Shown here one piece after another: positions 1 through 44,715 of a stretch of DNA of 44,715 nt (within the stretch, counting starts at the first letter, position 1; every line of letters begins with the position of its first letter). Below the pieces are notes generated by a model that was not told the DNA's origin, did no database searches, and saw nothing but the letters and a program-made list of their open reading frames with translations. This DNA is from a virus (lineage: Duplodnaviria > Caudoviricetes). The stretch covers positions 1-44,715 of IMG/VR virus record IMGVR_UViG_3300037755_000740; one strand, given 5' to 3'. The position numbers were made by a program, and so were the translations under genes.

Positions 1-5
1 CCTCA

Positions 6-28
6 GGGGGGAGGGGAGGGGGGGTGGG
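6..28 (+). other. G-quadruplex-prone motif
   Basis: Four G tracts separated by 1-nt loops (G6-A-G4-A-G7-T-G3) at the left end. Confidence 0.55.
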
Positions 29-142
29 CAAATTGGGCTTCGGACTTCGGGATGCTGGACGTCAGACGGAACGCGTGGTAGGGCGCGTGTGATGGGTGGG
101 TGCTCGAGGTGGCACGCGTGGATGAGTGAGTGAGCTCGAGCT

Positions 143-182
143 CATGTGTGCACGCGTGTGTGTGCGCGTACGCGTGTGCGTG
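143..182. repeat. 40-bp alternating purine/pyrimidine tract (Z-DNA-prone) in a non-coding, GT-skewed region
   Basis: CATGTGTGCACGCGTGTGTGTGCGCGTACGCGTGTGCGTG; shorter RY tracts follow to about 240. Confidence 0.75.
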
Positions 183-437
183 GTGGTGATGCACGCGCGT
201 AGGTGCACGGTACATAGGTGGGTAGGCGTACGCGTGCGTGGTGGACGCTACGTGGACGTGTGAGCTCCTGGGCGTAGGAAGGTGGATGGATACCCACGCC
301 GAAGAATCAACGGATTCTCGGGATAAGGGCTCAAGGCCTAGGCACGAACGGCCGATGATGTTGGTATGGACGGACAGAGCACCTACATACCGAGCCCGAC
401 TGGGACCGCGTACGCGTGGCTGGCCGAGCTCGCAACC

Positions 438-454
438 GAAGGGAACACACAATG
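438..454 (+). promoter_or_regulatory. Start-associated extended RBS motif (variant copy)
   Basis: GAAGGGAACACACAATG directly before the ATG at 452. Confidence 0.7.
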
Positions 455-619
455 GAACGCTGGATGATCGTCGACTGCAACCGCTTCCCGGTTCAGACCG
501 GGATGTACCGACGTGAGAACGCGGAGCAGGAAGCAGAAGAGCTCAACCGAACCGGCGTGCCTGAGGGTCGACCGTACCGCGTCGTACTTGACGTCGTCGC
601 CTCAGAGCTCGACAAGTGA
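452..619 (+). CDS. Small early hypothetical protein (55 aa)
   Basis: ATG at 452 with GAAGGGA RBS; MERWMIVDCNRFP...; phage-like codon use. Confidence 0.7.
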   Translation: MERWMIVDCNRFPVQTGMYRRENAEQEAEELNRTGVPEGRPYRVVLDVVASELDK

Positions 620-695
620 CCATCAGCCAGACCATCGACATCGCCCGCGGTCTCACGTGGGCGGTTGTCGCGACTGCAACACGGAAGGGGACACG

Positions 696-953
696 ATGAC
701 GAACAGCGAAGCAAGGAAGCGGAAGGAAGAACTTGAGACCAGCAACCTCCGTATCGTCGAGTACCAATGCCGAGACATCGGCTACGGCATGGAAAGCGGC
801 GTGGTCATCGGTACATGGGACCACACAGAGACCAATCTCGGCGGTGCCCCAGCATTCAACATCACCGAACGCGTGTGGACTGAGCCGGCTTACCGTGAGA
901 TGACCATCTACCTCTTCGATGACGAGGTGCTGAGCGACGAGGGGCACGCGTGA
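696..953 (+). CDS. Early hypothetical protein
   Basis: GGAAGGGGACACG-ATG start at 696, in frame with ORF 513..953. Confidence 0.75.
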   Translation: MTNSEARKRKEELETSNLRIVEYQCRDIGYGMESGVVIGTWDHTETNLGGAPAFNITERVWTEPAYREMTIYLFDDEVLSDEGHA

Positions 954-1156
954 GCCTCGAAACCGATGCGTGGGTTGATCAGGCCTACGCTTGCAACACG
1001 CCAGCCGTGGTGCCGAGTGAGTATCCGGCACCACGGCCAGGTTTCTACCGTTGCAGTGACTGCGGGCGGAATCACGCGGATGGTGACCGTGACACGTTCA
1101 ACGTCAGTCGGTACGTGAATGATGTACTCCACACGATGGAAGGGAACGCACGATGA
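950..1156 (+). CDS. Small hypothetical protein with CxxC
   Basis: GTGA/ATGA overlaps with both neighbours. Confidence 0.6.
   Translation: MSLETDAWVDQAYACNTPAVVPSEYPAPRPGFYRCSDCGRNHADGDRDTFNVSRYVNDVLHTMEGNAR
1139..1155 (+). promoter_or_regulatory. Start-associated extended RBS motif GAAGGGAACGCACGATG
   Basis: Identical 17-mer at 1604-1620. Confidence 0.8.
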
Positions 1157-1530
1157 CCAAACACACGACCACACTCGACTACGGGCATGGCTTCACCTAC
1201 GACTACCAACTACTTCACTCTTGTGAACTTGGCGACATGCACGGATGGGTGCAACACGATCCCGACATCGGCTCGCTCTACCCTGGAGATATCGTGAACA
1301 TCAAGATCGGTGCTTCGGTGTTTTCTGGGATCGTTGACCGTTTCGCTCCAGAGGGCGCAGACTCCATCACGGTCACGCTCGACGGATGGGATTCGTTGCT
1401 CCCGGGAGTAAGCCTTCTCGCCTCGTTCGACCTGCCGGAGATCATCACAGCCAGCTTTGACCGCGGCGAGACAGTTACCATCACGGTCGCTCGAGCCAAT
1501 GTGCGGTTCGATCCAGAACAGGTGTCATAG
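1153..1530 (+). CDS. Early hypothetical protein
   Basis: Strong RBS motif; 125-aa ORF. Confidence 0.75.
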   Translation: MTKHTTTLDYGHGFTYDYQLLHSCELGDMHGWVQHDPDIGSLYPGDIVNIKIGASVFSGIVDRFAPEGADSITVTLDGWDSLLPGVSLLASFDLPEIITASFDRGETVTITVARANVRFDPEQVS

Positions 1531-1545
1531 CTACGTGCACCGTAT

Positions 1546-1574
1546 CCACACGCGGGCTAGTTGTCCGCGTGTGG
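1546..1574 (+). terminator. Intergenic hairpin (terminator or processing site)
   Basis: CCACACGCGG...CCGCGTGTGG 10-bp inverted repeat after the stop at 1530; no U tail. Confidence 0.45.
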
Positions 1575-1603
1575 GTGCATGTGCATGGCGCGCATGGATG
1601 ACA

Positions 1604-1620
1604 GAAGGGAACGCACGATG
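1604..1620 (+). promoter_or_regulatory. Start-associated extended RBS motif GAAGGGAACGCACGATG
   Basis: Identical to 1139-1155; precedes ardA. Confidence 0.8.
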
Positions 1621-1935
1621 AGTGACCTGCGATCGATCATCCCGCAAGAGCTCGAGAACGATGAGCACCTCCACGACGCGTACAACGCCTACGCCGAGAA
1701 TGTAGGACGTGAGTACGCCAGCTACGAAGAGTTCATGGACAGCTACAGCGGTGAGTGGGACTCAGAGCGTGACTTCGCTGAGAACCTGGCAGACGACTGC
1801 GTGGAAGGCCTCAACGATCCTGAGTCGATCCTCGCCCGGTACTTCGATTACGACGCGTGGACGCGTGACCTGTTCCTGGGTGACTACTACTCGATCAACA
1901 CTGCCGGCGGTGTCTGGGTGTTCCGTAGCGTCTGA
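1618..1935 (+). CDS. ardA: Short ArdA-family anti-restriction (DNA-mimic) protein, 105 aa
   Basis: Very acidic; YSGEWDSERDFAENL and YFDYDAWTRDLFLGDY...VWVFR match the ArdA C-terminal signature; early-gene position. Confidence 0.85.
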   Translation: MSDLRSIIPQELENDEHLHDAYNAYAENVGREYASYEEFMDSYSGEWDSERDFAENLADDCVEGLNDPESILARYFDYDAWTRDLFLGDYYSINTAGGVWVFRSV

Positions 1936-1958
1936 CGGCCCAAGCTCAAGAGCTCCAC

Positions 1959-1993
1959 ACGATGCCCGCGACCCTGAAGGTCGCGGGCATCGT
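1959..1993 (+). terminator. Perfect 15-bp stem-loop downstream of ardA
   Basis: ACGATGCCCGCGACC-CTGAA-GGTCGCGGGCATCGT; U-less terminator type seen in actinobacteria, or an RNase III site. Confidence 0.6.
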
Positions 1994-2012
1994 CGCGTCA
2001 CGCCTCACCATC

Positions 2013-2037
2013 ACCAGCCACGTGCAGGCAGCCACCC
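2013..2037 (+). repeat. Direct repeat copy 1 (25 bp)
   Basis: ACCAGCCACGTGCAGGCAGCCACCC; 24/25 identical to 2344-2368. Confidence 0.85.
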
Positions 2038-2096
2038 CAGGTCACGGGTAGTGGGCCAAACGACCCAGTGCGCGCGGGGGACGTTGACGGTACGTT

Positions 2097-2390
2097 GTGT
2101 CGATGTCGACAGCTTCGTGCGCGCGGTGCAGACAGCTACGCACAATCAAAGCCAGAGGCCTGTGCTCGAGTTGCTACACGTCCATGTGGTGGCGTAGGGA
2201 GCTTGACCAGTACGATCGGAAAACTCGCACCTACTCGACATCGTTGTACGTCACCGCGTGGTGTGGGATCGGTGGCAAGAACCACGCAAATTGTGGATTG
2301 AGCCCATGGACGTTGGAATGTACGTGTCGATGCCATGACGTAAACCAGCCGCGTGCAGGCAGCCACCCGGAGAGGGAGGGAGTCGGATGA
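2097..2390 (+). CDS. Cys-rich putative zinc-finger protein
   Basis: CARC...ARGLCSSCY plus a second Cys/His cluster (CTCRCH); ATGA overlap with the next gene; start could be ATG 2103. Confidence 0.65.
   Translation: MSMSTASCARCRQLRTIKARGLCSSCYTSMWWRRELDQYDRKTRTYSTSLYVTAWCGIGGKNHANCGLSPWTLECTCRCHDVNQPRAGSHPEREGVG
2344..2368 (+). repeat. Direct repeat copy 2 (25 bp)
   Basis: ACCAGCCGCGTGCAGGCAGCCACCC. Confidence 0.85.
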
Positions 2391-2647
2391 TCGCGAGCAG
2401 CCGGCGAGCTCAGATTAAGGAACGACTAGACGAGCTCACGCGGATCGGGACCAGGACACCTCTTTCACTCGCGTACGTGGATGACGTCGAGCTCCTCTTC
2501 TACGAGCTCGAGAGGGTGGAGCGACTCCTCTTCGATGCCGAGCGAGACCGTGACGCCTACCGGGCCAGCTACAAGGCTGAGCGGGCATTGAGAACGCGGG
2601 AGAGGGAGCAGGGCCGTGGATGGTTCGGCCGATGGCTGGGTCTCTGA
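2387..2647 (+). CDS. Coiled-coil hypothetical protein
   Basis: GGGAG RBS; helical, ends GWFGRWLGL. Confidence 0.7.
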   Translation: MIASSRRAQIKERLDELTRIGTRTPLSLAYVDDVELLFYELERVERLLFDAERDRDAYRASYKAERALRTREREQGRGWFGRWLGL

Positions 2648-2667
2648 AAGAAGTCCGAATTGCCCTA

Positions 2668-2696
2668 TTGACAAGGCTTGACAGCTCCGATACGGT
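2668..2696 (+). promoter_or_regulatory. Sigma70-type promoter P1
   Basis: TTGACA-17 nt-TACGGT followed by CCGCGACC. Confidence 0.7.
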
Positions 2697-2702
2697 CCGC
2701 GA

Positions 2703-2911
2703 CCGCCGCCCCTCGCACCTGCCCTTGATCCTCGCCTCTCCCCTCGAGTTGATCGGGCTATCTCTGACTCGTCAGGTTCTCACTGCCTCAACAGACGTTT
2801 TTTTCGTCTGTTGGGCTGTTGAGATGGCCTGACAAGCGCGAATCTGACCATCTCACTGTACCACCACACCACTTACAGATCCTCAACATCTGTTGAGCTG
2901 GTGAGAATCGC
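2703..2911 (+). ncRNA. Putative structured non-coding RNA or leader between P1 and P2
   Basis: No credible ORF; three hairpins by eye (2721-2758 with CCTCTCCCCT loop; 2771-2833; 2838-2911). Confidence 0.4.
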
Positions 2912-2915
2912 GATG

Positions 2916-2945
2916 TTGACAGGTGCCGCGAGCGAGGCATACGGT
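2916..2945 (+). promoter_or_regulatory. Sigma70-type promoter P2
   Basis: TTGACA-18 nt-TACGGT followed by CCGTGACC; near copy of P1. Confidence 0.7.
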
Positions 2946-2990
2946 CCGTGACCCCGAGCGCGCGCCGGGCAAGCGAAAGGACGGACATAG

Positions 2991-3497
2991 ATGGGCAAAG
3001 TGATCGACCTGTACGAAGTCGAACATGGCGAAGATCCCTACGACCCCGACGAGTTCTACGTGAGCTCTACCGACCGCCAAGGCCATCACGCCACCCAGTA
3101 CATCTCACTGAAGCCCGAAACCTCAGGCGAGATCGCCTCGATGGTGGCGAGCAAAGACTTCCCCGAGTACAAGACGGCCGGCCACTTCATCCGCGACGCG
3201 ATCGTGCATCGGCTCCACTATCTCGAGGACTTGAGACCCAACGCGGACCGCGCCCGGTACATCCGACTGCTGATGCACGCCGCGAACCAGGAACGTGAAG
3301 ACACCGTGCAACGTGAGCAGGTGCAGTTGTGCGAGAAATGGGAGACCACGATGCAGAACCTCAGCCTCGCCAACGACTGGCCGGGGCTGAGACGCGCGGT
3401 GAAAGCCTGTCGTGCCGCCGCCGAAGACCTGCAGGAGCCGTACGACCGAAGACTGTACGCGTTGGTGACACGTTATGACCCAGATGCTGGGTCTTGA
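2991..3497 (+). CDS. Ribbon-helix-helix (CopG/Arc-like) domain transcription regulator
   Basis: YISLKPETSGEIASMVASKDFPEYKTAGHFIRDAI fits the RHH strand-helix-helix pattern; first gene after P2. Confidence 0.55.
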   Translation: MGKVIDLYEVEHGEDPYDPDEFYVSSTDRQGHHATQYISLKPETSGEIASMVASKDFPEYKTAGHFIRDAIVHRLHYLEDLRPNADRARYIRLLMHAANQEREDTVQREQVQLCEKWETTMQNLSLANDWPGLRRAVKACRAAAEDLQEPYDRRLYALVTRYDPDAGS

Positions 3498-5229
3498 CGC
3501 GCTAGTGACACCGCGCGTATGGTCATCCACCCCACAGCAGATCGGACGGACATACGTGGGATCGGATCTCTACTCACTCGAAGACGATGTTGACCTTGTG
3601 CTACCGGACTGGGTGTCCGAGCTCAGGGACCATCAAGGCGACGCTGTTGATGCAATTGTCGACGCGTTCAAACGAGTGGACGTCGTGTTCTTGGACGCAC
3701 CAACCGGTGCCGGCAAGACGCTGATCGCGGAGATCGTCCGACAACGGATGCAGGCGCGAGCCGCGTACGTGTGTTCATCGATCTCACTGCAGAAACAGTT
3801 TGTTGGCGACTTCCCGTACGCGGCGCTGCTGAACGGAAGACGTAACTATCCAACGCAGGTGATGGACTTCCCCGAGTACAGCGCGGAAGACTGCATCCGT
3901 GACGGCACCGGAGAAGACGCGTACTGTCCGTTCTGCCCTGAAGTGTTGGACTGCGCGTACGAAGTCGCGAAACGTGAAGCATTGATGGCAGACCTCGCGG
4001 TGCTGAACACGAAGTATTTCTTGACCGTCACGAATCATGTCGGCCAGTTCAATGATCGTGGCCTGGTGATCGTCGACGAGTGCGATGTGCTGGAATCCGA
4101 GTTGATGTCCTTCACAGAGTTTCGGATCAGCGAGTCACGGTTGCGGAAATTGGGTTTGACGGCGCCGAAGAAAGGCAGTCATCAGAAGACCATCGCCGCG
4201 TGGCTGCTGGATGAACTCGTGCCAGCAGCCACGCAGGCAGGTCGTCGTGGTCAGTTGACGATGGCCGGGGATGAGCTCAAGGCTACCAAGGAGAAGAAGG
4301 CGCTATTGAGTTTGATCAACGAGGCCAGGCGGATTGCCGTCGAGTTGAGTGACGATGCCGATGCAGTCGATGAGAACGGTGAACCGGCACCGAAGAACTG
4401 GCTACGCGACAACGATGCCGGCCCGTTGGTGTTGAAGCCGATCCAGGTGAGCAAGTACGGGAAGTTCCTCTGGCCTCACGGCAAGAAGTGGCTGCTGATG
4501 TCCGCGACGATCATCTCATCGGATGAGATGGCAGATTCGCTTGGATTGGACACCACGTACGAAACAGTGACGATGCCCATGACGTTCCCGAAGGAGAACC
4601 GTGAGACGATCGTGGCCGGTGTGGCGAACATGGCGAACAGGTTCAAGGAAGACGAGTGGCCCAAGATGGCACATGGGCTGGAAGCAGTTCTGGACCGACA
4701 CCCCAACGATCGTGTACTCGTACACTGTGTCTCGTACAAGCTCACCGAGTACCTCGTGGGTGAGCTTGGTGGCCTCGAGCGGCCTGTCATCCGCTACACG
4801 GGAACTGCTGATCGAGAACGTGCCCTCAGCGACCTACGACGATCAGACAACGGTGTGTTGCTTGCGCCCAGCTTCGAGAGGGGCATCGACCTCCGCGATG
4901 ACGATTGCCGTGTGGTAATCGTCGCGAAGGTGCCGTTCCCGAACCTTGGTGACGATGTCGTGAGTGCGAGACTGCACACACGCGGGGGACAGGAATGGTA
5001 CTCGGTGCAGACCGTGCGGAGCTTAGTGCAGATGACCGGGCGCGCGGTGAGAAGCAAGGATGATCACGCGACGATGTGGATTCTCGATCAGCAGTTCGTG
5101 AAGAACGTGCTGAAGAAGAACAAGTTTCTCCTTCCCAAGTGGTGGAGAGAAGCGCTACGCATGGACTTCCCCATGCGCGAACTCGTAACACCCAACCAAT
5201 CAGAAAGGAACACCAGTGGCAAACAATGA
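3475..5229 (+). CDS. DinG/XPD(Rad3)-like SF2 DNA helicase
   Basis: Q motif (LRDHQ), APTGAGKT, DECD, MSAT, RGID, VIVAKVPFP, QMTGRAVRSKDD; Cys cluster in the Fe-S domain position. Confidence 0.9.
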   Translation: MTQMLGLDALVTPRVWSSTPQQIGRTYVGSDLYSLEDDVDLVLPDWVSELRDHQGDAVDAIVDAFKRVDVVFLDAPTGAGKTLIAEIVRQRMQARAAYVCSSISLQKQFVGDFPYAALLNGRRNYPTQVMDFPEYSAEDCIRDGTGEDAYCPFCPEVLDCAYEVAKREALMADLAVLNTKYFLTVTNHVGQFNDRGLVIVDECDVLESELMSFTEFRISESRLRKLGLTAPKKGSHQKTIAAWLLDELVPAATQAGRRGQLTMAGDELKATKEKKALLSLINEARRIAVELSDDADAVDENGEPAPKNWLRDNDAGPLVLKPIQVSKYGKFLWPHGKKWLLMSATIISSDEMADSLGLDTTYETVTMPMTFPKENRETIVAGVANMANRFKEDEWPKMAHGLEAVLDRHPNDRVLVHCVSYKLTEYLVGELGGLERPVIRYTGTADRERALSDLRRSDNGVLLAPSFERGIDLRDDDCRVVIVAKVPFPNLGDDVVSARLHTRGGQEWYSVQTVRSLVQMTGRAVRSKDDHATMWILDQQFVKNVLKKNKFLLPKWWREALRMDFPMRELVTPNQSERNTSGKQ

Positions 5230-5947
5230 TGTCGACCTGTACGAGCTCGAAAGTGGGCTTCAGGACTTCGACTACGTGATGAAAGGTTGCCGGTTCGCAA
5301 CCGACCAGGAGTACAACAACGGCGAGACGGTACTGCTGATCGTCGAAGACGGCCAACAGACCCTCGAAGACGGCGAAGTGTCGGAGAAGCGACAGTTCTG
5401 GCCGTGCGGGAAGGGCTGGGAAGCCGCTGAAGGTGGCAAGTCGGTACGTCACGAGAGTGGCAAGGTGCGAAAGTTCAACGCGAACAGCGCGGTGGGCAAG
5501 CTGTTGGCATCTGCACTCGAGGCCGGCGCGGGCGGAGTCATGCGAAAGCGTGGCAGCCCGATGGAAGTCAGCACGTGGGAAGGCCTCGACTTCCACATGA
5601 CGAACAAGCAGGAGACCTACAAGATCGATGGCGAGGAGCGCAACGTCAACCGAACCGTGGTTGACAGCTTCAACGGCGAAGGCAAGAAGGCTGCTGCGAA
5701 GAAGACAACCGCGAAGGCCAAGAAGGCTGACGTTGACGAAGATGAGAGTGGGGAAGCATCGACAAACGGTGCCATCCCGAAGGCGCTGCAGATCAAGCTG
5801 AAGAAGAAGGCAGCCGAAGTGCTGGCGGCTGGTGGCGACTTCGACCAGTTCATGGAAGATGCTTTCGACATCGACGGGGTGAGTGGGAACGATGAGGCCG
5901 AGGGGAGTCTGGAAGAGGTCTGGGCTACCGCGGGCGGAGAGGCTTAG
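5216..5947 (+). CDS. Hypothetical DNA-metabolism protein, possible ssDNA-binding protein
   Basis: Beta-rich N-terminus, K/A-rich linker, acidic C-terminus; lies between helicase and exonuclease; function inferred from position. Confidence 0.45.
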   Translation: MANNDVDLYELESGLQDFDYVMKGCRFATDQEYNNGETVLLIVEDGQQTLEDGEVSEKRQFWPCGKGWEAAEGGKSVRHESGKVRKFNANSAVGKLLASALEAGAGGVMRKRGSPMEVSTWEGLDFHMTNKQETYKIDGEERNVNRTVVDSFNGEGKKAAAKKTTAKAKKADVDEDESGEASTNGAIPKALQIKLKKKAAEVLAAGGDFDQFMEDAFDIDGVSGNDEAEGSLEEVWATAGGEA

Positions 5948-5960
5948 TAGGCCGAACAGC

Positions 5961-6073
5961 CGGGTTGCACACGGACGAACGGTACGCGAAGATGCCATAC
6001 AAGGTCGTCCGTCCGACCCGTGCACCGGCCCACCATCGAGAGTTGCGTTCCCTTCACTCGATTGGTGGGCCGG
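5961..6073 (+). ncRNA. Putative two-hairpin antisense sRNA; loop of hairpin 2 is complementary to the GAAGGGAACGCA RBS motif
   Basis: Intergenic; stem CCGGCCCACCA-TCGAG / CTCGA-T-TGGTGGGCCGG; loop contains TGCGTTCCCTTC. Confidence 0.5.
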
Positions 6074-6106
6074 ATCGCGCCTTAGAGGAAGACGGACAGG
6101 ACGGAC

Positions 6107-6376
6107 ATGAGCAACGACGACCGACGAGGAAGAGGCGTACACGATTGCCCTTCTTGTCGATGCGGGTCTGCTGCCAGGGGCCGACCAGTCATGGCCGGAA
6201 CACCTGAGAAAGCTGCCTGCCCCGCGCGAAATCACAACTGCCGATGCCAGCTCGAGCCGCACACCGGACCACACGTCTGCACGTGCGGAGGAGTGTGGCG
6301 TGACGGGATCGCGGGATGGTTGGTTGAACCCATCGACGTCTGGTGGGACCACATCACAGAGGAGCGACATGGGTGA
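6107..6376 (+). CDS. Cys/His-rich hypothetical protein
   Basis: CPSCRC, CRCQLEPHTGPHVCTCG. Confidence 0.6.
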   Translation: MSNDDRRGRGVHDCPSCRCGSAARGRPVMAGTPEKAACPARNHNCRCQLEPHTGPHVCTCGGVWRDGIAGWLVEPIDVWWDHITEERHG

Positions 6377-7316
6377 CGACCGGCCGACCGTGTACCAAGA
6401 AGACGGGAAGTGGGTGTTCCGCGCGAGTGGGGTGTGGCGGTGTGACCGTGAGCTCTGGGCGCACATGAACGGTGTGCAGCCCGAGGCGACACCTGACTGG
6501 TTGCAGGAGAAGTTCGACCAAGGCAACGAGGGTGAAGACAAGATCATGGACTACGCGGAGCACGTGCTCGAGGTGCCCGTGTACGGCCGACAAGACGAAG
6601 GCGAGCTGAAGGTCGGCAAGTCGGCTGTGATCAGGTTCCACCCTGACGGCCGCACTGACACTGTGCTGGTCGAAGCGAAAACGATGGCCGAGAAGACGTA
6701 CATGACGACGTGGCTGAGGAGCGGATTGAAGGGCTTCCCCGGGTACTCGGCACAGGTCGCGGTGATGGCCGAAGCGTTGGGTGTGAACTCGGTGTTGATG
6801 GCGATCGGCATCAAAGACGACGCGGGGAAGGTGAAAGAGGTGAAGACCTTCTCCTACGACGTGGGGAAGCTGCCCGTCACGGTGAAAGACGTGAAGAAGA
6901 AGATCATGCGCGTGATGCGGTACGACGAGATGCCGAAGTGTTCGGTGGATCAGTTCCCCTGCCCGTTCGTGTTCCTGCACGACGAGAAGGAGATCATGGT
7001 CAGCACGGACGAGATGCTCGAGCTGTACGCACAAGAAATCCACGACTGCCGTGACCGAAAGAAGCGCGCCGAAGACGAGCTCAAGAACTGGCAAGGGCTG
7101 ATGACGAAGCAGCTCGACACTCACGACCTGAAAGGCCAGAAAGTCACCGCGGGGAAGTGGGAGATCACCGACGTTTTTTTTGTGAAGAAGAACGTAGGTC
7201 TTCTGGACTATGGACGGATGAAAGAAGATGGAGTGGACGTAGAGAGTTACCGCGGTGAGCCGAAGACGGCCGAGACGCGGTACCAGACGGTGAAGGAAGT
7301 AAAGGACCACGCATGA
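6369..7316 (+). CDS. Cas4/RecB-like PD-(D/E)xK exonuclease
   Basis: GAGGAG RBS before ATG 6369; RASGVWRC, GNEGE, HPDG, VEAKT, YSAQVAV, C-terminal C...CPF. Confidence 0.8.
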   Translation: MGDDRPTVYQEDGKWVFRASGVWRCDRELWAHMNGVQPEATPDWLQEKFDQGNEGEDKIMDYAEHVLEVPVYGRQDEGELKVGKSAVIRFHPDGRTDTVLVEAKTMAEKTYMTTWLRSGLKGFPGYSAQVAVMAEALGVNSVLMAIGIKDDAGKVKEVKTFSYDVGKLPVTVKDVKKKIMRVMRYDEMPKCSVDQFPCPFVFLHDEKEIMVSTDEMLELYAQEIHDCRDRKKRAEDELKNWQGLMTKQLDTHDLKGQKVTAGKWEITDVFFVKKNVGLLDYGRMKEDGVDVESYRGEPKTAETRYQTVKEVKDHA

Positions 7317-7600
7317 AGTTTGACATCGGTGACCGCCAGACAGGGAAGTCCACCCGTATCATCGACTGGGCACGAGAAGACGATCGACGCAGACTCATCG
7401 TTTTCAACCACAAACGAGCTCGACAGATCGAAAAAGACCACCCGATACTTGAAGGCCGAGTGATCTCGGTCAATTCACTCGCGTCACTCCGTGGTCACGA
7501 CATCGAAATCGGTATCGACGACCTCGAATCCGTCCTTCCCCAGCTTCTTGGAACTGGGCGTTCTCCTGTCTCGTACGTAACTGCCACCGAAGCAACATGA
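7313..7600 (+). CDS. Short P-loop-containing protein
   Basis: RQTGKST Walker A-like motif and IGIDD Walker B-like motif; only 95 aa. Confidence 0.6.
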   Translation: MKFDIGDRQTGKSTRIIDWAREDDRRRLIVFNHKRARQIEKDHPILEGRVISVNSLASLRGHDIEIGIDDLESVLPQLLGTGRSPVSYVTATEAT

Positions 7601-8415
7601 TCGTCCTTCGGCCCACCATTCTTCCGCGCGAATCCATCCTCCTCTACGGCCCACAAGCCACCGGGAAGTCATCCGCGATCCTCTCCATCGCACGCAAGGT
7701 AGAAGGGGACTTCTACGTCGTCGACACCGACTACTCCTACGACCGACTGCTCGCGACCGAGTTCACTGACCTCGCGGATCGCGTCCACGTGAACTACGTC
7801 GACGATCAGGACTGGGCGAATCAGCTCGAGGTCGCGGAGAGTACGCGCGCGGAGTGTGGCGATGACGACTGGTTCGCCTACGACTCGACAACCCCAACGT
7901 GGGACGCGGTGCAGGCGTGGTTCACGGAGCAGGTGTACGGGAAAGACGAGGCCCAGTGGTACATCGACATGCGGACTTCGACGCAAGGTGATCGGGAGAA
8001 AGGGAAGAAGAACCCCGTTGACCGGCTGAACGACGACAAGTGGCCGACGATCAACAAGCAGTACAAGAAGCTGCACAGAGTTTTCATGCCCGGCGCGCTG
8101 CCGGGCCGGCGTGGACCATACCGCGGGCACATGATCTTGACATGTGAGGCGACGAAGACGAGCGCCGAGTTCGACGACAAAGACACGAAGAACATCTTCT
8201 CCAACTACGGCTACAAGCCGAAGGGCCAGAAGAGGGTTCCGTATCTGGTGGCAACGGTGATCTTGCTGAACAAGCTGAGAAGTGGTGGGTACGAGGCGAC
8301 AAGCATCAAGGACCGAGGAAGGGAGGAGTTCGAGGATCTGGAAATCTCGAGCGACTTCGCGGACTGGTACTTGAGGCGGGTCGCGAAGTGGCGGATGACG
8401 AAGGTGGAGGGATGA
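7597..8415 (+). CDS. AAA-family ATPase, Sak4-like recombinase
   Basis: ILLYGPQATGKSS, VVDTD, FAYDS, HMILTC; next to a PD-(D/E)xK exonuclease. Confidence 0.7.
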   Translation: MIVLRPTILPRESILLYGPQATGKSSAILSIARKVEGDFYVVDTDYSYDRLLATEFTDLADRVHVNYVDDQDWANQLEVAESTRAECGDDDWFAYDSTTPTWDAVQAWFTEQVYGKDEAQWYIDMRTSTQGDREKGKKNPVDRLNDDKWPTINKQYKKLHRVFMPGALPGRRGPYRGHMILTCEATKTSAEFDDKDTKNIFSNYGYKPKGQKRVPYLVATVILLNKLRSGGYEATSIKDRGREEFEDLEISSDFADWYLRRVAKWRMTKVEG

Positions 8416-8981
8416 CCGCAAAGATGAAACGCGTCCTGATGCTTGGTGCGGGTACGCGCCGTCAGTTCCTCCCCGTTCCACCGACGCGCGACGACTTCTG
8501 GATGTCCACGCGCGAAGACGAGACGGACTGGCAGCTCACGTGTGTCGACAACAACCCCGCGCACGCTGACACCCACGTGCTTCACGACCTGAACAACATG
8601 CCATGGCCGATGAAGGACGACCTCTATGACGAAGCCCACGCGTATGAGATCCTCGAGCATCTCGGCCGGCAAGGTGACGCGCGCGCGTTCTTCGACTGTT
8701 TCTACGAGATCTGGCGTGTGCTGAAGCCAGGTGGCTGGCTCGTGGGTACGTGTCCACGATTTGATTCGCAGTGGGCGTGGGGTGATCCGTCACACACGCG
8801 CGTCATCACGCCGGGAAGCCTCCTATTCCTCGACCAGACGGAATATGACCAGGTCGGGAAGACGCCGATGAGCGACTTCCGTGGGATGTGGCGCGGAGAC
8901 TTCAAGACGGTGAAGCTGATCATGGACAACAACACGATGGGCTTCTGGTTACAGGCCGTAAAGCCCGCGAAGAGCGTGTGA
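8412..8981 (+). CDS. Class I SAM-dependent methyltransferase
   Basis: LMLGAG motif I, HDLN..PWP, YEILEHL, EIWRVLKPGG, AWGDPSHTR. Confidence 0.85.
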   Translation: MTAKMKRVLMLGAGTRRQFLPVPPTRDDFWMSTREDETDWQLTCVDNNPAHADTHVLHDLNNMPWPMKDDLYDEAHAYEILEHLGRQGDARAFFDCFYEIWRVLKPGGWLVGTCPRFDSQWAWGDPSHTRVITPGSLLFLDQTEYDQVGKTPMSDFRGMWRGDFKTVKLIMDNNTMGFWLQAVKPAKSV

Positions 8982-9205
8982 TGATTGATACACCGGCACC
9001 ATTCACCGGCCCCATCTTCCGCAACGGCCACCTGAGGTGCAACACTTGTGACTGCCCCTTGACGCAGGGCATCCACAACATCGACGACGCGTGCGCGTGT
9101 CGTTGTCACGAAGCACCGCGTCTGTACCGTCGTCTAGCGAGGGAGCCTATGTGCCCACCAAGCAAATCACTCGAGGAACAGGGATCGTCCGAGCAACAGT
9201 CGTAG
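8981..9205 (+). CDS. Small Cys-rich hypothetical protein
   Basis: TGATG coupling; CNTCDC, CACRCH. Confidence 0.55.
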   Translation: MIDTPAPFTGPIFRNGHLRCNTCDCPLTQGIHNIDDACACRCHEAPRLYRRLAREPMCPPSKSLEEQGSSEQQS

Positions 9206-9711
9206 GAGCCGCTGTCATCGCGGTCTGCACGTTGGGGTGGAAGTTGAGCATCCCCGACGCCGACCCGCAACGACGGACCGAAGCGACCGCCGAGAGAAGA
9301 GAACCAAGTTGGACAGAGTGGCGAATGAGTTTGCCTACAACGACGACGACTACGACGTTGCCACCTCCCCCACCGACGACGGTGAGTACACCGACCCCAA
9401 CGACGCCTGCCTCAAGTACCCACCACGAACATCCGGAGACCCAATCTATGAGCCATTCCGGTGAGTGGGACGGCTCGGGAACACCTTGCGCGATCCCGCA
9501 GTACATCTGCGACCGCGAAAGTGGTGGCGACCCGACCGTTTACAACCAACAGGGTTCGGGTGCCAGTGGGAAGTACCAGGCGATGCCGGGGACTTGGGGC
9601 GGGTACGCGGGATACGCAAACGCAGCAGACGCGCCAGAAGAAGTGCAAGACCAGTGGGCCGCGGAGTTGTGGGATGGCGGTAACGGTTGCGCGCATTGGT
9701 CCGCCTGTTAG
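9151..9711 (+). CDS. Secreted/membrane-anchored Rpf-like (resuscitation-promoting factor) lytic transglycosylase
   Basis: N-terminal hydrophobic helix, Pro/Thr linker, ICDRESGG (catalytic Glu), ASGKYQ..PGTW, AADAPEEVQD, terminal W..C; GTG start with GAGGGAG RBS. Confidence 0.85.
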   Translation: MPTKQITRGTGIVRATVVGAAVIAVCTLGWKLSIPDADPQRRTEATAERREPSWTEWRMSLPTTTTTTTLPPPPPTTVSTPTPTTPASSTHHEHPETQSMSHSGEWDGSGTPCAIPQYICDRESGGDPTVYNQQGSGASGKYQAMPGTWGGYAGYANAADAPEEVQDQWAAELWDGGNGCAHWSAC

Positions 9712-9735
9712 CCGACAAGAAAGAAGGGGAACCAC

Positions 9736-10170
9736 ATGTGCCACATCGGAGTCAACATCAAAAAGGTCCACGTCTGGTCGGTCACGAAAGGGCCGCTCGG
9801 TGTAGTCAACCGAACGAACGCTGAACCGGAGAGCCTCAAGCTGTTCTTGAAGCAGTTGCAGGAAGACGAGTCGGCCGACGTGGTACTGCGCGACGCCGCG
9901 ACGGACATCGGGTTCAGCGAGGAAGACACCCGCTGTCTGGGTGAGAACTACCTCGACGGTGCGTTCTGGCCCGACTTCCCCGACTTCGGAGAAGAGCTAC
10001 GGGCTGCCGCGATCTACGGCATGGAACGCGCGCTCGCGAAGAACAAGCGATTCGTGACGGTCATCACGCAACTCCCCGACCTGCCGCGTCCGTGGGTGAA
10101 GGTCATCGAGTTGTACACCGAGGTCGTCTTGCAGTTCTTCCTGCCGGCAGCTCCGATCGATCCGACATGA
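9736..10170 (+). CDS. Hypothetical protein
   Basis: GAAGGGGAACC RBS; high-GC3 codons. Confidence 0.75.
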   Translation: MCHIGVNIKKVHVWSVTKGPLGVVNRTNAEPESLKLFLKQLQEDESADVVLRDAATDIGFSEEDTRCLGENYLDGAFWPDFPDFGEELRAAAIYGMERALAKNKRFVTVITQLPDLPRPWVKVIELYTEVVLQFFLPAAPIDPT

Positions 10171-10505
10171 CGAACCTGATCGACCAACAGTTTCTGCTCA
10201 TCAAGAGCATCGCATCGGGAGCGTCGCTGGAATTCAGCGACTGGACGAGTCAGTGGTACGTCTCGGCCAGCATCGAGATCGGGGGTGATGGTGTGCTCAT
10301 TGGCATAACGGAACACCGTGAGACACCCGAGCTGGCGGTGAGCGCGTTCCTCGACGCGATGCAGTCGGTGGAGTGGCCGAGCCACTACCTCGTCACCGAC
10401 TCCTACAAGGACAAGCGGCGAGAGTGGCGTTGGAACGGCACTGCGTTCACCGACTGCACTCGTCAAGAGGTTCTTGATCGTGCGCGGGTGAAGGATCCGT
10501 CATGA
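10167..10505 (+). CDS. Hypothetical protein
   Basis: ATGA overlap at both ends; MTNLIDQQFLL... Confidence 0.7.
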   Translation: MTNLIDQQFLLIKSIASGASLEFSDWTSQWYVSASIEIGGDGVLIGITEHRETPELAVSAFLDAMQSVEWPSHYLVTDSYKDKRREWRWNGTAFTDCTRQEVLDRARVKDPS

Positions 10506-10840
10506 TCACGGACGGACTCGCGGCCTCCCTGCTCATCAGACGGATGCAGAGCGTGTCGTACAAGCCGGGTTGGCAGTTCAAGCCGATGTTCGACCGGACG
10601 AAGGGCCGGGTGCTCATCGACGTACAGGCCGACATGGATTCGGCGTACCACCCTGGGGAAAGAGCGTCGATCAGTAAGCGTCTCGTCGTCACGTTCCCGT
10701 ACGCGCTGGCGAAGCCCGACGCGTTCAGAGATTGGCTCGGCGCTCAACTCGACGACATCGAACACCACGAGACCCGCGAGTGGATCAGGCTCGACGGTGA
10801 GCAACTGTTCGAGATGCACCCGGAGCAGCAGTCAGCATGA
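10502..10840 (+). CDS. Hypothetical phage protein
   Basis: SYKPGWQF...EHHETREWIRLDG..F..H pattern recalled from actinophage proteins; coupled overlaps. Confidence 0.7.
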   Translation: MITDGLAASLLIRRMQSVSYKPGWQFKPMFDRTKGRVLIDVQADMDSAYHPGERASISKRLVVTFPYALAKPDAFRDWLGAQLDDIEHHETREWIRLDGEQLFEMHPEQQSA

Positions 10841-11109
10841 GCGGATCGGTAGAAGCGTGGAAGGCGGCGATCGAAACCCCCTTCTTTGAGGGCGACGGGC
10901 CACTGCTTGCCGCGGGTGACGCGCTCGCTGCGGAGTTGGACGCCGAACGTGCCGAGCATCGTCGCACAGCCGAACGATGGGACGAGGAACGCCGCAAGTG
11001 GTACGCCGAACGGGAGAGGCTGGTCGCGCAGTTGGCGGCCGTAGACCAGGAGCCGAAGGAAGCTGAGCGGGTCTACAAGCAGGTCTGGCGAGCGAGGCGG
11101 CGGGGATGA
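10837..11109 (+). CDS. Coiled-coil hypothetical protein
   Basis: ATGA overlaps. Confidence 0.65.
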   Translation: MSGSVEAWKAAIETPFFEGDGPLLAAGDALAAELDAERAEHRRTAERWDEERRKWYAERERLVAQLAAVDQEPKEAERVYKQVWRARRRG

Positions 11110-11294
11110 GGCCGTGCCCTGTTTGCGAGGGTCGCCCTCCGTGCCCACCGAATGAGGCAGCGTGGCATCGCGTCTACCAGGCGCTACAGCATCGCACTGA
11201 GCAGCGAGACGAAGCCCTTGCACGGGTAGCGGTCCTCGAGGACGAGTTGGCTTCCCGTCTTCCGCTGGTTATTGCTGTCAGAAACGAGCAGTAA
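11106..11294 (+). CDS. Small hypothetical protein
   Basis: ATGA overlap; CPVC. Confidence 0.55.
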   Translation: MRPCPVCEGRPPCPPNEAAWHRVYQALQHRTEQRDEALARVAVLEDELASRLPLVIAVRNEQ

Positions 11295-11393
11295 TGCGAC
11301 GTCACTGGATCGAGCACGAGTAGGTCACCTTACCCATTGCCTCGAGCTCGTGTCCGCGCCACGATAAGCAACCCAACAAGTGAAGGGAACACC

Positions 11394-12107
11394 ATGAACG
11401 CGATCAAGTATCTGAAGACAGTGATCGGTGCCGTGATCCTCGCCGTAGCAATTGCTGGACTCCTCGCCATCGGCGTGATGAACGCAGGCGCCACCGGTCC
11501 CGGCACGCACGAGACCAACGGCACCGAGGACTACACCGGTCTCGAGTTCTGCGTTCCGATCACCGGCGAGCTCTGTGGCCCCGAGGGTCTCGGCCCGCCG
11601 GTCGAGGCCCCACATTTCGAGACCATCGACGAGGTGTCGAACCTGTGCATCGACCCCCCGTCCTTCGTGGACATCACGTTCCGGTCGAGCGACGGTCAGG
11701 TCATCGTCAAGAACTACGACGGTGAGTACCAGTTCCACGGTGTGTCGCACACCTGCATCCCCGTCAACCCGCCGGTCTGCGTGGACGACACGAAGGATGT
11801 CCACATCGAGTGGTGGGCAAATTGGAATATCGGTGCGGGCGACTCGGAACGTCTGGTCATCGACATCGACTGCACCCCTGAGCCTCCTGTCCCGCCGGTC
11901 GAGCCTCCGGTTGAGCTTGCTCCGCCTGTCGTAGAGACCGCGATTCCGGTGGAAGGCGAGACCCCTGCTCCTGCCGGCACACTGCCCATCACGGGCTCGA
12001 ACACACCCGAGATGATCCTCACCGGTCTAGGTCTCCTGGCTGTCGGCTTGGCAGCTCGGCACTTCAGCCGGAGTGAGAAGCGTTCTGCGCTGGAAAAGGA
12101 GGCGTAG
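11394..12107 (+). CDS. LPxTG cell-wall-anchored (sortase substrate) surface protein
   Basis: Signal peptide MNAIKYLK...NAGA; Cys-containing domain; Pro-rich stalk; LPITG + hydrophobic helix + basic tail; GAAGGGAAC RBS. Confidence 0.85.
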   Translation: MNAIKYLKTVIGAVILAVAIAGLLAIGVMNAGATGPGTHETNGTEDYTGLEFCVPITGELCGPEGLGPPVEAPHFETIDEVSNLCIDPPSFVDITFRSSDGQVIVKNYDGEYQFHGVSHTCIPVNPPVCVDDTKDVHIEWWANWNIGAGDSERLVIDIDCTPEPPVPPVEPPVELAPPVVETAIPVEGETPAPAGTLPITGSNTPEMILTGLGLLAVGLAARHFSRSEKRSALEKEA

Positions 12108-12139
12108 GGTGAACAGCAACCAACGAGGGGAGGAACCAC

Positions 12140-12232
12140 GTGGCTCGACGACTGAAGATCACGCTCATCACCGCGGCACTGTCCGCAGCGGCATTCATGG
12201 CAATCGCCGCACCGGGAGTTCGTCGCCGATAG
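12140..12232 (+). CDS. 30-aa hydrophobic, signal-peptide-like micropeptide
   Basis: GGGGAGG RBS, GTG start; MARRLKITLITAALSAAAFMAIAAPGVRRR; below the ORF-track cutoff. Confidence 0.6.
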   Translation: MARRLKITLITAALSAAAFMAIAAPGVRRR

Positions 12233-12280
12233 GAAGCACCTCGGCACGAAGGCTGTACGTCGGACCCGCACGCTGGGTCC

Positions 12281-12739
12281 GTGTATCTAGATAGCCGATC
12301 CTTTTGGCGCTTGCTGGCACGTATCACGATCAGTGATGCGTGCTGGCTCGCGTCTGGAGGGCAATTCAATGGCTACGTGCAATTTCAGGCCAACGGCAAA
12401 CGAGAGATAATCCATCGCGTGATGTACAAGGAGTTCGTTGGTCCCATCCCCGAAGGGCTTCAACTTGATCACTTGTGTCGCGTACGAAACTGCGTGAGAC
12501 CCAATCATCTCGAACCGGTTACGGCACGTGAAAATACCTTACGGGGGACAAGCCCGGCCTCCGTCAACGCGACTAAAACACATTGCAAGTACGGCCACGA
12601 ATATTCCCCGGAGAACACTGAAGTTATCCGCACGACTGGTGAACGACGATGCATCATCTGTCGAAGGAAGCATGACCTCGAGTGGTACTACGCCAAGGGC
12701 CGAGCGAAGCGGATGGCAAAGCGAGGTGCGTCATTTTAG
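12281..12739 (+). CDS. HNH homing endonuclease
   Basis: CWL...GY, HRVMY, LDHLCRVRNCVRPNHLEPVTAREN, THCKYGH, RRCIIC; lower GC than neighbours. Confidence 0.92.
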   Translation: MYLDSRSFWRLLARITISDACWLASGGQFNGYVQFQANGKREIIHRVMYKEFVGPIPEGLQLDHLCRVRNCVRPNHLEPVTARENTLRGTSPASVNATKTHCKYGHEYSPENTEVIRTTGERRCIICRRKHDLEWYYAKGRAKRMAKRGASF

Positions 12740-13389
12740 TGGCGCCCACGGAACCGCCGTCTCTGCGCGCGCTGGGCCGTACCTCCATGCAGCCCGAGTA
12801 CTTCGGATGTGACGTGCTGATGTCCGTGCAGAAAGGCCAGTGGCATGGCATCCAGAGGAAAGAAATGGGTGACCTACTCGCGAGTCTGTCGGACGGGAGA
12901 TTGGCGAAAGAGCTGGCACAGATGAAACGTTGTCATTCCGCGAAGCTCCTCATCGAAGGAACTCCGAAATGGTCGAACGACGGTGAACTGCTCGGGAACG
13001 GGTTTGGACAGAGGTTTACGTTGACGCAGTACCGTGGACTGGTGTTCTCGGTGCTGAACCGGGGGATTGGTGTACTGCATTCGCGCGGGTTGAACGACAC
13101 CATCGCGATCGTGCAGTCGTACGAGACATGGGCAAAGAAGGAGAAACATGCGAGTCTTGATGCGCGTCCAGGTCCAATGTCAGTGTGGGGCAAACCTGGG
13201 AACGAAGACTACGATCGACACCTCGTACAAGGAATTCCAGGAATCGGTCCTGAACTTGCTACGCGAATCATCGAACGCTTTGGGTTGCCCTTCATGTGGC
13301 GTATCCAACGTGATGATCTCCTTGCGTTGAAAGGTGTCGGCAAGAAGAAAGCCGAGCAGATCTGGCGCGCGATTGAGAGGGACGGATGA
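12739..13389 (+). CDS. ERCC4 (XPF/Mus81-like) structure-specific nuclease with tandem HhH motifs
   Basis: GCD, IQRK...DLLASLSDGRL..EL, LLIEG; IPGIGPELA and LKGVGKKKA HhH motifs; start uncertain (GTG 12739). Confidence 0.8.
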   Translation: MAPTEPPSLRALGRTSMQPEYFGCDVLMSVQKGQWHGIQRKEMGDLLASLSDGRLAKELAQMKRCHSAKLLIEGTPKWSNDGELLGNGFGQRFTLTQYRGLVFSVLNRGIGVLHSRGLNDTIAIVQSYETWAKKEKHASLDARPGPMSVWGKPGNEDYDRHLVQGIPGIGPELATRIIERFGLPFMWRIQRDDLLALKGVGKKKAEQIWRAIERDG

Positions 13390-13665
13390 GTGAAGAAGAA
13401 CGACCCGATGACGGAAGCGGTGAGTCGGTGGGCAGCGTGGGACCGGAAGCCGAGCAATCGCGCGAACGTGATCTCGATGGACGAGTCACTCGTGAAACTC
13501 ATGGACGCGTCGACCTCTGGCGATCTGAGGTGGGTGAGGGAGAAGCTAGCGACATGGAGGCGAGCGGGGATGACGCGGAGAGAGTGCCTCGAGCGTCTGA
13601 CGCGGCTGGTCTCCTTGAGGTCACGCGAGGGATCTGGGACTTCGCGCCGCGGTGGGTTGACTTGA
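13390..13665 (+). CDS. Hypothetical protein
   Basis: High GC3 in this frame, preferred over the overlapping frame starting at 13386. Confidence 0.6.
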   Translation: MKKNDPMTEAVSRWAAWDRKPSNRANVISMDESLVKLMDASTSGDLRWVREKLATWRRAGMTRRECLERLTRLVSLRSREGSGTSRRGGLT

Positions 13666-13859
13666 GCTGCGGCCACGACGAAATCGTGAACTACACCAGC
13701 GCGCCACATCTGCCTCGAGCCCTTGGCGACACGTGGTTCTGCTTCAAGTGCAACGCGAATGTCATGGTCTTCGGTATCGCGTTCACCGAAACCGAAGCAC
13801 CTGCGTTCGATATTCTTCGCGCGATGATCAACGCGGTGAACGGAGCCGACGATGAGTGA
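13662..13859 (+). CDS. Small zinc-ribbon-like protein
   Basis: TTGA overlap; SCGH...WFCFKC; start uncertain. Confidence 0.5.
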   Translation: MSCGHDEIVNYTSAPHLPRALGDTWFCFKCNANVMVFGIAFTETEAPAFDILRAMINAVNGADDE

Positions 13860-14100
13860 AGAGAAGAAGCATTCTCTGTTCGACGCCTACGTCGAGGGGT
13901 TCCGCATCAGCGGTGAAGGCTGGAACGGTGAGTACCCCTATGGCGACAAGGGCATCAACCCGAGCGAAGACCTGCGTGAGTACTTCGACCGCTGGCTCGC
14001 AGAGAAGGACCGTGAACCGCAACCTGGCGACGGTCCCGAGTACCACGAGGACCACGCCGCATGGGTGCGTCGAGAGAAGGACCGTTCTCTACCCGACTGA
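13852..14100 (+). CDS. Hypothetical protein (last gene of the + arm)
   Basis: GGAG RBS; GFRISGEGWNGEYP. Confidence 0.7.
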   Translation: MSEEKKHSLFDAYVEGFRISGEGWNGEYPYGDKGINPSEDLREYFDRWLAEKDREPQPGDGPEYHEDHAAWVRREKDRSLPD

Positions 14101-14310
14101 CGAGTGATCCGAAGGCTGCACGTCTTCTACATCCATCGACAGATACCTCGCGAGCAACGCGCGGTTCATTGGTGTGATCCGTCGCCGGCCAGCGAGATAC
14201 TCGGTCAGCAACCGTGGTGAGATCCGACACGCGGCAGCCACCTCGTACGTTCGGAGGCCGAGCTCCTGAATACGCCGGCCGAGAGGTGTCGAGGTGTTGT
14301 GTGGTCTCAT
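14089..14310 (-). CDS. XRE/Cro-type HTH DNA-binding protein
   Basis: LGLRTYEVAAACRISPRLLTEYLAGRR helix-turn-helix. Confidence 0.8.
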   Translation of the reverse strand: MRPHNTSTPLGRRIQELGLRTYEVAAACRISPRLLTEYLAGRRRITPMNRALLARYLSMDVEDVQPSDHSSVG

Positions 14311-14576
14311 TTGAACTCCGCTGGTGTGCAGTTCGCGTCGCGTCGTAGCTGCCTGATCGCCGGAGCAACATCCGGCGCGGTGAGATCGACCCCTGACTGC
14401 GTGAATGCCTCCAGGAATCCTTCGCGGAGATCGTTGATTTCACCGCAGAGGAACGCCAACTGCTCACCGCGGTCCACTCGTTGACGTCGAGTGATCACCA
14501 GATCTCGAATCACCAGCGGCGGTACCGCCAGCGCCACAATAATCAACACGGCGACGAGCCAACGCATGCGCGTCAT
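14307..14576 (-). CDS. Membrane protein (N-terminal TM), possibly lysis accessory
   Basis: WLVAVLIIVALAVPPLVI helix; two Cys. Confidence 0.65.
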   Translation of the reverse strand: MTRMRWLVAVLIIVALAVPPLVIRDLVITRRQRVDRGEQLAFLCGEINDLREGFLEAFTQSGVDLTAPDVAPAIRQLRRDANCTPAEFK

Positions 14577-14577
14577 G

Positions 14578-14856
14578 CTACTTCACGATCAGATTCCCGA
14601 CGAGAGCACCCAAGACTCCGATCAGCGTTACAAGGACCGTGTACATGACTCGCTGCAGTCCTTCGACCTTGCCTTTGACCTCGGAGTGCTGCTTCTCGTT
14701 CTCGGTTCGAAAGGCGGAGATGGTCTCTTTCACGTCAAGCTCAAGCCGATCGATCTCCCGGTCGTGTCCGTCGAGGTCACCTTCTACCCATCGCACACGT
14801 TCGTCGACAGGTAGATTGGCGCGGTCACGGACACGGCTCACAGGTAGCCCCTTCAT
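14578..14856 (-). CDS. Coiled-coil protein with C-terminal TM, possibly lysis accessory
   Basis: Heptad pattern then VMYTVLVTLIGVLGALVG. Confidence 0.65.
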   Translation of the reverse strand: MKGLPVSRVRDRANLPVDERVRWVEGDLDGHDREIDRLELDVKETISAFRTENEKQHSEVKGKVEGLQRVMYTVLVTLIGVLGALVGNLIVK

Positions 14857-14862
14857 GGTCGG

Positions 14863-17800
14863 TCAACCAATTGGAATGAGTCTACGCGCGAGAGAAAGCC
14901 CGGCAGGGGTAGGTGTGGCGAGTTGGAAGTCCTCGAGCTTGCCTTCCGCGCTGAGTGCCTGGACCTGGGAGATGTACGGCCGAAGCGCGGGGTACTGCTC
15001 GGCTTCGGTGTAGTTACCTGAGCGAAGAGCTTCCGACAACACCTTCTTCTGGTTCTCCTGCAGCGCGAGCTCGTTCTTCATCTCTTCCTGAGGCACGTTC
15101 ACGGTCTTCGTGAGGACCGGGAAGCCGGCCTGGGACCGGAGGAGGTTGAGCGCCGCCTCGGGGTTGCTACGGGCCAACTCCTTGAACTCCTGCGACGTCC
15201 CCGTCAAGGAGCGAAGGAGCTCGACCTGGGGGATGGTGTTCGAGAGGAAGGCTGTGAGGGGATTGTCGTTACGTGCCGCGAGTCGGCCCGTCATCGAGTC
15301 ATAGCGGAGCGTCGGGTAGAGCTCCGGCCCACCGGCCATCGTGTCGATGCCGACCTGCTCAGCGAGGGTCTGAATGATCGGATTGGTTTGACCGAGGAGC
15401 CCCGCGAGGGTGAAGTTGTCTGCCACGTCACGGAACGGGTTGAGGCCATCGAGCTTGATCTGGGTGACATTGCCGTTCTCATCAGGCTCACCGAGGAAGA
15501 AGCCATTGAGGAACCGTTCGGGGAGGCCCGTCCCGAAGTCTTCTTCTTCCGCGCGAGCAAACGCACCGAGGACTGCGGTACGCCACGGGTGCTCCATCGG
15601 GTAACGGAGCGCGTATCGGGTGATGTGCTGCATGAACGAGTAGAACGGAGCCATGTAGCGCATGACGGTACGTTCGACAGGAGTGAGTTCCGTCCAGTCG
15701 GCGAGGACTTTGCGCGCGGATTCTTCCCCGAGACTCGCTGCCTTGGTAGCCGTGGCCCCCTTCTTCAACGCGCGACCTTCAGCCTCCATGTAGTTCATCG
15801 TGCGGAACATCTGGTCGACGAACTCGTTCCGGTCAAACGACCACTTCACTGCCTTCCCGAACGCCTTACGAACTGGGGAAGTGACCTTGCCGGCCGCGCG
15901 CGCGGCGTTCACCTCGTCCATGATCCGACCACCAGTTTTGCCGGCCGAATGGTTCCATTCCTGCGCGAGCTGCTGCGAATGGGAAACCTTGCGCCGGAAG
16001 ACATCGGACTTGATGTTGACGTGACCTTCACGGATTGACTTGTACGCGCGTGGGAGGTGACGGAACGCGAACGGATTCTCCGCTGTAGTCGCCATCGCCC
16101 CACCGAGGAGGTTGTAGAACTGCCACCGTGGGGAAAGTGGGAGAACGGCGGTACGGAACACGTTCATCACCGGGTCGATAGCCGCGGCGATGGGAGACTT
16201 CGCCGTCTTCATGAAGTCGTCGAGGTTCTTGAGGGTGTTCTTCGGGATGTAGATGTCAGTATCACCGAACTTGCCCGCGATCTTCGTATTCCGCGAGATA
16301 CCGAGTCCCTTGAAGTCCAGCTTGCCGTAATCGCGGTTCACGAGACGATCGAGCTCACCAGGAACGAGACGAGGATCACCACCCGCGCGTCGTTCAGCAG
16401 TCGCGCGGTACATCGAATCGAGGTCGGCACGAGACTTACCAAGGATCTCGGCACGGTTGTTGAGAAAGTTCTCTGCACCGCGCCGGCCGAGAAGCTGAGT
16501 TGCCTCGTGGGTGATGGCAACACCAGCCGAACCAGGGGTCGGTGACCAGTCCATCGTCCGCTGCTTCATCGCACCAGGCGTCGTGATCCGTGGCGTGATC
16601 TTCGGGTAAAGGATTGCATTAACCCCACCGCGCGGTACCGCGTGAACGAATACCGGATCGAAGCCATCGTCCTTGAGCTGCTTCCACGTACCTTCGATTT
16701 CCCGTTGCAACGCGCGGTACTCGAGCTCATTGAAGCCAGGGATGTTGTCGAAGTCGCGCGCGACGATCTGGCGGGAGACTTGGGCGATGTTCTCCGGTGT
16801 GCCGTCAGAGAGACGGACCGCGTACTCGTTGGTCGCGCGCGTAGAAAGCTCAGGGACGAAACGGGCTGGGGCTGAACGGGAAGTGACTTTCTGGGCACGG
16901 GCTTCGAGTGTTGACGCGACCTTCTCGGCTCGGCCTGTGCGTTCTACATAACGTGACTGCGCGGCCTTGCGGGACAGGTCGTCGAGTGCCTCAGCGATGT
17001 TGGGCACCTCAAACTTCGTACGTCGAGTAAGGGCACGCGCGAGTTTCGCGGCATCCCTGAACCGACCGGATTCCACGGCATCACGAAGCTTGACGATTTG
17101 AGGGTCGCGGGTGCGCGGGAGAGATTCGAGAATGGCCGTCTGATCCATCGGTGCTTGCGCGCGCGTAAACGGATTAGCTGTCGTGTCTTCAAACGCCTGA
17201 ATCAACGTGCCCCGGTCGATCTCCTTCGCGCGGTACTTCTTCACCGCGTCGAAGAGGTGACTGGCCTCGATCCCTGCGGCGTCAAGGTTATGTGCGTACC
17301 CTTCCGCGAGGCGTGCGGCTGATGTGGTCTTCAGTTCCTGGGGGGAAAGGGCACGGCGGATCTCAGTGCCCAGCATCCCGATCTCAGCACCCTCGAGAGG
17401 TGTCCCCATCCGCTGGTGGATGCCGGCAAGAGCCTTGGCCTTGTCAGCCTTCGTACGGGCCTTGAAAATCTTCGCAGCGGTCTTCGGGTCGAACCACTCT
17501 CCCTCCGCTGTCGGCTCGACACGTTCCCCACGTGGACCAACCTTCTGCACAGCCTCATCCGGGGGAAGCATCGTATTAGCTTCACGCGCGGTCTGCTCGG
17601 TAAGTTCGCGCGCGCGGGACACGTACTCCGTCTGCAGGTCGGTCATGCCAGAGTAGTCGCCGCGTTGCATCCGTTCGGTTGTAGAGACGATGTCTTCGGG
17701 GGTGAGACCACGCTTCTGAAAGTCGAGATCGAGGAGCTGGCCTTCGCGCGCGATACGTCCTACACCCGTTTCAGGTTCGAGAGGATTCGGCATTGTCTTC

Positions 17801-18630
17801 GTACGCGCGCCAAGTTTGACTTCGACTGATGGTGCGATCTCTTCCGCGATGGCGAGGTTCTCGTTGCTGAACGCACGTGCATCACCGCGGGACTGCTGAC
17901 CGACGGCGCGACGGGTGGCCTGACCGACACGTGACGACGCGAGATCCCTGGCGCCGGCTTTCACGGTACGCGCGACAGCCGTGTCAGCAACGTTGGCTCG
18001 GAGCGTCTGCCCGGCACCAGTACCAAGAGCCTTGTTCGCGAAGGGGAGAACATCGAGGCCGGCCATGACAGGATGACGAACGAGCTCACCGGCCGGCACC
18101 CCACCAGGCAGCAACCCACCAGCGACGAACGCACCAGGAAGAAGCCTGATACCAGGAAGCATCGCGACGTCCCCGAGTGTGTCGACCTTCTCGATCTCGT
18201 CACCAATGTGAGTCAACGCGTACGCCTCGTTGACCGCGGTGATCGGTAGTTTCGGGATCTCCGTGACGAGAGACTGGATGTCCTTACGCGCGTTGTTGAG
18301 GAAGTCGAGCGGGTTCCAGGGGGAGGTCTCCTTCTTCTTCGTGACCGGCTTGTGCTTCACGGCCGCGACGAGGGAAAGCGCGGTCTGTTCGGTGGAGAGC
18401 GGGTACTGACCCTTCAGCGCACGTTGATGGTCGAGCTCGATGAGGGACCGGCGGACGTTCTTCGGGACGGCCTTGAGCGCCGAGATGGTCTCAGGGTTCG
18501 AGTACTTGCGACCGAACGCGGCTTGGGTCTGGGGGAGCTGCTGGATGATCGGCGCGGCAGTATCTGACTGGTCGGTAAGACCAGGAAGGGGGATCGGGGA
18601 GAGCTGCGCGAGTGGCTCGAGGAACGTCAC
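14863..18630 (-). CDS. Large internal virion / DNA ejection protein (putative)
   Basis: 1255 aa, mostly helical; end of the structural arm of a genome with no tape measure; PFYSF..H motif in the C-terminal part. Confidence 0.6.
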   Translation of the reverse strand: MTFLEPLAQLSPIPLPGLTDQSDTAAPIIQQLPQTQAAFGRKYSNPETISALKAVPKNVRRSLIELDHQRALKGQYPLSTEQTALSLVAAVKHKPVTKKKETSPWNPLDFLNNARKDIQSLVTEIPKLPITAVNEAYALTHIGDEIEKVDTLGDVAMLPGIRLLPGAFVAGGLLPGGVPAGELVRHPVMAGLDVLPFANKALGTGAGQTLRANVADTAVARTVKAGARDLASSRVGQATRRAVGQQSRGDARAFSNENLAIAEEIAPSVEVKLGARTKTMPNPLEPETGVGRIAREGQLLDLDFQKRGLTPEDIVSTTERMQRGDYSGMTDLQTEYVSRARELTEQTAREANTMLPPDEAVQKVGPRGERVEPTAEGEWFDPKTAAKIFKARTKADKAKALAGIHQRMGTPLEGAEIGMLGTEIRRALSPQELKTTSAARLAEGYAHNLDAAGIEASHLFDAVKKYRAKEIDRGTLIQAFEDTTANPFTRAQAPMDQTAILESLPRTRDPQIVKLRDAVESGRFRDAAKLARALTRRTKFEVPNIAEALDDLSRKAAQSRYVERTGRAEKVASTLEARAQKVTSRSAPARFVPELSTRATNEYAVRLSDGTPENIAQVSRQIVARDFDNIPGFNELEYRALQREIEGTWKQLKDDGFDPVFVHAVPRGGVNAILYPKITPRITTPGAMKQRTMDWSPTPGSAGVAITHEATQLLGRRGAENFLNNRAEILGKSRADLDSMYRATAERRAGGDPRLVPGELDRLVNRDYGKLDFKGLGISRNTKIAGKFGDTDIYIPKNTLKNLDDFMKTAKSPIAAAIDPVMNVFRTAVLPLSPRWQFYNLLGGAMATTAENPFAFRHLPRAYKSIREGHVNIKSDVFRRKVSHSQQLAQEWNHSAGKTGGRIMDEVNAARAAGKVTSPVRKAFGKAVKWSFDRNEFVDQMFRTMNYMEAEGRALKKGATATKAASLGEESARKVLADWTELTPVERTVMRYMAPFYSFMQHITRYALRYPMEHPWRTAVLGAFARAEEEDFGTGLPERFLNGFFLGEPDENGNVTQIKLDGLNPFRDVADNFTLAGLLGQTNPIIQTLAEQVGIDTMAGGPELYPTLRYDSMTGRLAARNDNPLTAFLSNTIPQVELLRSLTGTSQEFKELARSNPEAALNLLRSQAGFPVLTKTVNVPQEEMKNELALQENQKKVLSEALRSGNYTEAEQYPALRPYISQVQALSAEGKLEDFQLATPTPAGLSLARRLIPIG

Positions 18631-18635
18631 CTTCT

Positions 18636-19022
18636 TCAGGTGCCTTCGGTGGAATCAAACCGGTTATCGATCAGCCGCATAGCAGCATTCGCCTGGCGGG
18701 TGAGGAGACGCGTCTGCGCGAGTACTTGTGTCTGTGTTGGCGACACAATCGCAAGGAACGCGTCGTTCGCTACGAGCGCCGCTGGGATCTTGTCGATGAT
18801 CGATCGACGATTGGCTACTTCGAGTGGCTCAGGTGGGACCAACGCCTTCACGACGGTCACACCATCGAACGTGTCGCCCGCTACGACCGGCACACCTCCT
18901 GTCGCGCGGAACTCAAAGCCGTCCCCTGGTTGGAAGTTTGGTGCCTCGACTGGATCCCACAGGATCACATTCTCGACGATGTTGTCGACGATGCGACAAA
19001 TGGCGTACGGGTCGGCACTCAT
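18636..19022 (-). CDS. Tail-fibre-associated protein (possible chaperone)
   Basis: ATGA overlap with the fibre stop; YA...NIVENVILWD...GDTFDG pattern. Confidence 0.6.
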   Translation of the reverse strand: MSADPYAICRIVDNIVENVILWDPVEAPNFQPGDGFEFRATGGVPVVAGDTFDGVTVVKALVPPEPLEVANRRSIIDKIPAALVANDAFLAIVSPTQTQVLAQTRLLTRQANAAMRLIDNRFDSTEGT

Positions 19023-20986
19023 GCGGTCGTGAACTCCAGGGTTCCGCAAATCGTCATGACCTCCGCGTAGCCGGCTCCGCCGGTTCCTCCGATGCCGGGG
19101 GCGCCTGCCCCACCGGCGTTCTGCCCACCACTACCACCACCACCGCCGCCGGGTCGACCCCCGGCCCCACCAGCACCCGAGTTGGAACCGGCCGTTTCTT
19201 CTGCTCCGCCACCGCCGCCACCGCCGCCATAGCCTTGCCTACGACCATTCGAGTCGGCTGGTGAGTCGGTCCCCGCGCCACCCGCTCCGCCCCCTGCAGT
19301 ACCAGCCGTCCCTCCAGCATTCGTACCGGACCCTTCTGCGCCGGACCCGCCGGCACCACCAGCTCGTTCGGTGCCACCTTCATCCACGCCGCCGCAACCA
19401 CCAGCACCTGGTAGCGCCGCGGTCATGCCGGAAAGCCCGGCGTTCGACGTCGCGAGAGTTGAGTACGAACTGATCGGGCACACGAAGAAGTTGAACGCGC
19501 CGAGCACCACGAACCCGCTGAATCGCATCGAGACCTGCGCGCCGGGGTTCCCGGCCGTGAGGACGGTAGCGAGACCGCCCTGCCCACCACCGTTCGCGCT
19601 GGCACCCGGCAAGAACGTCGCGGTCACTGCTCCACCTCCACCCGCGATCCCGAACGTCCCAAATGTCGTAGCACCACCCAAGGTACCGGACTCGCCGTCA
19701 CCTCCACCCTTCGCGTCGCCACCGGGACCACCCGCCCCGATCGTCACCGCGACCGTTGTGCCAACCGGCCCGATCTGTGCTGGGTCAACCCATCCATCGG
19801 CGACACCACCTGCACCACCTCCTGACCCACCGAACCGGTTCGTCGCGCCTTCACGGCCCTCACCGCCACCTGCTCCCGCGCCTACCAGCCGGTAGTAGAT
19901 CGCCGCTGCTCCAGCGGGCAGTTCGTAGTTCGCGGACGAGTCGAACACCTGCCAGTTGACATACGCGTCAGTGCGCGTGAACACGAGCGCGGTTGTGCCG
20001 ATCGTGATTGTCGCGTTGTTGGTGAGCTTCCAGATCGAATCCTTGTTACGTGTCCCCTCCGACACCATGATCACCGCGCCAAGTGCCTCTGAATCAACAT
20101 CGAAATCAGCTGAGCGTGTCGGCGCACCAGACGCGTTGACTGTGTAGATGCCGTTCTCCGCGCCTGCCGCCTGATCCTTGATGAGGATCCGATCGTTCGT
20201 CGCGAGAACGATGCCATCGACAGTGTCACCGTTCTCGAACGAGGTGGCGAGAGTGCCCGCGGTAATCGTCGCGACGCGAACGGATTGCTTCCATGCCCCG
20301 ATGTAGTCCGCGGTGAGTGAAGGGGTGCCATCGGTATACGTGAGGTCGATGGTCGCGGTGTCTGCGACCATTCCACCGACGGCGTCCTGTGCAGCTTCTG
20401 TGAAATCTGTGATGGCAGTGGACGGAATGGCGATATCCACCGTCGCTGCCGCGGTGAGCCGGCCGTCCGCGTCGACAGTGAATGTCGCTACCGCAGTTGC
20501 CGACCCGTAAGGGTTGGGAGTAACGGCAGTAGCCTCGAGCTGCGTCGGGCCAATGGAGCCCGTGACGACGTTCGCGGTGATCGTGTTGGCGCCATCGTTG
20601 TAGACGAGGTCAATGGTAGTGGTGTCGGTGAGGATGCCACCGACCGTGTCTTGCGCCGCCTCGTTGAACCCTGTGATGGATCCAGGGAGAAGAGTGACGG
20701 CCGTCCATGTCGTGCCGTCCGAGATGTAGATGATCTCCGTGTCGGTCGCGTAGAAGACTCCGAAGTCATTGGTAGCACCCGCAGCCGGCCGGTTCGCAAT
20801 GACATCCGCGACCGCGCCATAGACGGTGACAGTGACGTCATTGCCAACCGCGGTCGCGATGGCGGCTTGGAGGAAGTTGATGACCTCAACCGCGGAGGTG
20901 AGCGCGATACCTCCTGCCTGGACCTCAACAGGGTTACCCCCACCGCCGCCACCCGTACCGGGGACAGAGTACGCCCAGGACGGCAT
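19019..20986 (-). CDS. Tail fibre with Gly-rich C-terminal domain
   Basis: WKQSVRVAT...VDG...DRILIKDQ...ENGIY fibre module; two EAAQD.VGG...TIDL.Y.DG repeats; GGGGG-rich tail. Confidence 0.8.
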   Translation of the reverse strand: MPSWAYSVPGTGGGGGGNPVEVQAGGIALTSAVEVINFLQAAIATAVGNDVTVTVYGAVADVIANRPAAGATNDFGVFYATDTEIIYISDGTTWTAVTLLPGSITGFNEAAQDTVGGILTDTTTIDLVYNDGANTITANVVTGSIGPTQLEATAVTPNPYGSATAVATFTVDADGRLTAAATVDIAIPSTAITDFTEAAQDAVGGMVADTATIDLTYTDGTPSLTADYIGAWKQSVRVATITAGTLATSFENGDTVDGIVLATNDRILIKDQAAGAENGIYTVNASGAPTRSADFDVDSEALGAVIMVSEGTRNKDSIWKLTNNATITIGTTALVFTRTDAYVNWQVFDSSANYELPAGAAAIYYRLVGAGAGGGEGREGATNRFGGSGGGAGGVADGWVDPAQIGPVGTTVAVTIGAGGPGGDAKGGGDGESGTLGGATTFGTFGIAGGGGAVTATFLPGASANGGGQGGLATVLTAGNPGAQVSMRFSGFVVLGAFNFFVCPISSYSTLATSNAGLSGMTAALPGAGGCGGVDEGGTERAGGAGGSGAEGSGTNAGGTAGTAGGGAGGAGTDSPADSNGRRQGYGGGGGGGGAEETAGSNSGAGGAGGRPGGGGGGSGGQNAGGAGAPGIGGTGGAGYAEVMTICGTLEFTTA

Positions 20987-20989
20987 TCG

Positions 20990-21250
20990 TTAGAGACCTC
21001 GACGCAGCACGTAAAGGGTCGCGGTGGACGCAGTGATCGCGTAGATGGGTTCGTTCACGACGTCGATCGACGCGACTTCACCCGCGACGATCGGAAAGCC
21101 GTTCGCGGTGGTGAGATCAGGCCCGCCGATGTACACCGTGTTCCCACCTGTCGCGACCTTGAGGAAGCACGCCATCTTGTAATCGACGTTGTTGTTTGGC
21201 GTGACGATAACCGCGCGGGTGGAAGTGACAGACTCGACGACGGATTTCAC
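20990..21250 (-). CDS. Small beta-rich structural protein (paralog of 34688-34981)
   Basis: TVYIGG...GFPIVAG...IYAITAS. Confidence 0.6.
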   Translation of the reverse strand: MKSVVESVTSTRAVIVTPNNNVDYKMACFLKVATGGNTVYIGGPDLTTANGFPIVAGEVASIDVVNEPIYAITASTATLYVLRRGL

Positions 21251-21552
21251 AGGAGCCTTTCGAGAGCATCAGCGGCAGCAATCATCCCCGCGCAAAGGAA
21301 GATGATCTTCCACCACGGGATAAGGACGCGATGAACGTGAATGGGCGGATCGGCGGGAAGTGGGGAGATCTCGTCGCCGGGAGGTCGCGTAGGTGAAGGA
21401 GGGAGCGCGAATGTGTTGACACGGACGTTGCCGGTGAGCCGACCGAACGCGTCGAGCTCTTCCATCACAACATCGGTGTTGGAACGGGACCGTTCGCGCC
21501 ACGTGGTTTCGAGGGGGGGAAGGTCATGGAAGCCAGGATCGAGATTCTTCAC
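21247..21552 (-). CDS. Hypothetical protein with C-terminal hydrophobic helix
   Basis: GTGA overlaps at both ends. Confidence 0.55.
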   Translation of the reverse strand: MKNLDPGFHDLPPLETTWRERSRSNTDVVMEELDAFGRLTGNVRVNTFALPPSPTRPPGDEISPLPADPPIHVHRVLIPWWKIIFLCAGMIAAADALERLL

Positions 21553-22313
21553 TTCTTCTTCCCTACGCCGGCAGCGGCCAACGCTTCCTCAAGTGATTGA
21601 CTCCCACCCGTTGAACCGCCCTGACCTTGGAGCTGCGCCTGATACGCCTGCTGAGCAAGCTGGGCATCCTGAGCCTGCTGCTGCTGCAGGGAGTTCATGT
21701 ACGGCACCATCTGCAGTTGGTTCGCGTACGTCGCGGCCATGTCCGCGGCCTGAGTGCGTTGGTTCGCCGCGGCGTTCTGTGCGTACATCTGGAACTGTGG
21801 GGGAAGAGTACCGGCGAGGTTCTCCTGCAGACCGGCTTGAGCGTTCGCGGTGTTCATCATGTTGCCGACGAGCGGCTGAAGGAACTGCTGCGCGAGTGCC
21901 TGAGCCGCAAGCGACTTCGAGAGGTCGTTCTTCCCGCCGCCACTGAGCTGATCGAGGAGAAGCTGTGAAGCTTGGCGATACGCGGACTTCTTGCCCTTCC
22001 GGTTGTTCGGTCCCAGTGCCTTGAGGGTGAGGAACGAGTTCATCACCTCAGCTGAACCTTCCGGTCCGAGGTTCGCGAACTTCAGCGCGGCCTGGAGGCG
22101 TTCCTGGAAGTTCCGCTGGTCACCTCTGCCCTGTCTACGCGCAGGGCGGTTTCCTCCCGCGTTCCGACCCTGAGCGGCTTGCAGCACCTTCGGAGCAGTG
22201 TTCGCTGCCTGATTGATGTACGCGGGCACGTTGCCGGGAATCAGCGCGCCCCATCCACCAGGATCGAAGCCTTCACCGATCTGTGCTGCCGTGTCCGTGA
22301 AGAAGTTGCCCAT
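21549..22313 (-). CDS. Gln/Ala-rich putative internal virion (ejection) protein
   Basis: GAGGTAGG RBS; low-complexity helical composition; position after adaptor. Confidence 0.55.
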   Translation of the reverse strand: MGNFFTDTAAQIGEGFDPGGWGALIPGNVPAYINQAANTAPKVLQAAQGRNAGGNRPARRQGRGDQRNFQERLQAALKFANLGPEGSAEVMNSFLTLKALGPNNRKGKKSAYRQASQLLLDQLSGGGKNDLSKSLAAQALAQQFLQPLVGNMMNTANAQAGLQENLAGTLPPQFQMYAQNAAANQRTQAADMAATYANQLQMVPYMNSLQQQQAQDAQLAQQAYQAQLQGQGGSTGGSQSLEEALAAAGVGKKK

Positions 22314-22330
22314 CGCGTGTTCACCTACCT

Positions 22331-23254
22331 CTAGTTCTTCGGAAAGTACCCGCCGTAGTCGAGTGCCTGGTTGAAGAGCTGCAGACCAAGCTGCCGATCA
22401 TCCGCGCGCGAAGAGTTCAGCTTGTCCATGATGTCGTTGACGTCAACGTACTGCTGGATGTTCAACCCTTCGATGCCCTTCTGGAGCTGATTCTTGAGCT
22501 GCGTCGAGTTGAGCCCGAGACGCTGGGACTGGAGACCGAGTTGCTTGACACGGTCGCCGGCCTGAGCCTTGTTCTCTGTGAGGCCGGCCTGTTCGTTGTT
22601 GAGCGAGATGCCACCACGTTCGTTGCCGATCCGCGCGCCTTCTCTGCCAACATCGATCTGACCGAGCTGATCGACGAGGTTGCCGTAGATGTCGACGTTC
22701 TTGTCGCGAAGTCCCTGGGAGTTGGTCGCCCCGCGCGCGGTTGCATCGGAGGAGACTTGACGAACGTTCGTGGCCGCGTTGCGTCGTGTAGTGGAAGTGT
22801 CGAAGTCGAAGCCTCGCATCTGGTTGGCGAGCTCGCGCGCGAGGAGACCACGGGACTGGTCGAGACCACGCTGCTGCACGTCGTACAGGCCACCAGGATT
22901 GAGGACACGTTGAGCGGCATTGCGATCGATCTGATTGCCTTGCATGTCGAGCCCAAGGAGCTGGGAGTCGACGCCGTAATCCTTGTTCAGCCAGCCCTTC
23001 GACCAATCGGTGTTCCCGCCGATGAAGTTGAGCTGGTTGTTGAGGGAAGCCTGGCTGGCACGACCCTGAGCGGAAGAACCACTCTTCCAGTCGTAGCCGG
23101 CTGCACCGGAGAGGAAGTTCAACGCGTTGCCGTACGAGTTGTCCATCTGGTTCGACGCGGACGCGGTGTTGTAACCCGATTGGGCCTTCGACGGTCCGGA
23201 CGCGATAGAGCCGACCTTCTTGCCGACCTGTGACCACGGAATCGCGAGCGCCAT
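22331..23254 (-). CDS. Gly/Asn/Gln-rich putative internal virion (ejection) protein
   Basis: ATG 23254 with GAGGT RBS; composition and position typical of podovirus pilot proteins. Confidence 0.55.
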   Translation of the reverse strand: MALAIPWSQVGKKVGSIASGPSKAQSGYNTASASNQMDNSYGNALNFLSGAAGYDWKSGSSAQGRASQASLNNQLNFIGGNTDWSKGWLNKDYGVDSQLLGLDMQGNQIDRNAAQRVLNPGGLYDVQQRGLDQSRGLLARELANQMRGFDFDTSTTRRNAATNVRQVSSDATARGATNSQGLRDKNVDIYGNLVDQLGQIDVGREGARIGNERGGISLNNEQAGLTENKAQAGDRVKQLGLQSQRLGLNSTQLKNQLQKGIEGLNIQQYVDVNDIMDKLNSSRADDRQLGLQLFNQALDYGGYFPKN

Positions 23255-23256
23255 GC

Positions 23257-23949
23257 CTAGTAGACCTCGCCCAAGAGCCACCACGGTACGGCCCCACCGG
23301 TGACATCGTCGGGTACGAACTGACCTGACTGATCGGAGAAACGCGTCACGGTCGCGAGCATCGACGTGAGGTCCGCCTCGTACAGCCCTTTCGCTTCCTG
23401 CCAGCGTGGATCAGCATCGTTACGCATCGCGGTGTACTCCGCGAACGAGACGACGAGGTTCTCCCAACCCTCAGGGAGGTTGAGTGGGATGGAAGGATTG
23501 TCCGTAGTGAGCACGTTCGGCAGCGCGTAGTAGAAGACTTTCAGTGACCCAGCCGTCGCGGGGATCGGATACACGCGGATCGAAAGCGTCGGCGGGTAGC
23601 CCCAAAGCGTGAAGTACGCGGGTGAGGAGGATTGGCTGATGTCCTGCTGCGTCCACCACACGCCGTCCATCGCGTTGAGGTCACGGAACTCGAGTGGGTA
23701 CACCATCGACTCACCGTCACGCGTGTACTGGATGCGATACACGCGGACGCAATCGGTCGGCCCGACAACTTCCGCGGTGCCGGCCGTGATCACCACATCC
23801 TCGGTGTCGAACAAGCATTCGGTCTTTCGGGCGATGTCCCTCGCGCCTTCGTTGATGAAGCGCGTCAGTTGATCATCGGACCACTTCCGAGCCGTGGCCT
23901 CGTCGAGCCGGTCACGAGTCTGCAGGAGGTAGTTGGTCAACGACTGCAT
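23257..23949 (-). CDS. Head-to-tail adaptor / tail tubular protein A-like
   Basis: RDRLDE...WSDDQLTRFINEG..DIA, IRVYPIP, VFYYALP, LPEGWENLVV. Confidence 0.75.
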   Translation of the reverse strand: MQSLTNYLLQTRDRLDEATARKWSDDQLTRFINEGARDIARKTECLFDTEDVVITAGTAEVVGPTDCVRVYRIQYTRDGESMVYPLEFRDLNAMDGVWWTQQDISQSSSPAYFTLWGYPPTLSIRVYPIPATAGSLKVFYYALPNVLTTDNPSIPLNLPEGWENLVVSFAEYTAMRNDADPRWQEAKGLYEADLTSMLATVTRFSDQSGQFVPDDVTGGAVPWWLLGEVY

Positions 23950-24265
23950 CTATGGCCTCGTGCTCGATGAAGAAACGGAGCTGGTCCCGTTCCTCAGAAT
24001 ACGCCGCGATGTCGCCTTTCATGCGGATGATGTCATCAAGATAGTCGCCCACGTAGGCATCCGCCTCCCGGTCCCGACCGGAGACCGAAGTCTCATTGGA
24101 CTGGGCGAACACCTCCCGTCGCTTCTGCTTCTCCGCGACCTGGGTCATGGCGAGCTCACGGTGAAGGGAAAGGAGCTCAGCGGTGACGGTCGCGAGGCGC
24201 GCGCGGGCATTGGCCGGAGACTTCAGCGCGTAGCGGAAGTCGTTGAGCCAGTCGCCTGTCCTCAA
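23912..24265 (-). CDS. Coiled-coil hypothetical protein
   Basis: TTGA overlap with the holin stop; high GC3. Confidence 0.6.
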   Translation of the reverse strand: MRTGDWLNDFRYALKSPANARARLATVTAELLSLHRELAMTQVAEKQKRREVFAQSNETSVSGRDREADAYVGDYLDDIIRMKGDIAAYSEERDQLRFFIEHEAIDAVVDQLPPADS

Positions 24266-24432
24266 ACGGGAGGAGCGGGGGAGTTCGGCACCGCGAACAC
24301 ACCGGCCGCAGCGACGGCGACAACAATCGTGTCCCAGACGAACGCCTGATCGGAATCGGCACCAAGGAAGTGGACGAGCAACGTGCCGACGAGGCCGACG
24401 ATCGCCACCCAGAACTTGTTGTACTTCGCCAT
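24262..24432 (-). CDS. Holin (two TM, actinophage type), 56 aa
   Basis: MAKYNKFWVAIVGLVGTLLV...VVAVAAAGVFAVPN; GGAG RBS; below the ORF-track cutoff. Confidence 0.75.
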   Translation of the reverse strand: MAKYNKFWVAIVGLVGTLLVHFLGADSDQAFVWDTIVVAVAAAGVFAVPNSPAPPV

Positions 24433-24444
24433 GAAGGGTTACTC

Positions 24445-25065
24445 CTAGCTCACGGCCACGCGGTCAGGCGTGTCCTCTGCGACTTCACCGTCATCTTCGA
24501 TTGGGGTGTCCACGGCATCTGGGCCGAGAACACCGACGCGCGGTTCGGCTGGGCCTCGAGCCTCAGGAGGAGCATCCGCGGTGGCGTCCCCGACCACTTC
24601 ACCGTCTGCCCCGTTGCGCTGCAGCCGCTTCTCGAGAAGACGAAGCTGATTGGCCTGACGTTCGATGGCGGCACGAAGGTCTTCGTTCTCACGCTTCGTC
24701 TGCACATCGGGGGTCACCGAATCGCCGTCAGGATCGTCGATCAACATGGGGATCGCCTGGCCGTCAAGGGAATACACCTTCAACGTCGGTCCCTGGGTGT
24801 CCATGAGATGCGAGTTCTCGTACACCCCGTACTTCACGCAGAGGCGGTTGTACTCGTCGCGGCGTGGTTTCCGTACACCCTCATCGATGAGTGTCGGGTC
24901 GCCGAGCCAAAGCACCGCGGCCTCGTACGGCGCGAAGACTTCCGTACCAGGCGGGATGTTGTAGCGCGCACCCGCGTACCGCGCGACCGGACCAGAGAAC
25001 TCGCGGCCGTCGTCAGGGTTGACGATGCGGACACCTGGCGAACCGGGAGCTTCGACGTACGACAC
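24445..25065 (-). CDS. Hypothetical protein (morphogenesis region)
   Basis: AAGGAG RBS; high GC3. Confidence 0.7.
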   Translation of the reverse strand: MSYVEAPGSPGVRIVNPDDGREFSGPVARYAGARYNIPPGTEVFAPYEAAVLWLGDPTLIDEGVRKPRRDEYNRLCVKYGVYENSHLMDTQGPTLKVYSLDGQAIPMLIDDPDGDSVTPDVQTKRENEDLRAAIERQANQLRLLEKRLQRNGADGEVVGDATADAPPEARGPAEPRVGVLGPDAVDTPIEDDGEVAEDTPDRVAVS

Positions 25066-25067
25066 AG

Positions 25068-25322
25068 TTACTCCTTGATGAGCTGGACGTTGGTGACGGT
25101 GAGAGATGCGACTTCGATCAGCTTCGCCGCGCGCTCGTCGATGGCCTGCTGGATCTGGTTGTCGGTGAGATCGGTGGTATCGATACCGAGTACCTCGAGC
25201 GGCTTCCGATTGCGTCGTTCGTTCTCCTTGAACGGCCAGCCGAACTCGACGGTCGCGGAGAAGCGAAGTGCCGCGTCGGTGTCCTCATCCTCGGTCTTCT
25301 TGGTCGGTGTTTTCTTCGACAT
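25068..25322 (-). CDS. Hypothetical protein
   Basis: MSKKTPTKK start at 25322 directly after the upstream stop. Confidence 0.7.
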   Translation of the reverse strand: MSKKTPTKKTEDEDTDAALRFSATVEFGWPFKENERRNRKPLEVLGIDTTDLTDNQIQQAIDERAAKLIEVASLTVTNVQLIKE

Positions 25323-25323
25323 G

Positions 25324-25632
25324 TCAGATCCCCCACGCGTCGACGCTGAACACCACGGTCCCCATGTTGGTCGTCGATGACACCTCGGCCAACACGGCAT
25401 CGGTGGTGGCACCAGACCAACGGGCGAGGATCTCTGACGTCGAGGTGATGTACTCACCGATGTAGCCGACCGTGGGCTGCACAGTCACGGAGTCGATCTT
25501 GTAGAGCCCGAGATCGTTCGCGGTGACGCTCTCGCCACCCGTGAGGTACGACGTGTCGAACGTGACGGCAGTGACGGTATGACGCCGATTGCCGGCGACT
25601 TGGTTCAAGATCCGGGAGAAAGTGGCTGCCAC
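25324..25632 (-). CDS. Capsid-associated / decoration-like structural protein
   Basis: GTG start with GAGG RBS; FDTSYLTGGES motif; Thr/Val-rich. Confidence 0.6.
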   Translation of the reverse strand: MAATFSRILNQVAGNRRHTVTAVTFDTSYLTGGESVTANDLGLYKIDSVTVQPTVGYIGEYITSTSEILARWSGATTDAVLAEVSSTTNMGTVVFSVDAWGI

Positions 25633-25642
25633 ATTGTTGACC

Positions 25643-26464
25643 TCAACTCTGGGGTTCTGGCGGTGTGTCGTGGATGCGGGCATCGTACCCGAGGAGGGTC
25701 GGGCCGGAGTGCATGGACGTTGTGAGGGTCACTGTCTTGCCGGCGTGACCGAGCTGGAGTCCCGTGTAGACGAACGTCGGAATCCCGAGATCCTTGGCCC
25801 TCATCGTGAACGTGTAGTCCTCCCCGATGAGGGTGCCGTCACGGATATCGGTCCCGTACCAGGGTTCCGGAGACCCGTAATGCTCGTACATCTTGAGGAG
25901 CGCCGAGCGGTGAGCCATGAGGCACCCCGCGCCCGTGCCATCGACTTCGACGAGGGTGTCGGCGGGAATGAACCCAGTCCAGGGATGCATCCGATACTTG
26001 CCGGTCGACTTGTCGGCACCCCAGAACAGCATCGTTGGGACGTTGCCTTGCTGCTGAGCCATCATGTACAAGCCGGCGACGATCGGATGGGAGTCGGAAT
26101 CGCCTACCGCGAGGAGCTTCTCGACCGTGTCGCTGGGGAGAACCATGTCCGAGTCGAGGAACAGCATCCAGTCGTGCTCGCCGTCGAGGAACTCTTCGAC
26201 CATCATGTTCCGGTAGATGTTCAGCACCGCGCCCGCGGTCTGGAACGCAACGGAACCGATCGCTGACTTGACCTCTTGGCCCTTGCGCGCGTTCTTCGCA
26301 GCACGACCATGTTCGTACATCACGACATCGAGGAGTGATGCACAGAACTCGTACCGGACGACACCAGGAGAAAGGTTGAAAATCGCTACCCGACCGGATC
26401 CACCCTTGCCGGTGAAGTCCTTCGTGGAGAGAGTGTCGGTGTCAACAACGTCTTGCTGTGGCAC
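25643..26464 (-). CDS. GT-A fold (family 2-like) glycosyltransferase
   Basis: RN..VEEFL, WMLFLDSD (DxD), IVAGLY, VDGTGAGCLM.HR, GEDYTF..RA, LGH. Confidence 0.85.
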   Translation of the reverse strand: MPQQDVVDTDTLSTKDFTGKGGSGRVAIFNLSPGVVRYEFCASLLDVVMYEHGRAAKNARKGQEVKSAIGSVAFQTAGAVLNIYRNMMVEEFLDGEHDWMLFLDSDMVLPSDTVEKLLAVGDSDSHPIVAGLYMMAQQQGNVPTMLFWGADKSTGKYRMHPWTGFIPADTLVEVDGTGAGCLMAHRSALLKMYEHYGSPEPWYGTDIRDGTLIGEDYTFTMRAKDLGIPTFVYTGLQLGHAGKTVTLTTSMHSGPTLLGYDARIHDTPPEPQS

Positions 26465-26476
26465 GTAGACCTGGGC

Positions 26477-26917
26477 CTAGATGTGACCGACGTAGATGAC
26501 TGCAGTCGCGTCACCCGCGGTAGCCGAAGCAAGGGCCGTACCGAAGAACCCTGCCGTCGCGAGTGTGATGCCGTCCGTGACTGCCTGAGTCGCGGCCTTC
26601 ACAGTGCCGGAGACGGTGGCGTCACGGTTCACGATGTTGCCGGCCGTGATCGCCGCGGTGCCCTTCTTCGTGGTCGCGACACCGTACGTGATGACGGTGC
26701 AGACCTCACCGATAGCCGCGGTCTCGGTTGCGACACCGATCGCGATGTTCGCGGCCGTGTCGCTGAGGCACCGGATCCCGTAACCCGCTGAGGTGGAGAG
26801 CGCCACCACTTCGTTCGCGGAGACGGCAGTCGCCATCACGAGGTCATCGGTCTTGACCGACTGGGTTCCGGTCTGCCCAAGGAGGCCGGCCGGGTTGGTG
26901 ATCTGGGAAGCAGGCAT
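26477..26917 (-). CDS. Capsid cement/decoration protein (DUF2190-like)
   Basis: Follows MCP; AIGVA..AAIGE..VITYG...AITAG, G.ALASA; GGAGG RBS. Confidence 0.7.
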   Translation of the reverse strand: MPASQITNPAGLLGQTGTQSVKTDDLVMATAVSANEVVALSTSAGYGIRCLSDTAANIAIGVATETAAIGEVCTVITYGVATTKKGTAAITAGNIVNRDATVSGTVKAATQAVTDGITLATAGFFGTALASATAGDATAVIYVGHI

Positions 26918-26929
26918 TCAGTGGTCCTC

Positions 26930-27901
26930 CTACGAGCTGATGTTCGAGAGCTTGCCCTGGCCGGCACAGTTGTCGACGATGAGGTTGCCAGCCCAGAGCA
27001 TCTTGGCGACCATCGCATCCTGGTTGACCGGGGTCTGGAAGTCCTCGAGCACGAAGTCCGCCCGGTTCGACACCGCGAACTTGATGTAGTCCTCGTTGAG
27101 GAAAACGATCGCGGAGTTGGACGAGTTCGGACCGTCGAAGACGTTGTGGTCCTGCACCCACGGCACGTTGTTGAACATGAGGTTCGTGAACCCCGCCGAC
27201 GCGAGCTGCTCGTCATGACCCATCGCCTGAACCGGGAACCGCTGCTGGCTGGTGTTGAGGTTCCAGTACCGGTTGTACTGCTCCTTACGGGATGCGATGA
27301 GCGTCGTGTGCCGGCCACCGGACTGGCAGTTCGAGTGCATCGATTGCAGGACAGGGAGCGTGAGAGCCGCGGAAGTCGAATCGTCCTGCGCGTTCCACCA
27401 CGTGTTCGACGCACGAGCCAAACCGGCGTACGTGGACGCGACACCTCCGTCATCGACTGCCATCTCGAGGCCGTCGATGTCCTTGGTGTTCGTGCCCCGT
27501 GACCAGACCCCAGTACCAAGATTCTGCGCCATCTCCATCTCGGCCTGCGCGAAGTACTGCGTGATGTAGTTCGCGATGGACTGAGGGGAGTCGGTCTTGA
27601 TGAGGGTGAGTCCGTCGACGACGACGAGGACCGCGTACTGCTTCCAGTCCCAGGCACCGTTCTTGATGGTGTCCTGCGGGACCGTGGGAAGTACATCGAA
27701 CCCGGAGTACGAGCCACCGGTAGTGAAGCGGCTGTACATCAACGGCACTTCGATCTGCGTACCACCCGTGATGATCTTCTTGTTCGCCGCGTTGAGGCGG
27801 AAGAACACGGGGTTGTCACCGTAGATCTGGTCGACGATCTGCGGCATGATGTACCGCCGCGCGATCGAGGTGACCGTGTTGGTGCCGATGGGAGTCGCGA
27901 T
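26930..27901 (-). CDS. Major capsid protein (HK97 fold); probable non-canonical ATC start
   Basis: IVDQIY..NP, GG..I.VPL, YSGFDVL, W.WKQ, F.NLMFNNVP, FLNEDY, GNL...N; GGAGGT 7 nt before ATC at 27901; first ATG at 27847. Confidence 0.85.
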   Translation of the reverse strand: MATPIGTNTVTSIARRYIMPQIVDQIYGDNPVFFRLNAANKKIITGGTQIEVPLMYSRFTTGGSYSGFDVLPTVPQDTIKNGAWDWKQYAVLVVVDGLTLIKTDSPQSIANYITQYFAQAEMEMAQNLGTGVWSRGTNTKDIDGLEMAVDDGGVASTYAGLARASNTWWNAQDDSTSAALTLPVLQSMHSNCQSGGRHTTLIASRKEQYNRYWNLNTSQQRFPVQAMGHDEQLASAGFTNLMFNNVPWVQDHNVFDGPNSSNSAIVFLNEDYIKFAVSNRADFVLEDFQTPVNQDAMVAKMLWAGNLIVDNCAGQGKLSNISS

Positions 27902-27950
27902 CGTGATGACCTCCGTTGCGCCCCAGGACTACCGGGACGATCCTGCTCTC

Positions 27951-29105
27951 TTACGACTCTTGCCCGCCATTCAAAGCACTGGCGATTTCCGAGACCATAG
28001 CTTGGTCCATCTCGGCCTTCGTGGATGGTTGCCGCACCCTTCGTGATACGGACCCACCGGCCCCACCGAGAGACCCGGCCTTACGCTTCTTGGCCGAGGA
28101 CTCCTTGGCGTCCTTGCGAAACTTCTCGGCCTCGGCCAAGGCGAGACGTTGAATCTCCTGATTGCGGAGCTCGGAGTCGTTCTGCAGAGCGAATTCGAGG
28201 GCAGCTTCGGTCGCGCGGGGGATGTCACCACGAGTCTGCTGAGCGAAAAGAGGGAGCCAGCCGTTGTCGAAGATGGCCTGTTGCAGTCGGGCACCAGTGG
28301 CCGGGTCGAGCTCCTTCTTCGCGATGTAGCCCTCGTACGTGGAACGGATGATGTCAGCATCACGTTCGGCCTTCGTAGTGGCCTGAGCCGACTCAAACTG
28401 AGCAAGACGAGTTTTGAGGTCAGCGACTTCTGCAGCAACAACGGGGTCGAGAGGCTCGTAATCGTCGTCCGTGGAGACCGCGGAAGTCGCTGATCCGGAG
28501 GCAGAGGCTGGAGTCTGGGCTACCCCCGGATCAGCGACAGGAACGAGTTGGAATTGGCCTGAGAACAGGTCGTTGATCGCGGCAATGTTCTCCGGGGCGA
28601 GGGAACTCACCCACGCGTTGGCGCGCTGCAGATCAACGAACTCAGATGGCGTGAACTCACGCTCACCGACACGGATGGACGACTGGGGAACGAGGATGCC
28701 ATCGTCACCGGAAGTAGCGGCGATGGCCGGCGTGGTTACCTCTTCTTCTGCTCCTGTGCCTGCTCCGCTTTCGCCCTCTCCGTCTCCGCTCTCGTCGGCC
28801 GACGCGTCTGCTTCATCATCTGCTTGCGCGTCTTCCGCGGCATCGTCCGTTGACTCCTCGTCGGTGTGGTCTTCCTGCGCGTCGGAGACTGCCCCCTCGA
28901 CGTCATCATCGGACTCTTCGGTCTCATCGTCACTCGCCTCGAGCTTGGCGTTGTGCTCGTTCGCGTCGACTTCATTGACGACCTGGCCGGGCATCGTGAC
29001 CTTGCCCTGCTCGAACAGCTCGACGAACTCGCGCTCGATCTCGCTCATACCTTCCGAAACGAGAGAACGGGTGTCGTCAGTATCAGCAGTATCAGTCGTT
29101 GCCAC
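27951..29105 (-). CDS. Capsid scaffolding protein
   Basis: Very acidic N-half, coiled-coil C-half, directly upstream of MCP. Confidence 0.7.
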   Translation of the reverse strand: MATTDTADTDDTRSLVSEGMSEIEREFVELFEQGKVTMPGQVVNEVDANEHNAKLEASDDETEESDDDVEGAVSDAQEDHTDEESTDDAAEDAQADDEADASADESGDGEGESGAGTGAEEEVTTPAIAATSGDDGILVPQSSIRVGEREFTPSEFVDLQRANAWVSSLAPENIAAINDLFSGQFQLVPVADPGVAQTPASASGSATSAVSTDDDYEPLDPVVAAEVADLKTRLAQFESAQATTKAERDADIIRSTYEGYIAKKELDPATGARLQQAIFDNGWLPLFAQQTRGDIPRATEAALEFALQNDSELRNQEIQRLALAEAEKFRKDAKESSAKKRKAGSLGGAGGSVSRRVRQPSTKAEMDQAMVSEIASALNGGQES

Positions 29106-29116
29106 GGTTCAGTCAC

Positions 29117-29467
29117 TCATCCAATCGAGCGGCGAAGCTCAGAGACCATGTTCTCAGTCGGAATGCCAGGCGTGAGACCAGCGGGAACTTGCTGACCCAT
29201 CGGCGGTCCACCCATCGGCATCCCACCACCCATCTCTCCACCCATCATCGCGTCAGGCGCCATCGGGGAACCTTCACCGGTGGGAACGCCGGCTTCCTCG
29301 AGTGGCGCGCGCACGTACTGCAAGATCTGAGTCTCGAGGTCGACGAGGAACGGGAGGTCACGTTCCATGCTGATGTCCGGGGAGGCTTTCGCGTCACCGA
29401 TGAGATGCATCATCTTGGGGATGAACTCTTGCATCGTGTTCGTCGAGCGTGACGATCCAAGTGCCAT
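29117..29467 (-). CDS. Hypothetical head-region protein (Met/Pro/Gly-rich C-terminus)
   Basis: AGGA RBS; high GC3. Confidence 0.65.
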   Translation of the reverse strand: MALGSSRSTNTMQEFIPKMMHLIGDAKASPDISMERDLPFLVDLETQILQYVRAPLEEAGVPTGEGSPMAPDAMMGGEMGGGMPMGGPPMGQQVPAGLTPGIPTENMVSELRRSIG

Positions 29468-29475
29468 GAGGAGTC

Positions 29476-29859
29476 CTAAATCCAGACGATCTGACAGGTC
29501 GTTGCCGTGGTGTCGACGGCGATACCGAACGAAGCAGGTGGTAAAGCGGGAAACCCGAGGATGAACGGCGCAGTGAGCGACATCGGAATGCCCGTGTCCT
29601 CCGTGACGCCCTTGAGGGTCATCGAAGAGGTGTTCCCCGTCTTCGGAATGATGACCGCTGCTTTCGGTGTCACCCCCGCAAGGATCGGAGTGGCAGTGGA
29701 GATCGGAACGGTGACCGTGTTGAACCCCGCGGAGAGCGCGTAGTCGGCCGTGTTGCCGTTCGCGTTCGCGGACGTGATGGTCAGTGGCCCGACAGTCTTG
29801 TCACCAGACGGAAGGTTGTTGATCTCCGCGTAGATGGTGAGCTCGGCGTCAGCAGCCAC
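29476..29859 (-). CDS. Beta-rich structural protein
   Basis: Thr/Ala/Pro-rich; TLKGVTEDTGIP motif. Confidence 0.65.
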   Translation of the reverse strand: MAADAELTIYAEINNLPSGDKTVGPLTITSANANGNTADYALSAGFNTVTVPISTATPILAGVTPKAAVIIPKTGNTSSMTLKGVTEDTGIPMSLTAPFILGFPALPPASFGIAVDTTATTCQIVWI

Positions 29860-29895
29860 GTTTGACGATCCGTTTCTCTATGGGGTCTGGCCGGG

Positions 29896-30033
29896 CTACT
29901 TCGCGTTGAGGTCGCGGATCGACCGCTTGACCTTGCCCTTGAAGTTCGGGTCGTCGCCGTACACGCCCGAGGCGGTCTGGCCCTTGCGGACGATCGGGGC
30001 GTTGCCGGTCTTGTTAGTGATTCCCTTGGGCAT
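29896..30033 (-). CDS. Small basic protein, 45 aa
   Basis: AAGGAG RBS, high GC3; MPKGITNKTGNAPIVRKGQTASGVYGDDPNFKGKVKRSIRDLNAK; below the ORF-track cutoff. Confidence 0.75.
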   Translation of the reverse strand: MPKGITNKTGNAPIVRKGQTASGVYGDDPNFKGKVKRSIRDLNAK

Positions 30034-30069
30034 CTGGGACTCCTTGAGTGCCTGGTGGGTGATGGGGGG

Positions 30070-30097
30070 AGAATAGCGCGCGCGGGAGGATAGGCAA
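30070..30097 (-). promoter_or_regulatory. Candidate promoter for the head gene block
   Basis: TTGCCT-16 nt-TATTCT in the gap upstream of the small basic protein. Confidence 0.4.
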
Positions 30098-30105
30098 GGG
30101 ACGGG

Positions 30106-31449
30106 TCAAAGGTAGACGTCTGTGCCACCTGGAGCGGCAGGGTTGATCACACCACCCACTTCGACGATCAACTTGTTGCCGGCACCGTTGGATTGGATGA
30201 GGGTCGTGACGTTCAGCCCCGACGTGGTCACCACGTTTGCTCCCCCCGTAACGTCCGTCCCGAGGGTGTAGTTGTTGCAGACCACCGTGCCCGAGTTGTG
30301 GTCACCAGAGATGGTGAGACCAGGACCAGCAGGGGTTGAACCAAGTCCGCGGTCGCCTTCCATCATCACATCGAAGACGAAACCATCCCCCGCGATGGTC
30401 ATCAAGTACGCGGTACCGGTGATGCTGCCGCGGTTGTTCGCGCCTGTACCGGAGAACGTGACGGTGGAGCCCCACAGGTTCGACGCGTAGTGGACGTTCC
30501 GACAGGACTCAAACGTGACCGTGATCGGACCTGAAAGTGTCGGCCCGAACACCACTTCAGCAGCACAGAGGTTCCCGACAAACTCGATCTCCGACCAACC
30601 GGAGAACACATAGGTACCCCCGTTGAACACGTTGTCGTTGAAGATCCCGTACTCACCCGTGGAGGTGCCCGGGTTGTTGAGCGTCGCGGTCCCTGACCCC
30701 ATGTTGATCTGGCATTGTTCAATTCTAGAGCCACGAAGCGAATACGACCCCGACGCCAAACCGAGATTGCAATCAATGACGTTGAAGAACGAGATACCCG
30801 CGCTGATGTTTACGCTGCTATGTCTCGCGATGACCCCGTTCACACCAGAACTGATGATGTTGTCGACGTAGGTGTTGAAAAGCCGCACGTTCAGACTCGT
30901 AGCACCACCCCATGTCGTTGCCGCGGGAGCAAAGAACAGGTTTTGCATGTTCAGATTCGCACCCGATGACGACGTCGCCCATGTCGCTCCAGACACGTCC
31001 CATCGCACGAGATTCCCACCTTGGTACACATCACCCGACCCAGCACCAAAGATCGTGATGTCCTTCGTCCCGAACGCGACCGGACCGGCATCGGAATACG
31101 TAGTACCTGTGTCCTTGACCCAGATGTAGCCCTGCCCACCTGCAGCAACAGAATCGATCGCGTCCTTGATCGACGTGAAATCTGCCGGGGAACCGTCATT
31201 CGCCACGACGATGAACGGTACGTTGATGTCGATTGGGAAGTTGCGATCGGCCCATCGTTCGATGGTGAGGAAAGCTTCGCGATAGTCGTTCTTCTGGAAC
31301 TGCGCGCGATCGTCGAGTACGCGCGCGATCGACTGTGCTTGTGCCTCACTGAACCCACCGAAGCGTGTGAGCTCGTGAACGGTGTCCACAGTGTCGGATG
31401 GCTGTTCAGGCCGATACTTCCGCCAGATGTGAAGTTTCTCGTCGGCCAT
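30106..31449 (-). CDS. Tail spike / receptor-binding protein with beta-helix
   Basis: VVANDGS.ADFTSIKDAID pectin-lyase-like cap followed by Asn/Gly/Thr beta-helix repeats. Confidence 0.75.
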   Translation of the reverse strand: MADEKLHIWRKYRPEQPSDTVDTVHELTRFGGFSEAQAQSIARVLDDRAQFQKNDYREAFLTIERWADRNFPIDINVPFIVVANDGSPADFTSIKDAIDSVAAGGQGYIWVKDTGTTYSDAGPVAFGTKDITIFGAGSGDVYQGGNLVRWDVSGATWATSSSGANLNMQNLFFAPAATTWGGATSLNVRLFNTYVDNIISSGVNGVIARHSSVNISAGISFFNVIDCNLGLASGSYSLRGSRIEQCQINMGSGTATLNNPGTSTGEYGIFNDNVFNGGTYVFSGWSEIEFVGNLCAAEVVFGPTLSGPITVTFESCRNVHYASNLWGSTVTFSGTGANNRGSITGTAYLMTIAGDGFVFDVMMEGDRGLGSTPAGPGLTISGDHNSGTVVCNNYTLGTDVTGGANVVTTSGLNVTTLIQSNGAGNKLIVEVGGVINPAAPGGTDVYL

Positions 31450-33110
31450 CAGACTGAAGGGTTGGCTTCGTTGGGAAGGGAAGTGGTGCTGTGGTATCCG
31501 ATTCGTACCTCATGAACGATCGGCGCGGGGTTAGCACCACCGTCTGCTTCTATGTGGACTTGAACATGTGAGGCGTTCAGAGTGGTGGATTGACGTTGCA
31601 TGTCGAGGTACGTAGTGCTACCGAGCGTGAAGACGGCCGGGTCGGACAGCACGCCGGACAGTCCTTTGAGTGTGACGGTGACAGTTGACGCGGCCGCTCC
31701 TTCCGCGACAACGACGATGTGACGAACCTCAATGTCCTGCTGCGTGGTCTGAGGGAGAGGCTGCGACTGCCACGAGTAGTCGCGCGCGGGGGAGGTGAAG
31801 TCGTAGAAGAAGAGGTACGGGGTAGTGGCGTCTTCCATGTAGACCGGCGTACCGAACACGCCGGCTACTTGCACGGCATTGCACCAGTGGAGGATCGCGC
31901 GGTCTGTCGGGTCGTCGATTCGCCACCATGACTTCTGACGCCAATCGTACACCCAGTTGTTCGCCGCGAAAATCCATTCGCGCGCGGACTCGAATCGGCC
32001 GAGATGACCACCATTGAAGATGTCCTGGCCGGTCATGCCGGTGAGCATGTCCTGGTTGAGGTTCGGGGAGAGAAGCTGCGATTCTTCACCACCGGCCCAC
32101 ACCCAGACTCCACCGTTGACCACCCCGTACACCGCACCAATCGGCGCGGAAACCGCGGTCTGCGTCGCTCCTCCCGCGCCCGTAACACCAGGAAGGCGGA
32201 GGACCGTCGGGTCTGAGATGTCACCACGGATCACGAACCCACCATTGCGTCGCTTCACGATGAAGAGCTCATTCGCGGTCATGGAGAGCGCGACGGCGAT
32301 ACCGGTGGGGTCTTCCTGACCAAACGTGTCGGCGGTGGTGTTCTGAAGGGTGAGGAGGTTCGAGTTCGTGTACCACGACTGCTCGTTGACCGTCCAGACG
32401 ATCGCCGCCCCACCGTTCCCGTACGCGACCGCGTCGTAGCCGATAGACCGGCCCTGATGGGAAACGGTTGGCTCAACGTCAAGGGTGGTAGAGATGTCGG
32501 TCTTGCCGAGGGTGGTAGCCGAAGCCGGCGGTGGGAACATGAACCACCACTTCGCCGTCGCACCCGCACCCGAGAACCACGACACCACTGCACCCGGCAC
32601 ACCCGCGTCAGTAGCAGTACCTGATGCGGCTGAACGATACGAATGCATGAACGACGCGCGGCGGATCGCGGCGATGTCAGTGTCGGTCGTAACCGAGTTG
32701 ACGACCTCGACGGTAGGTGACGCTTCCCACATGCGAACCCGGTAGAGGATCGCCTTGCGACGAGACGAGGTCGTGTTGATCCACTCGAGATGAACGAGCA
32801 CGTTGGAGGGATCGAGGCCACCGAGTGTCGAACCAAGTACTGGCCCTTGCGCGAGAAGCCCAGTGATCGTGTACCGGCCGCCTGACACCTGCGCGTGCGT
32901 GTCGGGCTCGGCCATCGTGAACGAGTTGGTCATCCGTGGAAGCGGACCGAGGCCACCTTCAGGAAGTGAGATGCACCGGTAGGTGTTCTCCGATGTCGCT
33001 GCACCTTGAGGGAACGGCGCGACTGTCGACCCTTGGTACAGCGTCCGATCCATGATCCCGGGACGGAAGTCCTGAAGCGTGATCCATTGAAGATCGTCCC
33101 CACGTGCCAT
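31449..33110 (-). CDS. Tail nozzle / tail tubular protein B-like (P22 gp10-like)
   Basis: About 550 aa, beta-rich; DFRPG N-terminus, ELFIVK..G, WVYD...SWW; typical podovirus tail hub. Confidence 0.65.
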   Translation of the reverse strand: MARGDDLQWITLQDFRPGIMDRTLYQGSTVAPFPQGAATSENTYRCISLPEGGLGPLPRMTNSFTMAEPDTHAQVSGGRYTITGLLAQGPVLGSTLGGLDPSNVLVHLEWINTTSSRRKAILYRVRMWEASPTVEVVNSVTTDTDIAAIRRASFMHSYRSAASGTATDAGVPGAVVSWFSGAGATAKWWFMFPPPASATTLGKTDISTTLDVEPTVSHQGRSIGYDAVAYGNGGAAIVWTVNEQSWYTNSNLLTLQNTTADTFGQEDPTGIAVALSMTANELFIVKRRNGGFVIRGDISDPTVLRLPGVTGAGGATQTAVSAPIGAVYGVVNGGVWVWAGGEESQLLSPNLNQDMLTGMTGQDIFNGGHLGRFESAREWIFAANNWVYDWRQKSWWRIDDPTDRAILHWCNAVQVAGVFGTPVYMEDATTPYLFFYDFTSPARDYSWQSQPLPQTTQQDIEVRHIVVVAEGAAASTVTVTLKGLSGVLSDPAVFTLGSTTYLDMQRQSTTLNASHVQVHIEADGGANPAPIVHEVRIGYHSTTSLPNEANPSV

Positions 33111-33126
33111 GCGAGGAGACTACCGG

Positions 33127-33390
33127 CTACTCGTCCCTGCCGAACGCTTGATCGCGGGCATGACGTAGTTCGCGGATCAACTGATTGATCTGGTGCCTGC
33201 TGTTCAGGTTGCCCCACTGGGAGGCTGCAGATTCCTCATCGACTTCCTCGATGGAATCGGAACCGACTCCCGCTCCAACCTGGACGAGACAGTCGTCTCG
33301 ACCCCAACGCAGTGCAATCCAACGAGGCGGTCCGGGGTCCCCTCCGTCGAGCATCACGCCTTGATCTTCGAACACTCGGAACTTGGGCAT
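33127..33390 (-). CDS. Hypothetical phage protein
   Basis: AAGGAGG RBS; INQLIRELRHARDQAFGRDE C-terminus recalled from actinophage proteins. Confidence 0.75.
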   Translation of the reverse strand: MPKFRVFEDQGVMLDGGDPGPPRWIALRWGRDDCLVQVGAGVGSDSIEEVDEESAASQWGNLNSRHQINQLIRELRHARDQAFGRDE

Positions 33391-33438
33391 CACGCCCTCC
33401 TTCCCCATCACGGGGTGTCGCGGATGTTGTTCTGACAG

Positions 33439-33678
33439 CTAGATCTGGGTGGCCTGGTCGCCCGACTCGACAGGGATCGTGTAGCCGATGCCGTTCGGGG
33501 ACGTAGCGTTCTGGCCGCACACATCATCGGTGTAGCCGTTGCCGTCCTCACCGTCTTCCTCATCCCAGGGCGAGTGACCGTCGATACGACGAACGATGGT
33601 GAAGTCATCCGATCCACCCGTGTACCGGGGAGGCATCGGGTAGGGAGAATGGTCACCGAGCCGGTTGTTCCTTGCCAT
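33439..33678 (-). CDS. Small acidic hypothetical protein
   Basis: GGGAG RBS; high GC3. Confidence 0.6.
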   Translation of the reverse strand: MARNNRLGDHSPYPMPPRYTGGSDDFTIVRRIDGHSPWDEEDGEDGNGYTDDVCGQNATSPNGIGYTIPVESGDQATQI

Positions 33679-33689
33679 GTGAGAGCTCC

Positions 33690-34493
33690 CTAGCTAAGAG
33701 GGGTGTTGAGCCACGCCTGTCCATCGTAGGCCACGACGTACTGCTTCCTGTCGATGCCAACATAGACGACCCGGAACTCGGTATCCGCGTAGACGTTGAG
33801 GACGGTGGAGGCAACAGGCACCGCAACGGAACCTTTCCGCATCGTCTGTGAACCCACGACATCGGAGCTTCCCGGCTGAGTATGGACCAGCTTGCCGTCA
33901 GCGGGGTTCAGCCAGACAGTGTGGAGGCTGGATTTGAGGAGGGCAGTACCGCCGTCGGCCATGTCGAGAACTCCTTTGGAAGAGGAAGGAAGGGAAGGGA
34001 TAGAGGGGGTGCCAGCGACGACATCCCAGTCACGTGGATTCCAGTAGTCGTAGTGGCGGAATTTGGGTTCACACGCGATGAACGCATGGTCGATGAAGCC
34101 GGCCCAACGCGCGACACGTTCATTGCCGGTGTAGCGATTCTTCGAGATGCCTTCGGTGATAAGCCAGTTGACGATCCGCGCGCACGCGGTGAGCTGCCAA
34201 GAAGTGAACGGCTCACCGTTCTGACCGGAGACCTCTATGCCGAGCGCCCATGAGTTCGCGCCCGCGGCATGATTCGCGGTAACGTTGTTCGGGACGAGTT
34301 GAGCCCACTGGCCCTCGTTCTTGCCGACAAGGTAATGACACGAAGGGACACGTGTACGCGTGAGAACGGAGAGATCACCAGCCCATTGACCGATCGTGCG
34401 ATGCGTGACCGCGCCGATGGGAGTGAGAGGAATCGCCGGGTTGAGGATCGCCGTGTTCGGGGAACGTGGGATTCCCGGCATCCACTGATCCAT
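33690..34493 (-). CDS. Endolysin, N-acetylmuramoyl-L-alanine amidase (Amidase_2) with C-terminal domain
   Basis: VTHRT, HYLV, NHAAGAN..ALGIEV, DH...HYD Zn-ligand pattern; Pro/Ser linker. Confidence 0.85.
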   Translation of the reverse strand: MDQWMPGIPRSPNTAILNPAIPLTPIGAVTHRTIGQWAGDLSVLTRTRVPSCHYLVGKNEGQWAQLVPNNVTANHAAGANSWALGIEVSGQNGEPFTSWQLTACARIVNWLITEGISKNRYTGNERVARWAGFIDHAFIACEPKFRHYDYWNPRDWDVVAGTPSIPSLPSSSKGVLDMADGGTALLKSSLHTVWLNPADGKLVHTQPGSSDVVGSQTMRKGSVAVPVASTVLNVYADTEFRVVYVGIDRKQYVVAYDGQAWLNTPLS

Positions 34494-34502
34494 GCGCGAA
34501 AA

Positions 34503-34685
34503 CTACTCTTCGCGGCGACGGAAGACCACAGGGCCGGCAACATCAGGCCATGGGATCAACGCGACGACCGTGAAGAACAGACCGGCCGAGATCTGGTTGA
34601 ACCAGTCCATATCGAAGAGGAATGTCTCGAACGCCGCGAGCGCGAAGAGCACCGCCGCGATGACGAGAAGGATGAGTCGAATCAT
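34503..34685 (-). CDS. Two-TM membrane protein (possible second holin or antiholin)
   Basis: AGGAG RBS; MIRLILLVIAAVLFALAAF...AGLFFTVVALIP; directly upstream of endolysin. Confidence 0.65.
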   Translation of the reverse strand: MIRLILLVIAAVLFALAAFETFLFDMDWFNQISAGLFFTVVALIPWPDVAGPVVFRRREE

Positions 34686-34687
34686 GT

Positions 34688-34981
34688 TCAGTCTCCTGTT
34701 CCACCTTGGATGAGGAGCTCGACGGGGATCGTGCCAGATGCCGTGATGCCGTAGAGATCGTTGCCGGGATAGATGACGAACGAGAAGCTGGTGGACCCGG
34801 ACGCGAGAGCGAGACCACCCGTGTCCGCGGCGATGACCGCTGAAGGACCGACCCACACGGTTCCTGCCGCTGCAGACTTCCGTAGAAGCACATGGACCGG
34901 CCAGTTCGCGTGACCACCCGTACCACTGACGATGAACGTCGCTCCCGCGGTAACGGAGATCTGGTCGTAATCAAATGCCAT
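34688..34981 (-). CDS. Small beta-rich structural protein (paralog of 20990-21250)
   Basis: TAATG coupling to portal; TVWVGP...GLALASG...LYGITAS. Confidence 0.65.
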   Translation of the reverse strand: MAFDYDQISVTAGATFIVSGTGGHANWPVHVLLRKSAAAGTVWVGPSAVIAADTGGLALASGSTSFSFVIYPGNDLYGITASGTIPVELLIQGGTGD

Positions 34982-36822
34982 TACGCGCTCCCTGCTCCTC
35001 GAGCTGACTTCTGAGTGGCCTGGTTCATCAGGCCGGATTCCGCGATCGCCATTGTTCGCTGCACCACTTCCTTGACGTGCGGCCAGTGGAACGCTTCGAG
35101 GACCGCGGTCTGGTCAAGGAACCCCATGCCACCGAGCATCATCGCGTCTTGGCGTCGTGCCTCGGAGCTGACAGGCAGCATGGAACCGGCGTTGATGAGA
35201 AGGGTGTACTTGAGGGGGACGGGATCTTCGTCGTCTGTGAGCGGGATGTAGAAGTGCTTCGCTTTCAACGTGCGAGTCGAGGCTTCACCTGTCGGACCGA
35301 CCACTGACACGATGCGAGGCTCGTCGTAGAACTCGACGATGAGTGAGGCCATGAGGTTGCCTTGATCGCGCAGTGCGTACTCGAGGTTACGGAGGGCCAT
35401 GCGTACTCGAACGAACGATGCCTCTTGAACAGAATCGAGCACGCCTTCCGAGTTGCGCGACGTAGGCGTCGAACCACGCGAGATCGCTGAGAGTCCACTG
35501 ACGGCCTCCATTCGCCCTACGTAGTACTGAATGAGCTGCATCATCACGGGCGAGAGAGTGGGTGGCTGCATCCACTCCGCGTCGTTCGTGTTCCGCATCG
35601 TGATCCGCTGACCAGGACGGTTCGTGACCTTCGTGCGTTGGATCTGCGCGCCTTGGGATTCCTTGAGGGGCGGAGAACCTACGAGCTCGATGTTCGCCTG
35701 GAGGGAGGCGAGGAGTCGGTTGACCGCGAGCTGGGACGGTGCGAGGAGCTCGACCATCGAGGTACCCCAGAATTCGCCGGTGTCGTGGACGACGAAACGG
35801 GAGTAGGGATGCCGGCCGTGGGACCAGATGTCTTCTGCCTTCTCATCCATGAGGACTCGGTTGCCCGCAACGACCACCACTCGCCAGCCGTCATGGACTG
35901 TGACATCGTCCGGGCGGGAAGTGTCATCTGATTCCTCCGTGGTGTGCTCGCGGATCCAGCATTCGAAGACCGTGACACCAGGGTCGGAGAGAAGAGAATT
36001 GTTCGCGGTGACGCGACCCTGACCGGGAAGTCCGTAACGTGGCGCGGTCGCGGGGGAGATCGCACCAGGGTTCGCTTTGGGCATACCGAAGGTTGCGGTG
36101 TCAGTACGCGTAGGCGCGACATCGACGTCTTCGGTTTGACCGCCGTTGCCGAAGAGCTCCGCACTACCCGGCCACCTGCGATCCATCTCCTGCAGTGACA
36201 TCGTCCGTGCCTCGACGACGTAGTTCCAGTCTTTCGGAGACGTGGATTGCGGGTCGGGATAGACGGTGAACGGATCAACGTGGATGAGGCGGGCGTTGCC
36301 GAGACCGTTGTCGAGGGTGTTGTCCCAGATGGTCTTGAAGAAGCCGGTGCCGTATGTCCAGCCGTCCCACACGGTCTTCTCGATCTCGTTCTCGAACTGG
36401 TTGACCTGCCACGTCGAGTTGATCGCGGTGGCGAGATCGTCCGCGGTTGAAGAGAGGAAGTCGTACGCGGGAACGCCGGCGGTGACGGACGGCGCGCATT
36501 CGAGGATCGGCCGTTGATCCGTCATCCACCCAACCATCGAAGTGACGATCGGGTAGATCTCGGGAACCTCAGGGGAAGGCATCCACGCCGGCCGGCCCTG
36601 CGTCCACGTCTTGTTCGTGATGAGCCGGTAGTTCTTCTGCCACTGAGCGACGATCGGCCGACGGGCGGCACGCGCGCGGTAGAAAAGCTCGCGGATATTC
36701 GAGGAGAGCGTGTACTCGGCTTCGGTGGGTTCAGCGGGAAGGTTGACTTCGCGCGCGTGGGGAGTCGGAGAGTCGGGGGGCGATGGGGTATTGGCTTGGT
36801 CGCGTTGATCGACCAGGGTCAC
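34981..36822 (-). CDS. Portal protein (podovirus-type)
   Basis: 613 aa downstream of terL; GTGFFKTIWD, VDPFTVYPDP, FWGTSMVELL..Q..VN, VSGLS.ISRG. Confidence 0.88.
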   Translation of the reverse strand: MTLVDQRDQANTPSPPDSPTPHAREVNLPAEPTEAEYTLSSNIRELFYRARAARRPIVAQWQKNYRLITNKTWTQGRPAWMPSPEVPEIYPIVTSMVGWMTDQRPILECAPSVTAGVPAYDFLSSTADDLATAINSTWQVNQFENEIEKTVWDGWTYGTGFFKTIWDNTLDNGLGNARLIHVDPFTVYPDPQSTSPKDWNYVVEARTMSLQEMDRRWPGSAELFGNGGQTEDVDVAPTRTDTATFGMPKANPGAISPATAPRYGLPGQGRVTANNSLLSDPGVTVFECWIREHTTEESDDTSRPDDVTVHDGWRVVVVAGNRVLMDEKAEDIWSHGRHPYSRFVVHDTGEFWGTSMVELLAPSQLAVNRLLASLQANIELVGSPPLKESQGAQIQRTKVTNRPGQRITMRNTNDAEWMQPPTLSPVMMQLIQYYVGRMEAVSGLSAISRGSTPTSRNSEGVLDSVQEASFVRVRMALRNLEYALRDQGNLMASLIVEFYDEPRIVSVVGPTGEASTRTLKAKHFYIPLTDDEDPVPLKYTLLINAGSMLPVSSEARRQDAMMLGGMGFLDQTAVLEAFHWPHVKEVVQRTMAIAESGLMNQATQKSARGAGSA

Positions 36823-36832
36823 TCAGCGGACC

Positions 36833-37240
36833 TCACAGGAACTTCTTGGCCTCACGCTCACCAGAGGCTGTCTGAGCAGCATACGTCGCATCCATCCCAT
36901 CTTCGGTGACGCCTGCCGCGACAGGGTCTCGGGGGTCAAGGGGCTGGAAGTTGTGCGGGATACCCGTGCGGAGGGAAGCCGCGTCGGAAGCAGCGGAGAG
37001 CTCGGAACGGAACTGGGCAGAAGAGGAGACGTAAGAGCCGGTCGAGGGATTGAAGCCTTCGGAGAAGCCACGGTGAAAGGAAGGGGAGGAGATGACGCGT
37101 TCGTAGATGCCGTAGCAGTCCGGGATCATGCACTCAAGAACGACTGAATCGAAGGTACGGAACCGATCGTACTCGGTGAACGTCATGTAGGCGTCGAACT
37201 CGTCGTTGCAGACACAGCAACGGAATTGGTAGGTGGGCAT
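36833..37240 (-). CDS. FmdB-like zinc-ribbon protein
   Basis: MPTYQFRCCVC...C..PDC...ERVISSP. Confidence 0.8.
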   Translation of the reverse strand: MPTYQFRCCVCNDEFDAYMTFTEYDRFRTFDSVVLECMIPDCYGIYERVISSPSFHRGFSEGFNPSTGSYVSSSAQFRSELSAASDAASLRTGIPHNFQPLDPRDPVAAGVTEDGMDATYAAQTASGEREAKKFL

Positions 37241-37527
37241 CAGAGAGTGGTACCCCACGAAGATGCTTGCTTCGCCAAATTCTTCAACTGAGCAAGTAAC
37301 TTTTCATCCACCACTTCGCCACTGACCTCCATCAGCCCAGGAATCACAAACGCAGGACGAATGACGTCATACTCTTGGTACCTTATCCACTGGAAATCGC
37401 CGTCGGCAAACTCACCGTATTCGGTGATCCAACCCGCATCTTCCTGGCGGTAACGAATGATGTTCACAACCAACGCGTCTTGATTGACGGGTATCGACGC
37501 GTTGACTCTGATCTCTGACTTCTTCAT
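37240..37527 (-). CDS. Hypothetical protein (lower GC, moron-like)
   Basis: TGATG coupling at both ends. Confidence 0.65.
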   Translation of the reverse strand: MKKSEIRVNASIPVNQDALVVNIIRYRQEDAGWITEYGEFADGDFQWIRYQEYDVIRPAFVIPGLMEVSGEVVDEKLLAQLKNLAKQASSWGTTL

Positions 37528-37559
37528 CACAGGTCTCCCATCTGGTCTTCCCAACTGAC
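37525..37559. repeat. 35-bp direct repeat copy A (duplicate of the terL 3' end)
   Basis: 32/35 identical to 37746-37780. Confidence 0.9.
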
Positions 37560-37748
37560 GCCCCGCTGGCTTTCGACGAAGGCGCGTACGGCTGCACGCA
37601 TCTTGAAGAAATTGTCATAACCGACCGTCCCCGGCTTAACGGCGGCCAAGACGGGTTTCAGTTCGTCAGGTAGCTCACGTCGAATGACTCGACTGAACTC
37701 AAAATCCGAACAGCCACACAGATATAACGTCGTGTTTGTCACACCCAT
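37527..37748 (-). CDS. Hypothetical protein ending in the same VSWEDQMGDL as TerL
   Basis: TGATG coupling at both ends; lower GC. Confidence 0.65.
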   Translation of the reverse strand: MGVTNTTLYLCGCSDFEFSRVIRRELPDELKPVLAAVKPGTVGYDNFFKMRAAVRAFVESQRGVSWEDQMGDL

Positions 37749-37780
37749 CAGAGATCTCCCATCTGGTCTTCCCAACTTAC
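37746..37780. repeat. 35-bp direct repeat copy B (terL 3' end)
   Basis: CATCAGAGATCTCCCATCTGGTCTTCCCAACTTAC. Confidence 0.9.
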
Positions 37781-39382
37781 ATATCCGCTTGGATCGTGAC
37801 CACCCATCAACGCTTCGACGTCGATCCGTTCAGTCTGTCCTGTGTACGGCATCAACGGCGGCTCGAGATGATGAGCACCATTCGCGATCGCGAGTGCCAT
37901 CACCGTGTCGTCGTGGCCTTCTGTGCTCGCCGGCCCGTACTCACCGTTCTCCATCGTGACATAGTCCTTCATCTCGGTGAACGTGTTGCGGTCATGGATG
38001 ACGATGCCGTGCTCGACGACCATGCGGATCAGCCACCCGACCGCGAGATCCTTCGACGCGCGGGACGTATCCCAACCCCACGTGTCGGGCATCTCGTCAC
38101 GACCAGGCGTCCGGTTGATCGTGTGGCGTCGAAAGATGTAGGGGTAGTTGATCGCCAACAGCCCGCCAAGCGTTGTCGAGCCTGGGCCGGTTGTCTCCGG
38201 GACGATGAGGCCCTCGTTGTAAAACCTCCCGAGCAACGCGACTTCCTTGGCGAAGCTTCCAGCGTCGATCTTGAGGCGGTACGTCGCGACCTGCTCCATC
38301 GTTCTCCGCGAAAGGACTTGGATGCACGCGTAATCTCCTCGTGTTGTTTTGGTTGGATCCGCGCCGAGGATGTAGACGCCCCACTCGCGATCGCGTGCGG
38401 GGTCCTTGTAGATGGTGAGCGCGCCGGTTGGATCGCGAACGAATTCGGCTTGGTCGCGACCTGAGCGGATCAGCCGTCCACGTTTGCCGACGAGGGGTTG
38501 GTAGCACTCGCGGAGATGGCCGACGGGAAAGACGTTCGTACCTGTGGAGATGAACGCCTCGTCTGGTGTAGTTGGATACTCCTGGTTGAACTTGAGTAGG
38601 TCACCTCCAGCTTTGTTGCGGATCGCCCAGCGACGCCACGCCAGCCGATCGTCACTAAGGCCCATCGCGCGGAGAGCACGTTCATCAGAGTCCAACCGCC
38701 CGAGCGCGTCATACGGAATGTCGATGTACGACGCCGTGTACTCGGGGTGACGGTGCCACGGGAAAAACAACGGGATGTAATCGGTGTCTCCATTTTCGGC
38801 TGCCTGCCATTCGTTGTAGAACCAGTTGCCCACGCCGTTCGCGGTGGACTCGATGACGATGAACGTGCCGGGCTTCTCGTGAACCGCCTGACGCATCCCG
38901 AGCATGGTTTCCTTCGGGTAGCGCCAGAACGCGACTTCAGATGCGTGAAGGAACGCGAGGGTACGGGAACGACCGGCGCGCGCGTTCTCCGCTGTCGCAA
39001 CCTTGATGGCCGAGCCGGTTTCCTGCCACGCCTTCTCGTTCTTACTCGCGTACTTCGGCGTGAAGAGGCGCGCGTACGGATAGGTGTCCCAGAAGAGCTC
39101 ACACATGCCGAGGAGATGTTGAGACGATTCCATCTCGTGTGCAATGACGAGACCACGGAACCTGTCGTTCGCGAAGGCCATCGTGAACATGAGAGCTTCG
39201 GTGACCGTGGAGATGCCGAGCTGACGAGCCTTGAGCACGATGAGGCGGACAGGCTTGCCGGCATGGAGTTTGGATTCGACGACCTCGACGTACTCCTTCT
39301 GCGCCCAGTTGAGATTGAGCGGAACGATCGCGCCGGAAGTGTCCTGGATGGAGAGCTGCTGGAGGAGAGGGGCGAGATTCAC
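37748..39382 (-). CDS. terL: Terminase large subunit
   Basis: LKARQLGIST Walker A, LHASEVAFW Walker B, ESTANG, QEYP, LGADP and HDDTVMA nuclease motifs. Confidence 0.95.
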   Translation of the reverse strand: MNLAPLLQQLSIQDTSGAIVPLNLNWAQKEYVEVVESKLHAGKPVRLIVLKARQLGISTVTEALMFTMAFANDRFRGLVIAHEMESSQHLLGMCELFWDTYPYARLFTPKYASKNEKAWQETGSAIKVATAENARAGRSRTLAFLHASEVAFWRYPKETMLGMRQAVHEKPGTFIVIESTANGVGNWFYNEWQAAENGDTDYIPLFFPWHRHPEYTASYIDIPYDALGRLDSDERALRAMGLSDDRLAWRRWAIRNKAGGDLLKFNQEYPTTPDEAFISTGTNVFPVGHLRECYQPLVGKRGRLIRSGRDQAEFVRDPTGALTIYKDPARDREWGVYILGADPTKTTRGDYACIQVLSRRTMEQVATYRLKIDAGSFAKEVALLGRFYNEGLIVPETTGPGSTTLGGLLAINYPYIFRRHTINRTPGRDEMPDTWGWDTSRASKDLAVGWLIRMVVEHGIVIHDRNTFTEMKDYVTMENGEYGPASTEGHDDTVMALAIANGAHHLEPPLMPYTGQTERIDVEALMGGHDPSGYVSWEDQMGDL

Positions 39383-39386
39383 TTGG

Positions 39387-39671
39387 TCACTTCTTACCGA
39401 GTCCGGCCTTCTTCATCACTTCACGGAGTTGGGTGCGCATGACCTCGAGCTCATCGTCTTCGCCGGCTTCCTTCTCGGTCTTCATCAACGTAGGAAGCAT
39501 CGCGCGGATGATTGCCTGCTTCTCGGTCGGGTGACCTTCGCGGAACACGCGTTCCACCTCATCCAAGGCTCGGGCACCGAGAGAACGCGCGCGTGCGGCA
39601 AGCTCAGGATCAACGACTGTCGCGATGGCAATCGCGTCAGTAACCTGCTTGGGGGTGGTGGACTTCGCCAT
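39387..39671 (-). CDS. Putative terminase small subunit
   Basis: Small helical protein directly upstream of terL; positional inference only. Confidence 0.45.
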   Translation of the reverse strand: MAKSTTPKQVTDAIAIATVVDPELAARARSLGARALDEVERVFREGHPTEKQAIIRAMLPTLMKTEKEAGEDDELEVMRTQLREVMKKAGLGKK

Positions 39672-39677
39672 CGACTA

Positions 39678-40937
39678 CTACCGACTGGGCCAGTAACGGT
39701 TCGGGGTGATGATGTTGGTCTTCTTCTGGCCGTCGATGTGCAGAGTGTCTGAGAGTCTCGGGGTGCCGTACGGGCCTGAGTTCCCCGTGTGGTACAGGTC
39801 GGAGACGTTCTGGTAGTTCCCCAGCTCGCCGCTCGTGCCCCATCGTTCGTGCACGTTGCCGGTGAACGTGATGTTCCGGCAGCGCATCTGACCCGCACGC
39901 GGTCCCTTCGTAAGTTTCGGGCCGCCGTCGATGAAGACGGCGTGTTGTGCGTCCCTGCGCGTGACCGAGTTGACGGTGAGGCCGTCGAGTTCGGCCATCT
40001 CCCCGGAGACGTGGACGGTGTACCTACCGGACTGGATGACGGAGCGGTCGAGGGTGATGTCGCCGAACAGGTTGGGTGCGTTCGATGATGTCTCAGCGTG
40101 CAAGATGCTCGACGGGATGCCGTTCCCGAACACGCAGTAGGTCAGGTGGGCGTGCAGTACCCCGTTCATCAGCAGGCCGATACGGCCGAGGTCATGGAAG
40201 TACGACCCCGCGACGAACAGTCCTTCGTTCGGCTTGTCGTTAGGCTTGATGGTGCCGGGGGAGAGTGCATCACCCCACACCCAGCCGAAGTCGCAGCCGG
40301 ACAGGTCGTAGCCGTGCACACCCGCCGCGCGTTCCGCTTCGGTCAGGTGCTTGCCGAAATCCTTGCCGTTGAACGCGTGCTGGCCTTCGAGGCAGTTCTT
40401 CGACTGGTCTTCCTTCGTCCTACCCGATGGGGAACGCCACGGCATCCCCGGGGTCTTCGGGCCGATGACCGTCATCTCGATCTTCATGCCGTGACCACCC
40501 ACCGGCGCGAGATGGGCACGCGACCGGTACCCGCCCGTTCGCTTCCCGTTGCGGTCCTTCGGTCCCTTCTCCAACTCGATGCAGAACTCCGGGTCTTTCA
40601 TCGCACGTTCGATGTCGCGTTCCACCGCACCGTCGTGACCCCGTCCGAGGGTGGAGAAGTAGAACCCCGCTCCCTTGTCGGCGATGATATGGATGTGTTT
40701 CCCGTACCGTCGACCGCCGAGCCCGTCCATGTACGGGGCATAGGTTGAGACGGCGTGCAGCATCTCGGGGATGCGGACGATCGTCGGTTCGTCGTGGGTG
40801 CCGTTCGGGACGAGAGGGGAGCCTTTCGCCACGCCGGCCATGAGTGCGCGTTGGAGGGTCTTCGACCAGTCGGGTCGGCCACGGTTGGAGTCGAGGCCGG
40901 TTGTCTTCGCGAGGTCGAGCAGGTTCAGTTCGCTCAT
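39678..40937 (-). CDS. Right-handed beta-helix (pectate-lyase-like) protein
   Basis: D.SKTLQRAL cap; WGDAL, SYFHDLGRIGL, NITFTGN beta-helix repeats; ATGA overlap start. Confidence 0.6.
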   Translation of the reverse strand: MSELNLLDLAKTTGLDSNRGRPDWSKTLQRALMAGVAKGSPLVPNGTHDEPTIVRIPEMLHAVSTYAPYMDGLGGRRYGKHIHIIADKGAGFYFSTLGRGHDGAVERDIERAMKDPEFCIELEKGPKDRNGKRTGGYRSRAHLAPVGGHGMKIEMTVIGPKTPGMPWRSPSGRTKEDQSKNCLEGQHAFNGKDFGKHLTEAERAAGVHGYDLSGCDFGWVWGDALSPGTIKPNDKPNEGLFVAGSYFHDLGRIGLLMNGVLHAHLTYCVFGNGIPSSILHAETSSNAPNLFGDITLDRSVIQSGRYTVHVSGEMAELDGLTVNSVTRRDAQHAVFIDGGPKLTKGPRAGQMRCRNITFTGNVHERWGTSGELGNYQNVSDLYHTGNSGPYGTPRLSDTLHIDGQKKTNIITPNRYWPSR

Positions 40938-41137
40938 TGCCCGTCCTTGTCTGGAAGCCAGCTGGTGTGCATTCCCCACTTGTCAATCCCGCCGTGTCTG
41001 CCGTCGTGGCCGCTTGGCAGTTCGCAACGAGCAAGCAGCCCACCGGAGTAGCACTGCCCTGCACCGCATCGATCGATACCGAGTTTGGCCTTGATGAGCG
41101 CCAGGTCATCTTTGATCAAACCGAGTTCGCCGTTCAC
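40934..41137 (-). CDS. Small Cys/His protein
   Basis: CELPSGHDGRH...W motif; coupled overlaps. Confidence 0.65.
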   Translation of the reverse strand: MNGELGLIKDDLALIKAKLGIDRCGAGQCYSGGLLARCELPSGHDGRHGGIDKWGMHTSWLPDKDGQ

Positions 41138-41373
41138 AACTCACGCTCCTCATCTGAGAGGGAGAGACCAACCGGAGCTTCGGGCCACGAGAATCGACAA
41201 CGCTCACACACGCGCAGAAGGTGTTCAGGAGGACACACGGAACAGTCGGGTCGAAGACATCCTGCCAGCCGGTAGTGCGTCGCCACAGTCTCGAACCCGC
41301 ACTTCTCGCACTCAGCCATCGCGTCGAAGCGAGGGAACGGTTGGTCAACGCGTCGAACTGCTCGCGCGGTCAC
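41134..41373 (-). CDS. Zinc-ribbon protein
   Basis: CEKCG...EHLLRVCERCRFSW. Confidence 0.7.
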   Translation of the reverse strand: MTARAVRRVDQPFPRFDAMAECEKCGFETVATHYRLAGCLRPDCSVCPPEHLLRVCERCRFSWPEAPVGLSLSDEEREL

Positions 41374-41555
41374 TGGTCTCCCCCAACCGAACGGTCCGAC
41401 TCACGCCCTGAACCTCCGCACTTCGGGCAGCGGCGATACATGGCGTACAGCTCGTTCCCCGTGCCGTCACACCACTCGCATCGGTCGGCCTTGGGGATCT
41501 TCGCTTGACGGGCCAAATCCTGAGCGATGCCAGCATGTTCGCTTTGCGGGGTCAC
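41370..41555 (-). CDS. Small protein with DnaJ-type CxxCxGxG repeats
   Basis: CEWCDGTG and CPKCGGSG. Confidence 0.7.
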   Translation of the reverse strand: MTPQSEHAGIAQDLARQAKIPKADRCEWCDGTGNELYAMYRRCPKCGGSGRESDRSVGGDQ

Positions 41556-41577
41556 TGGTCTTCTCCCCCAACCCGCA

Positions 41578-41832
41578 TCAGAAATCCACCATGCGGTCGA
41601 GTTGCATCGTCACGCTGCCAGGAGGCAGGTCCGCCCAGCCATCGAGCCGAGCGACGTCCTCGACTCCGTTGGCGATGCAGTTGAACGCCCAGTGACGCAG
41701 CACGTCCTCTCACTCTCGGAGGTCGTAGTAGCTGTCCCTAAACCCATCGACGTTCTCAGTAGCGCGTGTCACCGCGCTCTCGTCGTTCACATCGATGGTC
41801 ACAACAACTCTGGCTTCGACCTCTTCGCTCAT
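41578..41832 (-). pseudogene. Hypothetical phage gene interrupted by an in-frame TGA (41710-41712)
   Basis: MSEEVEAR...YYDLRE*EDVLRHWAFNCIANGVEDVARLDGWADL...; frame stays open with high GC3 after the stop. Confidence 0.65.
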
Positions 41833-42341
41833 TGGTTCGGTTCCTCCCCGAAAGCCAGCGGTTCGAGCGGCTGATCGGAACGCACATAGAGCGGGTGTCG
41901 TGGATGGCCCGCCTTCGTGATGCCGAGGCACACCAGCTCGCGATCGTACCGACGGGCGATGTCGCTGACCCACGGAGCCTTGGTCTCGACAAGCGGGTGC
42001 GCGCCCCACGCTGCGATGACGAGCGCGTGCCCTCGGATCTCCCGCCGAAGGGTTGCGTAGTTCTCGTTCCCGACCGGGTCGTGATGCTCCACCAGGTGAC
42101 CGGGCCGGGTTGCTCGAAGCGCGTAAAGGTTAACGACCTTGAGCGCACCGGCACCCTCGCGGTCAGCGAACCCGATGCAGCGCCGAATGGTCGGGTCATC
42201 GACCGACGCGTCCGCCATAGACGGGTTGAGCATGACGAATAGGGCGGTGGGACCGTCGGCCCATCGACGCCAGAGCGTGTACCGGTACTGCTTGTCCGGG
42301 GAGATGTCGGCACCGGCCTGGGACCATCGCGGCTCACCCAT
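41829..42341 (-). CDS. DUF1643 family protein
   Basis: YRYTLWRRW...FVMLNPS.AD...DDPTIRRC..FA, NLYALRATRP, IAAWG, GHPRHPLY. Confidence 0.9.
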   Translation of the reverse strand: MGEPRWSQAGADISPDKQYRYTLWRRWADGPTALFVMLNPSMADASVDDPTIRRCIGFADREGAGALKVVNLYALRATRPGHLVEHHDPVGNENYATLRREIRGHALVIAAWGAHPLVETKAPWVSDIARRYDRELVCLGITKAGHPRHPLYVRSDQPLEPLAFGEEPNQ

Positions 42342-43305
42342 CGGTCGCTGCCGGGCTTGGTGGCTCTACGAGAAACCGGCCGTGCTCGATCACAAGCTGA
42401 ACCCCCGCTGGGACGGTCCGCGTCGTCCAACCGTCCTGACCCATCGCGACCGTTCTGATTGCCACCTCGCCATCACCGCTCAGGTCCTCCGTCCAGATCA
42501 CGATGCCAGCGCCTACCCACGTATCACCGACCTGCACCTCCGACGCGTTGAGAAGTCGCTGCGCCGGGCTTGGTGGCTCTACGAGAGGGGCCGCCAGGTC
42601 TTCGGCTAGCTCTCGGTCACCAATGTCGCAGCCCAATCGGTGAACCAGTGACCCGCCGAAGCTCCGCCCACCACCACAGGACTCGCAGTAGTTCCCCCGC
42701 GCTTGAGTCCATCGCTCCGTCTGGTCCTCCTGGTCTACGAGAGGGGCCGCGGGTGTCTCGGGTTGGGGAGACTCCACCGCGCAACGCTTGCACGGCTCCC
42801 ACTCCCAATCGTCGTCGCCTCGACGCACCATCGCTCCCTCCTGGCCGTGACAGGAAGGGCAGTTGCAGATCGGGCAAACTGCCGACGACCACTCGGGTCC
42901 GTAGGGACGATCCACCAGAGCTACCTTGTGCTCTGGACAGACCAGCCCGCTCGGGCTTGGCGGCTCCCGCGGTGGTGGGGTGTCTCCGAGAGCAGCCCGG
43001 GCGGCTTCGATGTTCGTTCTGGTGGTGAGCGGCGGCGTCTGAGCGAACGGTTCCAGCGCGGCTTCGAGGGTATGGACACGCTCCCGCAACGCCGCGTAAT
43101 CGGCTTCGAGGGTGTCGATGGTCACGAAGTTGCCATCGCGCTCGCGGCATGTCTCCGCGAGTTGGCCGAGGAGTTGGGGTACCAACTCCGCGAGGGCGTC
43201 ACCCGCGGCCTTGGTCTTGGCTTCGACCGTCGCGTGATACGGCTCGTACGTCCGCTGTTCGCTCCACACTTGCACGGCTTGTCGGGCTGTCTCGGGGTCA
43301 ATCAT
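42334..43305 (-). CDS. Modular hypothetical protein (coiled coil, Zn-finger modules, repeated PLVEPPSP linkers)
   Basis: ATG 43305 with GGAAGG RBS and TGATG coupling; several CxxC; internal DNA repeats. Confidence 0.7.
   Translation of the reverse strand: MIDPETARQAVQVWSEQRTYEPYHATVEAKTKAAGDALAELVPQLLGQLAETCRERDGNFVTIDTLEADYAALRERVHTLEAALEPFAQTPPLTTRTNIEAARAALGDTPPPREPPSPSGLVCPEHKVALVDRPYGPEWSSAVCPICNCPSCHGQEGAMVRRGDDDWEWEPCKRCAVESPQPETPAAPLVDQEDQTERWTQARGNYCESCGGGRSFGGSLVHRLGCDIGDRELAEDLAAPLVEPPSPAQRLLNASEVQVGDTWVGAGIVIWTEDLSGDGEVAIRTVAMGQDGWTTRTVPAGVQLVIEHGRFLVEPPSPAATDG
42350..42373. repeat. 24-bp direct repeat (second copy 42563-42586)
   Basis: GCCGGGCTTGGTGGCTCTACGAGA, identical in both copies. 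Confidence 0.9.
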
Positions 43306-43364
43306 CAGATCTGCCTTCCCGGGCCGTACCTGCCGAAGCGCGTCAGGTTGACGAGTGAAATCAT
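43305..43364 (-). CDS. 19-aa mini-ORF coupled at both ends
   Basis: ATGA overlap with the upstream stop, TGATG overlap with the downstream start; MISLVNLTRFGRYGPGRQI. Confidence 0.4.
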   Translation of the reverse strand: MISLVNLTRFGRYGPGRQI

Positions 43365-43489
43365 CCGGCACCCGGGTAGCAGTAGCCGTACCGTCCACCG
43401 CAACTCACAGGTGGGTTGTCAGAGCTGTAACAGCCCGCTCCTACTGCGAGTGCGACGACCAGACCCACGATCGCAAGACCCTTCTTCAC
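43361..43489 (-). CDS. 42-aa lipoprotein
   Basis: AAGGAG RBS, GTGA overlap; MKKGLAIVGLVVALAVGAG-C lipobox; below the ORF-track cutoff. Confidence 0.7.
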   Translation of the reverse strand: MKKGLAIVGLVVALAVGAGCYSSDNPPVSCGGRYGYCYPGAG

Positions 43490-43626
43490 GTCTGCTTCTC
43501 CTTCGTCAGTCCCTCGCGAAGTTGCTCGAGTTCGGTTCGTGCTTCGTCGCGTTCATCTTGAGCCAACACACGGAGAGCGTGCTCTTCTTCTGCAACGGCA
43601 CGCCAATTACGGGTTTCTGAGCTCAT
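43486..43626 (-). CDS. Small coiled-coil protein
   Basis: TGATG coupling; MSSETRNWRAVAEEE...ERDEARTEL. Confidence 0.65.
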   Translation of the reverse strand: MSSETRNWRAVAEEEHALRVLAQDERDEARTELEQLREGLTKEKQT

Positions 43627-43850
43627 CACCATTCCACTTCTCCACCCCATGGCCTCATGTGTGCGTCGTAGCACTTCACGTGGTACTTGCCTCTCCTCTT
43701 CACCTTCACGCTCCCTTCCTTGTCGAGTGGTTGGATGCACCAAGTACACACTGGGTGGCCGTCCGGGTCGTGCATCACGGTGTTGACGCGGTAATACGGC
43801 CGGATGGTGCCTTGCTCTACTTCTGGAACGAACGGACGATCCGCCGCCAC
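43626..43850 (-). CDS. Small zinc-finger-like protein
   Basis: CTWC...YHVKC. Confidence 0.6.
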   Translation of the reverse strand: MAADRPFVPEVEQGTIRPYYRVNTVMHDPDGHPVCTWCIQPLDKEGSVKVKRRGKYHVKCYDAHMRPWGGEVEW

Positions 43851-43957
43851 AGCGACACCTTCCGGATCGCTGCAGCGGTGTACACCGCGCGTTCCGCACT
43901 TTGCCGCGCCAGCTCGTCGAAGTGCGCGCGGTGCAAAGATTCTCGGTGCATCCCCAT
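43817..43957 (-). CDS. Small hypothetical protein
   Basis: GGGAGG RBS before ATG 43957; ends SLWRRIVRSF. Confidence 0.55.
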   Translation of the reverse strand: MGMHRESLHRAHFDELARQSAERAVYTAAAIRKVSLWRRIVRSFQK

Positions 43958-43959
43958 GT

Positions 43960-44238
43960 TCAACCTCCCGTCTTTCTCGTCACTCGCCAATCCAGCATGA
44001 CACCATGCTGAGCCGTAAGCGCCAGCGCTGCATTCCGATCCGACCATGGAACCTTGAGGTTCAGCACCCACTCGCCTTTCTGGTTGAGCTTCGCGTCGGT
44101 GAGCACAGCTTCGAATCGTGTGAGGGATGGTTGGACGCGCGTGGTGGTAGCGACAGGGAAGTTGTCGAGCTCTCCTTCGTCTTCAACCTCGTCCTCGAGT
44201 TCATCTTCGAACTTCACGTCGGCATCCACATCACTCAC
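43960..44238 (-). CDS. Hypothetical protein with acidic N-terminus
   Basis: GAGGGAG RBS, GTG start. Confidence 0.7.
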   Translation of the reverse strand: MSDVDADVKFEDELEDEVEDEGELDNFPVATTTRVQPSLTRFEAVLTDAKLNQKGEWVLNLKVPWSDRNAALALTAQHGVMLDWRVTRKTGG

Positions 44239-44629
44239 GCGCGTCTCCCTCGTCATCCAACGGGTCCGGTGACCGCACACCCGTGATCACTTCATCCCCC
44301 TGCAGCATCGGATCTGAGTCGGTCGGGTCGATGCCTTCGACATCATCGGTCCACCAGTCACCGCCACCTTGGGTGGGTGTCGTGACGTCCTCTTCGTTGG
44401 CTGGCTCGAGAGTTTCGCCTGGGCGAAGCGTGCCGAGCATCTGCCGACCGAGTTCACGAATGATCGCCGTGGTCTCACGTTGGCGGAGTTCTTCACGTCG
44501 AGCCTCGAGCCGCGCGCGATCCCACGTGGCCTGCCGGCGACGCTCGTATCGGCCTTCGTTGCGCCAGAGGAACACGCAAACAGCGAGGCCACCAACCACG
44601 ACCGCGACCACTTGAGCAACTTCACCCAT
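44231..44629 (-). CDS. Membrane-anchored hypothetical protein (first gene of the - arm)
   Basis: N-terminal TM VAQVVAVVVGGLAVCVFLW; acidic tail. Confidence 0.7.
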   Translation of the reverse strand: MGEVAQVVAVVVGGLAVCVFLWRNEGRYERRRQATWDRARLEARREELRQRETTAIIRELGRQMLGTLRPGETLEPANEEDVTTPTQGGGDWWTDDVEGIDPTDSDPMLQGDEVITGVRSPDPLDDEGDARE

Positions 44630-44635
44630 CGCGCC

Positions 44636-44706
44636 ACCTTCCCACGAACGTTTCGGCAATGTCAATAGTTGCGGCAACTCGAAAAAAGTATCTGACTAGT
44701 CAGATA
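44636..44706 (-). promoter_or_regulatory. Control region for the - arm: TTGACA (44665-44660) plus two palindromes
   Basis: AGTTGC-G-GCAACT (44667-44679) and perfect TATCTGACTAGTCAGATA (44689-44706); -10 element weak (GAAGGT at 18 nt). Confidence 0.55.
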
Positions 44707-44715
44707 AATACGGGT

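Follow-up and report, generated by a model that had tools for sequence, protein, structure and literature searches.

A phage intergenic hairpin with a loop antisense to a shared ribosome-binding motif: a candidate trans-acting RNA and its counterparts in distant relatives

The hairpin and its genomic surroundings

The hairpin was located at positions 6025-6073 (plus strand) of a 44.7-kb virus record from an uncultured phage (44,715 nt, the whole record; 61% GC), referred to below as the window. The left 14 kb of the window consists of rightward genes, with small genes and ardA first, followed by a DinG-type helicase, a conserved 243-aa protein, a nuclease with a Cas4 domain, and an AAA protein. 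The capsid, portal and terminase genes are leftward. The left-end genes were taken as early because of their position and the presence of ardA. An actinobacterial host is suggested by a transglycosylase-like domain and the LPITG tail encoded by gene 11394. The transglycosylase-domain protein is encoded at 9091-9711, and both it and the LPxTG-type surface protein (11394-12107) lie amid non-structural genes. No integrase or repressor family was detected among the 45 window proteins scanned. We also observed that the left genome end (120-260) has a long stretch in which purines and pyrimidines alternate as GTGC/GCGT repeats.

The gene directly upstream of the hairpin (5216..5947, plus strand) encodes the 243-aa protein, which is conserved in the family. 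The product is likely SSB-like, as its confident model is beta-rich and gave weak OB-fold/SSB matches; none of these reached E ≤ 0.001, and the atlas and fold searches gave no firm name. Downstream of the hairpin lies the gene of the Cas4-domain exonuclease (6369..7316, plus strand), which was used as a synteny marker. A promoter-like site, TTGACA..TACGGT (2916..2945, plus strand; a second one at 2668), precedes the run formed by gene 2991, the helicase gene and gene 5216, and we infer that it is the source of the hairpin-carrying transcript; a stricter promoter scan did not list it. The motif TTGACAG-N5-ATACGGT was seen upstream of replication genes both in the window (2678-2696) and in the relative G016 (L018 ~4280-4300), and is possibly a regulator site or an origin element.

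The intergenic hairpin reported in an earlier note on this sequence, with a stem of 11 bp + 5 bp, is indeed present. The whole 159-nt intergenic stretch (5948-6106) was predicted to fold into two adjoining stems with an energy of -69.5 kcal/mol (z -3.6), and none of 200 shuffled sequences was equally stable. The 16-nt loop of the second stem (6041-6056) was mostly open in the predicted fold, the majority of its bases being unpaired with p > 0.89 and four being weakly paired (0.22-0.28); the predicted cost of opening 6044-6058 was 5.6 kcal/mol. Promoter and terminator scans revealed neither a promoter nor a U-tail in 4800-6600, so that neither element would account for the release of a discrete RNA from 6025-6073. 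Rfam gave no match at gathering score in the window, and a search of 5000-7000 at E ≤ 10 returned two chance-level matches to other families, none at the hairpin site.

The adjacent upstream hairpin (5959..6023, plus strand) has a 3′ arm, 6007-6014, complementary to GGACGGAC, the ribosome-binding site (RBS) of ORF 6107 (6099-6106) and of gene 2991 (2975-2990). It is possible that this arm is a second, masked anti-RBS element or a cis switch; the alternative fold that uses it was 3.8 kcal/mol less stable. At ~24150-24185, in what is likely a coding frame of the structural arm, the minus strand has a weak hairpin whose loop is a near match to the RBS motif matched by the main hairpin; it was left out of the counts.

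Motif copies and predicted targets

The sequence GAAGGGAAC occurs four times on the plus strand of the 44.7-kb window, every time at Shine-Dalgarno (SD) spacing before a start, and its single exact antisense copy is the hairpin loop. The complementarities listed in the earlier note were all confirmed: GAAGGGAACGCA, present at 1139 and 1604, has its reverse complement at 6044-6055, that of AGTGAAGGGAAC at 11379 is 6047-6058, and the 9-nt core before gene 452 is present at 438. The loop is therefore matched over 12 nt spanning the SD at three starts (1153, ardA at 1618, and 11394) and over 9 nt at a fourth (452). The motif is asymmetric, stands at RBS spacing before non-structural genes and is conserved past the SD; two copies share 18 nt. 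The four exact 9-nt copies all precede rightward starts, and the overall count is 4-6 copies.

We ranked the 78 starts of the window by duplex energy together with the opening energy of the target. The top five were, in order, 1618, 11394, 696, 1153 and 452. The best predicted target is thus ardA (1618-1935, PF07275, E 3.9e-12), with a 12-nt motif at 1604..1615, followed by gene 11394-12107, with a 12-nt motif at 11379..11390. The product of the latter had no Pfam match; its sequence reads as a signal-like start, a Pro-rich linker, LPITG and a hydrophobic tail. Rank 3 was taken by gene 696-953, whose motif at 684..692 includes one G-U wobble, rank 4 by gene 1153-1530 (12-nt motif, 1139..1150) and rank 5 by gene 452-619 (55 aa, no family; 9-nt motif, 438..446); all of these motifs are on the plus strand. 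The earlier expectation that the motif genes would rank first thus holds for these five. Gene 9736, proposed along with 696 as a target pairing through G-U wobbles, fell outside the top 14 and is a weak candidate, preceded by the variant GAAGGGGAAC (9723..9732, plus strand). In GAAAGGAAC, the RBS of gene 5216, a single position is mismatched to the loop.

With 1153 and ardA, the duplex is predicted to cover the start codon as well, and its stability exceeds that of the separate RNAs by 1.7 and 3.7 kcal/mol, respectively; at 1153, the pairing can reach the start codon if the inner stem opens. The hairpin stayed closed in the cofolds with 452, 696, 9736, 11394 and 5216, as the method keeps it closed whenever pairing is confined to the loop. 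Overall, the loop is predicted to offer an accessible seed complementary to several translation starts, a feature of trans-acting base-pairing sRNAs.

The earlier note had argued that targets on the same strand would pair in trans. A strong hairpin at 1959-1993 separates the four left-end targets from the hairpin at 6025-6073, and these would therefore be paired in trans. Transcript readthrough, however, would permit pairing in cis, which is relevant to the downstream genes 9736 and 11394; the pairing with 11394 could be of either kind. The chance estimate of one in 1.7e7 random positions had to be given up. For a fair figure we shuffled the loops of the four strong hairpins of the window: 40 of 100,000 trials reached at least four 9-nt start matches, a figure that applies to a window itself picked from many.

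Motif-loop pairs in distant relatives

Cultured phages gave no DNA match, and their helicases were at most 30% identical to that of the window. Single-protein scans of IMG/VR found no relatives, and the upstream 243-aa protein had three homologues, on short contigs. As no close relative was found, the loop and motif were studied in distant relatives. A helicase profile search yielded 45 IMG/VR and 80 metagenome loci with 28-60% identity. We analysed 33 IMG/VR contigs whole or nearly so (11 of the 45 IMG/VR matches were not extended to whole contigs) and excluded metagenome loci below 6 kb and nine near-duplicate loci. The final set comprised 66 sequences with 2631 starts, as called by a simple self-trained gene caller, and 246 strong intergenic hairpins (242 without the window); many of the contigs are incomplete, and weaker structures would escape the strong-hairpin criterion. 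In five relatives (G022, G024, G025, G026 and G031), the helicase match was split by a stop near residue 357.

With the window excluded and loops oriented with their upstream gene, we found 15 own-genome start matches of 10 nt and 29 of 9 nt, compared to ~2.27 and 9.0 expected from matches to the starts of other genomes. In the reverse-orientation control, also without the window, the counts were 0 vs ~1.44 at 10 nt and 7 vs 6.9 at 9 nt. After removal of the strongest genome, G030, there were 18 matches vs 7.9 at 9 nt and 7 vs ~1.86 at 10 nt (reversed, 6 vs 6.2 and 0 vs 1.3, respectively). As motif-sharing genes cannot count as independent, a genome-level permutation was added; it gave 4/47 at 9 nt and 3/39 at 10 nt (P 1e-4 in both cases), and 1/47 and 0/39 in the reversed orientation. 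At 8 nt the result was 5/31, but the reversed control was likewise enriched (3/31, P 5.5e-4). One of these three reversed matches is a hairpin between divergent genes (G004), another overlaps a start (L082), and the third (G016) is without explanation. The signal is visible only when orientation and own-genome motifs are taken into account: the first scan, with exact stems and without gene calls, found 50 anti-SD vs 40 sense-SD loops, i.e., no signal.

The matching hairpins are non-homologous and lie at differing places, and both motif and loop vary by phage, which makes this a recurring design rather than a single RNA family. G030 has a hairpin at L198:3357-3404 and the motif AGGAAAGGAACA, found at 11 starts at 9 nt. 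In G023 the hairpin (L178:3815-3852, minus strand) matches GAAAGGTGG, and G016, syntenic with G023, has an identical loop core. G017 carries two separate hairpins, L019:5479-5524 and L145:4780-4819 (minus strand), which match CAGGAGATCA and GGAGATCCAC at 4/5 of its motif genes. The hairpin of G028 (L190:5123-5157, motif GGAGATGAGA) is followed by a U-tail. That of G005 (L006:12510-12546, motif AAGGGGAA) lies between the SSB-like and Cas4 genes, i.e., in the same position as in the window. Positions outside L019 and L006 were hand-converted from re-oriented coordinates. Promoter-like sites lie upstream of two of these hairpins, at a distance of 32 nt in G023 and 69 nt in G030. Four relatives have their matching hairpin among the leftward genes of the structural arm.

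The motif-loop design is a minority among the relatives. Where a 9-mer is common to at least three starts, a matching strong loop was found in 3 of 19 relatives and was absent from 16. When we scanned for the 17-nt start motif, 27 loci were found, 25 of them single-copy, and none had the antisense 9-mer within 10 kb. The multi-copy contigs G035 (63% complete, six copies of the window's own motif) and G036 (30% complete) had no strong matching hairpin, and neither did G004, which is complete and has 13 motif copies. In the early genes of G004 (L005), the sequence common to the 13 starts is AAGGGGTAAG, and two antisense copies lie in a divergent intergenic region that lacks a strong hairpin. In G017, we also found matches to RF02276, the Type II hammerhead ribozyme, that exceed the gathering score (L019:690-753 and 2710-2771), with a third look-alike at ~1617-1675. 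They lie directly upstream of motif-tagged early genes and could split the early transcript into single-gene units.

Proposed mechanism, alternatives and known systems

We propose, as the probable reading, that the hairpin works in trans as an anti-RBS RNA and damps the genes tagged with the motif, which are presumably for the most part early. Transcription would begin near 2916 and pass through the helicase and the 243-aa SSB-like gene. The hairpin is likely the 3′ end, a stabiliser or a processed fragment of this replication-gene transcript, and its stem would resist 3′ decay. The loop would then pair in trans with the SD of the motif-tagged mRNAs (452, 696, 1153, ardA and 11394), which is predicted to block ribosome loading and hence translation. 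At 1153 and ardA, loop-first pairing might be followed by strand invasion over the start codon. Repression would grow as the replication transcript builds up, resulting in a delayed shut-off of the first-expressed genes, and gene 5216 would be spared by the mismatch in its own RBS. The timing may differ between phages, since 11394 lies downstream of the hairpin and four relatives carry the hairpin in the structural arm. Of what the earlier note had put forward, the anti-RBS reading gained partial support from the target ranking and from those distant relatives whose loops match the differing motifs of their own genomes beyond those of others; a stable, repressing RNA and an early-to-middle switch are its conjectural parts.

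It is unlikely, in our view, that the structure is a plain terminator or mRNA-stabilising hairpin whose loop match is due to chance or is a neutral remnant left after a gene start underwent a small inverted duplication. In favour of a plain hairpin following a highly expressed gene, a strong hairpin within 300 nt after the SSB-like gene was found in 22 of 51 sequences, and only three of the 51 have an anti-RBS loop there (the window, G005 and, weakly, G006). Moreover, the antisense strand resembles an entire start region, CGATG included, and the window was chosen from a very large scan. Against such a hairpin stand the excess seen in relatives picked without regard to the feature, the orientation bias of this excess at 9-10 nt, and the two independent matching hairpins of G017. 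We consider it improbable that a phage protein binds the motif, in DNA or in mRNA, with the loop copy being one more DNA site, such as an operator or cruciform. This would explain the many motif-bearing phages that have no antisense hairpin and the reverse-orientation matches at 8 nt, e.g., G016 4173, and there is a precedent for the ambiguity in the start-associated sequences (SAS) of Cluster K mycobacteriophages, for which the pages of PMC3203893 cited here leave open whether RNA or protein is the binder. Yet the exact sense copies all precede starts at SD spacing. In addition, a site in double-stranded DNA would not be expected to favour the orientation opposite to local transcription, whereas we counted 15 vs 0 matches at 10 nt.

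The loop might also pair with the motif for a purpose other than timing within the phage's own cycle, namely superinfection exclusion or lysogeny-like silencing of an incoming genome. The model for this is c4 RNA, in which, according to the relevant part of PMC5320573, the loops occlude an RBS and set immunity specificity. Like immunity types, motif and loop vary by lineage, and the genes that a second genome would require first on entry are ardA and those of the left end. However, the scan of the 45 proteins returned no integrase or repressor family, and the hairpin sits within the replication gene run, outside any immunity region; we regard this explanation as quite improbable. Finally, the earlier note had itself raised the alternative that the loop serves, on the minus strand, as the RBS of a 30-residue peptide with its start at ATG 6036. 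A 30-codon open frame is present (5944..6036, minus strand), but its ATG lies hidden within the stem, the motif precedes it by 13 nt, compared to 8 nt in real starts, and no minus-strand promoter was found. Opposite-strand ATGs at SD spacing are missing from most relatives' hairpins, including those of G030, G023 and G017. It is unlikely that this frame is a gene, and the alternative as a whole is very improbable.

The proposed anti-RBS RNA can be compared with several known systems. Cuckoo RNAs have C-rich loops, and repeated C-rich or CCUCCUCCC loops characterise the 6C/cuckoo class. The analogy to this class drawn in the earlier note is apt as regards loop pairing with several mRNAs, which is predicted here, but the window has a single loop of another sequence and no Rfam match. 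The 6C RNA of a high-GC Gram-positive host is reported (PMC6486639) to pair with multiple targets through its C-rich loops without a chaperone. The RNAs of this class are host-encoded and conserved, with generic loops, whereas the RNA of the window would be phage-encoded, with a lineage-specific loop directed at the phage's own genes. The c4 RNA of P1 and P7 (RF01695) resembles the window in having a loop complementary to a phage RBS; it is processed from a longer transcript by an RNase P cut and, in the same part of PMC5320573, has three stem-loops, two of whose loops (a′ and b′) pair, with immunity exerted at one operon. In contrast, the fold in the window comprises two stems with a single pairing loop, the motif is spread over five scattered genes, and there is no Rfam match. 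By analogy, the hairpin would work like c4 or 6C RNA, yet it is neither.

The switch-off of early protein synthesis by phages is known mainly from T4 proteins. In T4, the RegB endoribonuclease and the RegA repressor shut off early mRNAs as a group through a shared start sequence (PMC3014915, in the portion cited). These are proteins, whereas the RNA of the window would act by pairing and, if our reading is true, would be the RNA counterpart of RegB/RegA. In the literature searched, with subscription papers mostly outside its scope, we found no report of a phage RNA repressing several of its own early genes via a shared RBS, and no precedent for a self-targeting RNA regulon that spans several genes and uses a private barcode. 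The phage RNAs listed in the part of a 2025 review cited here (PMC12197685) are single-target or host-directed. Orthogonal loop-RBS pairs would also be useful gene-control parts for Actinobacteria.

We tentatively extend the proposal to a wider idea, which we hold as possible rather than probable: that many phages carry a private RBS barcode on a group of genes and one antisense copy in the loop of a later transcript, and that each lineage rebuilds this RNA-only shut-off circuit at other places and with other sequences, which would explain the SAS of Cluster K, at least in K1. The SAS were first described in 2011, and PMC11373665 (2024) states in the passage cited that their function is still unknown; they also occur in Cluster EF Microbacterium phages (PMC7302621, same limit). 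As in the window, non-structural genes are preceded by a private RBS motif that is over-conserved, and four phages have a single inverted copy located away from starts according to the cited part of PMC3203893, whose supplement reportedly places inverted sites in Angelica and CrimD. The differences are that the window phage is unrelated and has another motif in fewer copies (4 exact, compared to 11-19 in Cluster K). The SAS of Cluster K also have upstream ESAS inverted repeats.

We found that the lone inverted SAS forms a hairpin loop in both Anaya (between genes 96 and 97) and Adephagia (58.66-58.72 kb, flanked by genes 92 and 93), and in the latter, late transcription starts between the same two genes (PMC11373665, passage cited). 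The stem is held across nine aligned Cluster K phages, with a double change in 4 of 16 pairs, which supports the layout for part of Cluster K. Among 16 Cluster K phages, the loop is exact in five, a drifted pyrimidine loop in five and absent from six. In Ekdilam and Syra333, the two drifted phages checked, the SAS is unchanged, and no such hairpin was found in AnnaSerena, which has 10 SAS, or in TM4 and Pixie, where SAS are present. The retention of SAS despite drifted or missing loops, and its presence in AnnaSerena, argue against the anti-SAS loop as the whole explanation. The matching layout of Adephagia makes the SAS puzzle testable by one small mutation in a cultured phage of M. smegmatis. 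At the Cluster K late start, we also observed a structured leader of ~250-300 nt with several hairpins, located after a TTGAC..TAGACT promoter-like site (L207:48690-49070, L214-L225 and L255), which is likewise present in phages that have no anti-SAS loop.
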